Shown: piece by piece, positions 1 to 22,618 of the stretch
Layout: every line of letters starts with the position of its first letter
Numbering within the stretch: position 1 is the first letter of the stretch
From: a virus
Taxonomy: Duplodnaviria > Heunggongvirae > Uroviricota > Caudoviricetes
Reading direction: 5' to 3' (one strand)
Length of the DNA stretch: 22,618 bases
IMG/VR virus record: IMGVR_UViG_2700989162_000004
Location: 1-22,618 of that record
Made by a program: the position numbers and the translations under genes
Notes under the pieces: model-generated
The model's input: the letters and a program-made list of their open reading frames with translations, nothing else
Database searches by the model: none
Told to the model about the DNA's origin: nothing

Positions 1-9031: not shown

Positions 9032-9469
9032 TCATCGAAGGCATTGCGTCCTGATGTACTCCTGCAGGTAGTTAACCTGCGCGGTTATCCTGTCGATTCC
9101 GCTTCGTAGACGGTAATAATTGAGTTCAGCATCTGCTGTAAGTCTTGGGCTTTCTCCATCGCCCATGCTGCTGGCTCCGGTCGTTGACTTTGCACAGGTG
9201 GCGGCGACTTGCAGGCGCTTACGCCCAGCAGAAACATCAGCACGGAGACTTTCGATAGTCGCGTTAGCATCAGCAAGCTCCTTTGTATATCTGGCATCGA
9301 GTTCTGCTACATCACGTTGACGCTTCTGCATGTCAGCAATTGTGGATGCGGCCTTATCGCGCTGCTCTTTGTAGGCGATGGCGTTATCACGGTAGTGATT
9401 AACAGCCCATGACAGGCAAACGATGATGCAGATAACCAGAGCGGAGATAATCGCGGTTACTTTGCTCAT
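9032..9469 (-). CDS. Rz: Spanin, inner-membrane subunit Rz
   Basis: 145-aa [33 protein letters not shown]... close to lambda Rz from memory; N-terminal transmembrane segment; follows the R endolysin. Confidence 0.9.
9085..9270 (-). CDS. Rz1: Spanin, outer-membrane lipoprotein Rz1, embedded in Rz in the +1 frame
   Basis: Embedded ORF; from the internal Met reads [20 protein letters not shown] with a lipobox LLGVSAC and a proline-rich mature part; start codon choice is uncertain. Confidence 0.7.
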
Positions 9470-9942
9470 ACCTCAATCTCTCTGACCGTTCCGCCTGCCT
9501 CTTTGAATTTTGCAATCAGGCTGTCAGCCTTATGCTCGAACTGACCATAACCAGCGCCAGGCAGTGAAGCCCAGATATTGCTGCAACGGTCGATAGCCTG
9601 ACGAATATCACCGCGATCAATCATCGGTAAAGCGCCACGCTCTTTAATCTGTTGCAGTGCCACAGCGTCCTGGCTTTTCGGAGAGAAGTCTTTCAGGCCA
9701 AGCTGCTTACGGTAGGCATCCCACCAACGGGAAAGAAGCTGGTAGCGTCCGGCGGCTGTTGATTTGAGTTTCGGATTTAGCGTGACAAGTTTGCGAGGGT
9801 GATCAGAGTAATCAGTGAATAGCTCTCCGCCAACAATGACGTCATAACCATGATTTCTGGTTTTTTGACGTCCGTTATCAGTTCCCTCTGACCACGCCAG
9901 CATATCGAGGAACGCCTTACGTTGATTATTGATTTCCACCAT
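9466..9942 (-). CDS. R: Endolysin, lambda R-type lytic transglycosylase
   Basis: 158-aa [27 protein letters not shown]... close to lambda R from memory; start overlaps the holin stop. Confidence 0.9.
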
Positions 9943-10249
9943 CTTCTACTCCGGCTTTTTTAGCAGCGAAGCGTTTGATAAGCGAACCAATCGAGTCAGT
10001 ACCGATGTAGCCGATAAACACGCTCGTTATATAAGCGAGATTGCTACTTAGTCCGGCGAAGTCGAGAAGGTCACGAATGAACCAGGCGATAATGGCGCAC
10101 ATCGTTGCGTCGATTACTGTTTTTGTAAACGCACCGCCATTATATCTGCCGCGAAGGTACGCCATTGCAAACGCAAGGATTGCCCCGATGCCTTGTTCCT
10201 TTGCCGCGAGAATGGCGGCTAACAGGTCATTTTTTTCTGGCATCTTCAT
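9926..10249 (-). CDS. S: Holin, lambda S-type, with dual-start MKM motif
   Basis: 107-aa [42 protein letters not shown]..., nearly identical to lambda S as I recall it. Confidence 0.9.
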
Positions 10250-10374
10250 GTCTTACCCCCAATAAGGGGATTTGCTCTATTTAATTAGGAATATGGTCGG
10301 TTACTGATAGAACAAATCCAGGCTACTGTGTTGAGTAATCAGATTTGTTCGTGACCGATATGCACGGGCAAAAC

Positions 10375-10404
10375 GGCAGGAGGTTGTTAGCGCGACCTCC
10401 TGCC
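10375..10404 (-). terminator. Strong hairpin between the tRNAs and the holin; possible tR'-like element
   Basis: Perfect 10-bp stem GGCAGGAGGT / ACCTCCTGCC with a 10-nt loop; on the minus strand followed by GTTTTGCCC, so the U-tract is short. Confidence 0.35.
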
Positions 10405-10491
10405 ACCCACTTTCACGAAGGTCATGTGTAGAAGGCCGCAGCGTAACTATCACTGATGAATTCAGGATAGCCAGTGGCTACGGCTCAGTTA

Positions 10492-10567
10492 TGGTGCTGG
10501 TTAACGGACTTGAACCGCTACCCATTCGCTTACAAGGCGACTGCTCTACCATTGGAGCTAAACCAGC
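10492..10567 (-). tRNA. tRNA-Thr (anticodon UGU), CCA encoded
   Basis: Minus strand GCTGGTT...GCTC-CAATGGTA-GAGC...loop CTTGTAA...GGTTCAAGTCC...AACCAGC-A-CCA; 7-bp acceptor stem, T-loop signature, anticodon loop CUUGUAA; one A-G mismatch in the anticodon stem. Confidence 0.7.
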
Positions 10568-10572
10568 ATGTT

Positions 10573-10647
10573 TGGCGGGACAGCGTGGACTCGAACCACG
10601 ATAAGAAGGTTAACAGCCTTCCGTAATGACCTTTATACGACTGACCC
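10573..10647 (-). tRNA. tRNA-Asn (anticodon GUU), CCA encoded
   Basis: Minus strand GGGTCAG...anticodon arm GAAGG-CTGTTAA-CCTTC...T-arm CGTGG-TTCGAGT-CCACG...CTGTCCC-G-CCA; one T-T mismatch in the acceptor stem and a weak D-stem. Confidence 0.65.
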
Positions 10648-10710
10648 AAATAAAAAAAGCCACCGTTGCAACTTAAGAGTCACTAACGGCAGCTTACCCT
10701 CTAATTATGG
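10648..10710 (-). promoter_or_regulatory. Probable late promoter / Q-utilisation region (pR'-like)
   Basis: 63-bp gap between the Q stop and the first tRNA; ends in an imperfect stem followed by TTTTTTT; assigned by position only, no clean -35/-10 identified. Confidence 0.3.
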
Positions 10711-11229
10711 CTAAATGGCTAATTGCATGTCAAGGCTTTTAACGGCAACATGCTTAACTTTCTCAACACGTTTACGCATTTTGAAAGCATTTTGCATTGG
10801 TTGGTACAAAACAAATAACGACGCTTTCAGGATGTCGTCAATTTCATTTCTACAGGTTGCCAGTGAAGGTTTTCTCCATCCCTCACCACCACGCCCACAC
10901 ATCTTGCGTGGCTTTGCAGTCGCGTGATAGTAGGATGCAATTGCTCGCTTAGATGAACCATGAGCGTAGTAGCTGAGGAGGATGCCAAAGGCTTTCTTGT
11001 CAATGTACATGACGGAATCGACGACCTGAGAAATCAACATTCCATCATCATCATTACACATTGGCCTTGTCATAACTCTTCCCGGCTCTACGCTCTCCAT
11101 GAACTTCGCTATTACGCTGCTCATGCGCTTTTCCAGGCGACCTGAGTAAACCCATGCACCCCACAGTTCAAGCCAGCCATTCAGCCAATCGTGCTGTTCT
11201 TTGGTGAGGTTTAGTTCTCTTATGCTCAT
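10711..11229 (-). CDS. Q: Late-gene antiterminator Q (not lambda Q-type)
   Basis: 172-aa ORF directly after ninH and before the late region and lysis genes; several Cys/His; assigned mainly by synteny. Confidence 0.65.
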   Translation of the reverse strand: MSIRELNLTKEQHDWLNGWLELWGAWVYSGRLEKRMSSVIAKFMESVEPGRVMTRPMCNDDDGMLISQVVDSVMYIDKKAFGILLSYYAHGSSKRAIASYYHATAKPRKMCGRGGEGWRKPSLATCRNEIDDILKASLFVLYQPMQNAFKMRKRVEKVKHVAVKSLDMQLAI

Positions 11230-11414
11230 CGTCTTCCCCTCTTGCCCTGTTTGACCATCAGGACGCCGTTAACTATTACGTGACGCTCGCCTTTGCTGTC
11301 TCGGTTGTACTTGAGCACTGTTCCTCTTGCGCAGGAAAGCATCCTCGCCACTTCGGTCTGATTTCCTCGTGTCTGGATAAGAAGCTCTGGTATCGTTTGA
11401 ATTGTGGCGTTCAT
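11226..11414 (-). CDS. ninH: NinH-like protein
   Basis: 62-aa ORF with ...TIPELLIQTRGNQTEVARMLSCARGTV..., resembling lambda NinH (GNQTEVARRLKCSRGTV) from memory. Confidence 0.8.
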   Translation of the reverse strand: MNATIQTIPELLIQTRGNQTEVARMLSCARGTVLKYNRDSKGERHVIVNGVLMVKQGKRGRR

Positions 11415-11773
11415 ACGTTCTCCAGTTCGGTGATTTTTATTCCAAGCCGTCCGCCTGGTACTTTCACACCACGAATTACGCGAATGTCATCGAATTGCTC
11501 GTCGTCTTCCGCAAATCCGGCGTGGATAAGGGAATCGAGTAAACCTTTCAGGATGTTATCGAGGTCGCGGCGGCGGGAGTCTGGAACGTCTGCGATGACT
11601 TTGATGCGGAGTCGTGATTTGGTGAAAATGTCTAACTTGAGTTGGCGGATGATTTTCTGAACGTCTTTTCGGTATTTCTGGCCTTTATCGCTGATGTAGT
11701 ATTGGCTTCCCCGTCTTCGCCAGTAGGTGTTCACCGACGGCGGGTATGGAAGCACAAACTGATATTCGTTCAT
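11411..11773 (-). CDS. rusA: Holliday junction resolvase RusA
   Basis: 120-aa ORF with DxRRRDLDN and GFxxDDxQ motifs that I recognise from RusA; same length as E. coli RusA. Confidence 0.9.
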   Translation of the reverse strand: MNEYQFVLPYPPSVNTYWRRRGSQYYISDKGQKYRKDVQKIIRQLKLDIFTKSRLRIKVIADVPDSRRRDLDNILKGLLDSLIHAGFAEDDEQFDDIRVIRGVKVPGGRLGIKITELENV

Positions 11774-12060
11774 GGCTTAATCTTCCCCTCCTTCAGCAGT
11801 ATCGCCTGCGTCCTGATCACGCCTTCGAGGTGGTAAAGTCTGGCGTCTTTGTTGTCGAGATTATGGGTGCGTCGGTCGATTTCATCGTGACACGCGCTAC
11901 AAGCCCATGCGCCGATCAGGTCGTCAGGCTTCATTCCCGTTCCGCAAATTCCAGCCATCCGGTAATGTGCCAGAACTGTAGTTTCAGGATTGCCATTGCA
12001 TACGCCGTAAATACGCACCTGACATTCTCTTCCGCGCGCTTCTTTGCGTAGATTAGCCAT
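11770..12060 (-). CDS. ybcO: YbcO-like (DUF1364) putative nuclease
   Basis: From the internal Met: MANLRKEARGRECQVRIYGVCNGNPETTVLAHYRMAG...CSACHDEIDRR, resembling DLP12 YbcO from memory; 96 aa from this start; the ORF-track start at 12180 is probably too far upstream. Confidence 0.75.
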   Translation of the reverse strand: MANLRKEARGRECQVRIYGVCNGNPETTVLAHYRMAGICGTGMKPDDLIGAWACSACHDEIDRRTHNLDNKDARLYHLEGVIRTQAILLKEGKIKP

Positions 12061-12358
12061 TTGCCAGCTCCTTCTGTTGCTCATCTTCGTGAGAGAAGTC
12101 TTCTCCGTCGATTGGCATGAGTTCATCACTGTAAAAATAAGAGAAACCACCTGAAGGCTCGTTTGTATAAATCGATACATCGCCTTTAACTAGCCACCCA
12201 GGGGTGTCATCACGCCAACTATGCTTACCTGCACCAGGAAAATTAAATACATATCCGTTTGTTACTTTTTCGATTAACTCAACGCATCTGCCAATTTCGG
12301 GTTTGTTTTCTGAAAAAATGACTATTGCGATGCCACCTGCGCGTAACTCACTCATCAT
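12053..12358 (-). CDS. Hypothetical protein in the nin region, at the position usually held by ninG
   Basis: 101-aa ORF starting MMSEL, start overlapping the ninF stop; acidic C-terminus; no motif I recognise. Confidence 0.55.
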   Translation of the reverse strand: MMSELRAGGIAIVIFSENKPEIGRCVELIEKVTNGYVFNFPGAGKHSWRDDTPGWLVKGDVSIYTNEPSGGFSYFYSDELMPIDGEDFSHEDEQQKELANG

Positions 12359-12521
12359 CTTCCTCCAGCATTTGTCCGTTAGGGTCTGCCATTAACTCTG
12401 CGCAGCAGTGCTCACACACGTGAACTTCCAGCACATGCAGCTTCTGACCGCAGTTAGCGCACGTTAAAGCTCGCTCGACGCTTTCTTTCTGGTATTGAAG
12501 GGATTGGGATGGGCTAAGCAT
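12348..12521 (-). CDS. ninF: NinF (absent from the supplied ORF track, below its length cutoff)
   Basis: Manual minus-strand translation: [57 protein letters not shown] (57 aa), matching lambda NinF as I recall it. Confidence 0.8.
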   Translation of the reverse strand: MLSPSQSLQYQKESVERALTCANCGQKLHVLEVHVCEHCCAELMADPNGQMLEEDDE

Positions 12522-12886
12522 TATTGGATTCTCTGCATCATGAGAAAGACAATCATGGCGGCGCGAAGGGGATTTTCATGTATAGCTCGCTTAGATTTAC
12601 GGTAGGTCACACCGCGTGCACCCCACTCGTCTTCATCGAGATTGATAATGCTAATCCTGTATTTTTCAATAATCGGCCATGCGTCTGCTGGGTTTGCGCA
12701 TGGGTTAAAGGATCCGCGCTCAACCTCTACTTCAACTGCGTCTCCGTTTACAATGTCTCCCTCAAATGAGATAAACACCATCGCGCCATTCTTACCTTCT
12801 TTGTAATCCGGTGATCCGTTATGAATGGCTTCGAATACCGCCACGTTAATTTCAAAATCACTTAACTGTGAATAATCCATTGTCAT
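12521..12886 (-). CDS. nin-region protein, possibly NinX-like
   Basis: Probable start at the Met of MTMDYSQL..., which overlaps the ninE stop (ATGA); the ORF-track start at 12922 is probably too far upstream; identity by position only. Confidence 0.5.
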
Positions 12887-13059
12887 TTCCTCGCACGATT
12901 TCTTAGCCACCGGATATCCCACAGGTGAGCCGTGTAGTTGAAGGTTTTTACGTCAGATTCTTTTGGGATTGGCTTGCGTTTATTTCTGGAGCGCTTCGTT
13001 GGAAGGTATTTGCAGTTTTCGCAGATTATGTCGGTGATACTTCGTCGCTGTCTCGCCAC
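12883..13059 (-). CDS. ninE: NinE (in a frame not listed in the ORF track)
   Basis: Manual translation from a GTG start preceded by AAGGAGG: (M)[57 protein letters not shown], matching lambda NinE from memory. Confidence 0.75.
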
Positions 13060-13199
13060 ACGTCCTCCTTTTCCTGCGGTAGTGGTAACACCCCTGTTGG
13101 TGTTCTTTCACACCGGAGACACCATCGATTCCAGTAAGGTTGATTTGGTCGGAAGCGGTTATCTTCTTTGCATTCACCGCACCGATAACATCGCATCAT
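13026..13199 (-). CDS. ninD: NinD
   Basis: From the internal Met: [34 protein letters not shown]... (57 aa), Cys-rich zinc-ribbon-like; start overlaps the ninB stop. Confidence 0.75.
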
Positions 13200-13636
13200 G
13201 CTGCCCTGTCTCCCCATCTTGCTTTCCACTCCAGAGCCAGTCGCGCTTCGTCTGACCACTTAACGCCACGCTCTGTACCGAATGCCTGTATAAGCTCTAA
13301 TAACTCCGCAAATTCGCTTACACGCATCCTGCTGGTTGACTGGCCTATTACCACAAAGCCATTCCCGGCAAGGTTAGGAACAACGTCCTGCTGCTTTAAT
13401 GCTGCGGTAAACACACACTTCCAGCTTTCTGCATCCAGCCAGCGACCATGCCATTCAACCTGACGAGAGACGTCACCAAGGCAAGCCCAAAGCTTCCGAT
13501 TCTGGTCTAAGCTGCGGTTGCGCTCCTGAATGATCACTACGATTGGCTTGGTTGGGTCTGGAAGGATTTGCTGTACTGCGTGAATAGCGTTTTGCTGATG
13601 TGCTGGAGATCGAATTTCAAAGGTTAGTTTTTTCAT
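13196..13636 (-). CDS. ninB: NinB (Orf-family recombination mediator)
   Basis: 146-aa [37 protein letters not shown]..., essentially lambda NinB as I recall it. Confidence 0.9.
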
Positions 13637-13829
13637 GACTCCCCTCTCTAACAGATTTCAGGTTATTCCACTCCGTTACCGCACTGCGATAATTCGCGGC
13701 CGCCACAGCGGCATGGTTAGCGCAGTAGATTTGGCACCCGTTCTCCATGTCGAATATTGTCGGTGATTTTCCGCATTTACATTTTTTGGCATGCGGTGCG
13801 TCTGAACACATTCCGTTAACGGTGTCCAT
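13617..13829 (-). CDS. Small Cys-rich hypothetical protein
   Basis: 70-aa ORF with CKCGK...GCQIYC cysteine spacing; lies between the helicase terminator and ninB. Confidence 0.45.
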   Translation of the reverse strand: MDTVNGMCSDAPHAKKCKCGKSPTIFDMENGCQIYCANHAAVAAANYRSAVTEWNNLKSVREGSHEKTNL

Positions 13830-13856
13830 CAGAAGCCCCCTCGTTCTTAATCCAAT

Positions 13857-13883
13857 AAAAAAGGGCTACTGTGTAAATAGCCC
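13857..13883 (-). terminator. Intrinsic terminator after the helicase gene (tR2-like position)
   Basis: Minus strand GGGCTA-(9 nt)-TAGCCC followed by TTTTTTATTGG. Confidence 0.6.
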
Positions 13884-13912
13884 CTGTTATTATCTCAGTG
13901 ATGTAGATGTCA

Positions 13913-15364
13913 TCAGAATCCTCCTTTCTTCTTGGACTGCGGTTCCTCGCGTTCACGGCGGCGCATTTCAGCAGACTGTTGGTCTGTGTCATAAATAGCG
14001 CCATTTGCCTGAATGCAATACACCGTGCCGGTATTGCCATGACGATTGAGACGAAGGATTAGTTCAGTTTCACCAGGTGGAACACTGTCATCAAAAGCGC
14101 CTTCACGATGGATCCCGACCCAATAATCGCAATCCTGTTCAATCTGCCCTGTATCTCGTGAGTCACTTGGTAATGGGCGTTTATTGGTTCGGCTTTCCAG
14201 TGCGCGGTTAAGCTGTGTCAGAAGCACAACAACGCAATCAAGCTCTTTGGCAAGGTTCTTCAGTCCTTTGGTGATCATACCGTAAGCAAGGTCGTTGCGA
14301 TCGGCCTTCTCAGCGGTCATTAGTGTCAGGTAATCGACCAGAATCATGCCAACACATCCTTTTTCTCGCTTGATTCGACGGCTTTCGCTGACGATTTGAG
14401 CCAGAGATAATCCCGGCGTGTCGTCGATGTAAAGCATGTCGATTTCACTCAAGCGATTTGCTGTTTCTATCGCCCTGTTGAAGTCACCATCGTAATCACC
14501 CTGATAGCCGTCATCAGCGTCATTTGTCGCCGGAAGGTAAAAAATATTCGGGTTAACACCTGACTTCTGTCCTACCAGCTTTTCCAGTATCTGGTCGCCT
14601 GGCATTTCAAGACTGAACATCAGAGCGGGCTTTTTCTCATGCACTGCGCAGTTGATTGCCATCTGGCTGTATAGCGTCGTTTTCCCCATCTTAGGGCGAG
14701 CGCCAATGACGAACAGAGAGCCTTTCACCAGACCTTTCGGTGACAGCATCCTGTCCAGAGATGGGATCCCTGTGCTCATTCCTCGTTGTTCGCCTGACGG
14801 GTCAAATCGCTTCTCAAGGTCGCTAACCCAGTCTTCCATGACCTCACCAAATGAGCGAAGGCCGCGACGCGATCCGGTTTTTGCATGGTCTGTCAGTTGC
14901 GTGAAAATCGCCTGAATAGCTTCGTACTTCTGCGTTGCAGTCATTCCGTTGCGGGAATAGAGCAATTCCGTCGCTTCAGTCATGCGGTTTATGGCGTAGC
15001 GTTCCATTGCGGTTTCGCGAACCTGCATTGCATAGGCAACGATGTTTGCGGCGCTCGGCGTGTTCTTTGCGATCTCAGCGATATAAGCAAAACCGCCAAC
15101 AGACGCCGTTAACGATTTACGCTCCAGTTCATCGAAAAGCGTCAGGCCATCTACTGGCTTTTGCTCCCGGTGCATTCTGGTTATTTCTTCGAAAAGGATT
15201 TTGTGTGGTCGGCTGTAAAATGAATCGGGCTTCAGCATCGCCAGAACTTTCTGGACGCGCTCACTGCTGTCATCATCCAGAAGCAATCCACCAATCACCG
15301 CCTGCTCTGCCTCGATGCTATGGGGCGGCGCATAAAAATTATCGGTCATCGTGTTCACCCTCAC
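13913..15364 (-). CDS. Replicative DNA helicase, DnaB family
   Basis: 483-aa ORF with Walker A GARPKMGKT, Walker B ...ILVDYL and DnaB-like N-terminal SIEAEQAVIGGLL; the true start may be the Met 5 codons in (15349). Confidence 0.9.
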   Translation of the reverse strand: MRVNTMTDNFYAPPHSIEAEQAVIGGLLLDDDSSERVQKVLAMLKPDSFYSRPHKILFEEITRMHREQKPVDGLTLFDELERKSLTASVGGFAYIAEIAKNTPSAANIVAYAMQVRETAMERYAINRMTEATELLYSRNGMTATQKYEAIQAIFTQLTDHAKTGSRRGLRSFGEVMEDWVSDLEKRFDPSGEQRGMSTGIPSLDRMLSPKGLVKGSLFVIGARPKMGKTTLYSQMAINCAVHEKKPALMFSLEMPGDQILEKLVGQKSGVNPNIFYLPATNDADDGYQGDYDGDFNRAIETANRLSEIDMLYIDDTPGLSLAQIVSESRRIKREKGCVGMILVDYLTLMTAEKADRNDLAYGMITKGLKNLAKELDCVVVLLTQLNRALESRTNKRPLPSDSRDTGQIEQDCDYWVGIHREGAFDDSVPPGETELILRLNRHGNTGTVYCIQANGAIYDTDQQSAEMRRREREEPQSKKKGGF

Positions 15365-16238
15365 GAACTTTCAGGTAGGTATTATCGTTAAGCAGGAAAT
15401 CAAATCCCTTTTTGTGCCAGACGGTTCCGCGTTGATGGTTTGGGCGCTCTTCGAACATCCATCGGCAATTTTCGCCAACGTAGCTCAAATAATTTCTCCA
15501 GTCCTGCATCGTGAACCCATGCCCGTCAAGCTGGCGGGTTATCACTCCGGCTTTGCGCCAGAACGTTCGGATCTGGTTTTTACGCTTGTCATTCAGTGCG
15601 CGGATTCTTGGAGCTTCAGGAAGGATTTCGTGGTAAGCATCGACAACATCCTGACAGCTGACGGAAGGTTTTTTCTTGTCAGACTTTTTGTCTGCTGTGG
15701 CACTCTCTAATACGTCAGTATTAGAGATAATATTATTATATTCTTTATCTGTGGTAATTTGCTGGTAATCTGCTGGTACAGCATTGCTTACAGGCATTGG
15801 TATTGCTGGCTTTGAGGTGGTAATTTGCTGGTAATCTGCTGGTACAAAATTTGACTGATAATCGTCATATTTCTCTACTGAGAAAACTGAGAATTTACCG
15901 TGTGAAACCCAGTCAATCATGCCGAGTTTTTTGAACTTTCTAAGCAGGTACTGAACGCGATCTGGTTTGAGTCCTGTTTCAAACGCCAGAGAGTTTCTAC
16001 CGCCAAGTAGCTTCCCTCTGCCTACCAGAATTTCTCCTGCGTCAGTCATTACATACTCAGGCGTATGCTTTGCTTTGAGGATTAAGTGAACCCACAGATG
16101 CGCTGCTTCTGCATCCTTGTAAAACGGCACATCCATAATTTTACGGTGCAGCAAGGCATACCCCTTACCGCTGCTTTGATGCGGTTGTTGTAGCCTTCTG
16201 GCCTCTCTGGCTTCGGCTAGATTAGATATGTTACTCAT
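15339..16238 (-). CDS. Replication initiator, lambda O-like replisome organiser
   Basis: 299-aa ORF directly upstream of the helicase gene; iterons and AT-rich block inside the gene, as for ori-lambda within O; contains the duplicated peptide [10 protein letters not shown]. Confidence 0.7.
15751..15846. repeat. Origin-like iterons inside the initiator gene
   Basis: Two exact 30-bp copies of GTGGTAATTTGCTGGTAATCTGCTGGTACA (15751-15780 and 15817-15846), each holding two overlapping 13-bp units GGTAAT(T/C)TGCTGG; AT-rich block ATAATATTATTATATTCTTTATCT immediately adjacent at 15727-15750. Confidence 0.7.
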
Positions 16239-16377
16239 GACCTTTCTCCTTCTGCATCAGCTTCACTTTTTCCAACTCAGCCCGGAATCGACCAGGCTGC
16301 TTGAAGCTGGACAGGAAGCGATCACGTAGTATGTGTTTGTGAATTTTGTCCTGGTAAGGACTGAGTTGTTTTGTCAT
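16231..16377 (-). CDS. Small ORF between cII-like and initiator genes (P22 orf48 position)
   Basis: Manual translation [48 protein letters not shown] (48 aa); stop overlaps the initiator start. Confidence 0.5.
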
Positions 16378-16409
16378 AATTACTCCTGTGGATTGATCCA
16401 GTAATTCCC

Positions 16410-16706
16410 TCAGAATTGCATATCAATTTGCTTAAAATCCTCGGTGGCGGCCGGGGATTTTTTCTTTGTGATTTCATCAAGCGCATACTTAAAAGCCCTG
16501 CTAATCGGACTGATGTCTGATGCCATTCCGAAAGCACACAAGACCGAAGCAATAAATCTCCAGTCCGTTCTGCTTATCTTCGATTCATGACAGCCAATCA
16601 TCTTTGCCAGACCGCGCTGGGTAAGCGTTGACAGGTTGATGAGTAAATCAGTTTCAGCGCGATCAATTTCTCGCTGTGTTGGCTTGCTGTAGCTTGCTTG
16701 TGCCAT
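16410..16706 (-). CDS. cII: CII-like transcriptional activator (P22 c1 position)
   Basis: 98-aa ORF; helix-turn-helix region ...[18 protein letters not shown]... and KKSPAATE...QIDMQF C-terminus resembling lambda CII from memory. Confidence 0.8.
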
Positions 16707-16774
16707 TTGTTAATTTTCCTATATTGATATTGAGTTATAGCGGCACACCCAATGGATTTGCCGCTGATGTTTGC

Positions 16775-16814
16775 TCACCCGGTTAGAGGTGAAAGGCCAG
16801 AACTGTTAAAGAGC
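16775..16814 (-). promoter_or_regulatory. nutR: boxA plus boxB hairpin
   Basis: Minus strand boxA TGCTCTTTAACA (16804-16814) followed by a hairpin with CTAACC in the loop (16775-16792); lies between cro and cII-like. Confidence 0.6.
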
Positions 16815-16821
16815 AATTTGC

Positions 16822-17007
16822 TTATGCCGCTTGGCGGTAAGCACTTTCTTGATACTTCAGGGCGCCAGCTGTAACGATTTCCAATCGATAGGCGTCTTTC
16901 TCTGGGATAACTTCTTTCCACTGAGAGACTGCTGCATCGCTAATGCCTAGTGCTTTAGCAACAGCACGCTGGGTTCCGAAGTGGTCAATAACATCTTTTT
17001 TGTACAT
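16822..17007 (-). CDS. cro: Cro repressor, P22-type
   Basis: 61-aa ORF MYKKDVIDHFGTQRAVAKALGISDAAVSQWKE..., essentially P22 Cro as I recall it. Confidence 0.9.
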   Translation of the reverse strand: MYKKDVIDHFGTQRAVAKALGISDAAVSQWKEVIPEKDAYRLEIVTAGALKYQESAYRQAA

Positions 17008-17087
17008 AGACTCGCTCCGAAATTAAAGAACACTTAAATTATCCACCAAAGGAATCTTAAGTCAAGTTTATTTAAGATGTCTTAACT
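17008..17087. promoter_or_regulatory. Divergent OR operator / pR-pRM region
   Basis: 80-bp gap between divergent cro and c2; holds TTAAGA..TCTTAA-type inverted repeats, e.g. ATTTAAGATGTCTTAACT at about 17063-17080. Confidence 0.65.
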
Positions 17088-17738
17088 ATGAATACACAAC
17101 TGATGGGTGAGCGTATTCGCGCTCGCAGAAAAGAACTCAAGATTAGGCAGGCTGCCCTTGGCAAGATGGTTGGCGTGTCTAATGTTGCTATTTCCCAATG
17201 GGAGCGATCTGAAACTGAGCCCAATGGCGAAAACCTATTGGCCTTAGCCAAGGCTTTGCAGTGCTCCCCTGATTACCTGTTGAAAGGAGAGGATAGTCTT
17301 TCAAACATTGCCTATCACAGCAGGCATGATCCAAGAGGTTCGTATCCTCTAATTAGTTGGGTAAGCGCAGGATGTTGGATGGAAGCTGTAGAGCCATATC
17401 ATAGGCGTGCAATAGATAACTGGTACGACACAACGGTAGATTGTTCTGAAGACTCTTTTTGGCTCGACGTTAAAGGCGATTCAATGACTGCCCCGGCAGG
17501 ACTGAGTATTCCTGAGGGGATGATTATTCTCGTCGACCCAGAAGTCGAACCACGTAATGGAAAGTTGGTAGTCGCCAAACTTGAAGGAGAAAACGAGGCG
17601 ACATTCAAAAAGTTAGTTATTGATGCCGGTAGAAAATTCCTGAAACCACTCAATCCACAATACCCAATGATTGAAATCAATGGGAACTGTAAAATCATTG
17701 GCGTTGTCGTTGATGCCAAGCTAGCAAACCTTCCTTAA
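17088..17738 (+). CDS. c2: Prophage repressor, P22 c2-type (LexA-like self-cleaving)
   Basis: 216-aa ORF MNTQLMGERIRARRKELKIRQAALGKMVGVSNVAISQWERSE..., near-identical to P22 C2 as I recall it; HTH N-domain and S24 peptidase-like C-domain. Confidence 0.95.
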   Translation: MNTQLMGERIRARRKELKIRQAALGKMVGVSNVAISQWERSETEPNGENLLALAKALQCSPDYLLKGEDSLSNIAYHSRHDPRGSYPLISWVSAGCWMEAVEPYHRRAIDNWYDTTVDCSEDSFWLDVKGDSMTAPAGLSIPEGMIILVDPEVEPRNGKLVVAKLEGENEATFKKLVIDAGRKFLKPLNPQYPMIEINGNCKIIGVVVDAKLANLP

Positions 17739-17758
17739 GGGGCTTTCGCCCCTTTTTT
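17738..17758 (+). terminator. Intrinsic terminator immediately after c2
   Basis: AGGGGC-TTTC-GCCCCT followed by TTTTTTAT. Confidence 0.65.
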
Positions 17759-17827
17759 ATTTCCCGTTAAAAATCAAAGACAAACTAAATTCACGCCCAT
17801 AAAATTAAGTTTTCTTCAAAAATGCAC

Positions 17828-17856
17828 TTGACCAATAAATTAAGAAGTCTTAAATT
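17828..17856 (+). promoter_or_regulatory. pL-like promoter overlapping an OL operator
   Basis: TTGACC-(17 nt)-TAAATT; the spacer and -10 contain the operator-like inverted repeat AATTAAGAAGTCTTAAATT. Confidence 0.55.
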
Positions 17857-17902
17857 TAAGCCATCAGCAGGACGCTGGAAGCCAAACGGAACAGATTGGC
17901 AG

Positions 17903-17942
17903 GCTCTTTAACATCGACGGACTCTCAACCTAACCGTTGAGA
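17903..17942 (+). promoter_or_regulatory. nutL: boxA plus boxB hairpin
   Basis: boxA GCTCTTTAACA (17903-17913), then hairpin TCTCAAC-CTAACC-GTTGAGA (17923-17942); loop sequence shared with the nutR hairpin. Confidence 0.65.
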
Positions 17943-18052
17943 CCAGAACTTGAGTGGTTTTGGGGATGGCGCGAATTGCAGCTGCAAGACAGCGATCGAG
18001 AAGATAAGCACCTCGACGCGTCATGCGCCAAAGCCACTTAAAGGAGACCATC

Positions 18053-18358
18053 ATGGTAACCATTGTCTGGAAAGAATCCAAAGGTACGGCAAAAAGCCGC
18101 TACAAAGCTCGCAGAGCAGAACTTATTGCCGAGCGACGCAGTAATGAAGCACTGGCGCGAAAAATTGCGCTAAAGCTCTCTGGTTGCGTCAGAGCAGACA
18201 AAGCAGCATCGCTAGGATGCCTTTGCTGCAAGAAGAAAGAAGAAGTCGTTCGAAAAAATAGAAGTATTTATTACAAAGATTCAAACCCATTAGGAAACAA
18301 AATACATGCAGTCCAAAAAATAAAATTGTACAGTAAACTACCGTACGGTGCTTATTGA
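18053..18358 (+). CDS. N: Antiterminator N, phage-21-type arginine-rich motif
   Basis: From the internal Met: MVTIVWKESKGTAKSRYKARRAELIAERR...; GTAKSRYKARRAELIAERR matches the phage 21 N arginine-rich motif as I recall it; AGGAG Shine-Dalgarno; the ORF-track start at 18023 is probably too far upstream; C-terminal half AT-rich. Confidence 0.75.
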   Translation: MVTIVWKESKGTAKSRYKARRAELIAERRSNEALARKIALKLSGCVRADKAASLGCLCCKKKEEVVRKNRSIYYKDSNPLGNKIHAVQKIKLYSKLPYGAY

Positions 18359-18360
18359 GT

Positions 18361-18699
18361 ATGCTTATGGTGAAAAAGACTATTTATGTTAATCCTGACC
18401 GCGGACAAAACAGAAAAGTATCTGATAGAGGTCTTACATCTCGAGACAGGAGGAGAATAGCGAGATGGGAAAAAAGGATAGCATATGCATTAAAAAACGG
18501 TGTAACACCTGGATTTAATGCTATAGATGATGGCCCTGAATATAAGATTAATGAAGACCCAATGGACAAAGTTGACAAAGCATTAGCAACACCATTTCCT
18601 CGCGATGTCGAAAAAATTGAAGATGAAAAATATGAGGATGTAATGCACAGAGTTGTTAATCACGCTCACCAACGAAATCCAAATAAAAAATGGTCATAG
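18361..18699 (+). CDS. Hypothetical protein after N, AT-rich
   Basis: ORF overlaps or abuts the N stop (the track uses TTG at 18355; first ATG is 18361); basic N-terminus, acidic C-terminus; followed directly by an intrinsic terminator. Confidence 0.5.
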   Translation: MLMVKKTIYVNPDRGQNRKVSDRGLTSRDRRRIARWEKRIAYALKNGVTPGFNAIDDGPEYKINEDPMDKVDKALATPFPRDVEKIEDEKYEDVMHRVVNHAHQRNPNKKWS

Positions 18700-18719
18700 C
18701 CCACTTCGGTGGGTTTTTT
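18700..18719 (+). terminator. Intrinsic terminator (tL1-like)
   Basis: CCCACC-GAAG-GGTGGG type hairpin (cccacttcggtggg) followed by TTTTTT. Confidence 0.7.
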
Positions 18720-18832
18720 ATTGTCTGAACAAACCTAATTTACTACCGCAAGCCACGCAGTGAAATGGGTGTGACTTGTGTTGGTCGCCAGAAAATGAAA
18801 TTAGGCAGCAAACCACTTATTTGAGGTGATAT

Positions 18833-18919
18833 ATGGAAGAAGAATTTGAAGAGTTCGAAGAGCATCCTCAGGATGTGATGGAACAATACCAGGACTATCC
18901 GTATGACTACGACTATTGA
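18833..18919 (+). CDS. Candidate 28-aa highly acidic peptide
   Basis: ATG preceded by GAGGTG at a 7-nt spacing; MEEEFEEFEEHPQDVMEQYQDYPYDYDY; bracketed by intrinsic terminators. Confidence 0.35.
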   Translation: MEEEFEEFEEHPQDVMEQYQDYPYDYDY

Positions 18920-18991
18920 TAAAAATCAATGGTGTGGACAATACGAACGACGGCAATGATTTCCAGAGAACTTGGTAAACAGAACAACAAG

Positions 18992-19017
18992 GCTGCCTAA
19001 TGGCAGCTTTTATTTTT
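18992..19017 (+). terminator. Intrinsic terminator
   Basis: GCTGCC-TAAT-GGCAGC followed by TTTTATTTTT. Confidence 0.65.
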
Positions 19018-19046
19018 GCCATAAAAAACAGAATAAACACTGCTCT

Positions 19047-19074
19047 GTGTATTCATTCCAACGAGTGAATACAC
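19047..19074. other. Perfect 9-bp inverted repeat with 10-nt loop
   Basis: GTGTATTCA-TTCCAACGAG-TGAATACAC; no U-tract after it; intergenic. Confidence 0.4.
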
Positions 19075-19136
19075 GGAGCAATGTCGCTCGTAACTAAACA
19101 GGAGCCGACTTGTTCTGATTATTGGAAATCTTCTTT

Positions 19137-19162
19137 GCCCTCCAGTGTGAGGGCGATTTTTT
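19137..19162 (+). terminator. Intrinsic terminator-like hairpin upstream of the 122-aa gene
   Basis: GCCCTC-CAGTGT-GAGGGC then GA and TTTTTT. Confidence 0.55.
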
Positions 19163-19182
19163 ATCTATGAGGATATGAATAG

Positions 19183-19551
19183 ATGTCAAACATCAAAAAA
19201 TACATCATTGATTACGACTGGAAAGCATCAATAGAAATTGAAATCGACCATGACGTAATGACAGAGGAAAAACTTCACCAGATTAATAATTTCTGGTCAG
19301 ACTCTGAACACCGACTCAATAAACACGGCTCTGTATTAAATGCTGTATTAATCATGCTGGCGCAACATGCTCTGCTTATAGCAATTTCAAGCGACTTAAA
19401 TGCATATGGTGTTGTGTGTGAGTTCGACTGGAATGATGGAAATGGTCAGGAAGGATGGCCTCCAATGGATGGTAGCGAAGGAATAAGAATTACCGATATC
19501 GATACATCAGGAATATTTGATTCAGATGATATGACTATCAAAGCCGTCTGA
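19183..19551 (+). CDS. Hypothetical strongly acidic protein in the early-left operon
   Basis: 122-aa ORF with GAGGA Shine-Dalgarno; many D/E and few K/R; occupies the ral/sieB-equivalent position between N and cIII. Confidence 0.6.
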   Translation: MSNIKKYIIDYDWKASIEIEIDHDVMTEEKLHQINNFWSDSEHRLNKHGSVLNAVLIMLAQHALLIAISSDLNAYGVVCEFDWNDGNGQEGWPPMDGSEGIRITDIDTSGIFDSDDMTIKAV

Positions 19552-19627
19552 GCGCTGCGTTACCGCATACCAATAACGCTTCACTCGAGGCGTTTTTCGT
19601 TATGCAATAAAACAGAAGGAGCATCCT

Positions 19628-19798
19628 ATGCAACAGTTCGCTATTGCAGGGGCGGCATCGGTTCGCCCTTTCAACCCGATTTTATCGGTACAGCATTCAC
19701 GAAAAAACATTTTAACCGGAGCAGACTTTAAACAACCAAGAATGAAAAGTTTGCTCGAAAAGCTTTGGGATATTTTGAAACAACAAGGCCGTCCATGA
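19628..19798 (+). CDS. cIII: CIII-like protein (absent from the ORF track, below its length cutoff)
   Basis: Manual translation MQQFAIAGAASVRPFNPILSVQHSRKNILTGADFKQPRMKSLLEKLWDILKQQGRP (56 aa); MQ-AIAG N-terminus and L-DIL-Q-G-P C-terminus resemble lambda CIII from memory; AAGGAG Shine-Dalgarno. Confidence 0.65.
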   Translation: MQQFAIAGAASVRPFNPILSVQHSRKNILTGADFKQPRMKSLLEKLWDILKQQGRP

Positions 19799-19953
19799 GT
19801 TTTACAGATAACTGGTCAGACGAAGAATTCATTCGTCATATGAAAGAATTAATCGGTAACGAAGGAGATATTCATGTCACTTGCAACCACAGTGAAGGAG
19901 AGCAGGTTACAGAGACGCATGTACACGCAGAAAGCTCTCTGGTATCGCCATAA
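19795..19953 (+). CDS. Small hypothetical protein at the kil-equivalent position
   Basis: 52-aa ORF MSFTDNWSDEEF... whose ATG overlaps the cIII stop (ATGA). Confidence 0.45.
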   Translation: MSFTDNWSDEEFIRHMKELIGNEGDIHVTCNHSEGEQVTETHVHAESSLVSP

Positions 19954-20054
19954 TGGCGACCGCGAAGGAATGCGGGTATGCCTTAATTTGTCCCGAGTCG
20001 AAGTATTAAATCAGCGTTATTTTCTTGGGCCGTGTCCATTCTGAGATCAAACAT

Positions 20055-20660
20055 ATGAGCAAAGAATTTTATGCAAGGCTGGCAGCCATTCAGGAGAATC
20101 TGAACGCGCCAAAGAATCAGTACAACTCATTCGGTAAATATAAATACAGAAGCTGCGAAGACATTCTTGAAGGCGTTAAGCCGTTACTGAATGGCCTGTT
20201 TTTATCAATCAGCGATGAAGTTGTGTTGATTGGTGATCGGTATTACGTGAAAGCAACGGCAACTATTACTGATGGCGAAAACAGTCATACAGCAACCGCT
20301 CTTGCACGAGAGGAAGAAAGCAAGAAAGGAATGGATTCTGCACAAGTTACGGGAGCTACAAGCTCTTATGCACGCAAGTATTGCCTCAATGGTTTGTTCG
20401 GCATTGATGATGCGAAAGATGCAGATACCGACGAGCATAAACATCAGCAGAACGCAGCAGCAAAGCAATCAAAACCATCACCTACACCTGAACAGGTTCT
20501 AAAAGCATTCACTGACGCAGCATTGCAGAAAAACACCGTGGAAGAGCTTAAACAGGCGTTCGCCAAAGCGTGGAAGATGCTCGAAGGCACACCGGAGCAG
20601 CACAAAGCGCAGGACGTTTACAACATCAGACGAGACGAATTAGAAGGAGCGGCTGCTTAA
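20055..20660 (+). CDS. erf: Erf single-strand annealing recombinase (P22 Erf-like)
   Basis: From the internal Met: MSKEFYARLAAIQENLNAPKNQYNSFGKYKYRSCEDILEGVKP..., close to P22 Erf from memory; the ORF-track start at 20025 is probably too far upstream. Confidence 0.9.
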   Translation: MSKEFYARLAAIQENLNAPKNQYNSFGKYKYRSCEDILEGVKPLLNGLFLSISDEVVLIGDRYYVKATATITDGENSHTATALAREEESKKGMDSAQVTGATSSYARKYCLNGLFGIDDAKDADTDEHKHQQNAAAKQSKPSPTPEQVLKAFTDAALQKNTVEELKQAFAKAWKMLEGTPEQHKAQDVYNIRRDELEGAAA

Positions 20661-21043
20661 TGGCACATTCGATTACTGTAAGACTAAACAAGCCCGCAAG
20701 AGAGTTTCAGGCCGGGGAAAATATCGGATTCAACATCCGTGCTGGCGTTCAGTATTACGATCGCCAGACAAAAAAGAAAGAATGGACAAACTACAGCGCC
20801 GTTGTATTTGCCAAGCCGGGAGCGCAAGCGGATTACTACCGTAGTGTTCTTGTTGAAGGTGGCATTGTAGAAATTACCGGAGAAAACATCAGGGTTGATG
20901 TTTATCAGGGGCAAAATGGTCAATCAATCACTCTTGAATTACTGAATGCAAAGATTGGATTTGCAACCTCAGGAAACAGCCAACAGCAGCAAAGTAGCAA
21001 TCATCAAAATCATCCTGAATACGACGATTCAATTCCCTTCTAA
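20660..21043 (+). CDS. ssb: Single-stranded DNA-binding protein (phage SSB)
   Basis: 127-aa ORF with ATG overlapping the erf stop and AGGAG upstream; Q-rich linker and C-terminal tail ...YDDSIPF like the E. coli SSB DDDIPF tail. Confidence 0.7.
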   Translation: MAHSITVRLNKPAREFQAGENIGFNIRAGVQYYDRQTKKKEWTNYSAVVFAKPGAQADYYRSVLVEGGIVEITGENIRVDVYQGQNGQSITLELLNAKIGFATSGNSQQQQSSNHQNHPEYDDSIPF

Positions 21044-21066
21044 AGTAGCAACATAAGGATTCCATT

Positions 21067-21360
21067 ATGCCAGCGCCTCTGTATGGTGCGGATGCCCCGC
21101 GCCGCTGTTCCGGCAATTCCGTATCGGAGGTGCTGGATAAATTCAGAAAAAACTACGATCGGATAATGTCGCTACCGCAGGAAACGAAAGAGGAAAAGGA
21201 ATTTCGCCACTGTATATGGCTTGCAGAGAAAGAAGAACGCGAGCGAATTTACCAGACATCAATCCGACCATTCCGCAAAGCCACATATACCCACTTCCCT
21301 GAAATTGACCCGCGCCTGCGTAATTACCGCTCACGCTATGGCGCTATCAGTAATGACTGA
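21067..21360 (+). CDS. abc2: Abc2-like anti-RecBCD protein (tentative)
   Basis: 97-aa [34 protein letters not shown]...; same length as P22 Abc2 as I recall it and correct position after erf. Confidence 0.5.
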
Positions 21361-21370
21361 GGAATTTACC

Positions 21371-21535
21371 ATGAGAGGACTTGCATACAACCCCGGCATT
21401 CTTCCGGCAGAAATGATTATTCGCCAACGCGTAAAGCCAATGCCATCGAGAGAGGAATTGCTTAAGAGAAATTCTTTTCCATCAGTGAATCAAAACAAGT
21501 ATCTGAATGCGATGTTGCGGAGTGGGAAGAAATGA
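21371..21535 (+). CDS. Small hypothetical protein
   Basis: 54-aa ORF from the Met of [15 protein letters not shown]...; stop overlaps the next start (ATGA). Confidence 0.4.
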
Positions 21536-22014
21536 AACAAATGACACTAATTGAGATGGATGGTTTTCTGAAAGGTAAATGCATCCCACGAGATTTAAAG
21601 GTTAACGAAACAAACGCTGAATATCTTGTGCGTAAGTTCGGTGAACTTGAATCAAAACTAGAAACGGCGTTGCGGGAGTGTCGTTCTGCTGGAATCACGA
21701 TTGATAACCTTGAGGCTAAATGCGCGAAGATGGCTGCTGAAAATACCTCACTTAAGCAATCTGAGAAGGAATTTAATGACTTTTGTCGTGAGGAGTTTAG
21801 CGAATGGGAAGATGATGTTACTGAAACTCCAGCCACCGATGCTTTCCTGGCTGAAGTACGGGCGCAGGGGGTAGAGATGTACGCAGATAACCTCGACAAC
21901 GGAGCAGACGACGCAGAACGAGGTGGTTTTGATTATGCCGTTAAGTTTCTACGCAGTGAAGCATCTAGTGTACGTTTGTTCGCCGACCAGCTTCGCAAAG
22001 GAGGCAACCAGTGA
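21532..22014 (+). CDS. Hypothetical acidic protein
   Basis: 160-aa ORF, translationally coupled on both sides; no motif I recognise. Confidence 0.55.
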
Positions 22015-22592
22015 GCAAGATTGACTATCAGGCACTGCGTGAGGCGGCAGAAAAAGCAACGTGTGGTGAGTGGTCGCTCGAATATGGAGAGGGCCAATTT
22101 GATGGTGATGATGCGCTAATTCATCGTGACGTTGTTGGATATCTTCCCATTTGCAGAATTGAAGGAGCGCATCCTGAAAGCGGTTTCGATGAAGATTTCC
22201 AAATAGAACAGCAGGCCAATGCTGAATTCATCGCCGCAGCCAATCCAGCTACCGTCTTGGCGCTGCTGGATGAGCTGGAAAGAAACCAGCAATACATCAA
22301 ACGCCGTGACCAGGAGAACGAGGAGATTGCGTTAACGGTAGGGAAGCTGCGTGTTGAGCTGGAAGGCAAAGACAAGCTGATTGCAGAGCTTGGAAAACAA
22401 TGCGCCGAATGGGAGCGAAAAGCATTAAGCAACTTTGAAGAGTGTGCTGCGATGGCTGAACGTATCGAAGAGTTGCAGACAAAATCTGCACCAGATTCGT
22501 TTGGCATCATCGGTGAAAATATTCGAACACAGGATAATCGAATAACGTCAGTGGATTTGCCCCTATATTTCCAGACATCTGTTATCACTTAA
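22011..22592 (+). CDS. Ead/Ea22-like protein
   Basis: 193-aa ORF starting [22 protein letters not shown]..., typical of the prophage Ead/Ea22-like family as I recall it; GTG start preceded by AGGAGG and overlapping the upstream stop. Confidence 0.65.
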   Translation: MSKIDYQALREAAEKATCGEWSLEYGEGQFDGDDALIHRDVVGYLPICRIEGAHPESGFDEDFQIEQQANAEFIAAANPATVLALLDELERNQQYIKRRDQENEEIALTVGKLRVELEGKDKLIAELGKQCAEWERKALSNFEECAAMAERIEELQTKSAPDSFGIIGENIRTQDNRITSVDLPLYFQTSVIT

Positions 22593-22618
22593 CCCATTAC
22601 AAGCCCGCTGCCGCAGAT

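Follow-up and report, generated by a model that had tools for sequence, protein, structure and literature searches.

The closest described counterparts of the locus analysed here are the late leaders of phage 21 (AJ237660), in whose genome two tRNA genes have been counted (PMC9119081), and of Shigella phage Sf6 (AF547987/NC_005344). The annotated order in Sf6 is gene 59 (Q-like), PR', qut, tR', tRNA-Asn, tRNA-Thr (labelled 'similar to phage 21') and then 60/61, the holin genes. Some P22-like phages also have tRNAs at this slot, while P22 itself lacks them; the paper on phage L suggested that late-leader tRNAs may supplement the tRNA pool, and described their excision from the late mRNA as unknown (PMC8022706). 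The position and the suggested role of such a pair have thus already been treated in the literature.

The window, by which we mean the whole 22,618-nucleotide stretch of viral DNA that was analysed, carries a pair of tRNA genes within 156 nt that is 100% identical to the pairs of phage 21 and Sf6. The gene order is also that of phage 21 and Sf6: Q, PR', qut/tR', tRNA-Asn, a 5-nt spacer, tRNA-Thr and holin. ARAGORN, when run on the phage 21 locus, found the two tRNA genes there too. By this identity, the pair is the tRNA-Asn and tRNA-Thr already known from phage 21 and Sf6, base for base. Although the tRNAs lack any difference, the surrounding prophage is another mosaic, with head genes of the HK620/Sf6 kind, and the 3' part of its Q gene differs by 26% from that of phage 21 and by only ~2% from that of Sf6. 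The closest phage relatives of the window, segment by segment, are HK620, Sf6-like phages and HK022, and the whole of it is a P22-like (Lederbergvirus-type) mosaic prophage of E. coli. A role of the pair in integration, as attP, was set aside, since the tRNAs belong to the late leader and the Sf6 annotation places attP next to int, away from them.

The tRNA pair and its place in the late leader

The earlier note on this DNA had proposed two minus-strand tRNAs, Asn-GUU and Thr-UGU, at 10492-10647, and ARAGORN returned exactly these coordinates, with a match to Rfam RF00005 for both. The gene for tRNA-Asn (anticodon GUU, gtt in the DNA) occupies 10573-10647 (-) and is 75 nt long; that for tRNA-Thr (UGU, tgt) occupies 10492-10567 (-) and is 76 nt long, the encoded CCA being included in both lengths. 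ARAGORN called no other tRNA within the 22.6-kb window, and a permissive Rfam scan (E<=1) of 10150-10800 gave the two tRNAs and no further match. Both aligned to RF00005 over its full length (model positions 1-71/71), tRNA-Thr with 61.5 bits (E 2.5e-11) and tRNA-Asn with 55.3 bits (E 1.2e-9), roughly double the gathering score of 29, so that neither match can be due to chance. Unconstrained minimum free energy (MFE) folding produced a cloverleaf for each. The check by tRNA predictors that the earlier note had suggested thus ended with both genes called, and the pseudogene outcome was not seen.

The details of structure that had been read from the DNA were also found in both tRNAs: a 7-bp acceptor stem, the T-arm motif (GGTTCGAGTCC in tRNA-Asn and GGTTCAAGTCC in tRNA-Thr), a 7-nt anticodon loop with U33 and A37 (CUGUUAA in tRNA-Asn, CUUGUAA in tRNA-Thr) and an encoded CCA end, preceded by discriminator base G73 in tRNA-Asn and A73 in tRNA-Thr. 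The single stem mismatch that had been ascribed to each, however, was seen in one of them only. In the RF00005 alignment tRNA-Thr has a single non-standard pair, G27-A43 (plus a G50-U64 wobble), whereas tRNA-Asn has two: its acceptor stem contains U4-U69 and its D stem U13-U22. This tRNA also carries C9 and a 4-nt variable loop. Apart from these three non-standard pairs, both molecules show the features expected of a cloverleaf, including the D arm, the 5-bp anticodon stem, the GTTCRA T arm and CCA.

Evidence from compensatory change came from the Thr family, the close copies of tRNA-Asn being all identical. When tRNA-Thr of the window was aligned with the tRNA-Thr genes of P1, N4 and Cyrano and with K-12 thrU and thrT, 98.4% of the cells of the cloverleaf were paired, and 13 of the 21 pairs were altered on both sides; 0 of 500 shuffles gave as good a result. 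Sliding the alignment as a control made the pairing fall to 24-50%. Both elements are real tRNA genes with the anticodons given above.

The pair lies, as had been stated, between Q and the holin gene. The Q-family late antiterminator (172 aa; 10711-11229, minus strand) matched PF06530 Phage_antitermQ with E 1.3e-25, and its homologues are labelled antitermination protein Q in Sf6, in other phages and in E. coli genomes. With NinH and RusA upstream of it, the Q gene closes the early-right operon. A predicted late promoter, PR', overlaps the 3' end of Q at 10704-10733 (-); in a consensus scan it showed TTGACA, an 18-nt spacer and CATAAT, with 11/12 hexamer matches. The Sf6 record describes the homologous promoter as 'nearly identical to phage 21 late promoter; PR'', and by this homology the site probably functions as a promoter in the window as well.

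Between the promoter and the tRNAs, the late leader (10648-10700, minus strand) contains the qut region and the intrinsic terminator tR', as judged from RNA folding and from the Sf6 annotation, in which qut and tR' are found at the corresponding place. The tR' hairpin spans approximately 10657-10695 and the U7 run 10652-10658; UUUUUUUAUUU comes directly after the hairpin and stops one base short of tRNA-Asn. The 53-nt leader folded with -20.4 kcal/mol (z -4.24), and 0 of 200 shuffles were as stable. A consensus terminator scan of 10100-11300 had returned no terminator, a result that we set aside, because direct folding shows the tR' hairpin clearly and the scan, limited to loops of 3-8 nt, may miss a compound hairpin of this kind. 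The phage 21 record contains a 50-nt 'aRNA' from the late promoter, the last base of which adjoins tRNA-Asn. The late-leader position claimed for the pair is thus borne out: it follows the TTGACA-18-CATAAT promoter and the U7 terminator hairpin and precedes the holin gene, in the same layout as in Sf6.

The two tRNA genes are separated by 5 nt, AACAU (10568-10572, minus strand; read from the sequence), which may serve as a processing spacer; position -1 is U in both tRNA-Asn and tRNA-Thr. A conserved non-coding stretch of 242 nt (10250-10491, minus strand) leads from tRNA-Thr to the holin gene. It includes a GC-rich hairpin at 10375-10404 followed by UUUU at 10370-10373 and, immediately ahead of the holin start, the CCCCUUAUUGGGG hairpin at 10256-10269, and its part 10350-10430 folded with -32.5 kcal/mol (z -3.2). 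Mean column identity of the stretch was 96% across seven E. coli and Salmonella phages, including phages with a different holin, and it matched no Rfam family, even at E<=1. The protein-coding part of the late operon begins with the lambda-S-type holin gene (9926-10249, minus strand; PF05106 Phage_holin_3_1, E 2.4e-30). Its Sf6 counterparts are genes 60/61, labelled holin inhibitor and holin, whose starts lie 6 nt from each other. After the holin gene comes a 158-aa ORF at the place of the endolysin, without a Pfam match and with a Sf6 counterpart annotated as endolysin, and then by Rz.

Distribution and conservation of the pair

The pair is also annotated in BTP1, SPN9CC, vB_SosS_Oslo, S107, Bas106 and 720R6, and RefSeq E. 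coli chromosomes carry the annotated order antiterminator Q, tRNA-Thr, tRNA-Asn, holin. Among 5426 complete E. coli genomes, the Asn allele was present in 368 and the Thr allele in 346 (~6-7%). Most of the E. coli records among the matches listed label the alleles as tRNA; a RefSeq tRNA-Asn label is missing from some of the listed genomes in which the allele is <=98.7% identical (a change of about one base or more) or the region slightly different. As the pair is annotated in Sf6, in many other phages and in hundreds of E. coli genomes in RefSeq, it counts for little as a discovery. A pair so widespread and invariant is, however, a convenient test case for the role of tRNAs in temperate lambdoid phages.

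We summed the differences from the window over 10 phages. For tRNA-Asn they amounted to 2/750 (0.27%), compared with 291/2895 (10%) for the 3' part of Q, 35/630 (5.6%) for PR'-qut-tR' and 70/1538 (4.6%) for the spacer from tRNA-Thr to holin. Indeed, tRNA-Asn is identical in phage 21, Sf6, ST64T and JLK-2012. The Q genes of phage 21, JLK-2012 and phi458 are ~26% off that of the window, and despite this divergence tRNA-Asn is identical in the first two and has one difference in phi458. The tRNA-Thr gene was identical in 7 of the 10 phages and one base off in an eighth; in ST64T its slot is filled by a degenerate copy, in JLK-2012 by a chimeric one. It is a mild puzzle that, of all elements in the region from Q to holin, conservation is highest for tRNA-Asn, with its odd structure.

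The phage tRNAs resemble their host counterparts in the decoding parts. K-12 asnT and thrU have the same anticodons, 7-nt anticodon loops, discriminator bases and synthetase identity elements, while overall identity is ~58% between asnT and the phage tRNA-Asn and ~70% between thrU and the phage tRNA-Thr. These values are too low for genes that the phage had taken from its host recently, and such an origin was rejected. The identity elements of AsnRS and ThrRS are established in the literature. The AsnRS set (G34, U35, U36 and G73) is present in the phage tRNA-Asn, and the ThrRS set (G1-C72, C2-G71, G35 and U36) is complete in the phage tRNA-Thr; with these known elements in place, charging by the host AsnRS and ThrRS is plausible.

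Codon demand and the role of the tRNAs

The earlier note had suggested that the tRNAs adjust translation to the codon usage of the phage and that the frequencies of AAC/AAU and ACA in the late genes be compared with those of the host. As the host reference we used 39 annotated K-12 genes (14,370 codons). For Thr the comparison agreed with the suggestion: ACA accounted for 14.7 per 1000 codons in the late genes of the window, 14.0 in its early genes and 16.7 in the late genes of Sf6, versus 5.8 in the K-12 sample (odds ratio for the window late genes 2.5, p 2e-6). Among the codons enriched in the late genes, ACA ranked after AGA and AGG. For Asn the suggested codon bias was not found. AAC stood at 21.3 per 1000 in the late genes of the window (0.96x relative to the 39 K-12 genes, i.e. 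no enrichment), 23.2 in the early genes, 24.9 in Sf6 late genes and 22.3 in K-12. Total Asn was 40.5 per 1000 in the window late genes, 46.5 in its early genes, 48.0 in Sf6 late genes and 35.4 in K-12; the 1.15x excess in the window late genes was not significant, and that of the Sf6 late genes was (p 4e-5).

The demand argument is strongest at the level of the coat protein. In the coat gene of the window, Asn (1.87x) and Thr (1.75x) were the top two enriched amino acids, ACA was the most enriched codon (4.6x) and ACU the third (3.4x). When the Sf6 codons were weighted by virion copy number, using approximate, P22-type values, ACA was the top codon (3.8x), and without the scaffold protein Asn and Thr were again the top two amino acids. 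A UGU anticodon with cmo5U reads ACA, ACU and ACG. The single tRNA-Asn isoacceptor of E. coli is encoded four times, which leaves no rare-codon gap for Asn. The idea of codon supply is thus supported for Thr, where it fits ACA/ACU well; for Asn the data support it only as bulk amino-acid demand, and not as rescue of a rare codon.

Taken together, we favour, with moderate confidence, the reading in which the two are functional phage tRNAs, the first genes of a Q-dependent late operon, that supply Asn and ACA/ACU decoding. RNA polymerase would start constitutively at PR', near 10697, and without Q would halt at the tR' hairpin and its U-run, one base ahead of tRNA-Asn. Polymerase modified by Q would pass tR' and transcribe tRNA-Asn, the 5-nt spacer, tRNA-Thr, the 242-nt spacer and, beyond it, the genes for lysis and head. 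Host RNase P would be expected to cut the 5' ends of the tRNAs, at the U that both carry at -1, and exonucleases to shorten the 3' ends as far as the encoded CCA. After charging by the host AsnRS and ThrRS, the extra tRNAs would raise the capacity for Asn and ACA/ACU decoding exactly during coat protein synthesis, from which a benefit to the fitness of the phage might arise. Some support for expression of the tRNAs comes from the transcriptome of a lysogen of BTP1, whose tRNAs are identical to those of the window: the two tRNA genes are set apart in the list of highly expressed prophage loci, and the lytic operon is described as starting right after them (PMC7067206).

The benefit would, however, be quantitative at most, because P22 and, as far as scanned, HK620 are without the tRNAs. 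The coat protein of HK620 is 99% identical to that of the window, its Q/PR'/qut module is lambda-type, and we found no tRNA genes in the scanned stretch of HK620 (14500-38297), which includes the late leader. The comparison with HK620 thus comes out against a need of the tRNAs for expression of the genes that use these codons. The tRNAs thus travel with the phage-21-type Q module and not with the head genes that they would serve. The pair is accessory cargo of the phage-21-type Q/PR' module, and a phage with such a coat is viable without it. A further point against supply in the late phase is that ACA is equally enriched in the early genes, whose translation precedes the appearance of late tRNAs. 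Also, tRNA-Asn, the one less well explained by codon bias, is more strongly conserved than tRNA-Thr.

The near-invariance of tRNA-Asn could be explained if the phage tRNAs were spares against defence, replacing host tRNA-Asn and tRNA-Thr that have been destroyed or inactivated by toxins of the host or of competitors (for instance anticodon nucleases, enzymes of the colicin E5 type or nucleases acting on the acceptor stem), and escaping destruction themselves by their differing stems. T5 tRNA-Lys neutralises PARIS (PMC11464382) and a tRNA-Tyr neutralises retron-Eco7 (PMC11555353), and a general hypothesis of anti-defence tRNAs, colicin E5 included, has been put forward (PMC10264068). The retention of a tRNA-Asn so far from asnT (~58% identity), with an odd acceptor stem, D arm and variable loop, is consistent with such a function, as is the recurrence of Asn(GUU) with Thr(UGU) in the unrelated coliphages P1, N4 and Cyrano. 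However, both anticodon loops equal those of the host, so the loop-mutation signature of escape described in PMC10264068 is absent. The literature searched contained no system that targets tRNA-Asn(GUU) or tRNA-Thr(UGU) during infection; papers on Schlafen and retrons gave no link to Asn or Thr tRNAs, and PARIS was dropped as a candidate attacker, tRNA-Lys alone being reported for it (PMC11464382). Moreover, the tRNAs would be made only after Q acts, which is late for the rescue of early translation. We consider an anti-defence role unlikely.

It is similarly improbable that the tRNAs act as processing punctuation, providing entry for RNase P or RNase E and thereby setting the 5' end and the stability of the late mRNA, or that they ride along, nearly neutral, with the Q21-PR'-qut module. 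The arrangement is suggestive, since the tRNAs begin one base past tR' and are followed by the 96%-conserved 242-nt spacer, and the start of the BTP1 lytic operon transcript right after the tRNAs (PMC7067206) agrees with punctuation. The absence of the tRNAs from the scanned stretch of HK620, which combines the same coat with a lambda-type Q module, and the degenerate and chimeric occupants of the Thr slot in ST64T and JLK-2012 point in the same direction. On the other hand, a pure passenger would not remain unchanged beside a Q gene that diverges by 26%, and a mere processing signal needs no intact anticodon loops, identity elements or encoded CCA.

More doubtful is the proposal that the pair is cargo for lysogenic conversion, with a constitutive PR' and a leaky tR' letting very stable tRNA build up in small amounts in lysogens, where it would aid translation of ACA-rich, horizontally acquired genes and make the pair a moron of benefit to the lysogen. 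The BTP1 data hint at expression in the lysogen (PMC7067206), ACA is enriched in all phage genes, early as well as late, and the alleles are common, occurring in 6-7% of E. coli genomes. But BTP1 is induced spontaneously in a small part of the cells, from which the signal may stem (PMC7067206), the tR' hairpin is strong, and there is no promoter-like site between tR' and the tRNAs, tRNA-Asn starting one base past the terminator. What keeps the odd tRNA-Asn in place might, instead of codon supply, be resistance to an enterobacterial defence nuclease or toxin, still to be identified, by which host tRNA-Asn and perhaps tRNA-Thr are inactivated; otherwise it might act in the lysogen through a leaky tR'. 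We regard this as a long shot; if true, the pairing of Asn(GUU) with Thr(UGU) in phage 21/Sf6, P1, N4 and Cyrano would mark a common set of targets.

Finally, that the two are pseudogenes, relics neither charged nor used, appears very unlikely, for although two stem pairs of tRNA-Asn are non-standard and it carries C9 and a short variable loop, and although the RefSeq tRNA-Asn labels missing at slightly differing alleles may mean that its detection is marginal, both tRNAs score at about twice the Rfam gathering score, tRNA-Asn hardly varies between phages that have diverged, no universal position or identity element is missing, and most of the listed records label the genes as tRNA.

Comparison with other phage tRNA clusters

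The reading of the pair as functional tRNAs leading the late operon can be set beside the tRNA clusters of other phages. Phage L/ST64T has a tRNA-Asn identical to that of the window and likewise placed after a Q-like gene, gene 23 (PMC8022706). Its second gene, which has been called Leu-UAA, differs from tRNA-Thr of the window at 17/76 positions, with 4 nt deleted from its anticodon arm; in ST64T this second gene was not called by ARAGORN. The window, unlike phage L/ST64T, keeps an intact Thr(UGU) gene.

In P1, N4 and Cyrano, genes for Asn(GUU) and Thr(UGU) are adjacent or nearly so, with the same anticodons as in the window. Their Thr genes are 77-85% identical to that of the window, whereas their tRNA-Asn belongs to a separate lineage (GATGGTG...) that is nearer to the canonical bacterial tRNA-Asn. 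The genomic context of these clusters also differs, not being a Q-dependent late leader.

Such a context, with which the earlier note had rightly compared the pair, is found in the Stx phage 933W, which has the tRNA genes ileZ-argN-argO downstream of PR'. The tRNAs of 933W are for Ile and Arg and those of the window for Asn and Thr, and the window has no toxin genes behind them. The two nevertheless share the slot, which follows Q/PR'/tR' and precedes the late genes, and the role that has been proposed, namely to provide tRNAs for codons that the phage uses more than its host.

Possible recombination at the second tRNA slot

A chimeric gene in phage JLK-2012 suggests that phage and host tRNA genes have recombined at the second tRNA slot, occupied in the window by tRNA-Thr. 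In this gene, annotated as 'tRNA-Thr' (positions 881-956 of that locus), nucleotides 1-25 match the phage 21-type Thr gene exactly, and the remainder (approximately 50 nt) is similar to host thrU, from which it departs at 4 positions. The chimera carries 2 mismatches in the anticodon stem, was not called by ARAGORN, and is followed by tRNA-Gly(UCC). In phage ST64T the slot (about 881-952 of the locus) is taken by a Thr-derived sequence in which 4 nt of the anticodon arm are deleted and for which ARAGORN likewise made no call; the phage L paper names the equivalent gene tRNA-Leu(UAA). The adjoining tRNA-Asn of ST64T is identical to that of the window.

RefSeq annotation of tRNA-Asn is absent from the listed E. 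coli genomes where the allele is at most 98.7% identical (about 1 base different or more), and likewise where the region differs slightly. The matches without an annotated tRNA-Asn are the E. coli genomes H134, H135, H32 and H34, of which the last two retain the tRNA-Thr annotation despite the missing tRNA-Asn. The odd tRNA-Asn may be near the detection limit of the annotation pipeline.

The spacer and the holin start

The 242-nt non-coding spacer between tRNA-Thr and the holin gene (10250-10491, minus strand) is 96% conserved among 7 phages of E. coli and Salmonella, including phages whose holin differs (class II). It contains a GC-rich hairpin (10375-10404, minus strand) followed by UUUU at 10370-10373; the middle position of the stem is G, U or A among the phages, without compensation. 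A search of Rfam gave no match for the spacer. The spacer could be a second terminator that is overridden by Q, or a 5′ stabilizer of the processed late mRNA.

The holin gene starts at 10249 and is immediately preceded by another hairpin, CCCCUUAUUGGGG (10256-10269, minus strand), which resembles the 'sdi' structure of lambda S. The latter sets the ratio of holin to antiholin. In the Sf6 homologues, the start sites of the holin inhibitor and holin genes are 6 nt apart.

Mosaicism and tRNA pairs in other phages

A 161-amino-acid ORF with T5orf172/MUG113 domains (PF10544, PF13455; 8202-8687, minus strand) is flanked on one side by the Rz lysis gene and on the other by the terminase region. It may have entered the late operon as a moron or as a nuclease-like insertion.

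The coat protein of phage HK620 is 99% identical to that of the window (gene at 772-2043), but its Q/PR′/qut module is lambda-type, with no tRNA genes within the stretch scanned, which shows that a mosaic boundary separates the Q-tRNA module from the head genes.

Genes for tRNA-Asn(GUU) and tRNA-Thr(UGU) are also adjacent or near-adjacent in the unrelated coliphages P1 (725-878 of the locus), N4 (637-886) and Cyrano (773-925). Since the Asn genes of these three phages belong to a sequence lineage other than that of the phage 21 allele, the recurring combination looks convergent or separately acquired.

Follow-up and report, generated by a model that had tools for sequence, protein, structure and literature searches.

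The literature on phage lambda describes binding of the origin by the N-terminal part of the initiator, and opening of an AT-rich block. Phage L carries six 11-bp TGTCCAACGGA repeats within gene 18, which have been named as its likely origin, and gene 18 of P22 carries four ~20-bp repeats and encodes a protein only ~25% identical to the L-type initiator (PMC8022706). Plasmid iterons follow a helical phasing rule (PMC5043065). Closest to the locus studied here are the HK022/HK620-type phages, in which the element that we describe is already known as a putative origin in public records, and is thus not new. The GenBank record of VT2-Sakai (AP000422) carries two misc_binding features, 'ori iteron 1' and 'ori iteron 2' (1913-1942 and 1979-2008 of our locus L002), which are exactly GTGGTAATTTGCTGGTAATCTGCTGGTACA. 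The RefSeq record of HK620 (NC_002730) has a two-piece rep_origin at nt 393-488 of gene O, equivalent to positions 15751-15846 of our sequence, and the rep_origin of Sf6 (NC_005344), at the homologous position, is described as a 'repeat region reminiscent of the phage lambda origin'. A single synonymous substitution, GGTACA to GGGACA, sets the second repeat unit of HK022 (U02466) apart. The existing annotations are all worded 'putative' or 'likely', and we found no published binding, unwinding or replicon experiment on the HK022/HK620/VT2-Sakai type of origin in the literature searched, two older primary papers lying outside that search.

We analysed a 22,618-bp stretch of viral DNA (the window), which overall resembles the P22-like podovirus HK620 most. 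The features that bear on the putative origin, all within or next to a replication initiator gene, are the following.

15339-16238, minus strand: replication initiator gene (ORF) of the HK022/HK620 'O' type, 299 aa, with the putative origin in its middle
15849-16166, minus strand: N-terminal domain of the initiator (~residues 25-130), predicted winged-helix (AlphaFold2, Foldseek), presumed iteron reader
15817-15846, minus strand: iteron cluster 1, an exact 30-bp unit with sense-strand cores GTACCAGCAGA / TTACCAGCAAA / TTACCA, 11 bp apart
15781-15816, minus strand: spacer between the clusters, which holds them 66 bp (6 x 11) apart and has a partly conserved ACCAATGCCTG motif inside
15751-15780, minus strand: iteron cluster 2, an exact 30-bp unit adjoining the AT block (repeat analysis)
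15728-15750, no strand: AT-rich block TAATATTATTATATTCTTTATCT, 21 of 23 A+T (91%), candidate DNA unwinding element
15704-15727, no strand: perfect 24-nt palindrome TCTCTAATAC-gtca-GTATTAGAGA, third element of the putative origin (repeat scan)
13913-15364, minus strand: gene for a DnaB-like replicative helicase (Pfam DnaB, 3e-31; DnaB_C, 3e-60), directly downstream of the initiator gene, whose end it overlaps

Along its full 900 bp, the initiator gene shows 98.8-99% nucleotide identity with gene O of HK022, VT2-Sakai, mEp235 and an Stx1 phage, and the N-terminal 131 residues of its product are 100% identical to HK620 O. The protein matched PHROG 345, 'replication initiation O-like' (E=1e-87). 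Upstream of the gene lie, in order, a 48-aa ORF, cII and a P22-type cro, with cI divergent, and we identify the locus as a lambdoid early-right operon, read on the minus strand. A helicase ORF of 467-488 aa followed the initiator gene in 25 of the 25 relatives scanned (five phage records end inside the ORF), and it was DnaB-like by Pfam or by annotation wherever this was checked. The origin segment is present in 374 of 5,426 complete E. coli genomes (~7%), including Shiga-toxin phages such as VT2-Sakai.

The original prediction proposed that an exact 30-bp unit occurs twice, 66 bp apart, and a recount bore this out: the 30-mer GTGGTAATTTGCTGGTAATCTGCTGGTACA is found at 15751-15780 and again at 15817-15846, with starts 66 bp apart. 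Both copies are identical and their flanks diverge at once on each side, with no exact extension. This is the sole exact direct repeat of at least 14 nt within the 22,618-bp window, for which simple arithmetic gives a chance expectation of ~2e-10 exact 30-mer pairs. Each unit had been read as two overlapping 13-bp iterons in a 2+2 layout. The 13-mer GGTAAT[TC]TGCTGG does occur at four sites of that kind (15753, 15764, 15819 and 15830, and nowhere else in the window), but the unit is better parsed as three cores that follow one another in 11-bp steps, GTACCA, TTACCA and TTACCA on the sense strand, and the 2+2 layout gave way to a 3+3 layout of short direct 11-bp sites. The cores begin at gene nt 394, 405, 416, 460, 471 and 482, that is, at offsets of 0/11/22/66/77/88, and because 66 = 6 x 11 all six stand in one 11-bp register. 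When the window was scanned with the iteron 11-mer at one mismatch or fewer, matches clustered at the putative origin only, with a single stray match at 2414. The repeat scan detected no inverted repeat inside the iterons (15747-15846).

We compared this layout with a set of 35 relatives, made up of 5 phage records (N-domains 45-65% identical) and 30 prophage loci from ~20 Enterobacterales genera. The strongest self-similarity lag (lags 6-120, whole gene) was exactly 66, at the same gene position, in 33 of the 35, and lag 11 was among the next strongest in those 33. The common layout in the 11-nt register is three cores, a 33-nt spacer, three more cores and an AT-rich run. Two loci, L035 and L036, break the 11/66 phasing, their cores being spaced by 12 bp and their lag being 80 bp, so the rule has exceptions. 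Spacer length is fixed across relatives and its sequence is poorly conserved (mean identity 51%, versus 66% for the iterons). At least six core types were found among the groups, TTACCAGCA, TGTCCAGCC, TGTCCAACGG, GTGCCAACAGA, TTACCAACAGA and AATCCAAAGGA. Identity from cluster to cluster inside one genome averages 94%, compared with 66% for iterons between genomes; the repeat sequence shifts in concert in all copies while the architecture stays. In a Vibrio-phage relative that is 30% identical, too, repeats with an 11-bp period and then an AT-rich run lie in the initiator gene, and a DnaB-like helicase gene comes next. Whole 66-bp units are also polymorphic in number, with three or four units giving proteins of 321 or 343 aa, compared with 299 aa for two. 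Proteins of 321 and 343 aa are common in E. coli, E. albertii and Salmonella, the extra units were confirmed at the DNA level, and each of them preserves the 11-bp register.

As had been proposed, the AT-rich block lies directly adjacent to cluster 2; we place it at 15728-15750. GC content dips to 0.27 (60-nt windows) around the putative origin, and by nearest-neighbour free energy the least stable 30- and 40-bp duplexes of the whole 22.6-kb window are those at 15719-15749 and 15708-15748. The equivalent 45 nt of the relatives are 58-82% A+T. No sigma-70-like promoter was found between 15300 and 16450, the region that contains the AT block. No DnaA boxes lie near the putative origin; the nearest TTATNCACA-like sites (one mismatch or fewer) are at 12867 and 17039, and their count in the window is no higher than expected by chance. 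A search of the window against Rfam gave two tRNAs, away from the putative origin, and no other RNA family.

The iterons could be initiator-binding sites that serve mainly for control, through autoregulation of the translation or transcription of O, titration of the initiator or handcuffing incompatibility, with initiation elsewhere. Plasmid iterons serve both roles (PMC5043065), ectopic lambda iterons inhibit phage replication (PMC3349717), and the copy-number polymorphism of the 66-bp units would be a natural means of tuning such control. However, the adjoining AT block, the least stable of the window, and the palindrome beyond it reproduce the full ori-lambda layout, and there is no second iteron cluster in the window, which covers the early region and part of the phage. 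We consider it improbable that control is the main function of these repeats, and favour their role as an origin.

The palindrome at 15704-15727 lies on the far side of the AT block from the iterons. It was absent from the original account of the origin. The GenBank and RefSeq phage records examined do not mention it, and the AT block is likewise without annotation in these records, which mark the repeats only. A perfect palindrome is present in all 35 relatives, with arms of 9-11 nt and a total span of 24 nt, in 16 different sequences, and it starts 21 or 24 nt past the last core. We aligned these palindromes in 18 distinct rows. A caveat to the figures that follow is the centring of each row on the best palindrome of its gene; the flanks are nevertheless gapless and the distance from the iterons does not vary. 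Pairing was kept in 97.2% of the cells of this centred alignment, compared with 28-51% in slid controls. Changes on both sides were seen at 10 of 10 palindrome pairs across the 18 rows, and a one-sided change at none. None of 500 shuffles matched the palindrome on four of five measures, and 1 of 500 did so on further pair types.

This conservation bears on the reading of the palindrome and its T/A-rich run as a plus-strand intrinsic terminator that is antisense to O, or as an mRNA hairpin that regulates O or the helicase. A consensus scan did flag 15704-15727 with TAATATTATT as terminator-like on the plus strand, and compensatory conservation would fit an RNA structure as well. There are only three G-C pairs in the stem, however, and at no point four or more consecutive T; upstream there is neither a gene nor a promoter-like site on the plus strand; and the region holds 2 terminator-like sites where shuffles lead one to expect 1.5. 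The alignment has one G-T cell in 180 and no pair with a one-sided change. The absence of such one-sided, G-T type changes suggests a Watson-Crick symmetry of DNA, and the lambda origin carries its own equivalent palindrome in the corresponding position. A terminator or a regulatory RNA hairpin thus seems very improbable to us, and we retain the palindrome as a component of the putative origin.

The initiator family is mosaic, as illustrated by Sf6, whose C-terminal domain is 99-100% identical to that of the window and whose N-domain is only 45% identical. Using Mantel analyses, with iteron anchors placed by the CCA register, we related the origin elements to the two halves of the protein. Iteron identity correlated with N-domain identity (r = 0.47, p <= 0.0005) and not with C-domain identity (r = 0.00, not significant), while palindrome identity correlated with that of the C-domain (r = 0.455, p <= 0.0005) and to a smaller extent with that of the N-domain (r = 0.13, p = 0.03). 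Individual pairs of relatives gave a similar picture. Where the N-domains were at least 0.85 identical and the C-domains 0.6 or less, the iterons were 95-98% and the palindromes 58-67% identical in seven of seven pairs. Where instead the C-domains were at least 0.85 identical and the N-domains 0.6 or less, the iterons were 47-56% identical in six of eight pairs and 81% identical in the remaining two (L039 vs L041 and L039 vs L007), and the palindromes were 71-100% identical across all eight. Palindrome type showed a Spearman r of only 0.06 with the first 200 helicase residues, and one pair of relatives has identical palindromes, yet a C-domain identity of only 43%.

Recognition of the iterons by the N-domain would be expected to give the iteron pattern seen here, although physical linkage alone could yield these correlations. 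Since the iterons follow the N-domain and the palindrome follows the C-domain across mosaic pairs, the usual crossover would fall in the AT block, which we infer to be where members of this family usually recombine to give mosaics. A possible, still tentative interpretation is that the origin is a two-module device, in which 11-bp direct repeats would be read head-to-tail by a winged helix, through monomer recognition of the plasmid type and not dimer recognition of the lambda type, and a palindrome conserved in structure and not in sequence would move with the C-terminal half as a separate element. If so, the palindrome might, for example, form a hairpin or cruciform and thereby stabilise the AT block after melting or position the DnaB-like helicase, and swaps at the AT block would reassort origin specificity and helicase-recruitment specificity. 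We found no annotation of such modularity in the phage records examined.

As the original prediction also noted, the repeats encode a duplicated peptide of ten residues in the initiator linker (residues 132-141 and 154-163 of the 299-aa ORF), and linker residues 140-189, which the origin DNA encodes, are disordered in the AlphaFold2 model. Consecutive 11-mers begin in codon phases 0, 2 and 1, so that one DNA word receives three translations, and the first core is in codon phase 0 in each relative for which the register was written out, L038 included. As the 11-bp sub-period falls in all three codon phases, it is the DNA that is constrained, and the duplicated peptide follows passively; three-phase reading rules out a peptide-level explanation of the 11-bp sub-repeat. 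That the repeat is nothing more than a protein-level tandem repeat, a 22-residue linker module, maybe a host-factor-binding motif, that arose by slippage or unequal crossing-over and has no function as DNA, is hardly credible: the 66-bp unit is indeed in frame (22 aa), copy number does change by whole units (299, 321 and 343 aa) and a predicted disordered linker is a region where repeats are tolerated, but in addition to the three-phase reading only 30 bp of the 66-bp unit are shared by the two copies of the window, these copies match at synonymous sites also, and among relatives the peptide varies freely while the DNA periodicity, the spacing and the CCA cores stay.

Collectively, these findings support the proposal that an origin is embedded in the initiator gene, through the annotated identities, the architecture conserved in 33 of 35 relatives, the three-phase reading, the co-segregation of iterons with the N-domain and the least-stable AT block. 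To judge from these sequence comparisons, it is almost certain that the repeats mark a replication origin, that of a lambdoid prophage of the HK022/HK620 type, inside its initiator gene. The fuller reading, a vegetative origin of the HK620/HK022-type prophage that lies in the part of the gene coding for the disordered linker and that works through initiator-driven opening and helicase loading, is in our view very likely correct.

In the AlphaFold2 model of the initiator (52-sequence alignment), residues 30-130 have pLDDT values of 86-97 and form helices and beta-hairpins. The top 50 Foldseek matches in the PDB were all winged-HTH proteins (CodY, SmtB, CadC, CzrA, MarR, CRP, TubR and others) with weak E-values of 5e-3 to 4e-2, and no Rep protein was among these 50 (E-values of 5e-3 or worse). 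A sequence search of the PDB with the family profile gave no solved relative at E <= 1, NCBIfam gave no match to the initiator, and a Pfam search returned DUF7376 alone, below threshold, and not Phage_rep_O.

We propose that the N-terminal winged-helix domain would bind the six 11-bp cores. Given that the two core triplets are 66 bp apart in a single 11-bp register, the bound domains would lie on roughly one face of the helix, and the resulting nucleoprotein array could strain the adjacent 23-bp AT block until it melts. The opened DNA may then receive the DnaB-like helicase of the phage itself, recruited by the C-terminal domain of the initiator. The palindrome may assist, for example by hairpin extrusion or as a symmetric landing site. 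Our comparisons show the anatomy, its conservation throughout the family, a constraint that acts on DNA, and identity with origins annotated before; that the initiator binds, that the DNA unwinds, that the helicase is loaded and that the origin is active we infer by analogy with lambda and plasmid iteron origins. The O/helicase module differs from the biochemically studied lambda-type module, and the origin therefore remains a prediction.

Replication of Stx phages drives toxin production, and the element may have modest practical interest through these phages; otherwise it is ordinary, a putative origin belonging to a common replication module of the lambdoid type. The comparative set offers a ready design for testing a non-lambda initiator, with at least six iteron specificities, variants of two, three and four units, and a covarying palindrome.

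The origin of P22 is likewise inside the initiator gene (gene 18), ahead of gene 12, which encodes a DnaB-type helicase, and occupies the same genomic slot of a P22-like phage; it is of another specificity type and another iteron format. The plasmid iteron origins of pSC101, P1, F, R6K and RK2 resemble the window in having asymmetric direct repeats phased with the helical repeat, an adjoining AT-rich region for opening, and a replicon-specific initiator, which here is predicted to contain a winged helix. Plasmid iterons are roughly 17-22 bp long. The window differs from these origins in its 11-bp repeats, in lacking DnaA boxes nearby, in the placement of the origin within the coding sequence of its own initiator, and in an initiator that belongs to no recognised Rep family.

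The resemblance to ori-lambda, which the original prediction had emphasised, holds for the layout: the origin is in the middle of the gene for a 299-aa initiator, iterons, AT block and palindrome follow one another along the direction of transcription, and a replication-partner gene comes directly after the initiator. The lambda palindrome, with 12-nt arms and a 4-nt loop after a ~40-bp AT block, is the counterpart of that in the window. The resemblance does not extend to the sites or to the protein. Lambda has four iterons of ~19-20 bp that are dyad-symmetric, are spaced 20-24 bp apart and bind O dimers, whereas the window has six asymmetric 11-bp direct repeats in two triplets, with no inverted repeat among them in the repeat scan. 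The partner gene of the window encodes a DnaB-like helicase, while lambda P instead recruits the DnaB helicase of the host. We also considered assigning the locus to the lambda-type origins by membership, and rejected this: between the initiator and lambda O neither BLASTP (E=4.8) nor hhalign (probability 0.2%) detected homology, and PF04492 (Phage_rep_O) matches lambda O at 6e-36 and not the initiator of the window. The element is therefore lambda-like by analogy only, and the same applies to its proposed mechanism.

The phages Sf6, ST64T and L share with the window the 3+3 architecture of 11-bp sites, the AT block and the palindrome, and differ in their core (TGTCCAACGG) and in N-domains that are 45-57% identical; gene 18 of phage L is homologous to the initiator gene, and its N-domain and that of the window are 57% identical. 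HK620, VT2-Sakai and HK022 carry the same element as the window, in a gene 98.8-99% identical and at coordinates that coincide.

The number of repeat units in the initiator gene differs between natural alleles. We identified E. coli prophage alleles of the window's initiator gene that carry three or four tandem units, compared with two in the window:

Locus L011, 1501-2532: initiator allele of 343 aa with 4 tandem 66-bp units, E. coli prophage
Loci L012 and L013, 1501-2466: initiator alleles of 321 aa with 3 tandem 66-bp units, E. coli prophages

All extra cores in these alleles hold the 11-bp register, and where the spacer carries substitutions, they are the same in every unit of a given allele.

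Core spacing and a single core base also vary among relatives:

Loci L035 and L036, gene nt 410-530: variant origin, Silvania and Leclercia prophages
Locus L001, 1641-1670: unit 2 of HK022 (U02466, a 1994 sequence)

In the Silvania and Leclercia prophages, the TTACCA cores recur every 12 bp, in frame, encoding the peptide NYQPNYQEDYQ, and the cluster-to-cluster distance is 80 bp rather than the usual 66; both loci still carry the usual palindrome. The two units of HK022 differ at a single base, with GGTACA in unit 1 and GGGACA in unit 2; on the sense strand this reads GTACCA to GTCCCA and changes codon GTA to GTC synonymously. Because unit 2 differs there, the first core of the triplet tolerates variation at the GTA/GTC position.

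The spacer itself contains a further element:

Window 15791-15801, sense strand: fifth 11-mer in mid-spacer, ACCAATGCCTG, at the same offset in relatives

This 11-mer is alike, following A[CT]CAA[TG]..CTG, in relatives with differing iteron types, although the likeness was not seen in the Sf6/ST64T type. It could be a host-factor site in common or an ancestral remnant.

Period-11 repeats were also detected in a relative of about 30% identity:

Locus L047, 1182-1367: initiator-gene repeats of Vibrio phage 1.157.O

Here, direct repeats of 11-bp period, GCAAACGAATC, are present in 4-5 copies inside the initiator gene and are followed, still within that gene, by an AT-rich run of 9-bp period, with a DnaB-like helicase encoded by the next gene. 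A palindrome was not found.

Three further features of the window were noted:

Window 10492-10647, minus strand: phage-borne genes for tRNA-Thr (TGT) and tRNA-Asn (GTT), side by side
Window 16231-16377, minus strand: 48-aa ORF (HK022 orf48), flanked by cII and the initiator gene
Window 15351-15710, plus strand: ORF of 119 aa, running antisense to the initiator gene

In related loci the 48-aa ORF is assigned to Pfam DUF2740. PHROG 1913 and several RefSeq records name it 'tail protein', which looks like a mistaken annotation for an ORF of the early-right operon. The 119-aa ORF, which the Stx1 phage record lists as hypothetical protein ORF b66, is probably a spurious call.

Beyond the iterons, two adjoining elements were compared across the family:

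Window 15728-15750, with its counterpart in compared loci L005-L044: AT block, apparent mosaic junction
Window 15704-15727: perfect 24-nt palindrome just past the AT block

Across relatives, the iterons segregate with the initiator N-terminal domain and the palindrome with the C-terminal domain; the mosaic junction of the family appears to lie at the AT block. Loci L039 and L044 have identical palindromes at a C-domain identity of only 43%. The palindrome is kept in 35/35 relatives, as 16 different sequences; in their alignment, compensatory changes affect all 10 pairs, with 0 one-sided changes. The HK620, Sf6 and VT2-Sakai records contain no annotation of it. Ori-lambda has a palindrome of its own, analogous to the one in the window.

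Follow-up and report, generated by a model that had tools for sequence, protein, structure and literature searches.

Background

Can a phage locus that encodes a P22-like repressor and Cro beside a phage 21-like N protein be called a mosaic, or do these parts already belong together elsewhere? The question is posed by positions 16775-18358 of a 22,618-nucleotide stretch of Caudoviricetes DNA (IMG/VR record IMGVR_UViG_2700989162_000004; the whole stretch is referred to here as the window). The initial annotation described the region as P22-type c2 and cro combined with a phage 21-type N, with two nut sites sharing a boxB loop, and took this as modular exchange between the immunity and antitermination specificity modules. 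We find that the region is almost certainly imm21, the cassette for immunity and early antitermination native to coliphage 21, carried by a P22/HK620-like phage or prophage of E. coli. Among lambdoid immunity regions, imm21 is a classical one. This stretch of the window is therefore already known and ordinary, and not a new mosaic.

Results

Gene content of the region

Every sequence feature that the initial annotation listed for 16775-18358 was found where it had been placed, and the gene order reads cII-nutR-cro-OR-cI-OL/PL-nutL-N. The features are as follows.

16774..16793, minus strand: nutR boxB hairpin UUCACCU[CUAACC]GGGUGAG, by folding; 'stem_loop nutR' at the equivalent of 16775-16792 in the phage 21 record
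16804..16814, minus strand: boxA of nutR, GCTCTTTAACA, exact match; 'boxA-R' in the phage 21 record
16822..17007, minus strand: cro (61 aa); 61/61 to phage 21 Cro and 60/61 to P22 Cro; Pfam P22_Cro, E = 5.7e-28
17008..17087, no strand assigned: OR operators with divergent PR/PRM; three operators are annotated in the phage 21 record
17065-17060 (-35, TTGACT) and 17043-17038 (-10, GATAAT), minus strand: PR, by promoter scan
17088..17738, plus strand: cI, a c2-type repressor (216 aa); Pfam HTH_3 plus Peptidase_S24
17737..17754, plus strand: intrinsic terminator 3' of cI, GGGGCTTTCGCCCC followed by a T run, by terminator scan; a terminator is annotated there in the phage 21 record
17774..17863, plus strand: OL1-3 and PL, annotated in OL657228.1 and identical to phage 21
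17828-17833 (-35, TTGACC) and 17851-17856 (-10, TAAATT), plus strand: PL, with its start at about 17863, by promoter scan
17903..17913, plus strand: boxA of nutL, GCTCTTTAACA, exact match; 'boxA-L' in the phage 21 record
17923..17942, plus strand: nutL boxB hairpin UCUCAAC[CUAACC]GUUGAGA, by folding; 'stem_loop nutL' in the phage 21 record
17950..18041, plus strand: long hairpin in the N leader; its 3' arm adjoins the N Shine-Dalgarno sequence and buries an upstream in-frame ATG at 18023
18053..18358, plus strand: N antiterminator (101 aa); likely start ATG 18053, preceded by AAGGAG at 18041-18046

Relationship to phage 21 and to P22

DNA alignment of 16600-18198 with the phage 21 record OL657228.1 gave three base mismatches, and the alignment runs through 16600-18275 without any indel. 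That record annotates nutL, nutR, boxA-L/R, OL1-3, OR and pL at the corresponding positions. Nucleotide identity is 98.8% over 1576 bp to phage 21, to lambda imm21 and to DE3, the prophage of BL21(DE3), all of which carry the same genes in the same order; it reaches 99.5-99.6% over 1701 bp (16700-18400) to mEp235 and Kapi1. The repressor, Cro and operators of phage 21 are all matched here. The cI product is identical (216/216) to the cI reading frame of phage 21 and mEp235, and the OR region is identical to phage 21 at 80/80 positions and differs from P22 at 5 positions of 80. The module is common: λimm21, DE3, mEp235 and Kapi1 carry it, and among 5426 complete E. coli genomes 346 have it.

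The likeness to P22 that the initial annotation saw is genuine, since the repressor is 93.5% identical (202/216) to P22 c2, compared with 34% to lambda cI, and Cro is 98.4% identical to P22 cro. This follows from phage 21 itself, whose repressor and Cro belong to the P22 type. P22 immC shares with the window a homologous core, boxA-cro-OR-cI-OL-PL-boxA, within which c2, cro and the operators are of P22 type without P22 being the closest match. By blastn, this homology extends at 83.5% nucleotide identity from boxA of nutR (16804) to boxA of nutL, ending at 17917, so that on both sides it stops between boxA and boxB. Beyond those limits, the features that define the gene 24/nut specificity of P22 are not matched: the P22 nutL boxB is GCGCUGACAAAGCGC, whereas the boxB elements of the window are CUAACC-loop hairpins, and P22 gp24 is about 34% identical to the N protein encoded here and has another arginine-rich motif. 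The P22 c1 protein is unrelated in sequence (21%) to cII of the window.

An abrupt end of homology of this kind is what would be seen if a P22-type immC carrying c2 and cro had recently been joined, in this genome, to the N and boxB of phage 21, and the P22/HK620-like virion genes of the window, like the closeness of cI and Cro to their P22 counterparts, would suit such an event. The closer relative, however, is phage 21 throughout: cI and Cro are 100% identical to its proteins, and the cI-cro-operator DNA shows 3 differences in about 1.6 kb, compared with just 83.5% identity to P22. Furthermore, phage 21 itself, an isolate of the 1950s, has the block contiguous with N and the nut sites, so the junctions are ancient features of that phage and did not arise in this genome. 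A recent P22 by 21 recombination is refuted by this unbroken near-identity to OL657228.1, and we regard this origin of the region as extremely unlikely.

With the region read as imm21, the resemblance to P22 is a property of phage 21 itself, in that the immunity cores of the two phages are homologous and their boxB elements and N arginine-rich motifs are not. The module boundary between boxA and boxB is likewise real but old. P22 and phage 21 probably share immunity specificity; an explicit statement of this was looked for in the papers searched and not found. Related combinations are seen elsewhere among lambdoid phages. N7, CUS-3 and Gally combine a nearly identical repressor (210/216) with yet another arginine-rich motif and boxB, each of a third type, and in PA28 a differently annotated repressor and Cro stand beside the arginine-rich motif of phage 21 and an identical nutL boxB. 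Modular exchange is thus a fair description at the level of phage 21, P22 and other phages, but no such joining took place in the window; the individual likenesses on which the mosaic was based hold, and their combination is phage 21's own region. We advise against calling this window a mosaic, and the region can now be annotated confidently as imm21 with N21 specificity, nutL and nutR.

The N protein and the nut sites

The initial annotation had assigned N to phage 21 by its arginine-rich motif, and alignment bears this out. The phage 21-type motif (ESKGTAKSRYKARRAELIAERR) is matched, residues 11-29 being GTAKSRYKARRAELIAERR, and residues 8-29 are identical (22/22) to the phage 21 N peptide of PDB 1NYB chain A. 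Identity to phage 21 N is complete over residues 1-55. From about residue 56, in the last 45 or so residues, N is a different but homologous allele. Overall identity is 77.6% to phage 21 N, compared with 34% to P22 gp24 and 26% to lambda N. The allele matches mEp235 N at 99/101 positions and is the same one found in mEpX1 and Kapi1; all three are plaque-forming phages that also carry nun. Its C-terminal part retains IYY...QKIKL, which is common to phage 21 and lambda N, and little else; the C-terminus of phage 21 N itself resembles that of lambda N. The corresponding C-terminal part of lambda N contacts RNA polymerase. Since the last 45 residues of the allele are only loosely like those of phage 21 or lambda N, full phage 21-like activity is assumed here. 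The Pfam N_peptide model scored 18.1 bits, below the family cut-off of 27.9, and a Pfam search of the Nun protein encoded 3' of N gave no family match; both proteins are therefore identified by direct comparison, through their identity with phage 21, PDB 1NYB and HK022.

The two nut sites have the layout expected of their neighbors, with nutL between PL and N and nutR between cro and cII. The boxA sequence GCTCTTTAACA, described in the initial annotation as close to consensus, occurs exactly twice in the 22.6 kb, once in each nut site, and is separated from boxB by 9 or 10 nt at both. The proposed boxB hairpins, with unlike stems and a common CUAACC loop, both fold with 7 pairs, two of those in nutR being G.U. 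Both nut sites are identical to their phage 21 counterparts over the 56-58 bases compared, and nutL boxB is identical in phage 21, mEp235, mEpX1 and PA28. The hexamer CTAACC occurs 7 times on both strands of the window, and only in nutL and nutR is it closed by a stem of at least 5 pairs (7 in each). In shuffled sequence such stem-loops averaged 0.09, and two were reached in 2 of 300 shuffles. The isolated nutL hairpin folds at -7.4 kcal/mol (z = -4.5). The energy of the nutR hairpin is unexceptional, with z = -1.7 in a short fragment that clips the stem and -0.1 in a 51-nt context, although its 6-7 bp stem is present in both the MFE and the centroid of the 51-nt fold. Recognition of the boxB loop by N would fit two unlike stems that carry one common loop. 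The CUAACC hexaloop is the boxB loop of phage 21 in the 1NYB complex (PMC12550061).

The cassette shares its logic and layout with lambda N/nut, in which boxA, a spacer and a boxB hairpin accompany an arginine-rich N whose message is the PL transcript. That shared gene order, and a boxA common to all three phages, might be taken to mean that N and nut have the specificity of lambda or P22 and that the likeness to phage 21 is superficial. Lambda nevertheless has another arginine-rich motif and another boxB, with a 5-nt loop compared with the 6-nt CUAACC found here. The boxB sequences of lambda (GCCCUGAAAAAGGGC) and P22 (GCGCUGACAAAGCGC) were looked for and are absent, the loops being CUAACC, and N is distant from both P22 gp24 and lambda N by the identities given above. 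Lambda or P22 specificity is refuted by these comparisons and has a negligible likelihood, and the N/nut specificity is predicted to be that of phage 21. As a discovery this carries little weight, as phage 21 N and boxB are a textbook RNA-peptide recognition pair with a solved structure.

Proposed working of the cassette

Established lambdoid biology, together with the sequence identity to phage 21, suggests how the region would work. The cI repressor, bound to OL and OR, would keep the divergent early promoters PL and PR off, and Cro would do the reverse on the same operators. Upon derepression, the PL and PR transcripts would each contain a nut site made up of boxA (GCUCUUUAACA), a 9-10 nt spacer and a boxB with the CUAACC hexaloop. 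N would be made from the PL transcript, and its arginine-rich N-terminal helix (ESKGTAKSRYKARRAELIAERR) would bind boxB while boxA recruits NusB/NusE. N, NusA and NusG would then convert RNA polymerase to a termination-resistant form, which would be expected to continue past the terminators that lie downstream, into cII-O-P in one direction and into the recombination genes in the other.

The N leader

Two candidate starts of N, at 18023 and 18053, share one frame. The initial annotation had reported that the ORF track disagreed with the displayed DNA by 1 nt around 18001-18060. This could not be reproduced: the region aligns with phage 21 without an indel and both starts are in frame, which excludes a frameshift or sequence error there, and the remark concerns the displayed track and not the DNA.

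A 210-nt fold of the N leader has an energy of -71.6 kcal/mol (z = -4.0), and 0 of 200 shuffles were as good. An Rfam scan of the whole window at gathering thresholds returned two tRNAs only and matched neither the nut sites nor the leader to a curated family. The lambda N leader contains an RNase III and translation-control site. With that leader as a model, the long hairpin at 17950..18041 may be an RNase III or translation-control site.

Departures from phage 21 and the nun module

The likeness to phage 21 DNA fades from 18199 and is gone at 18275, within the 3' end of N. On the other side of the region, cII is 89.8% identical to phage 21 cII, and the C-termini of the two proteins are unlike. 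The real junctions with respect to phage 21 are within the N 3' end (about 18199-18275) and, on the opposite side, within cII. On the N side, the only structural departure is the allele in the 3' third of N together with an HK022-type nun module, so that nun follows N in the window and ral follows N in phage 21. The features of this module are as follows.

18241..18716, plus strand: HK022-type nun module, 96.8% nucleotide identity to HK022
18306-18311 (-35) and 18329-18334 (-10), plus strand: nun promoter inside the N frame, hexamers identical to those of the annotated HK022 nun promoter
18361-18699, plus strand: nun; Nun is 111/112 to HK022/O276 Nun
18698-18715, plus strand: terminator at the end of the nun module, by terminator scan

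Certain of these departures could be read as erosion, in which case the region would be a decaying prophage remnant whose N/nut system no longer works. Past residue 56 or so, N differs from its phage 21 and lambda counterparts; the window also holds a stray 3' end of a 21/lambda-type N (18728-18816), and about 80 bp are deleted from within ral. Yet the N reading frame is intact and 98% identical to mEp235 N, its C-terminal part keeps the IYY...QKIKL motif, and the allele recurs in mEpX1 and Kapi1, which, like mEp235, are on record as phage genomes whose E. coli hosts are named. No change is seen in the operators, the promoters or either nut site, and the window contains full-length structural and replication ORFs. 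We consider decay very unlikely and retain the reading as an imm21 cassette with an intact N.

The nun module takes in the last 39 codons of N, and nun lies directly 3' of N in mEp235, mEpX1 and Kapi1 as well. HK022, in contrast, is without N and uses put RNA, and the DNA 5' of its nun is a start-less fossil of this same N C-terminus (EVVRKNRSIYCKDSNPLGNKIHAVQKIKLYSKLPYGAYW), where the window has the 3' end of a live N. It is conceivable, at somewhat short of even chances, that the locus represents the ancestral HK022 nun locus, a live N-nun tandem that would combine 21-specific antitermination with constitutive Nun arrest of lambda-type rivals. The sequence relationships are observed; the evolutionary direction, the expression of Nun from the prophage and the blindness of Nun to the phage 21 boxB are what we infer from them. 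If the proposal is true, Nun would not see the CUAACC boxB sites of the phage that encodes it. Any novelty lies in this evolutionary reading alone, because the GenBank and RefSeq entries of mEp235, mEpX1 and PA28 already annotate the tandem.

The phages that share the module differ from the window elsewhere. The remainder of the mEp235 genome is unlike, covering just 38% of the window, and Kapi1 is likewise unlike the window outside the shared module. With mEpX1, the stretch in common is nutL-N-nun, over which the two were compared, the repressor lying outside it. The virion genes of the window are P22/HK620-like.

Identity of the immunity region

The ORF list and the sequence place a standard lambdoid early-control layout in this region, in an orientation opposite to lambda map order.

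Features of the early-control region and the adjoining nun gene
16410-16706 (-): cII (ORF; Pfam Phage_CII)
16774-16793 (-): nutR boxB hairpin UUCACCU[CUAACC]GGGUGAG (sequence, ViennaRNA)
16804-16814 (-): boxA of nutR, GCTCTTTAACA (exact match)
16822-17007 (-): cro (ORF; Pfam P22_Cro)
-10 at 17043, -35 at 17065 (-): PR (promoter scan)
17088-17738 (+): LexA-like repressor (cI), 216 aa (ORF; Pfam HTH_3 and Peptidase_S24)
-35 at 17828, -10 at 17851 (+): PL (promoter scan)
17903-17913 (+): boxA of nutL, GCTCTTTAACA (exact match)
17923-17942 (+): nutL boxB hairpin UCUCAAC[CUAACC]GUUGAGA (sequence, ViennaRNA)
18053 or 18023 to 18358 (+): N-like ORF (ORF list)
18361-18699 (+): nun, HK022-type transcription-arrest gene directly after N (111/112 aa identical to HK022/O276 Nun)
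18698-18715 (+): nun terminator (terminator scan)

Megablast of the region against deposited phage genomes returned mEp235 (99.6% identity) and Kapi1 (99.5%), each over 1701 bp, followed over the first 1576 bp by phage 21 (OL657228.1), lambda imm21 and DE3 at 98.8% and lambda h434 imm21 at 98.7%. Compared position by position, 16600-18198 differs from phage 21 at only three sites. The phage 21 reading frames for cI (216/216) and Cro (61/61) are identical to those of the window, as are all of the nutL, nutR, OR and OL/PL stretches compared. In the phage 21 record, boxA-L/R, stem-loops for nutL and nutR, OL1-3, the OR operators and a pL start are annotated at exactly matching positions. Judged by its sequence, the region is the imm21 cassette. 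The initial annotation had proposed a mosaic in which P22-type c2/cro was joined to a phage-21-type N, a headline that is incompatible with three differences from phage 21 over this span. A 1-nt disagreement between ORF track and sequence, reported for 18001-18060, was irreproducible, and the alignment to phage 21 is free of indels across 16600-18275.

The 1.7-kb module was present at a coverage of at least 80% in 346 of 5426 complete E. coli genomes, with 90 records at an identity of at least 99%, and the whole window is an HK620/P22-like mosaic phage. The region is a system already fully known, which the initial annotation described correctly in parts and mislabelled in its headline.

In OL657228.1, cI is annotated from an internal Met (1967-2539, 190 aa); the frame that opens at the upstream ATG is uninterrupted over 216 aa and has the length of P22 c2. 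At 1823-1888 of the same record, the operator beside cro is labelled 'OR3' and 'OR2' is used twice, an order that looks inverted relative to the lambda convention. Opposite the 3' end of cII, on the antisense strand (16434-16461, +), is a strong terminator-like hairpin with a trailing T run, where lambda has the terminator of its oop antisense RNA.

Relation to P22 and modular exchange

The repressor and Cro do resemble those of P22, as had been noted (93.5% and 98.4% identity). In DNA sequence, the window shares 83.5% identity with P22 and is essentially the same as phage 21, and a new P22/21 joining in this genome was rejected on these values. The P22-like character of the repressor and Cro is, on this comparison, native to phage 21; a remark in the GenBank record of P22 likens its cro to that of phage 21. 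The block of P22 homology (16804-17917) runs from the nutR boxA to just beyond the nutL boxA and ends before each boxB. Since it breaks between boxA and boxB, the immunity core and boxA are common to phage 21 and P22, which differ in boxB and N.

Phages N7, CUS-3 and Gally carry nearly the same repressor (210/216). Their N has an arginine-rich motif of a third type, DDNARNRRRARRQAQREQ, and their boxB, CCCGC-CGAAAU-GCGGG, is likewise of a third type; the central part of this N, LARKIALKLSGCVRADKAASLG, is shared with phage 21, which places the exchange points at the boxA/boxB border and just past the arginine-rich motif. In PA28, the arginine-rich motif is that of phage 21 and the nutL boxB is identical, beside a repressor and Cro annotated as another type (933W-like Cro). 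mEpX1 matches the window in nutL and N, in a comparison covering the nutL-N stretch, with the repressor outside it. From these comparisons, immunity and antitermination specificity as separately exchangeable modules is a sound idea. Such separate exchange has long been known in lambdoid phages, and is said to have been described when the N/nut regions of 21 and P22 were first sequenced in the 1980s. The suggestion of module exchange therefore holds in general, supported by N7, CUS-3, Gally and PA28, but not as an event visible in the window.

nut sites and N leader

Other elements of the initial annotation were borne out. The N arginine-rich motif, GTAKSRYKARRAELIAERR, occupies N residues 11-29, and the 22.6-kb window holds exactly two copies of the boxA 11-mer, one at each nut site; at both, the hairpin follows downstream after a spacer of 9 or 10 bases. 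Both boxB hairpins, with their shared loop and different stems, were recovered by ViennaRNA, with z = -4.5 against shuffles for nutL and only a modest advantage for nutR. Among seven CTAACC hexamers on both strands, the two closed by at least five pairs are those of nutL and nutR (seven pairs each); shuffled sequence yielded a mean of 0.09 such hairpins. The boxB stems, mostly different around an identical loop, fit a loop-centred recognition by N.

The mechanical N call opens at ATG 18023, in frame with ATG 18053; the latter follows AAGGAG (18041-18046) and serves as the N start in the curated phage 21 record. A long and very stable hairpin (~17950-18041, +) separates nutL from the ribosome-binding site of N (z = -4.0 for the 210-nt fold), with its 3' arm adjoining the Shine-Dalgarno sequence and ATG 18023 buried within it. 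The lambda N leader forms an RNase III-sensitive structure, and the hairpin may similarly have a role in processing or in translational control.

Established lambda, 21 and P22 biology, combined with the sequence identities, predicts that cI would keep PL and PR off and that derepression would place boxA and boxB on each early transcript. The arginine-rich helix of N would then bind boxB and, with NusA, NusB, NusE and NusG, render RNA polymerase resistant to downstream terminators.

Departure from phage 21 within N

Similarity to phage 21 weakens from 18199 onwards and is lost at 18275, within N, whose last ~45 residues (…CLCCKKKEEVVRKNRSIYYKDSNPLGNKIHAVQKIKLYSKLPYGAY) diverge from the homologous 21/lambda C-terminus; overall, the window N is 98% identical to that of mEp235. 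DNA identity to HK022 is 96.8% over 18241-18716, and both hexamers of the nun promoter, as annotated in phage O276, recur unchanged at 18306-18311 and 18329-18334, within the N reading frame. HK022 has Nun without N, whereas the window phage has a phage 21-type N together with Nun. In the O276/HK022 DNA upstream of nun, one frame of 797-920 (compared with window 18241-18360) reads EVVRKNRSIYCKDSNPLGNKIHAVQKIKLYSKLPYGAYW, a start-less copy of the window N C-terminus. This upstream DNA suggests, as a fossil of the N C-terminus, that the N-less HK022 locus derived from an N-nun tandem. The tandem is already annotated in the mEp235, mEpX1 and PA28 records and is known at that level.

Homology to phage 21 resumes 3' of nun and its terminator, starting with a leftover 3' end from an N of the 21/lambda type (…YYRKPRSEMGVTCVGRQKMKLGSKPLI*; 18728-18816, +), ~96% identical in nucleotides to that of phage 21. 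This arrangement looks like the outcome of an insertion into N, or a recombination within it, of a nun module bringing its own N 3' end. Beyond the leftover end, ral (restriction alleviation; ~18907-19000, +) appears disrupted, as ~80 bp of phage 21 (OL657228.1, 3287-3366) are missing internally and the ORF of this region, MTTTIDKNQWCGQYERRQ*, ends early. Adjacent phage-borne tRNA-Thr (TGT) and tRNA-Asn (GTT) genes are located at 10492-10647 (-).

Follow-up and report, generated by a model that had tools for sequence, protein, structure and literature searches.

The recombination (Rec) modules of lambdoid phages are built from combinations of genes for an SSB, a nuclease, an annealing protein and an anti-RecBCD function, as set out in a 2025 survey of 325 such phages (PMC12315714). 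In that survey the HK97 gp40 protein was named "SSB-1b", its AF3 fold was reported to resemble bacterial SSBs despite identities of 15% or less, and SSBs of the SSB-1b type were stated to be without experimental study (PMC12315714). The corresponding locus of HK75 and HK446 has the order Gp33-Erf-Gp31-Abc2, in which Gp31 and Gp33 were termed uncharacterized (bioRxiv 10.64898/2026.07.10.737580).

Phage P22 carries arf-erf-abc1-abc2 at the same operon position as the module described here. In P22, abc1 lies in the slot occupied here by the SSB gene; the two encoded proteins are unrelated, and the small genes 5' of erf also differ. Because P22 runs Erf without a phage SSB, Erf in general does not need one. 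In HK620 an SSB (HkaK, "SSB-2") is encoded, as here, directly after an annealing protein and before abc2, but its partner is Sak4, whereas the partner here is Erf. The HK620 SSB was described in the survey as no homologue of bacterial SSB (PMC12315714). Its tip, NDYPPF, is host-like and required for partner stimulation, the last six residues of the protein being needed to stimulate Sak4 (PMC5928155).

The window analysed here is the whole stretch of 22,618 nucleotides of a viral contig (IMGVR_UViG_2700989162_000004). It represents a mosaic lambdoid phage that was closest overall to HK620 (63% covered) and HK022 (39%), at ~97% identity. Its recombination block is of the type found in HK97, HK446, HK633 and mEp213. 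As in HK97 and HK446, erf and abc2 flank an SSB-1b gene, with the same gene families in the same order. The SSB was 99% identical to HK446 Gp31 and 94.5% identical to HK97 gp40. There is essentially no difference from the HK97-type module; the backbone around it is an HK620/HK022-like mosaic. The block is read here as an HK97-type lambdoid Rec module within the early-left operon, with Abc2, SSB and Erf acting together as proposed below, and this reading is given a probability of about 85%.

The assignments of the three genes hold, and the module is an ordinary one that has already been catalogued. Since the 2025 survey and the 2026 preprint already cover the gene and the locus, the assignments are correct yet not new. 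The additions made here are modest: the conservation of the SSB tip across the family, the equivalents of W54 and F60 of E. coli SSB, the replacement by SSB-1 at the coupled site, and the pairing with Erf, Sak4 and RecT. The accessible part of the survey contained no mention of the tail motif or of its conservation (PMC12315714).

The three genes were all present on the + strand at exactly the coordinates given in the first-pass annotation, and the C-terminus reported there for the middle protein, ...YDDSIPF, was also exact (Table 1). The three ORFs are not a product of chance, because the family E-values were 2e-44 (ERF), 1.8e-28 (phrog_44) and 5.8e-63 (Anti-RecBCD_p2). The TAA of erf (20658-20660) shares its final A with the ATG of ssb (20660-20662), forming TAATG at 20658-20662, and a strong Shine-Dalgarno sequence, GAAGGAG at 20643-20649 within the 3' end of erf, serves the ssb start. 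This overlap and the internal Shine-Dalgarno fit the translational coupling that had been claimed for erf and the next gene, and the layout is kept in relatives: the one-base overlap was retained in all 80 of the closest viral contigs, where erf, ssb and abc2 also had identical order and spacing.

The abc2 gene is preceded by its own Shine-Dalgarno sequence, TAAGGA. A promoter/terminator scan revealed no promoter-like sites on the + strand within the three-gene block, and the sole terminator-like hairpin in the block (20180-20195, + strand) was weak, with six pairs, three of them G-C. An Rfam scan of the window found no RNA elements in the recombination module; two tRNAs were its only matches. 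In total, 556 of 5,426 complete E. coli genomes (~10%) had at least 80% of the three-gene block covered. The NCBI pipeline label for the middle gene is "hypothetical protein". Disrupted copies were also seen: in one contig (L264, 830-2498) an insertion of ~1 kb interrupted erf around residue 144-149, and in two related prophages (L020 and L057, 3606-3984) ssb was frameshifted with erf and abc2 intact.

Table 1. Features of the recombination module and of the surrounding window.
Feature	Position	Strand	Size or residues	Remarks
tRNA-Thr(UGU)	10492-10567	-		
tRNA-Asn(GUU)	10573-10647	-		
Nun-like transcription termination factor	18355-18699	+		head of early-left region; phrog_5632, E 4.8e-71
DUF2528 protein	19183-19551	+		Pfam/PHROG scans
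cIII-like protein	19628-19798	+		Pfam/PHROG scans
HK446/HK75 Gp33 homologue	19795-19953	+	52 aa	small acidic; same operon; phrog_2123
ORF just 5' of erf	19874-20044	+	56 aa	phrog_1723 ("recombinase"), 8e-36
erf	20055-20660	+	201 aa	Erf-family single-strand annealing protein
Coupling junction	20643-20662	+		GAAGGAG inside erf 3' end, then TAATG
ssb, HK97 gp40 family ("SSB-1b")	20660-21043	+	127 aa	ends ...HPEYDDSIPF
SSB OB domain (predicted)	20660-20968	+	aa 1-103	
SSB linker (predicted disordered)	20969-21016	+	aa 104-119	Q/S/N-rich
SSB acidic tip	21017-21040	+	aa 120-127	EYDDSIPF
abc2	21067-21360	+	97 aa	anti-RecBCD protein 2
DUF2737 protein, HK97 gp38 family	21371-21535	+	54 aa	PF10930, E 3.4e-32
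phrog_614 protein	21532-22014	+		Pfam/PHROG scans
Ead/Ea22-like protein	22011-22592	+		Pfam/PHROG scans

Besides the three genes of the block, the early-left operon comprises a Nun-like gene, cIII, ea genes and small accessory genes. The ORF at its head matched the Nun-like family and not N, which fits the HK022-like backbone of the window. Terminator-like hairpins were located between the Nun-like gene and the Rec genes at 18698, 18989, 19135 and 19575. A kil gene, present in HK633 and HK446, could not be recognised in the window between cIII and the Gp33-like ORF. Downstream, the DUF2737 gene accompanies abc2 in most relatives and reached a coverage of 80% or more in 79 of 80 related loci.

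Two small ORFs that overlap by 80 nt in different frames precede erf, and both are conserved in HK446. The 52-aa ORF (MSFTDNWSDEEFIRHM...) was 87% identical to HK446_033 (Gp33). Its motif WSDEEFI resembles FSDEEFI of P22 Arf, and despite the shared SDEEFI there was no BLAST alignment between the two proteins. The "recombinase" label that PHROGs gives to the family of this ORF looks like a mislabel. P22 Arf was also considered as a homologue of the 56-aa ORF, and no alignment was obtained. The 56-aa ORF ends in ...FLGPCPF, and a 62-aa relative that stands alone before erf in two contigs (L093 and L094) ends in ...NPSELPF; these Pro-Phe endings resemble the SSB tip.

Gp33 by itself is reported to make the P2 defence protein OLD toxic, and it has been proposed as a new RecBCD inhibitor or manipulator (bioRxiv 10.64898/2026.07.10.737580). 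Thr(UGU) tRNAs encoded by phages, HK446 among them, were reported to counteract the cleavage of tRNAs by OLD (bioRxiv 10.64898/2026.07.10.737580). With its Gp33 homologue and its tRNA-Thr, the phage of the window may thus possess a trigger of OLD together with a possible means of countering it.

The first gene of the block encodes Erf, as had been annotated. Its product matched Pfam PF04404 (ERF) at 151.6 bits (E 2.1e-44) against a cut-off of 25 bits, with residues 5-143 aligned to model positions 1-146 of 153, and matched phrog_155 at 1.6e-57. Identity to P22 Erf was 75% overall, 93% in the N-terminal 125 aa and ~46% in the C-terminal region (residues 126-201). The ATG agrees with the start of P22 Erf, MSKEFYARLA. 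Homology to P22 Erf suggests that the protein forms a ring oligomer with ssDNA annealing activity; a sequence search found no solved structure for Erf. Among Erf relatives (alignment A2) the first ~150 residues were nearly invariant and the last ~50 fell into two types, the window Erf having a type different from that of P22.

The third gene had been called a probable Abc2. The 97-aa protein matched Pfam PF11043 (Anti-RecBCD_p2) over its full length (1-97 of 97; 209.6 bits), matched the Abc2 chain of PDB 8B1T at E 2.7e-57, and aligned end-to-end with P22 Abc2 with 90 of 97 residues identical (93%). The RecC-binding helical region of Abc2 comprises residues 3-66, and Pro68 occupies the active site of the host prolyl isomerase PpiB (PMC9836394). 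Residues 1-66 differed from P22 Abc2 by just three substitutions (D10A, L32R, A65S), and Pro68 was retained. Because of this near-identity "probable" is too weak, and the gene is named Abc2 here. The conserved regions suggest that the window protein would bind RecC. Abc2 binds RecC and is thought to make RecBCD resect DNA for Erf instead of RecA (PMC9836394).

The 127-aa product of the middle gene matched no Pfam family at E <= 0.01 and fell below the TIGR00621 threshold (16.4 bits against a cut-off of 53.95 bits). PDB sequence and profile searches gave marginal SSB matches (E 0.04 and 0.18). Since curated models and PDB sequence searches were weak, fold prediction and profile-profile comparison were needed. 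The phrog_44 family that the protein matched is annotated "single strand DNA binding protein". A database search returned 320 relatives, almost all of them labelled "hypothetical protein"; the UniRef name of one was "Bacteriophage HK97 gp40". A possible homology of the middle gene to P22 Abc1 was rejected, as the two did not align.

An alignment of 40 diverse gp40-family members (alignment A1) contained a conserved domain of ~103 residues, a low-complexity linker of variable length and a conserved tip. AlphaFold2 applied to this alignment gave a confident model (mean pLDDT 82.6; block means of 79-96 across residues 1-100). The predicted topology was that of an OB fold (beta1-3 / helix / beta4-5): strands within residues 3-51, a helix at 55-63, and strands within 69-103. 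Confidence dropped from residue ~107, with residues 107-127 below a pLDDT of 50 except for 122-123. All 42 Foldseek matches to the PDB at E <= 1e-3 were bacterial, mitochondrial or apicoplast SSBs or PriB; the best had an E-value of 3.7e-5, and TM values were 0.4-0.55. Structural alignments to solved SSBs had identities of only ~7-21%.

Remote homology was also found at the profile level. Alignment A1 was compared by hhalign with a profile of canonical SSBs taken from genes 3' of erf in other genomes (A3), giving 94.3% probability and an E-value of 9.5e-8 over 65 columns that span the beta3-helix-beta4-beta5 part only, so that W40 and W88 of E. coli SSB fall outside. Within these columns W42 was paired with W54 of E. 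coli SSB and F50 with F60. In E. coli SSB, W54 and F60 are ssDNA-stacking residues. Across the gp40 family (alignment A1) W42 was conserved in at least 90% of sequences and F50 was invariant; further invariant aromatics were F16, F24, Y33 and Y45.

The OB fold expected of the SSB candidate was thus found in the AlphaFold2 barrel, in Foldseek matches that were all SSB or PriB, and in the 94% hhalign probability. On its predicted fold, its architecture and its remote homology, the 127-aa protein can be placed in the SSB fold class as a divergent member, although curated sequence models failed to recognise it. We infer that it binds ssDNA, and likewise its oligomeric state. Like E. coli SSB and phage SSB-1 (Sf6/ES18 type), it combines an OB fold, a disordered linker and an acidic tip ending in IPF; its linker has 16 aa as against roughly 60 in those proteins, and its tip has Ser where E. 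coli SSB has the third Asp.

The likeness of the tail to that of E. coli SSB (DFDDDIPF), pointed out in the first-pass annotation, is real and is conserved in the gp40 family. The positions that matter in the E. coli SSB tip are D-D at -6/-5 and I-P-F at -3 to -1, and the window tip agrees with the host tip at all of these. In 83 full-length homologues the C-terminal seven positions followed the pattern [FWY]-D-D-[SDE]-[IP]-P-F, basic residues were absent from the final eight positions of every sequence, and the linker before the tip was 7-72 aa long and Q/S/P/N-rich. An HMM search of 1.84 billion representatives showed the gp40 family to be small (215 clusters at 50% identity) and did not reach canonical SSBs. 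An acidic-xPF tip was present in 71 of 115 full-length family representatives, and the commonest tip was DDDIPF, which is the host tip. Because it is kept family-wide, the host-like tip is a conserved trait that has been selected, not a chance occurrence in a single sequence.

Scans of viral contigs with the window Erf, P22 Erf and the SSB alignment recovered chiefly near-identical E. coli prophages. In six related contigs (L093-L097 and L099), the gene after erf, at the same position, encoded a canonical bacterial-type SSB with the C-terminus ...DFDDDIPF. The erf stop and the ssb start abutted or overlapped in these contigs, and the Erf C-terminal region was 85% identical to that of the window. 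Two SSBs that are dissimilar in sequence and related in structure thus swap at one coupled locus, which is the strongest argument available here for the functional equivalence of SSB-1b and canonical SSB. Two of the six contigs had an extra gene between the canonical ssb and a diverged 94-aa gene (L093, 4080-4628; L099, 4092-4571). As judged from sequence, the extra gene looks like a DnaQ-type exonuclease in L093 and a Cys/His-rich HNH-type protein in L099, and the 94-aa gene looks Abc2-like.

Members of the gp40 family were also found beside other annealing proteins. A Leminorella prophage had one immediately 3' of a Sak4-like AAA_24 protein, so that SSB-1b relatives share the type of partner known for the HK620 SSB; a Vibrio phage had one (ending in ...WDDEPPF) after RecT and a PD-(D/E)XK-type nuclease; and a metagenomic contig had one after Erf and a DnaQ-like exonuclease. 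In a species-wide Erf scan, erf was often followed in Firmicutes, Bacteroidota and Neisseria loci by an SSB with a D/E-rich LPF, IPF or VPF end, and otherwise usually by a nuclease. The picture suggested by these gene neighbourhoods is that the gp40-family SSB would be a generic cofactor accompanying annealing proteins of several families.

The two types of Erf C-terminus were tallied against their neighbours. In total, 127 window-type Erf loci had SSB-1b and Abc2, six had SSB-1, and there was one distinct P22-type locus. The P22-type C-terminus occurred with Abc1 and no phage SSB; the window type occurred with an IPF-tipped SSB-1b or SSB-1, and kept its IPF-tipped SSB whether the upstream gene was P22 arf or the HK97-type genes. 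The N-terminal annealing domain stayed ~92% identical with either type of C-terminus. The C-terminal domain of Red-beta reportedly binds the SSB tip. A tentative idea, held with low confidence, is that the last ~50 residues of Erf are a swappable partner-reading domain, of which the window type binds the SSB tip. Linkage alone could account for the pattern. Because the tally is unbalanced, with one P22-type locus, and because the domain adjoins the partner gene, no covariation is claimed beyond physical linkage.

In the mechanism proposed for the module, Abc2 would bind RecC of the host RecBCD, and phage DNA ends would then be resected without the normal Chi/RecA outcome. The OB domain of the phage SSB would coat the exposed single strand, and the flexible linker would present the acidic ...DDSIPF tip, which would recruit or stimulate Erf and would probably also dock host proteins that recognise the tip of the host SSB. 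Erf would anneal complementary strands, and coupled translation would produce Erf and its SSB together. The partners of the tip are suggested by analogy. Annealing proteins of the RecT type need the C-terminal 7 residues of their partner SSB (bioRxiv 10.1101/2020.04.14.041095), and the HK620 SSB is the best experimental model for how the tail of the window SSB works. In the literature search, no Erf-family protein was found to interact with the tip of an SSB. By these analogies, recruitment of the phage annealing protein is a better supported role for the tail than competition with the host.

Such competition had been the proposal of the first-pass annotation. The tip would act mainly as a decoy, pulling ExoI, RecQ, RecO, PriA, Pol III chi and Ung off the host SSB or onto phage ssDNA and so rewiring repair or replication. 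The match to the host tip at the key positions and its conservation in the family, with exactly DDDIPF in many members, agree with this proposal, but they do not tell competition apart from plain use of the same docking site. The replacement of the gene by a canonical SSB whose tail is exactly that of the host fits an extra supply of SSB better, and the phenotype of tail deletion in the HK620 SSB is the lost stimulation of a phage recombinase (PMC5928155). A decoy role is considered unlikely.

It is less probable still that the protein serves chiefly in phage DNA replication (theta or rolling-circle), its adjacency to erf being mere operon organisation. SSBs act generally in replication, and the host primosome or Pol III chi might conceivably be drawn in by the tip. 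The gene, however, lies in the early-left Rec module, away from the O/P replication genes, and across unrelated phages it adjoins an annealing protein from one of three families. Such pairing is the pattern reported for recombination-linked SSBs (PMC5928155, PMC12315714). That the middle protein is an accessory RecBCD modulator, and not an ssDNA-binding protein, would suit its position between erf and abc2, where P22 has abc1, but is very improbable given that it lacks similarity to Abc1, that its fold, linker and tip are all of SSB type, that a canonical SSB substitutes for it, and that gp40-family genes also occur in modules with no recognisable abc2 (the Sak4-like and RecT loci).

Overall, the fold, the profile homology, the tip, the interchange with canonical SSB and the pairing with Erf, Sak4 or RecT justify naming the middle gene a phage SSB. 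The value of this is chiefly one of annotation: the gene has no Pfam family and is present in about a tenth of the complete E. coli genomes searched. If Erf reads the SSB tail, the pair could serve as a matched recombineering set. If the last ~50 residues of Erf are indeed the domain that reads the partner, each Erf would be matched to its SSB, with the tail determining specificity and not serving as a generic mimic of the host.

Follow-up and report, generated by a model that had tools for sequence, protein, structure and literature searches.

Three consecutive open reading frames of 54, 160 and 193 amino acids lie near the end of a 22,618-nucleotide stretch of tailed-phage DNA, the whole of which we refer to as the window. 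All three are on the plus strand, and each overlaps the next by four nucleotides, ATGA at one junction and GTGA at the other; in its frames and overlaps the locus is exactly as the initial annotation described it. That annotation went on to propose that the three genes are co-translated and that their products act together. Does the arrangement reflect a functional unit, or do the three genes merely share junctions with their neighbours? The joint reading that best explains our results, and to which we assign a probability of roughly 0.7, is that these are accessory genes of the pL operon, that the middle gene (ORF2) would encode an anti-defence protein, that the last gene (ORF3) has been broken by the insertion sequence IS2, and that the three products do not form an obligate complex.

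Position in the early-left operon

The window contains genes for a repressor, Cro and CII, together with an N-like gene, erf and abc2, and the phages nearest to it are HK620 and HK633. Upstream of the three genes the order is gp33-like, erf, SSB-like and abc2, which constitutes a recombination and anti-RecBCD block. The early-left placement made at the outset is borne out: the three genes belong to the pL operon of a Shigella prophage of the HK620/P22 type, in its distal, accessory portion. They are well-known accessory genes of such prophages and largely ordinary.

The neighbouring abc2 gene (anti-RecBCD protein 2; 21067..21360, plus strand) matches Pfam PF11043 at 209.6 bits and PHROG 656 ('abc2 anti-RecBCD'), and its product is 93% identical to P22 Abc2. 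A gap of 10 nt separates it from the first of the three genes (ORF1), a member of the DUF2737 family, and abc2 lies upstream of DUF2737 in all 66 of the non-redundant loci that we compared. Both abc1 and abc2 are named in the accessory-gene screen of Silas et al., the text of which makes no mention of EaE, EaD, Ea22 or HK620. A 56-aa frame at 19874-20044 was considered as the gp33 homologue and ruled out, with only 4 of 56 residues identical; the true homologue sits in a different frame. A scan of the region for promoters and terminators gave none exceeding the shuffled background, and it did not pick up the tL3 terminator that is annotated inside HK620 hkaI. No Rfam element matched the region, and a search of NCBIfam gave no matches for any protein tested.

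The DUF2737 gene and a conserved DNA block

ORF1 (21371..21535, plus strand; 54 aa, pI 11.0) scores 110.5 bits against Pfam PF10930, for which the cut-off is 25, and corresponds to HK620 hkaI, P22 orf56 and HK446 gp28. Our literature search for DUF2737 found a single mention. The pooled pN/pS of ORF1 is 0.215 in its own frame versus 2.7 and 1.3 in the two other frames, and since the ratio is low only in frame, ORF1 is a real coding gene; this substitution pattern indicates that it is under purifying selection.

The gene lies within a conserved DNA block (21300..21650, plus strand) that comprises the 3' end of abc2, the whole of DUF2737 and roughly the first 40 codons of the next gene. Among 72 distinct related sequences the block shows 94-100% ungapped identity to the window, although, because these loci were picked by DUF2737 identity, the unbiased evidence comes from the flanks only. 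Past approximately 21650 the identity drops to 58% and then to 50%, which marks a mosaic boundary.

Two conserved junctions

As read from the sequence, the stop of the DUF2737 gene and the start of the EaE-like gene ORF2 overlap in ATGA at 21532..21535, and the stop of ORF2 and the start of the Ead gene ORF3 overlap in GTGA at 22011..22014, both on the plus strand. How unusual are such overlaps? Within the window's own operon, 4 of the 10 junctions examined are 4-nt overlaps. For a comparison across phages we took the best 80 loci per query, a sample that is skewed to close relatives and ignores kinship. In this sample all 80 related loci have ATGA after DUF2737, with a complete downstream frame in 77, and at the following junction 64 of 76 loci show a 4-nt overlap, whatever gene comes after. 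Later junctions are overlaps of this kind in 63 of 413 cases. Conservation is therefore 100% and 84% at the two junctions versus 15% at the later ones and, judged by these counts, both 4-nt overlaps are conserved module junctions. Moreover, the SD sequence and start codon of the next gene, whichever gene that is, lie within the conserved ORF2 3' end ('QLRKGGNQ').

Each of the three genes also has its own SD sequence: GAGGA lies 7 nt upstream of the ORF1 start, GGAG 9 nt before the ATG at 21532, and AAAGGAGG (AGGAGG) 6 nt upstream of the GTG at 22011. The overlaps thus do not make coupling obligatory, though they may couple translation to some extent and hold expression at fixed ratios. The proposal of co-translation survives in part: the overlaps are indeed conserved (77 of 77 loci with a complete downstream frame, and 64 of 76), whereas obligatory coupling does not stand, given an SD sequence for each gene.

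The middle gene and the EaE/Oad2 family

ORF2 (21532..22014, plus strand; 160 aa, pI 4.6) matches PHROG 614 with an E-value of 1e-61 and corresponds to HK620 hkaH and HK75 gp28. Its homologies identify it as an acidic member of the mosaic EaE/Oad2 family. It is 90.6% identical to HK75 gp28 by tblastn, with 145 of 160 residues the same, and it aligns end to end with HK446 gp27 (Oad2) at 54% by BLASTP (E 5e-59) and 53.9% by tblastn (E 3e-47). HK75 gp28 and HK446 gp27 are themselves 54% identical by BLASTP, and since this is the figure given for the HK75 homologue in the preprint on Oad2 discussed below, the gene identities meant there are confirmed. (Oad1 is a vibriophage protein and is unrelated.) Conservation of ORF2 at the protein level is apparent in the alignments. 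Its layout consists of a constant N-terminal module (the N-module, residues 1-66), a variable cassette (67-97), a 15-residue motif, a variable segment and a conserved end, '...DQLRKGGNQ'; over residues 67-97 and 113-150 it is unlike Oad2 and like HK75 gp28. PHROG 368 matches ORF2 and ORF3 alike.

The middle protein had been described as acidic with predicted coiled-coil character. Its acidity is plain from its pI and from its 33 D/E against 22 K/R residues. At a coiled-coil or helical character the evidence hints weakly: the AlphaFold2 model has four helices at a pLDDT of 60, and Pfam, which gave no family above threshold, returned in a relaxed search only sub-threshold coiled-coil families (ZapB, bZIP). 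A Foldseek search of this low-confidence model against BFVD yielded nothing at E <= 0.001, and a search of the sequence against the PDB yielded only a chance-level match (E 0.23).

What might such a protein do? HK446 gp27, a relative of P22 EaE that is at times fused to EaD/Ea22, has been reported to rescue OLD toxicity alone and to bind the P2 OLD nuclease, while the HK75 homologue was reported to be insufficient for inhibiting OLD defence; OLD itself is said there to block both lysogenisation and induction (bioRxiv 10.64898/2026.07.10.737580). On the strength of its 54% identity to this one member, described in a single preprint, ORF2 would be an anti-defence protein. It would shield the phage from an OLD-type abortive-infection nuclease that is triggered by the phage's own RecBCD inhibitors, and its target specificity would lie in the variable cassettes. 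As the cassettes of ORF2 are of the HK75 type and not of the Oad2 type, ORF2 probably does not inhibit P2 OLD itself. Several points count against the anti-defence reading. The nearest tested relative, HK75 gp28 (91% identical), is the very protein reported as insufficient against OLD; the Ea22 phenotype in lambda and Stx phages is pro-lysogenic, not anti-defence (PMC7093339); and the structural models, of low confidence (pLDDT 60 for ORF2 and 45 for intact Ead), together with an empty fold search lend no support to any mechanism.

The last gene is interrupted by IS2

The third frame (22011-22592, plus strand, 193 aa) had been taken for an Ead/Ea22-like protein. The family assignment is sound: ORF3 scores 114.1 bits against Ead_Ea22 (PF13935, cut-off 27) over residues 2-152, and its N-terminal 88 residues alone score 69.5 bits. 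The frame is not, however, a native protein of 193 residues but a chimera with IS2. A 5' fragment of the Ead/Ea22-like gene, 180 codons plus 1 nt, occupies 22011..22551 (plus strand), and it is followed at 22552..22618 (minus strand) by 67 nt of an end of IS2, an element of the IS3 family whose transposase genes lie on the opposite strand. Window positions 22540-22618 are 96-97.5% identical to IS2 copies annotated in 4206 E. coli records, and in one locus (L002) an IS2 transposase coding sequence on the minus strand adjoins the matching IS2 end. When the window is aligned with both an uninterrupted ead allele and a copy of IS2, a sharp breakpoint falls after 22551, where the terminal inverted-repeat sequence of IS2 abuts the ead DNA; a string search locates the end of IS2 at 22552. 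The 193-aa frame is thus composed of 180 native codons, 13 IS2-encoded residues (VDLPLYFQTSVIT) and an IS2-encoded TAA stop, which brings it to 22592.

The intact form of the gene can be seen on an IMG/VR contig (L009) that is 100% identical to the window over the 6.2 kb compared, as far as 22551, and then continues into an intact gene of 298 aa. Residues 1-180 of ORF3 are 100% identical to this allele, which is represented by L009 and by the Shigella flexneri proteins P0121 and P0122. The source contig of the window stops 32 nt past the 193-aa frame, and window and contig alike end 67 nt into IS2. We infer that ORF3 was broken by IS2 after codon 180, with one junction only inside the contig and the other IS2 end and the 3' part of ead outside it. 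The exact fusion protein occurs on only 2 contigs and carries the RefSeq name "ead/Ea22-like family protein" (WP_025745452.1, Shigella flexneri); that this entry is an IS2-truncated fusion is a point for annotation.

The Ea22 family has a three-part plan of N-terminal region, central coiled coil and C-terminal domain (PMC10834534), and this plan is present in the intact allele (L009/P0122) and incomplete in the window copy. The ORF3 fragment contains the N-terminal domain, a long predicted helix and a linker; it stops short of the C-terminal domain, which in the intact allele comprises residues 181-298. At most, the ORF3 product is an N-terminal domain and a coiled coil with a 13-residue IS2-encoded tail. 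For intact Ead, the AlphaFold2 model (pLDDT 45) has a helix at 79-159, and a search against the PDB gave chance-level matches (E 0.19-0.37), among them STY4665 for the C-terminal domain, for which Pfam at relaxed thresholds gave no match. The window copy of the Ead gene lies downstream of erf and abc2, and in intact relatives DUF551, further small genes and an excisionase-like gene come after it.

To call this family functionally unassigned, as was done at first, is by now dated, since Ea22 of lambda and Stx phages has been reported to be pro-lysogenic and tetrameric (PMC7093339, PMC10834534) and the EaE family has an anti-OLD member. Deletion of ea22 in lambda and Stx phages reduces lysogenisation and host survival and makes induction faster (PMC7093339; PMC10834534). 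Lambda Ea22 is a tetramer, and the structure of its C-terminal domain has been determined by NMR (PMC10834534). [quoted passage not shown]

Co-occurrence and mosaic structure

Our check of co-occurrence in related loci showed that the three genes are not consistently found together. The Ead N-terminal domain is encoded somewhere downstream of DUF2737 in 49 of the 66 non-redundant DUF2737-anchored loci, but in only 15 of them does Ead come immediately after an EaE-type C-module. Among 74 Ead-anchored loci, 25 are without DUF2737 and 15 are without any of the neighbour genes tested. With this trio adjacency, these partnerless Ead loci and an HK446 gp27 that reportedly works alone, the suggestion that the three act together is not supported, and we infer that their products are not an obligate complex.

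The first two genes are more tightly associated. The N-module comes directly after DUF2737 in 65 of the 66 non-redundant loci, with the same ATGA overlap, and in the Ead-anchored set every locus that bears the N-module has DUF2737 as well; in some loci Ead or another gene follows DUF2737 directly, without the N-module. The shared N-module spans about 43-66 residues, and the remainder of the gene is mosaic. Among the 66 distinct proteins encoded after DUF2737, 65 have the N-module, and these show no fewer than 25 different central cassettes along with several C-modules.

Discussion

Could the three genes nonetheless be co-translated into one functional unit or complex? We regard this as highly improbable, and the co-occurrence data have already largely refuted it. 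The conserved 4-nt overlaps would suit such a unit, as would the frequency with which the Ead N-terminal domain is found downstream of DUF2737 and the existence of single proteins in which EaE and Ead modules are fused (PHROG 368; HK022), which can hint at a shared pathway. Yet the exact trio is rarely adjacent, lambda Ea22 is without annotated partners, HK446 and HK75 are without Ead after the EaE-like gene, and Oad2 alone is reported to be sufficient (bioRxiv 10.64898/2026.07.10.737580); moreover, the gene after the EaE-like one swaps while the junction stays, and in the window Ead itself is disrupted. A smaller unit of ORF1 and ORF2 only, in which the basic DUF2737 protein works with or binds the acidic EaE-like N-module, ATGA coupling fixes their ratio and the variable remainder provides specificity, seems to us rather unlikely, though a good deal less so than a unit of three. 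It draws on the almost invariable linkage of the two genes, always through ATGA, on the opposite charges of the proteins (pI 11 versus 4.6) and on the conservation of both at the protein level. A conserved DNA block serving as the recombination joint of mosaic phages would explain the linkage equally well, however, and gp27 without gp28 (DUF2737) is reported to be sufficient against OLD; the loci with DUF2737 and no N-module also speak against it. We give more weight, if somewhat short of even odds, to the overlaps and conserved gene ends being features of a compact genome or recombination linkers only, without regulatory meaning, each gene using its own SD sequence. A recognisable SD sequence lies 6-9 nt from each of the three starts, 4 of the 10 junctions in the operon are overlaps of this length, and the mosaic breakpoints coincide with the edges of the conserved block. 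The much greater conservation of the two junctions than of later ones fits selection for coupling too, but linkers and selection for coupling are compatible and not mutually exclusive.

A different question is whether the lysis-lysogeny decision, and not anti-defence, is what the EaE-like and Ead/Ea22-like proteins control, a possibility that we think unlikely. The ea22 deletion phenotypes in lambda and Stx phages (PMC7093339; PMC10834534) favour this idea, and ORF3 is 44% identical to lambda Ea22 over residues 1-123, the N-terminal and coiled-coil region, and shares the operon position of the lambda and Stx genes. The mechanism and partner of Ea22 are not known, however (PMC10834534), the one protein of the EaE branch that is defined biochemically inhibits OLD, and, as OLD is reported to block lysogenisation and induction, the pro-lysogenic phenotype could be secondary; the window copy of Ead, furthermore, is without its C-terminal domain. 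No more probable, in our view, is a broader scheme in which the EaE-like and Ead/Ea22-like proteins are a single family of cassette-swapping anti-defence inhibitors, each cassette or C-terminal domain directed against a different variant of the sensors that guard RecBCD, of the OLD type or another. In such a family the constant N-module, possibly with the always adjacent DUF2737 protein, and the coiled coil would serve to display cassettes and C-terminal domains that can be exchanged. The pro-lysogenic effect reported for Ea22 would in that case be a by-product of this activity, and the window allele, being of the HK75 type, would be aimed at a different defence variant.

Our preferred reading, of pL accessory genes with a putative anti-defence protein in the middle and a broken Ead gene at the end, introduces no new kind of system, and its importance is modest. 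It does allow an unnamed middle gene to be linked to the EaE/Oad2 anti-defence family, and the map of constant and variable modules could guide cassette-swap work on inhibitor specificity against OLD-type nucleases.

Comparison with known phages

In HK620, the genes hkaJ-hkaI-hkaH-hkaG (AF335538, annotated as unknown ORFs) have the same order of abc2, DUF2737, a 160-aa gene and an Ead-like gene, with the same 4-nt overlaps and about 96% DNA identity to window positions 21054-22375, and hkaH is in the same 90% protein cluster as ORF2. The difference lies in hkaG, which is intact, 238 aa long and has another C-terminal part, whereas the window copy, cut by IS2, would have an intact length of 298 aa. 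HK446 likewise has DUF2737 (gp28) and, overlapping it by 4 nt, the gene for a homologous acidic protein (gp27), downstream of gp33, erf, gp31 and abc2. Residues 1-60 of gp27 are nearly identical to those of ORF2, and both proteins share the 15-residue motif and the DQLRKGGNQ end, but the two variable segments differ from those of ORF2, which are of the HK75 type; an additional gene, gp29, separates abc2 from DUF2737 in HK446, which lacks a downstream Ead gene. HK75 has the same 4-nt overlap between DUF2737 and the EaE-like gene as the window, with no Ead gene after it.

In P22 the series abc2-orf56-eaE-orf45-eaF-eaD takes the same operon position, and orf56 is a DUF2737 homologue with 77% identity. 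P22 EaE is like ORF2 in its central and C-terminal parts (64% over 58 residues), and EaD has a coiled-coil region like that of ORF3. The N-terminus of P22 EaE, however, is unlike that of ORF2, its overlap with orf56 is 13 nt, and two genes separate eaE from eaD. Lambda Ea22 has the same three-part plan and the same N-terminal and coiled-coil region as ORF3, with a variable C-terminal domain, and it ends, like the intact window-type allele, in an 'AGIRIKGE' tail; its C-terminal domain is otherwise unrelated, there is an insertion of about 44 residues in the N-terminal domain, and in the exo-xis region of lambda no abc2, DUF2737 or EaE gene is annotated. Finally, HK022 encodes right after DUF2737 a 235-aa Ead/Ea22-like protein that has an N-module of the ORF2 type, a coil of the Ea22 type and, at its end, the C-terminal domain of the intact ORF3 allele. 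One gene in HK022 thus stands in place of two in the window, and from its composition the protein looks like a recombinant in which the two neighbouring genes were joined through their coiled-coil regions.

Results

By sequence the window represents an HK620/P22-like (Lederbergvirus-type) prophage, HK620 covering 63% of it at 96.5% identity. Encoded on the plus strand from 17088 are a repressor of the cI/C2 type, an N-like product, DUF2528, Erf, an SSB-like protein of 127 aa and Abc2 (gene at 21067), with Cro and CII on the strand opposite to the repressor, erf and abc2 genes; this gene content bears out the early-left operon proposed in the initial annotation. A gp33 homologue lies at 19795-19953 (+), within an ORF at 19765-19953, and is close to HK446/HK75 gp33 (MSFTDNWSDEEFIR...), although its C-terminus is unlike that of HK446 gp33. 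The window thus has the whole block gp33, erf, SSB-like gene, abc2, DUF2737 and EaE-like gene. The 127-aa protein (20660-21043, +), between erf and abc2, matched no Pfam family; its C-terminus, ...PEYDDSIPF, is similar to DDDIPF, the acidic tip at the C-terminal end of bacterial SSB, and HK75 has a true SSB in this place. Elsewhere in the operon, the 483-nt stretch 18699-19183 lacks a sizeable plus strand ORF and contains a 79-aa minus strand ORF (18801-19040); nearby in HK620, hkaP, annotated as a putative superinfection-exclusion gene, lies on the opposite strand just after hkaQ.

Direct reading of the window places ORF1 (54 aa) at 21371-21535, ORF2 (160 aa) at 21532-22014 and ORF3 (193 aa) at 22011-22592, reproducing all coordinates and lengths first given for them, and the ATGA (21532-21535) and GTGA (22011-22014) stop-start overlaps are genuine. 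Each ORF has its own Shine-Dalgarno sequence: GAGGA 7 nt 5' of 21371, GGAG 9 nt 5' of 21532 and AGGAGG 6 nt 5' of 22011. In scans of 19800-22618 no promoter- or terminator-like site scored higher than shuffled background, and 16000-22618 gave no match to an Rfam family, which puts the three ORFs inside one transcription unit.

ORF1 is DUF2737 (PF10930, 110 bits), strongly basic (pI 11.0) and 77% identical to P22 orf56, synonymous sites being saturated in that comparison. Across 83 distinct DNA versions its pN/pS is 0.215 in frame, compared with 2.7 and 1.3 in the two alternative frames, the pattern of a real coding gene. ORF2 is acidic, as had been noted (computed pI 4.6); no Pfam family scores above threshold for it, and it matches PHROG 614 and the core of P22 EaE.

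ORF3 belongs to the Ead/Ea22 family (Pfam Ead_Ea22, 114 bits), and its N-terminal and coiled-coil region is common to lambda Ea22 and P22 EaD. The family assignment made earlier therefore stands, but the 193-aa product is an IS2 chimera after codon 180, not a native protein. Positions 22540-22618 match annotated IS2 copies at 96-97.5% identity (4206 E. coli records), and when the window is aligned three ways, with an uninterrupted ead gene and a copy of IS2, the match switches directly after 22551, the IS2 end starting at 22552. One IMG/VR contig (L009) is 100% identical up to 22551 over the 6.2 kb compared and then continues as an intact 298-aa gene, whose product is known in Shigella flexneri and has close variants on hundreds of E. 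coli contigs. It follows that ORF3 consists of 180 native residues, then VDLPLYFQTSVIT and a stop from the IS2 end. A low-confidence structure model of intact Ead has a long helix at 79-159; if this helix is correctly placed, the IS2 break lies in the linker ahead of the C-terminal domain (residues 181-298 of the intact allele). That domain is lost from the window copy, and the truncated protein would keep the N-terminal domain and the predicted helix. The fusion protein occurs on only two contigs, and none of the complete E. coli genomes in the searched collection spans the ead-IS2 junction. The exact 193-aa ORF is present in NCBI assembly GCA_040495455.1, on a contig that stops 32 nt past it, which is why the window ends there. 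Its annotated Shigella protein, WP_025745452.1 (the 22011-22592 fusion), is entered in public databases for Shigella flexneri simply as an 'ead/Ea22-like family protein'; that entry should carry a disrupted-gene flag.

All 80 loci have ATGA where DUF2737 ends, with a complete downstream ORF in 77. At the second junction 64 of 76 loci show a 4-nt overlap, independent of the following gene, and later junctions are such overlaps in 63 of 413 cases, an approximate figure from a naive gene caller. Among 72 distinct sequences, nucleotide identity to the window is 94-100% from ~21300 to ~21650 and drops across ~21650-21710. The DNA for the conserved C-terminal "DQLRKGGNQ" of ORF2 contains both the Shine-Dalgarno sequence AAAGGAGG and the start codon of the next gene. 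Together these features identify the overlaps as conserved module joints.

For gene co-occurrence we took the best 80 viral loci anchored on DUF2737 and counted those that were non-redundant and reached 2.5 kb or more downstream, 66 in all. All 66 have abc2 upstream and 65 have the ORF2 N-module directly after DUF2737; the EaE-type C-module is present in 43, the Ead N-domain anywhere downstream in 49, and the window's exact order, EaE C-module with Ead directly next, in 15. Among the best 80 loci anchored on the Ead N-domain, 74 had enough upstream DNA: DUF2737 is found in 49, the EaE C-module in 39, and 15 lack every neighbour tested.

The N-module opens 65 of 66 distinct proteins encoded directly after DUF2737, and beyond it follow several coil types, at least 25 central segments and differing C-modules, including the QLRKGGNQ type, one ending in HWMPLPEPP and the Ead C-terminal domain. 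The N-terminal half of PHROG 368 matches residues 1-134 of ORF3, and the C-terminal half matches residues 36-160 of ORF2. A 235-aa HK022 protein (L042 5162-5869; also in the related locus L027), encoded by a single gene directly after DUF2737, combines an ORF2-type N-module with a coil like that of lambda Ea22 and with the C-terminal domain lost from the window's Ead; its gene looks like a recombination between the two neighbouring genes. In another related locus (L046 5162-5467) the gene after DUF2737 retains just the first 15 N-module codons, fused to what we take, by eye, to be the C-terminal piece of a tyrosine recombinase/integrase, probably through deletion of the whole ea region. Intact Ead (L009:5641-6537), lambda Ea22 and P22 EaD (loci L087, L086) have the end AGI(R/K)(I/V)KGE in common; similarity of the latter two to intact Ead was not detectable outside the N-terminal/coiled-coil region. 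The conserved gene ends (AGIRIKGE or AGIKVKGE in Ead/Ea22, QLRKGGNQ in EaE-like genes) fall at the junction to the next gene.

Discussion

The analysis shows what the genes are, that IS2 breaks ORF3, that the junctions are conserved and that the structure is mosaic. How should the coupled trio be understood? The initial annotation described the genes correctly apart from the chimeric ORF3, and proposed that the three act together. Translational coupling at the overlaps is plausible, with no specific tie of ORF2 to Ead. The co-occurrence counts, which show a frequent trio, do not support joint action: the exact order is found in 15 of 66 loci, 15 of 74 Ead loci lack every neighbour tested, and lambda (as annotated), HK446 and HK75 have part of the set only. 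Judged from these loci the trio is facultative, DUF2737 to N-module being the sole near-invariant link, and the best view of ORF2 and ORF3 is of two members, in tandem, of a single shuffling architecture rather than of mutually needed subunits. Because DUF2737 is charged, always in the same place and coupled to the N-module, a putative partnership of ORF1 with ORF2 is possible, though at low probability. Ea22 of lambda and Stx phages is reported to be pro-lysogenic and tetrameric and to consist of an N-terminal region followed by a coiled coil and a C-terminal domain that varies; it has no known partner (PMC7093339, PMC10834534).

What might ORF2 do? Over its full length it shares 54% identity with HK446 gp27 (Oad2). 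This protein is reported to have come out of a genomic library as enough by itself to relieve both the toxicity and the defence of P2 OLD, and to bind OLD directly, blocking tetramer activation; Oad2 is related to P22 EaE and in places fused to HNH or EaD/Ea22 proteins (bioRxiv 10.64898/2026.07.10.737580). BLASTP of HK75 gp28 against HK446 gp27 gave exactly 54% identity, the value in the preprint for the HK75 homologue, which it reports to be insufficient for OLD inhibition; this agreement confirms the genes meant by the preprint. We therefore propose, with a probability of roughly 0.4-0.5, that ORF2 is an anti-defence protein against an OLD-type abortive-infection nuclease responding to the phage's own RecBCD modulators. 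Candidate modulators in the window would be Abc2 (21067) and the gp33 homologue (19795-19953); gp33, sited just upstream of erf, is reported to trigger P2 OLD toxicity and to be a possible RecBCD modulator (bioRxiv 10.64898/2026.07.10.737580). ORF2 shares 90.6% identity with HK75 gp28. Its variable segments are of the HK75 type, so P2 OLD itself is probably not what it targets.

The families of all three ORFs are already known, and the HK620 record already has their arrangement annotated, as hkaI-hkaH-hkaG. Lambda has ea22 annotated and the DUF2737 and EaE genes not, whereas HK446 and HK75 have DUF2737 and an EaE-like gene without an Ead gene; P22 has a looser form of the arrangement, its eaE and eaD lying two genes apart.
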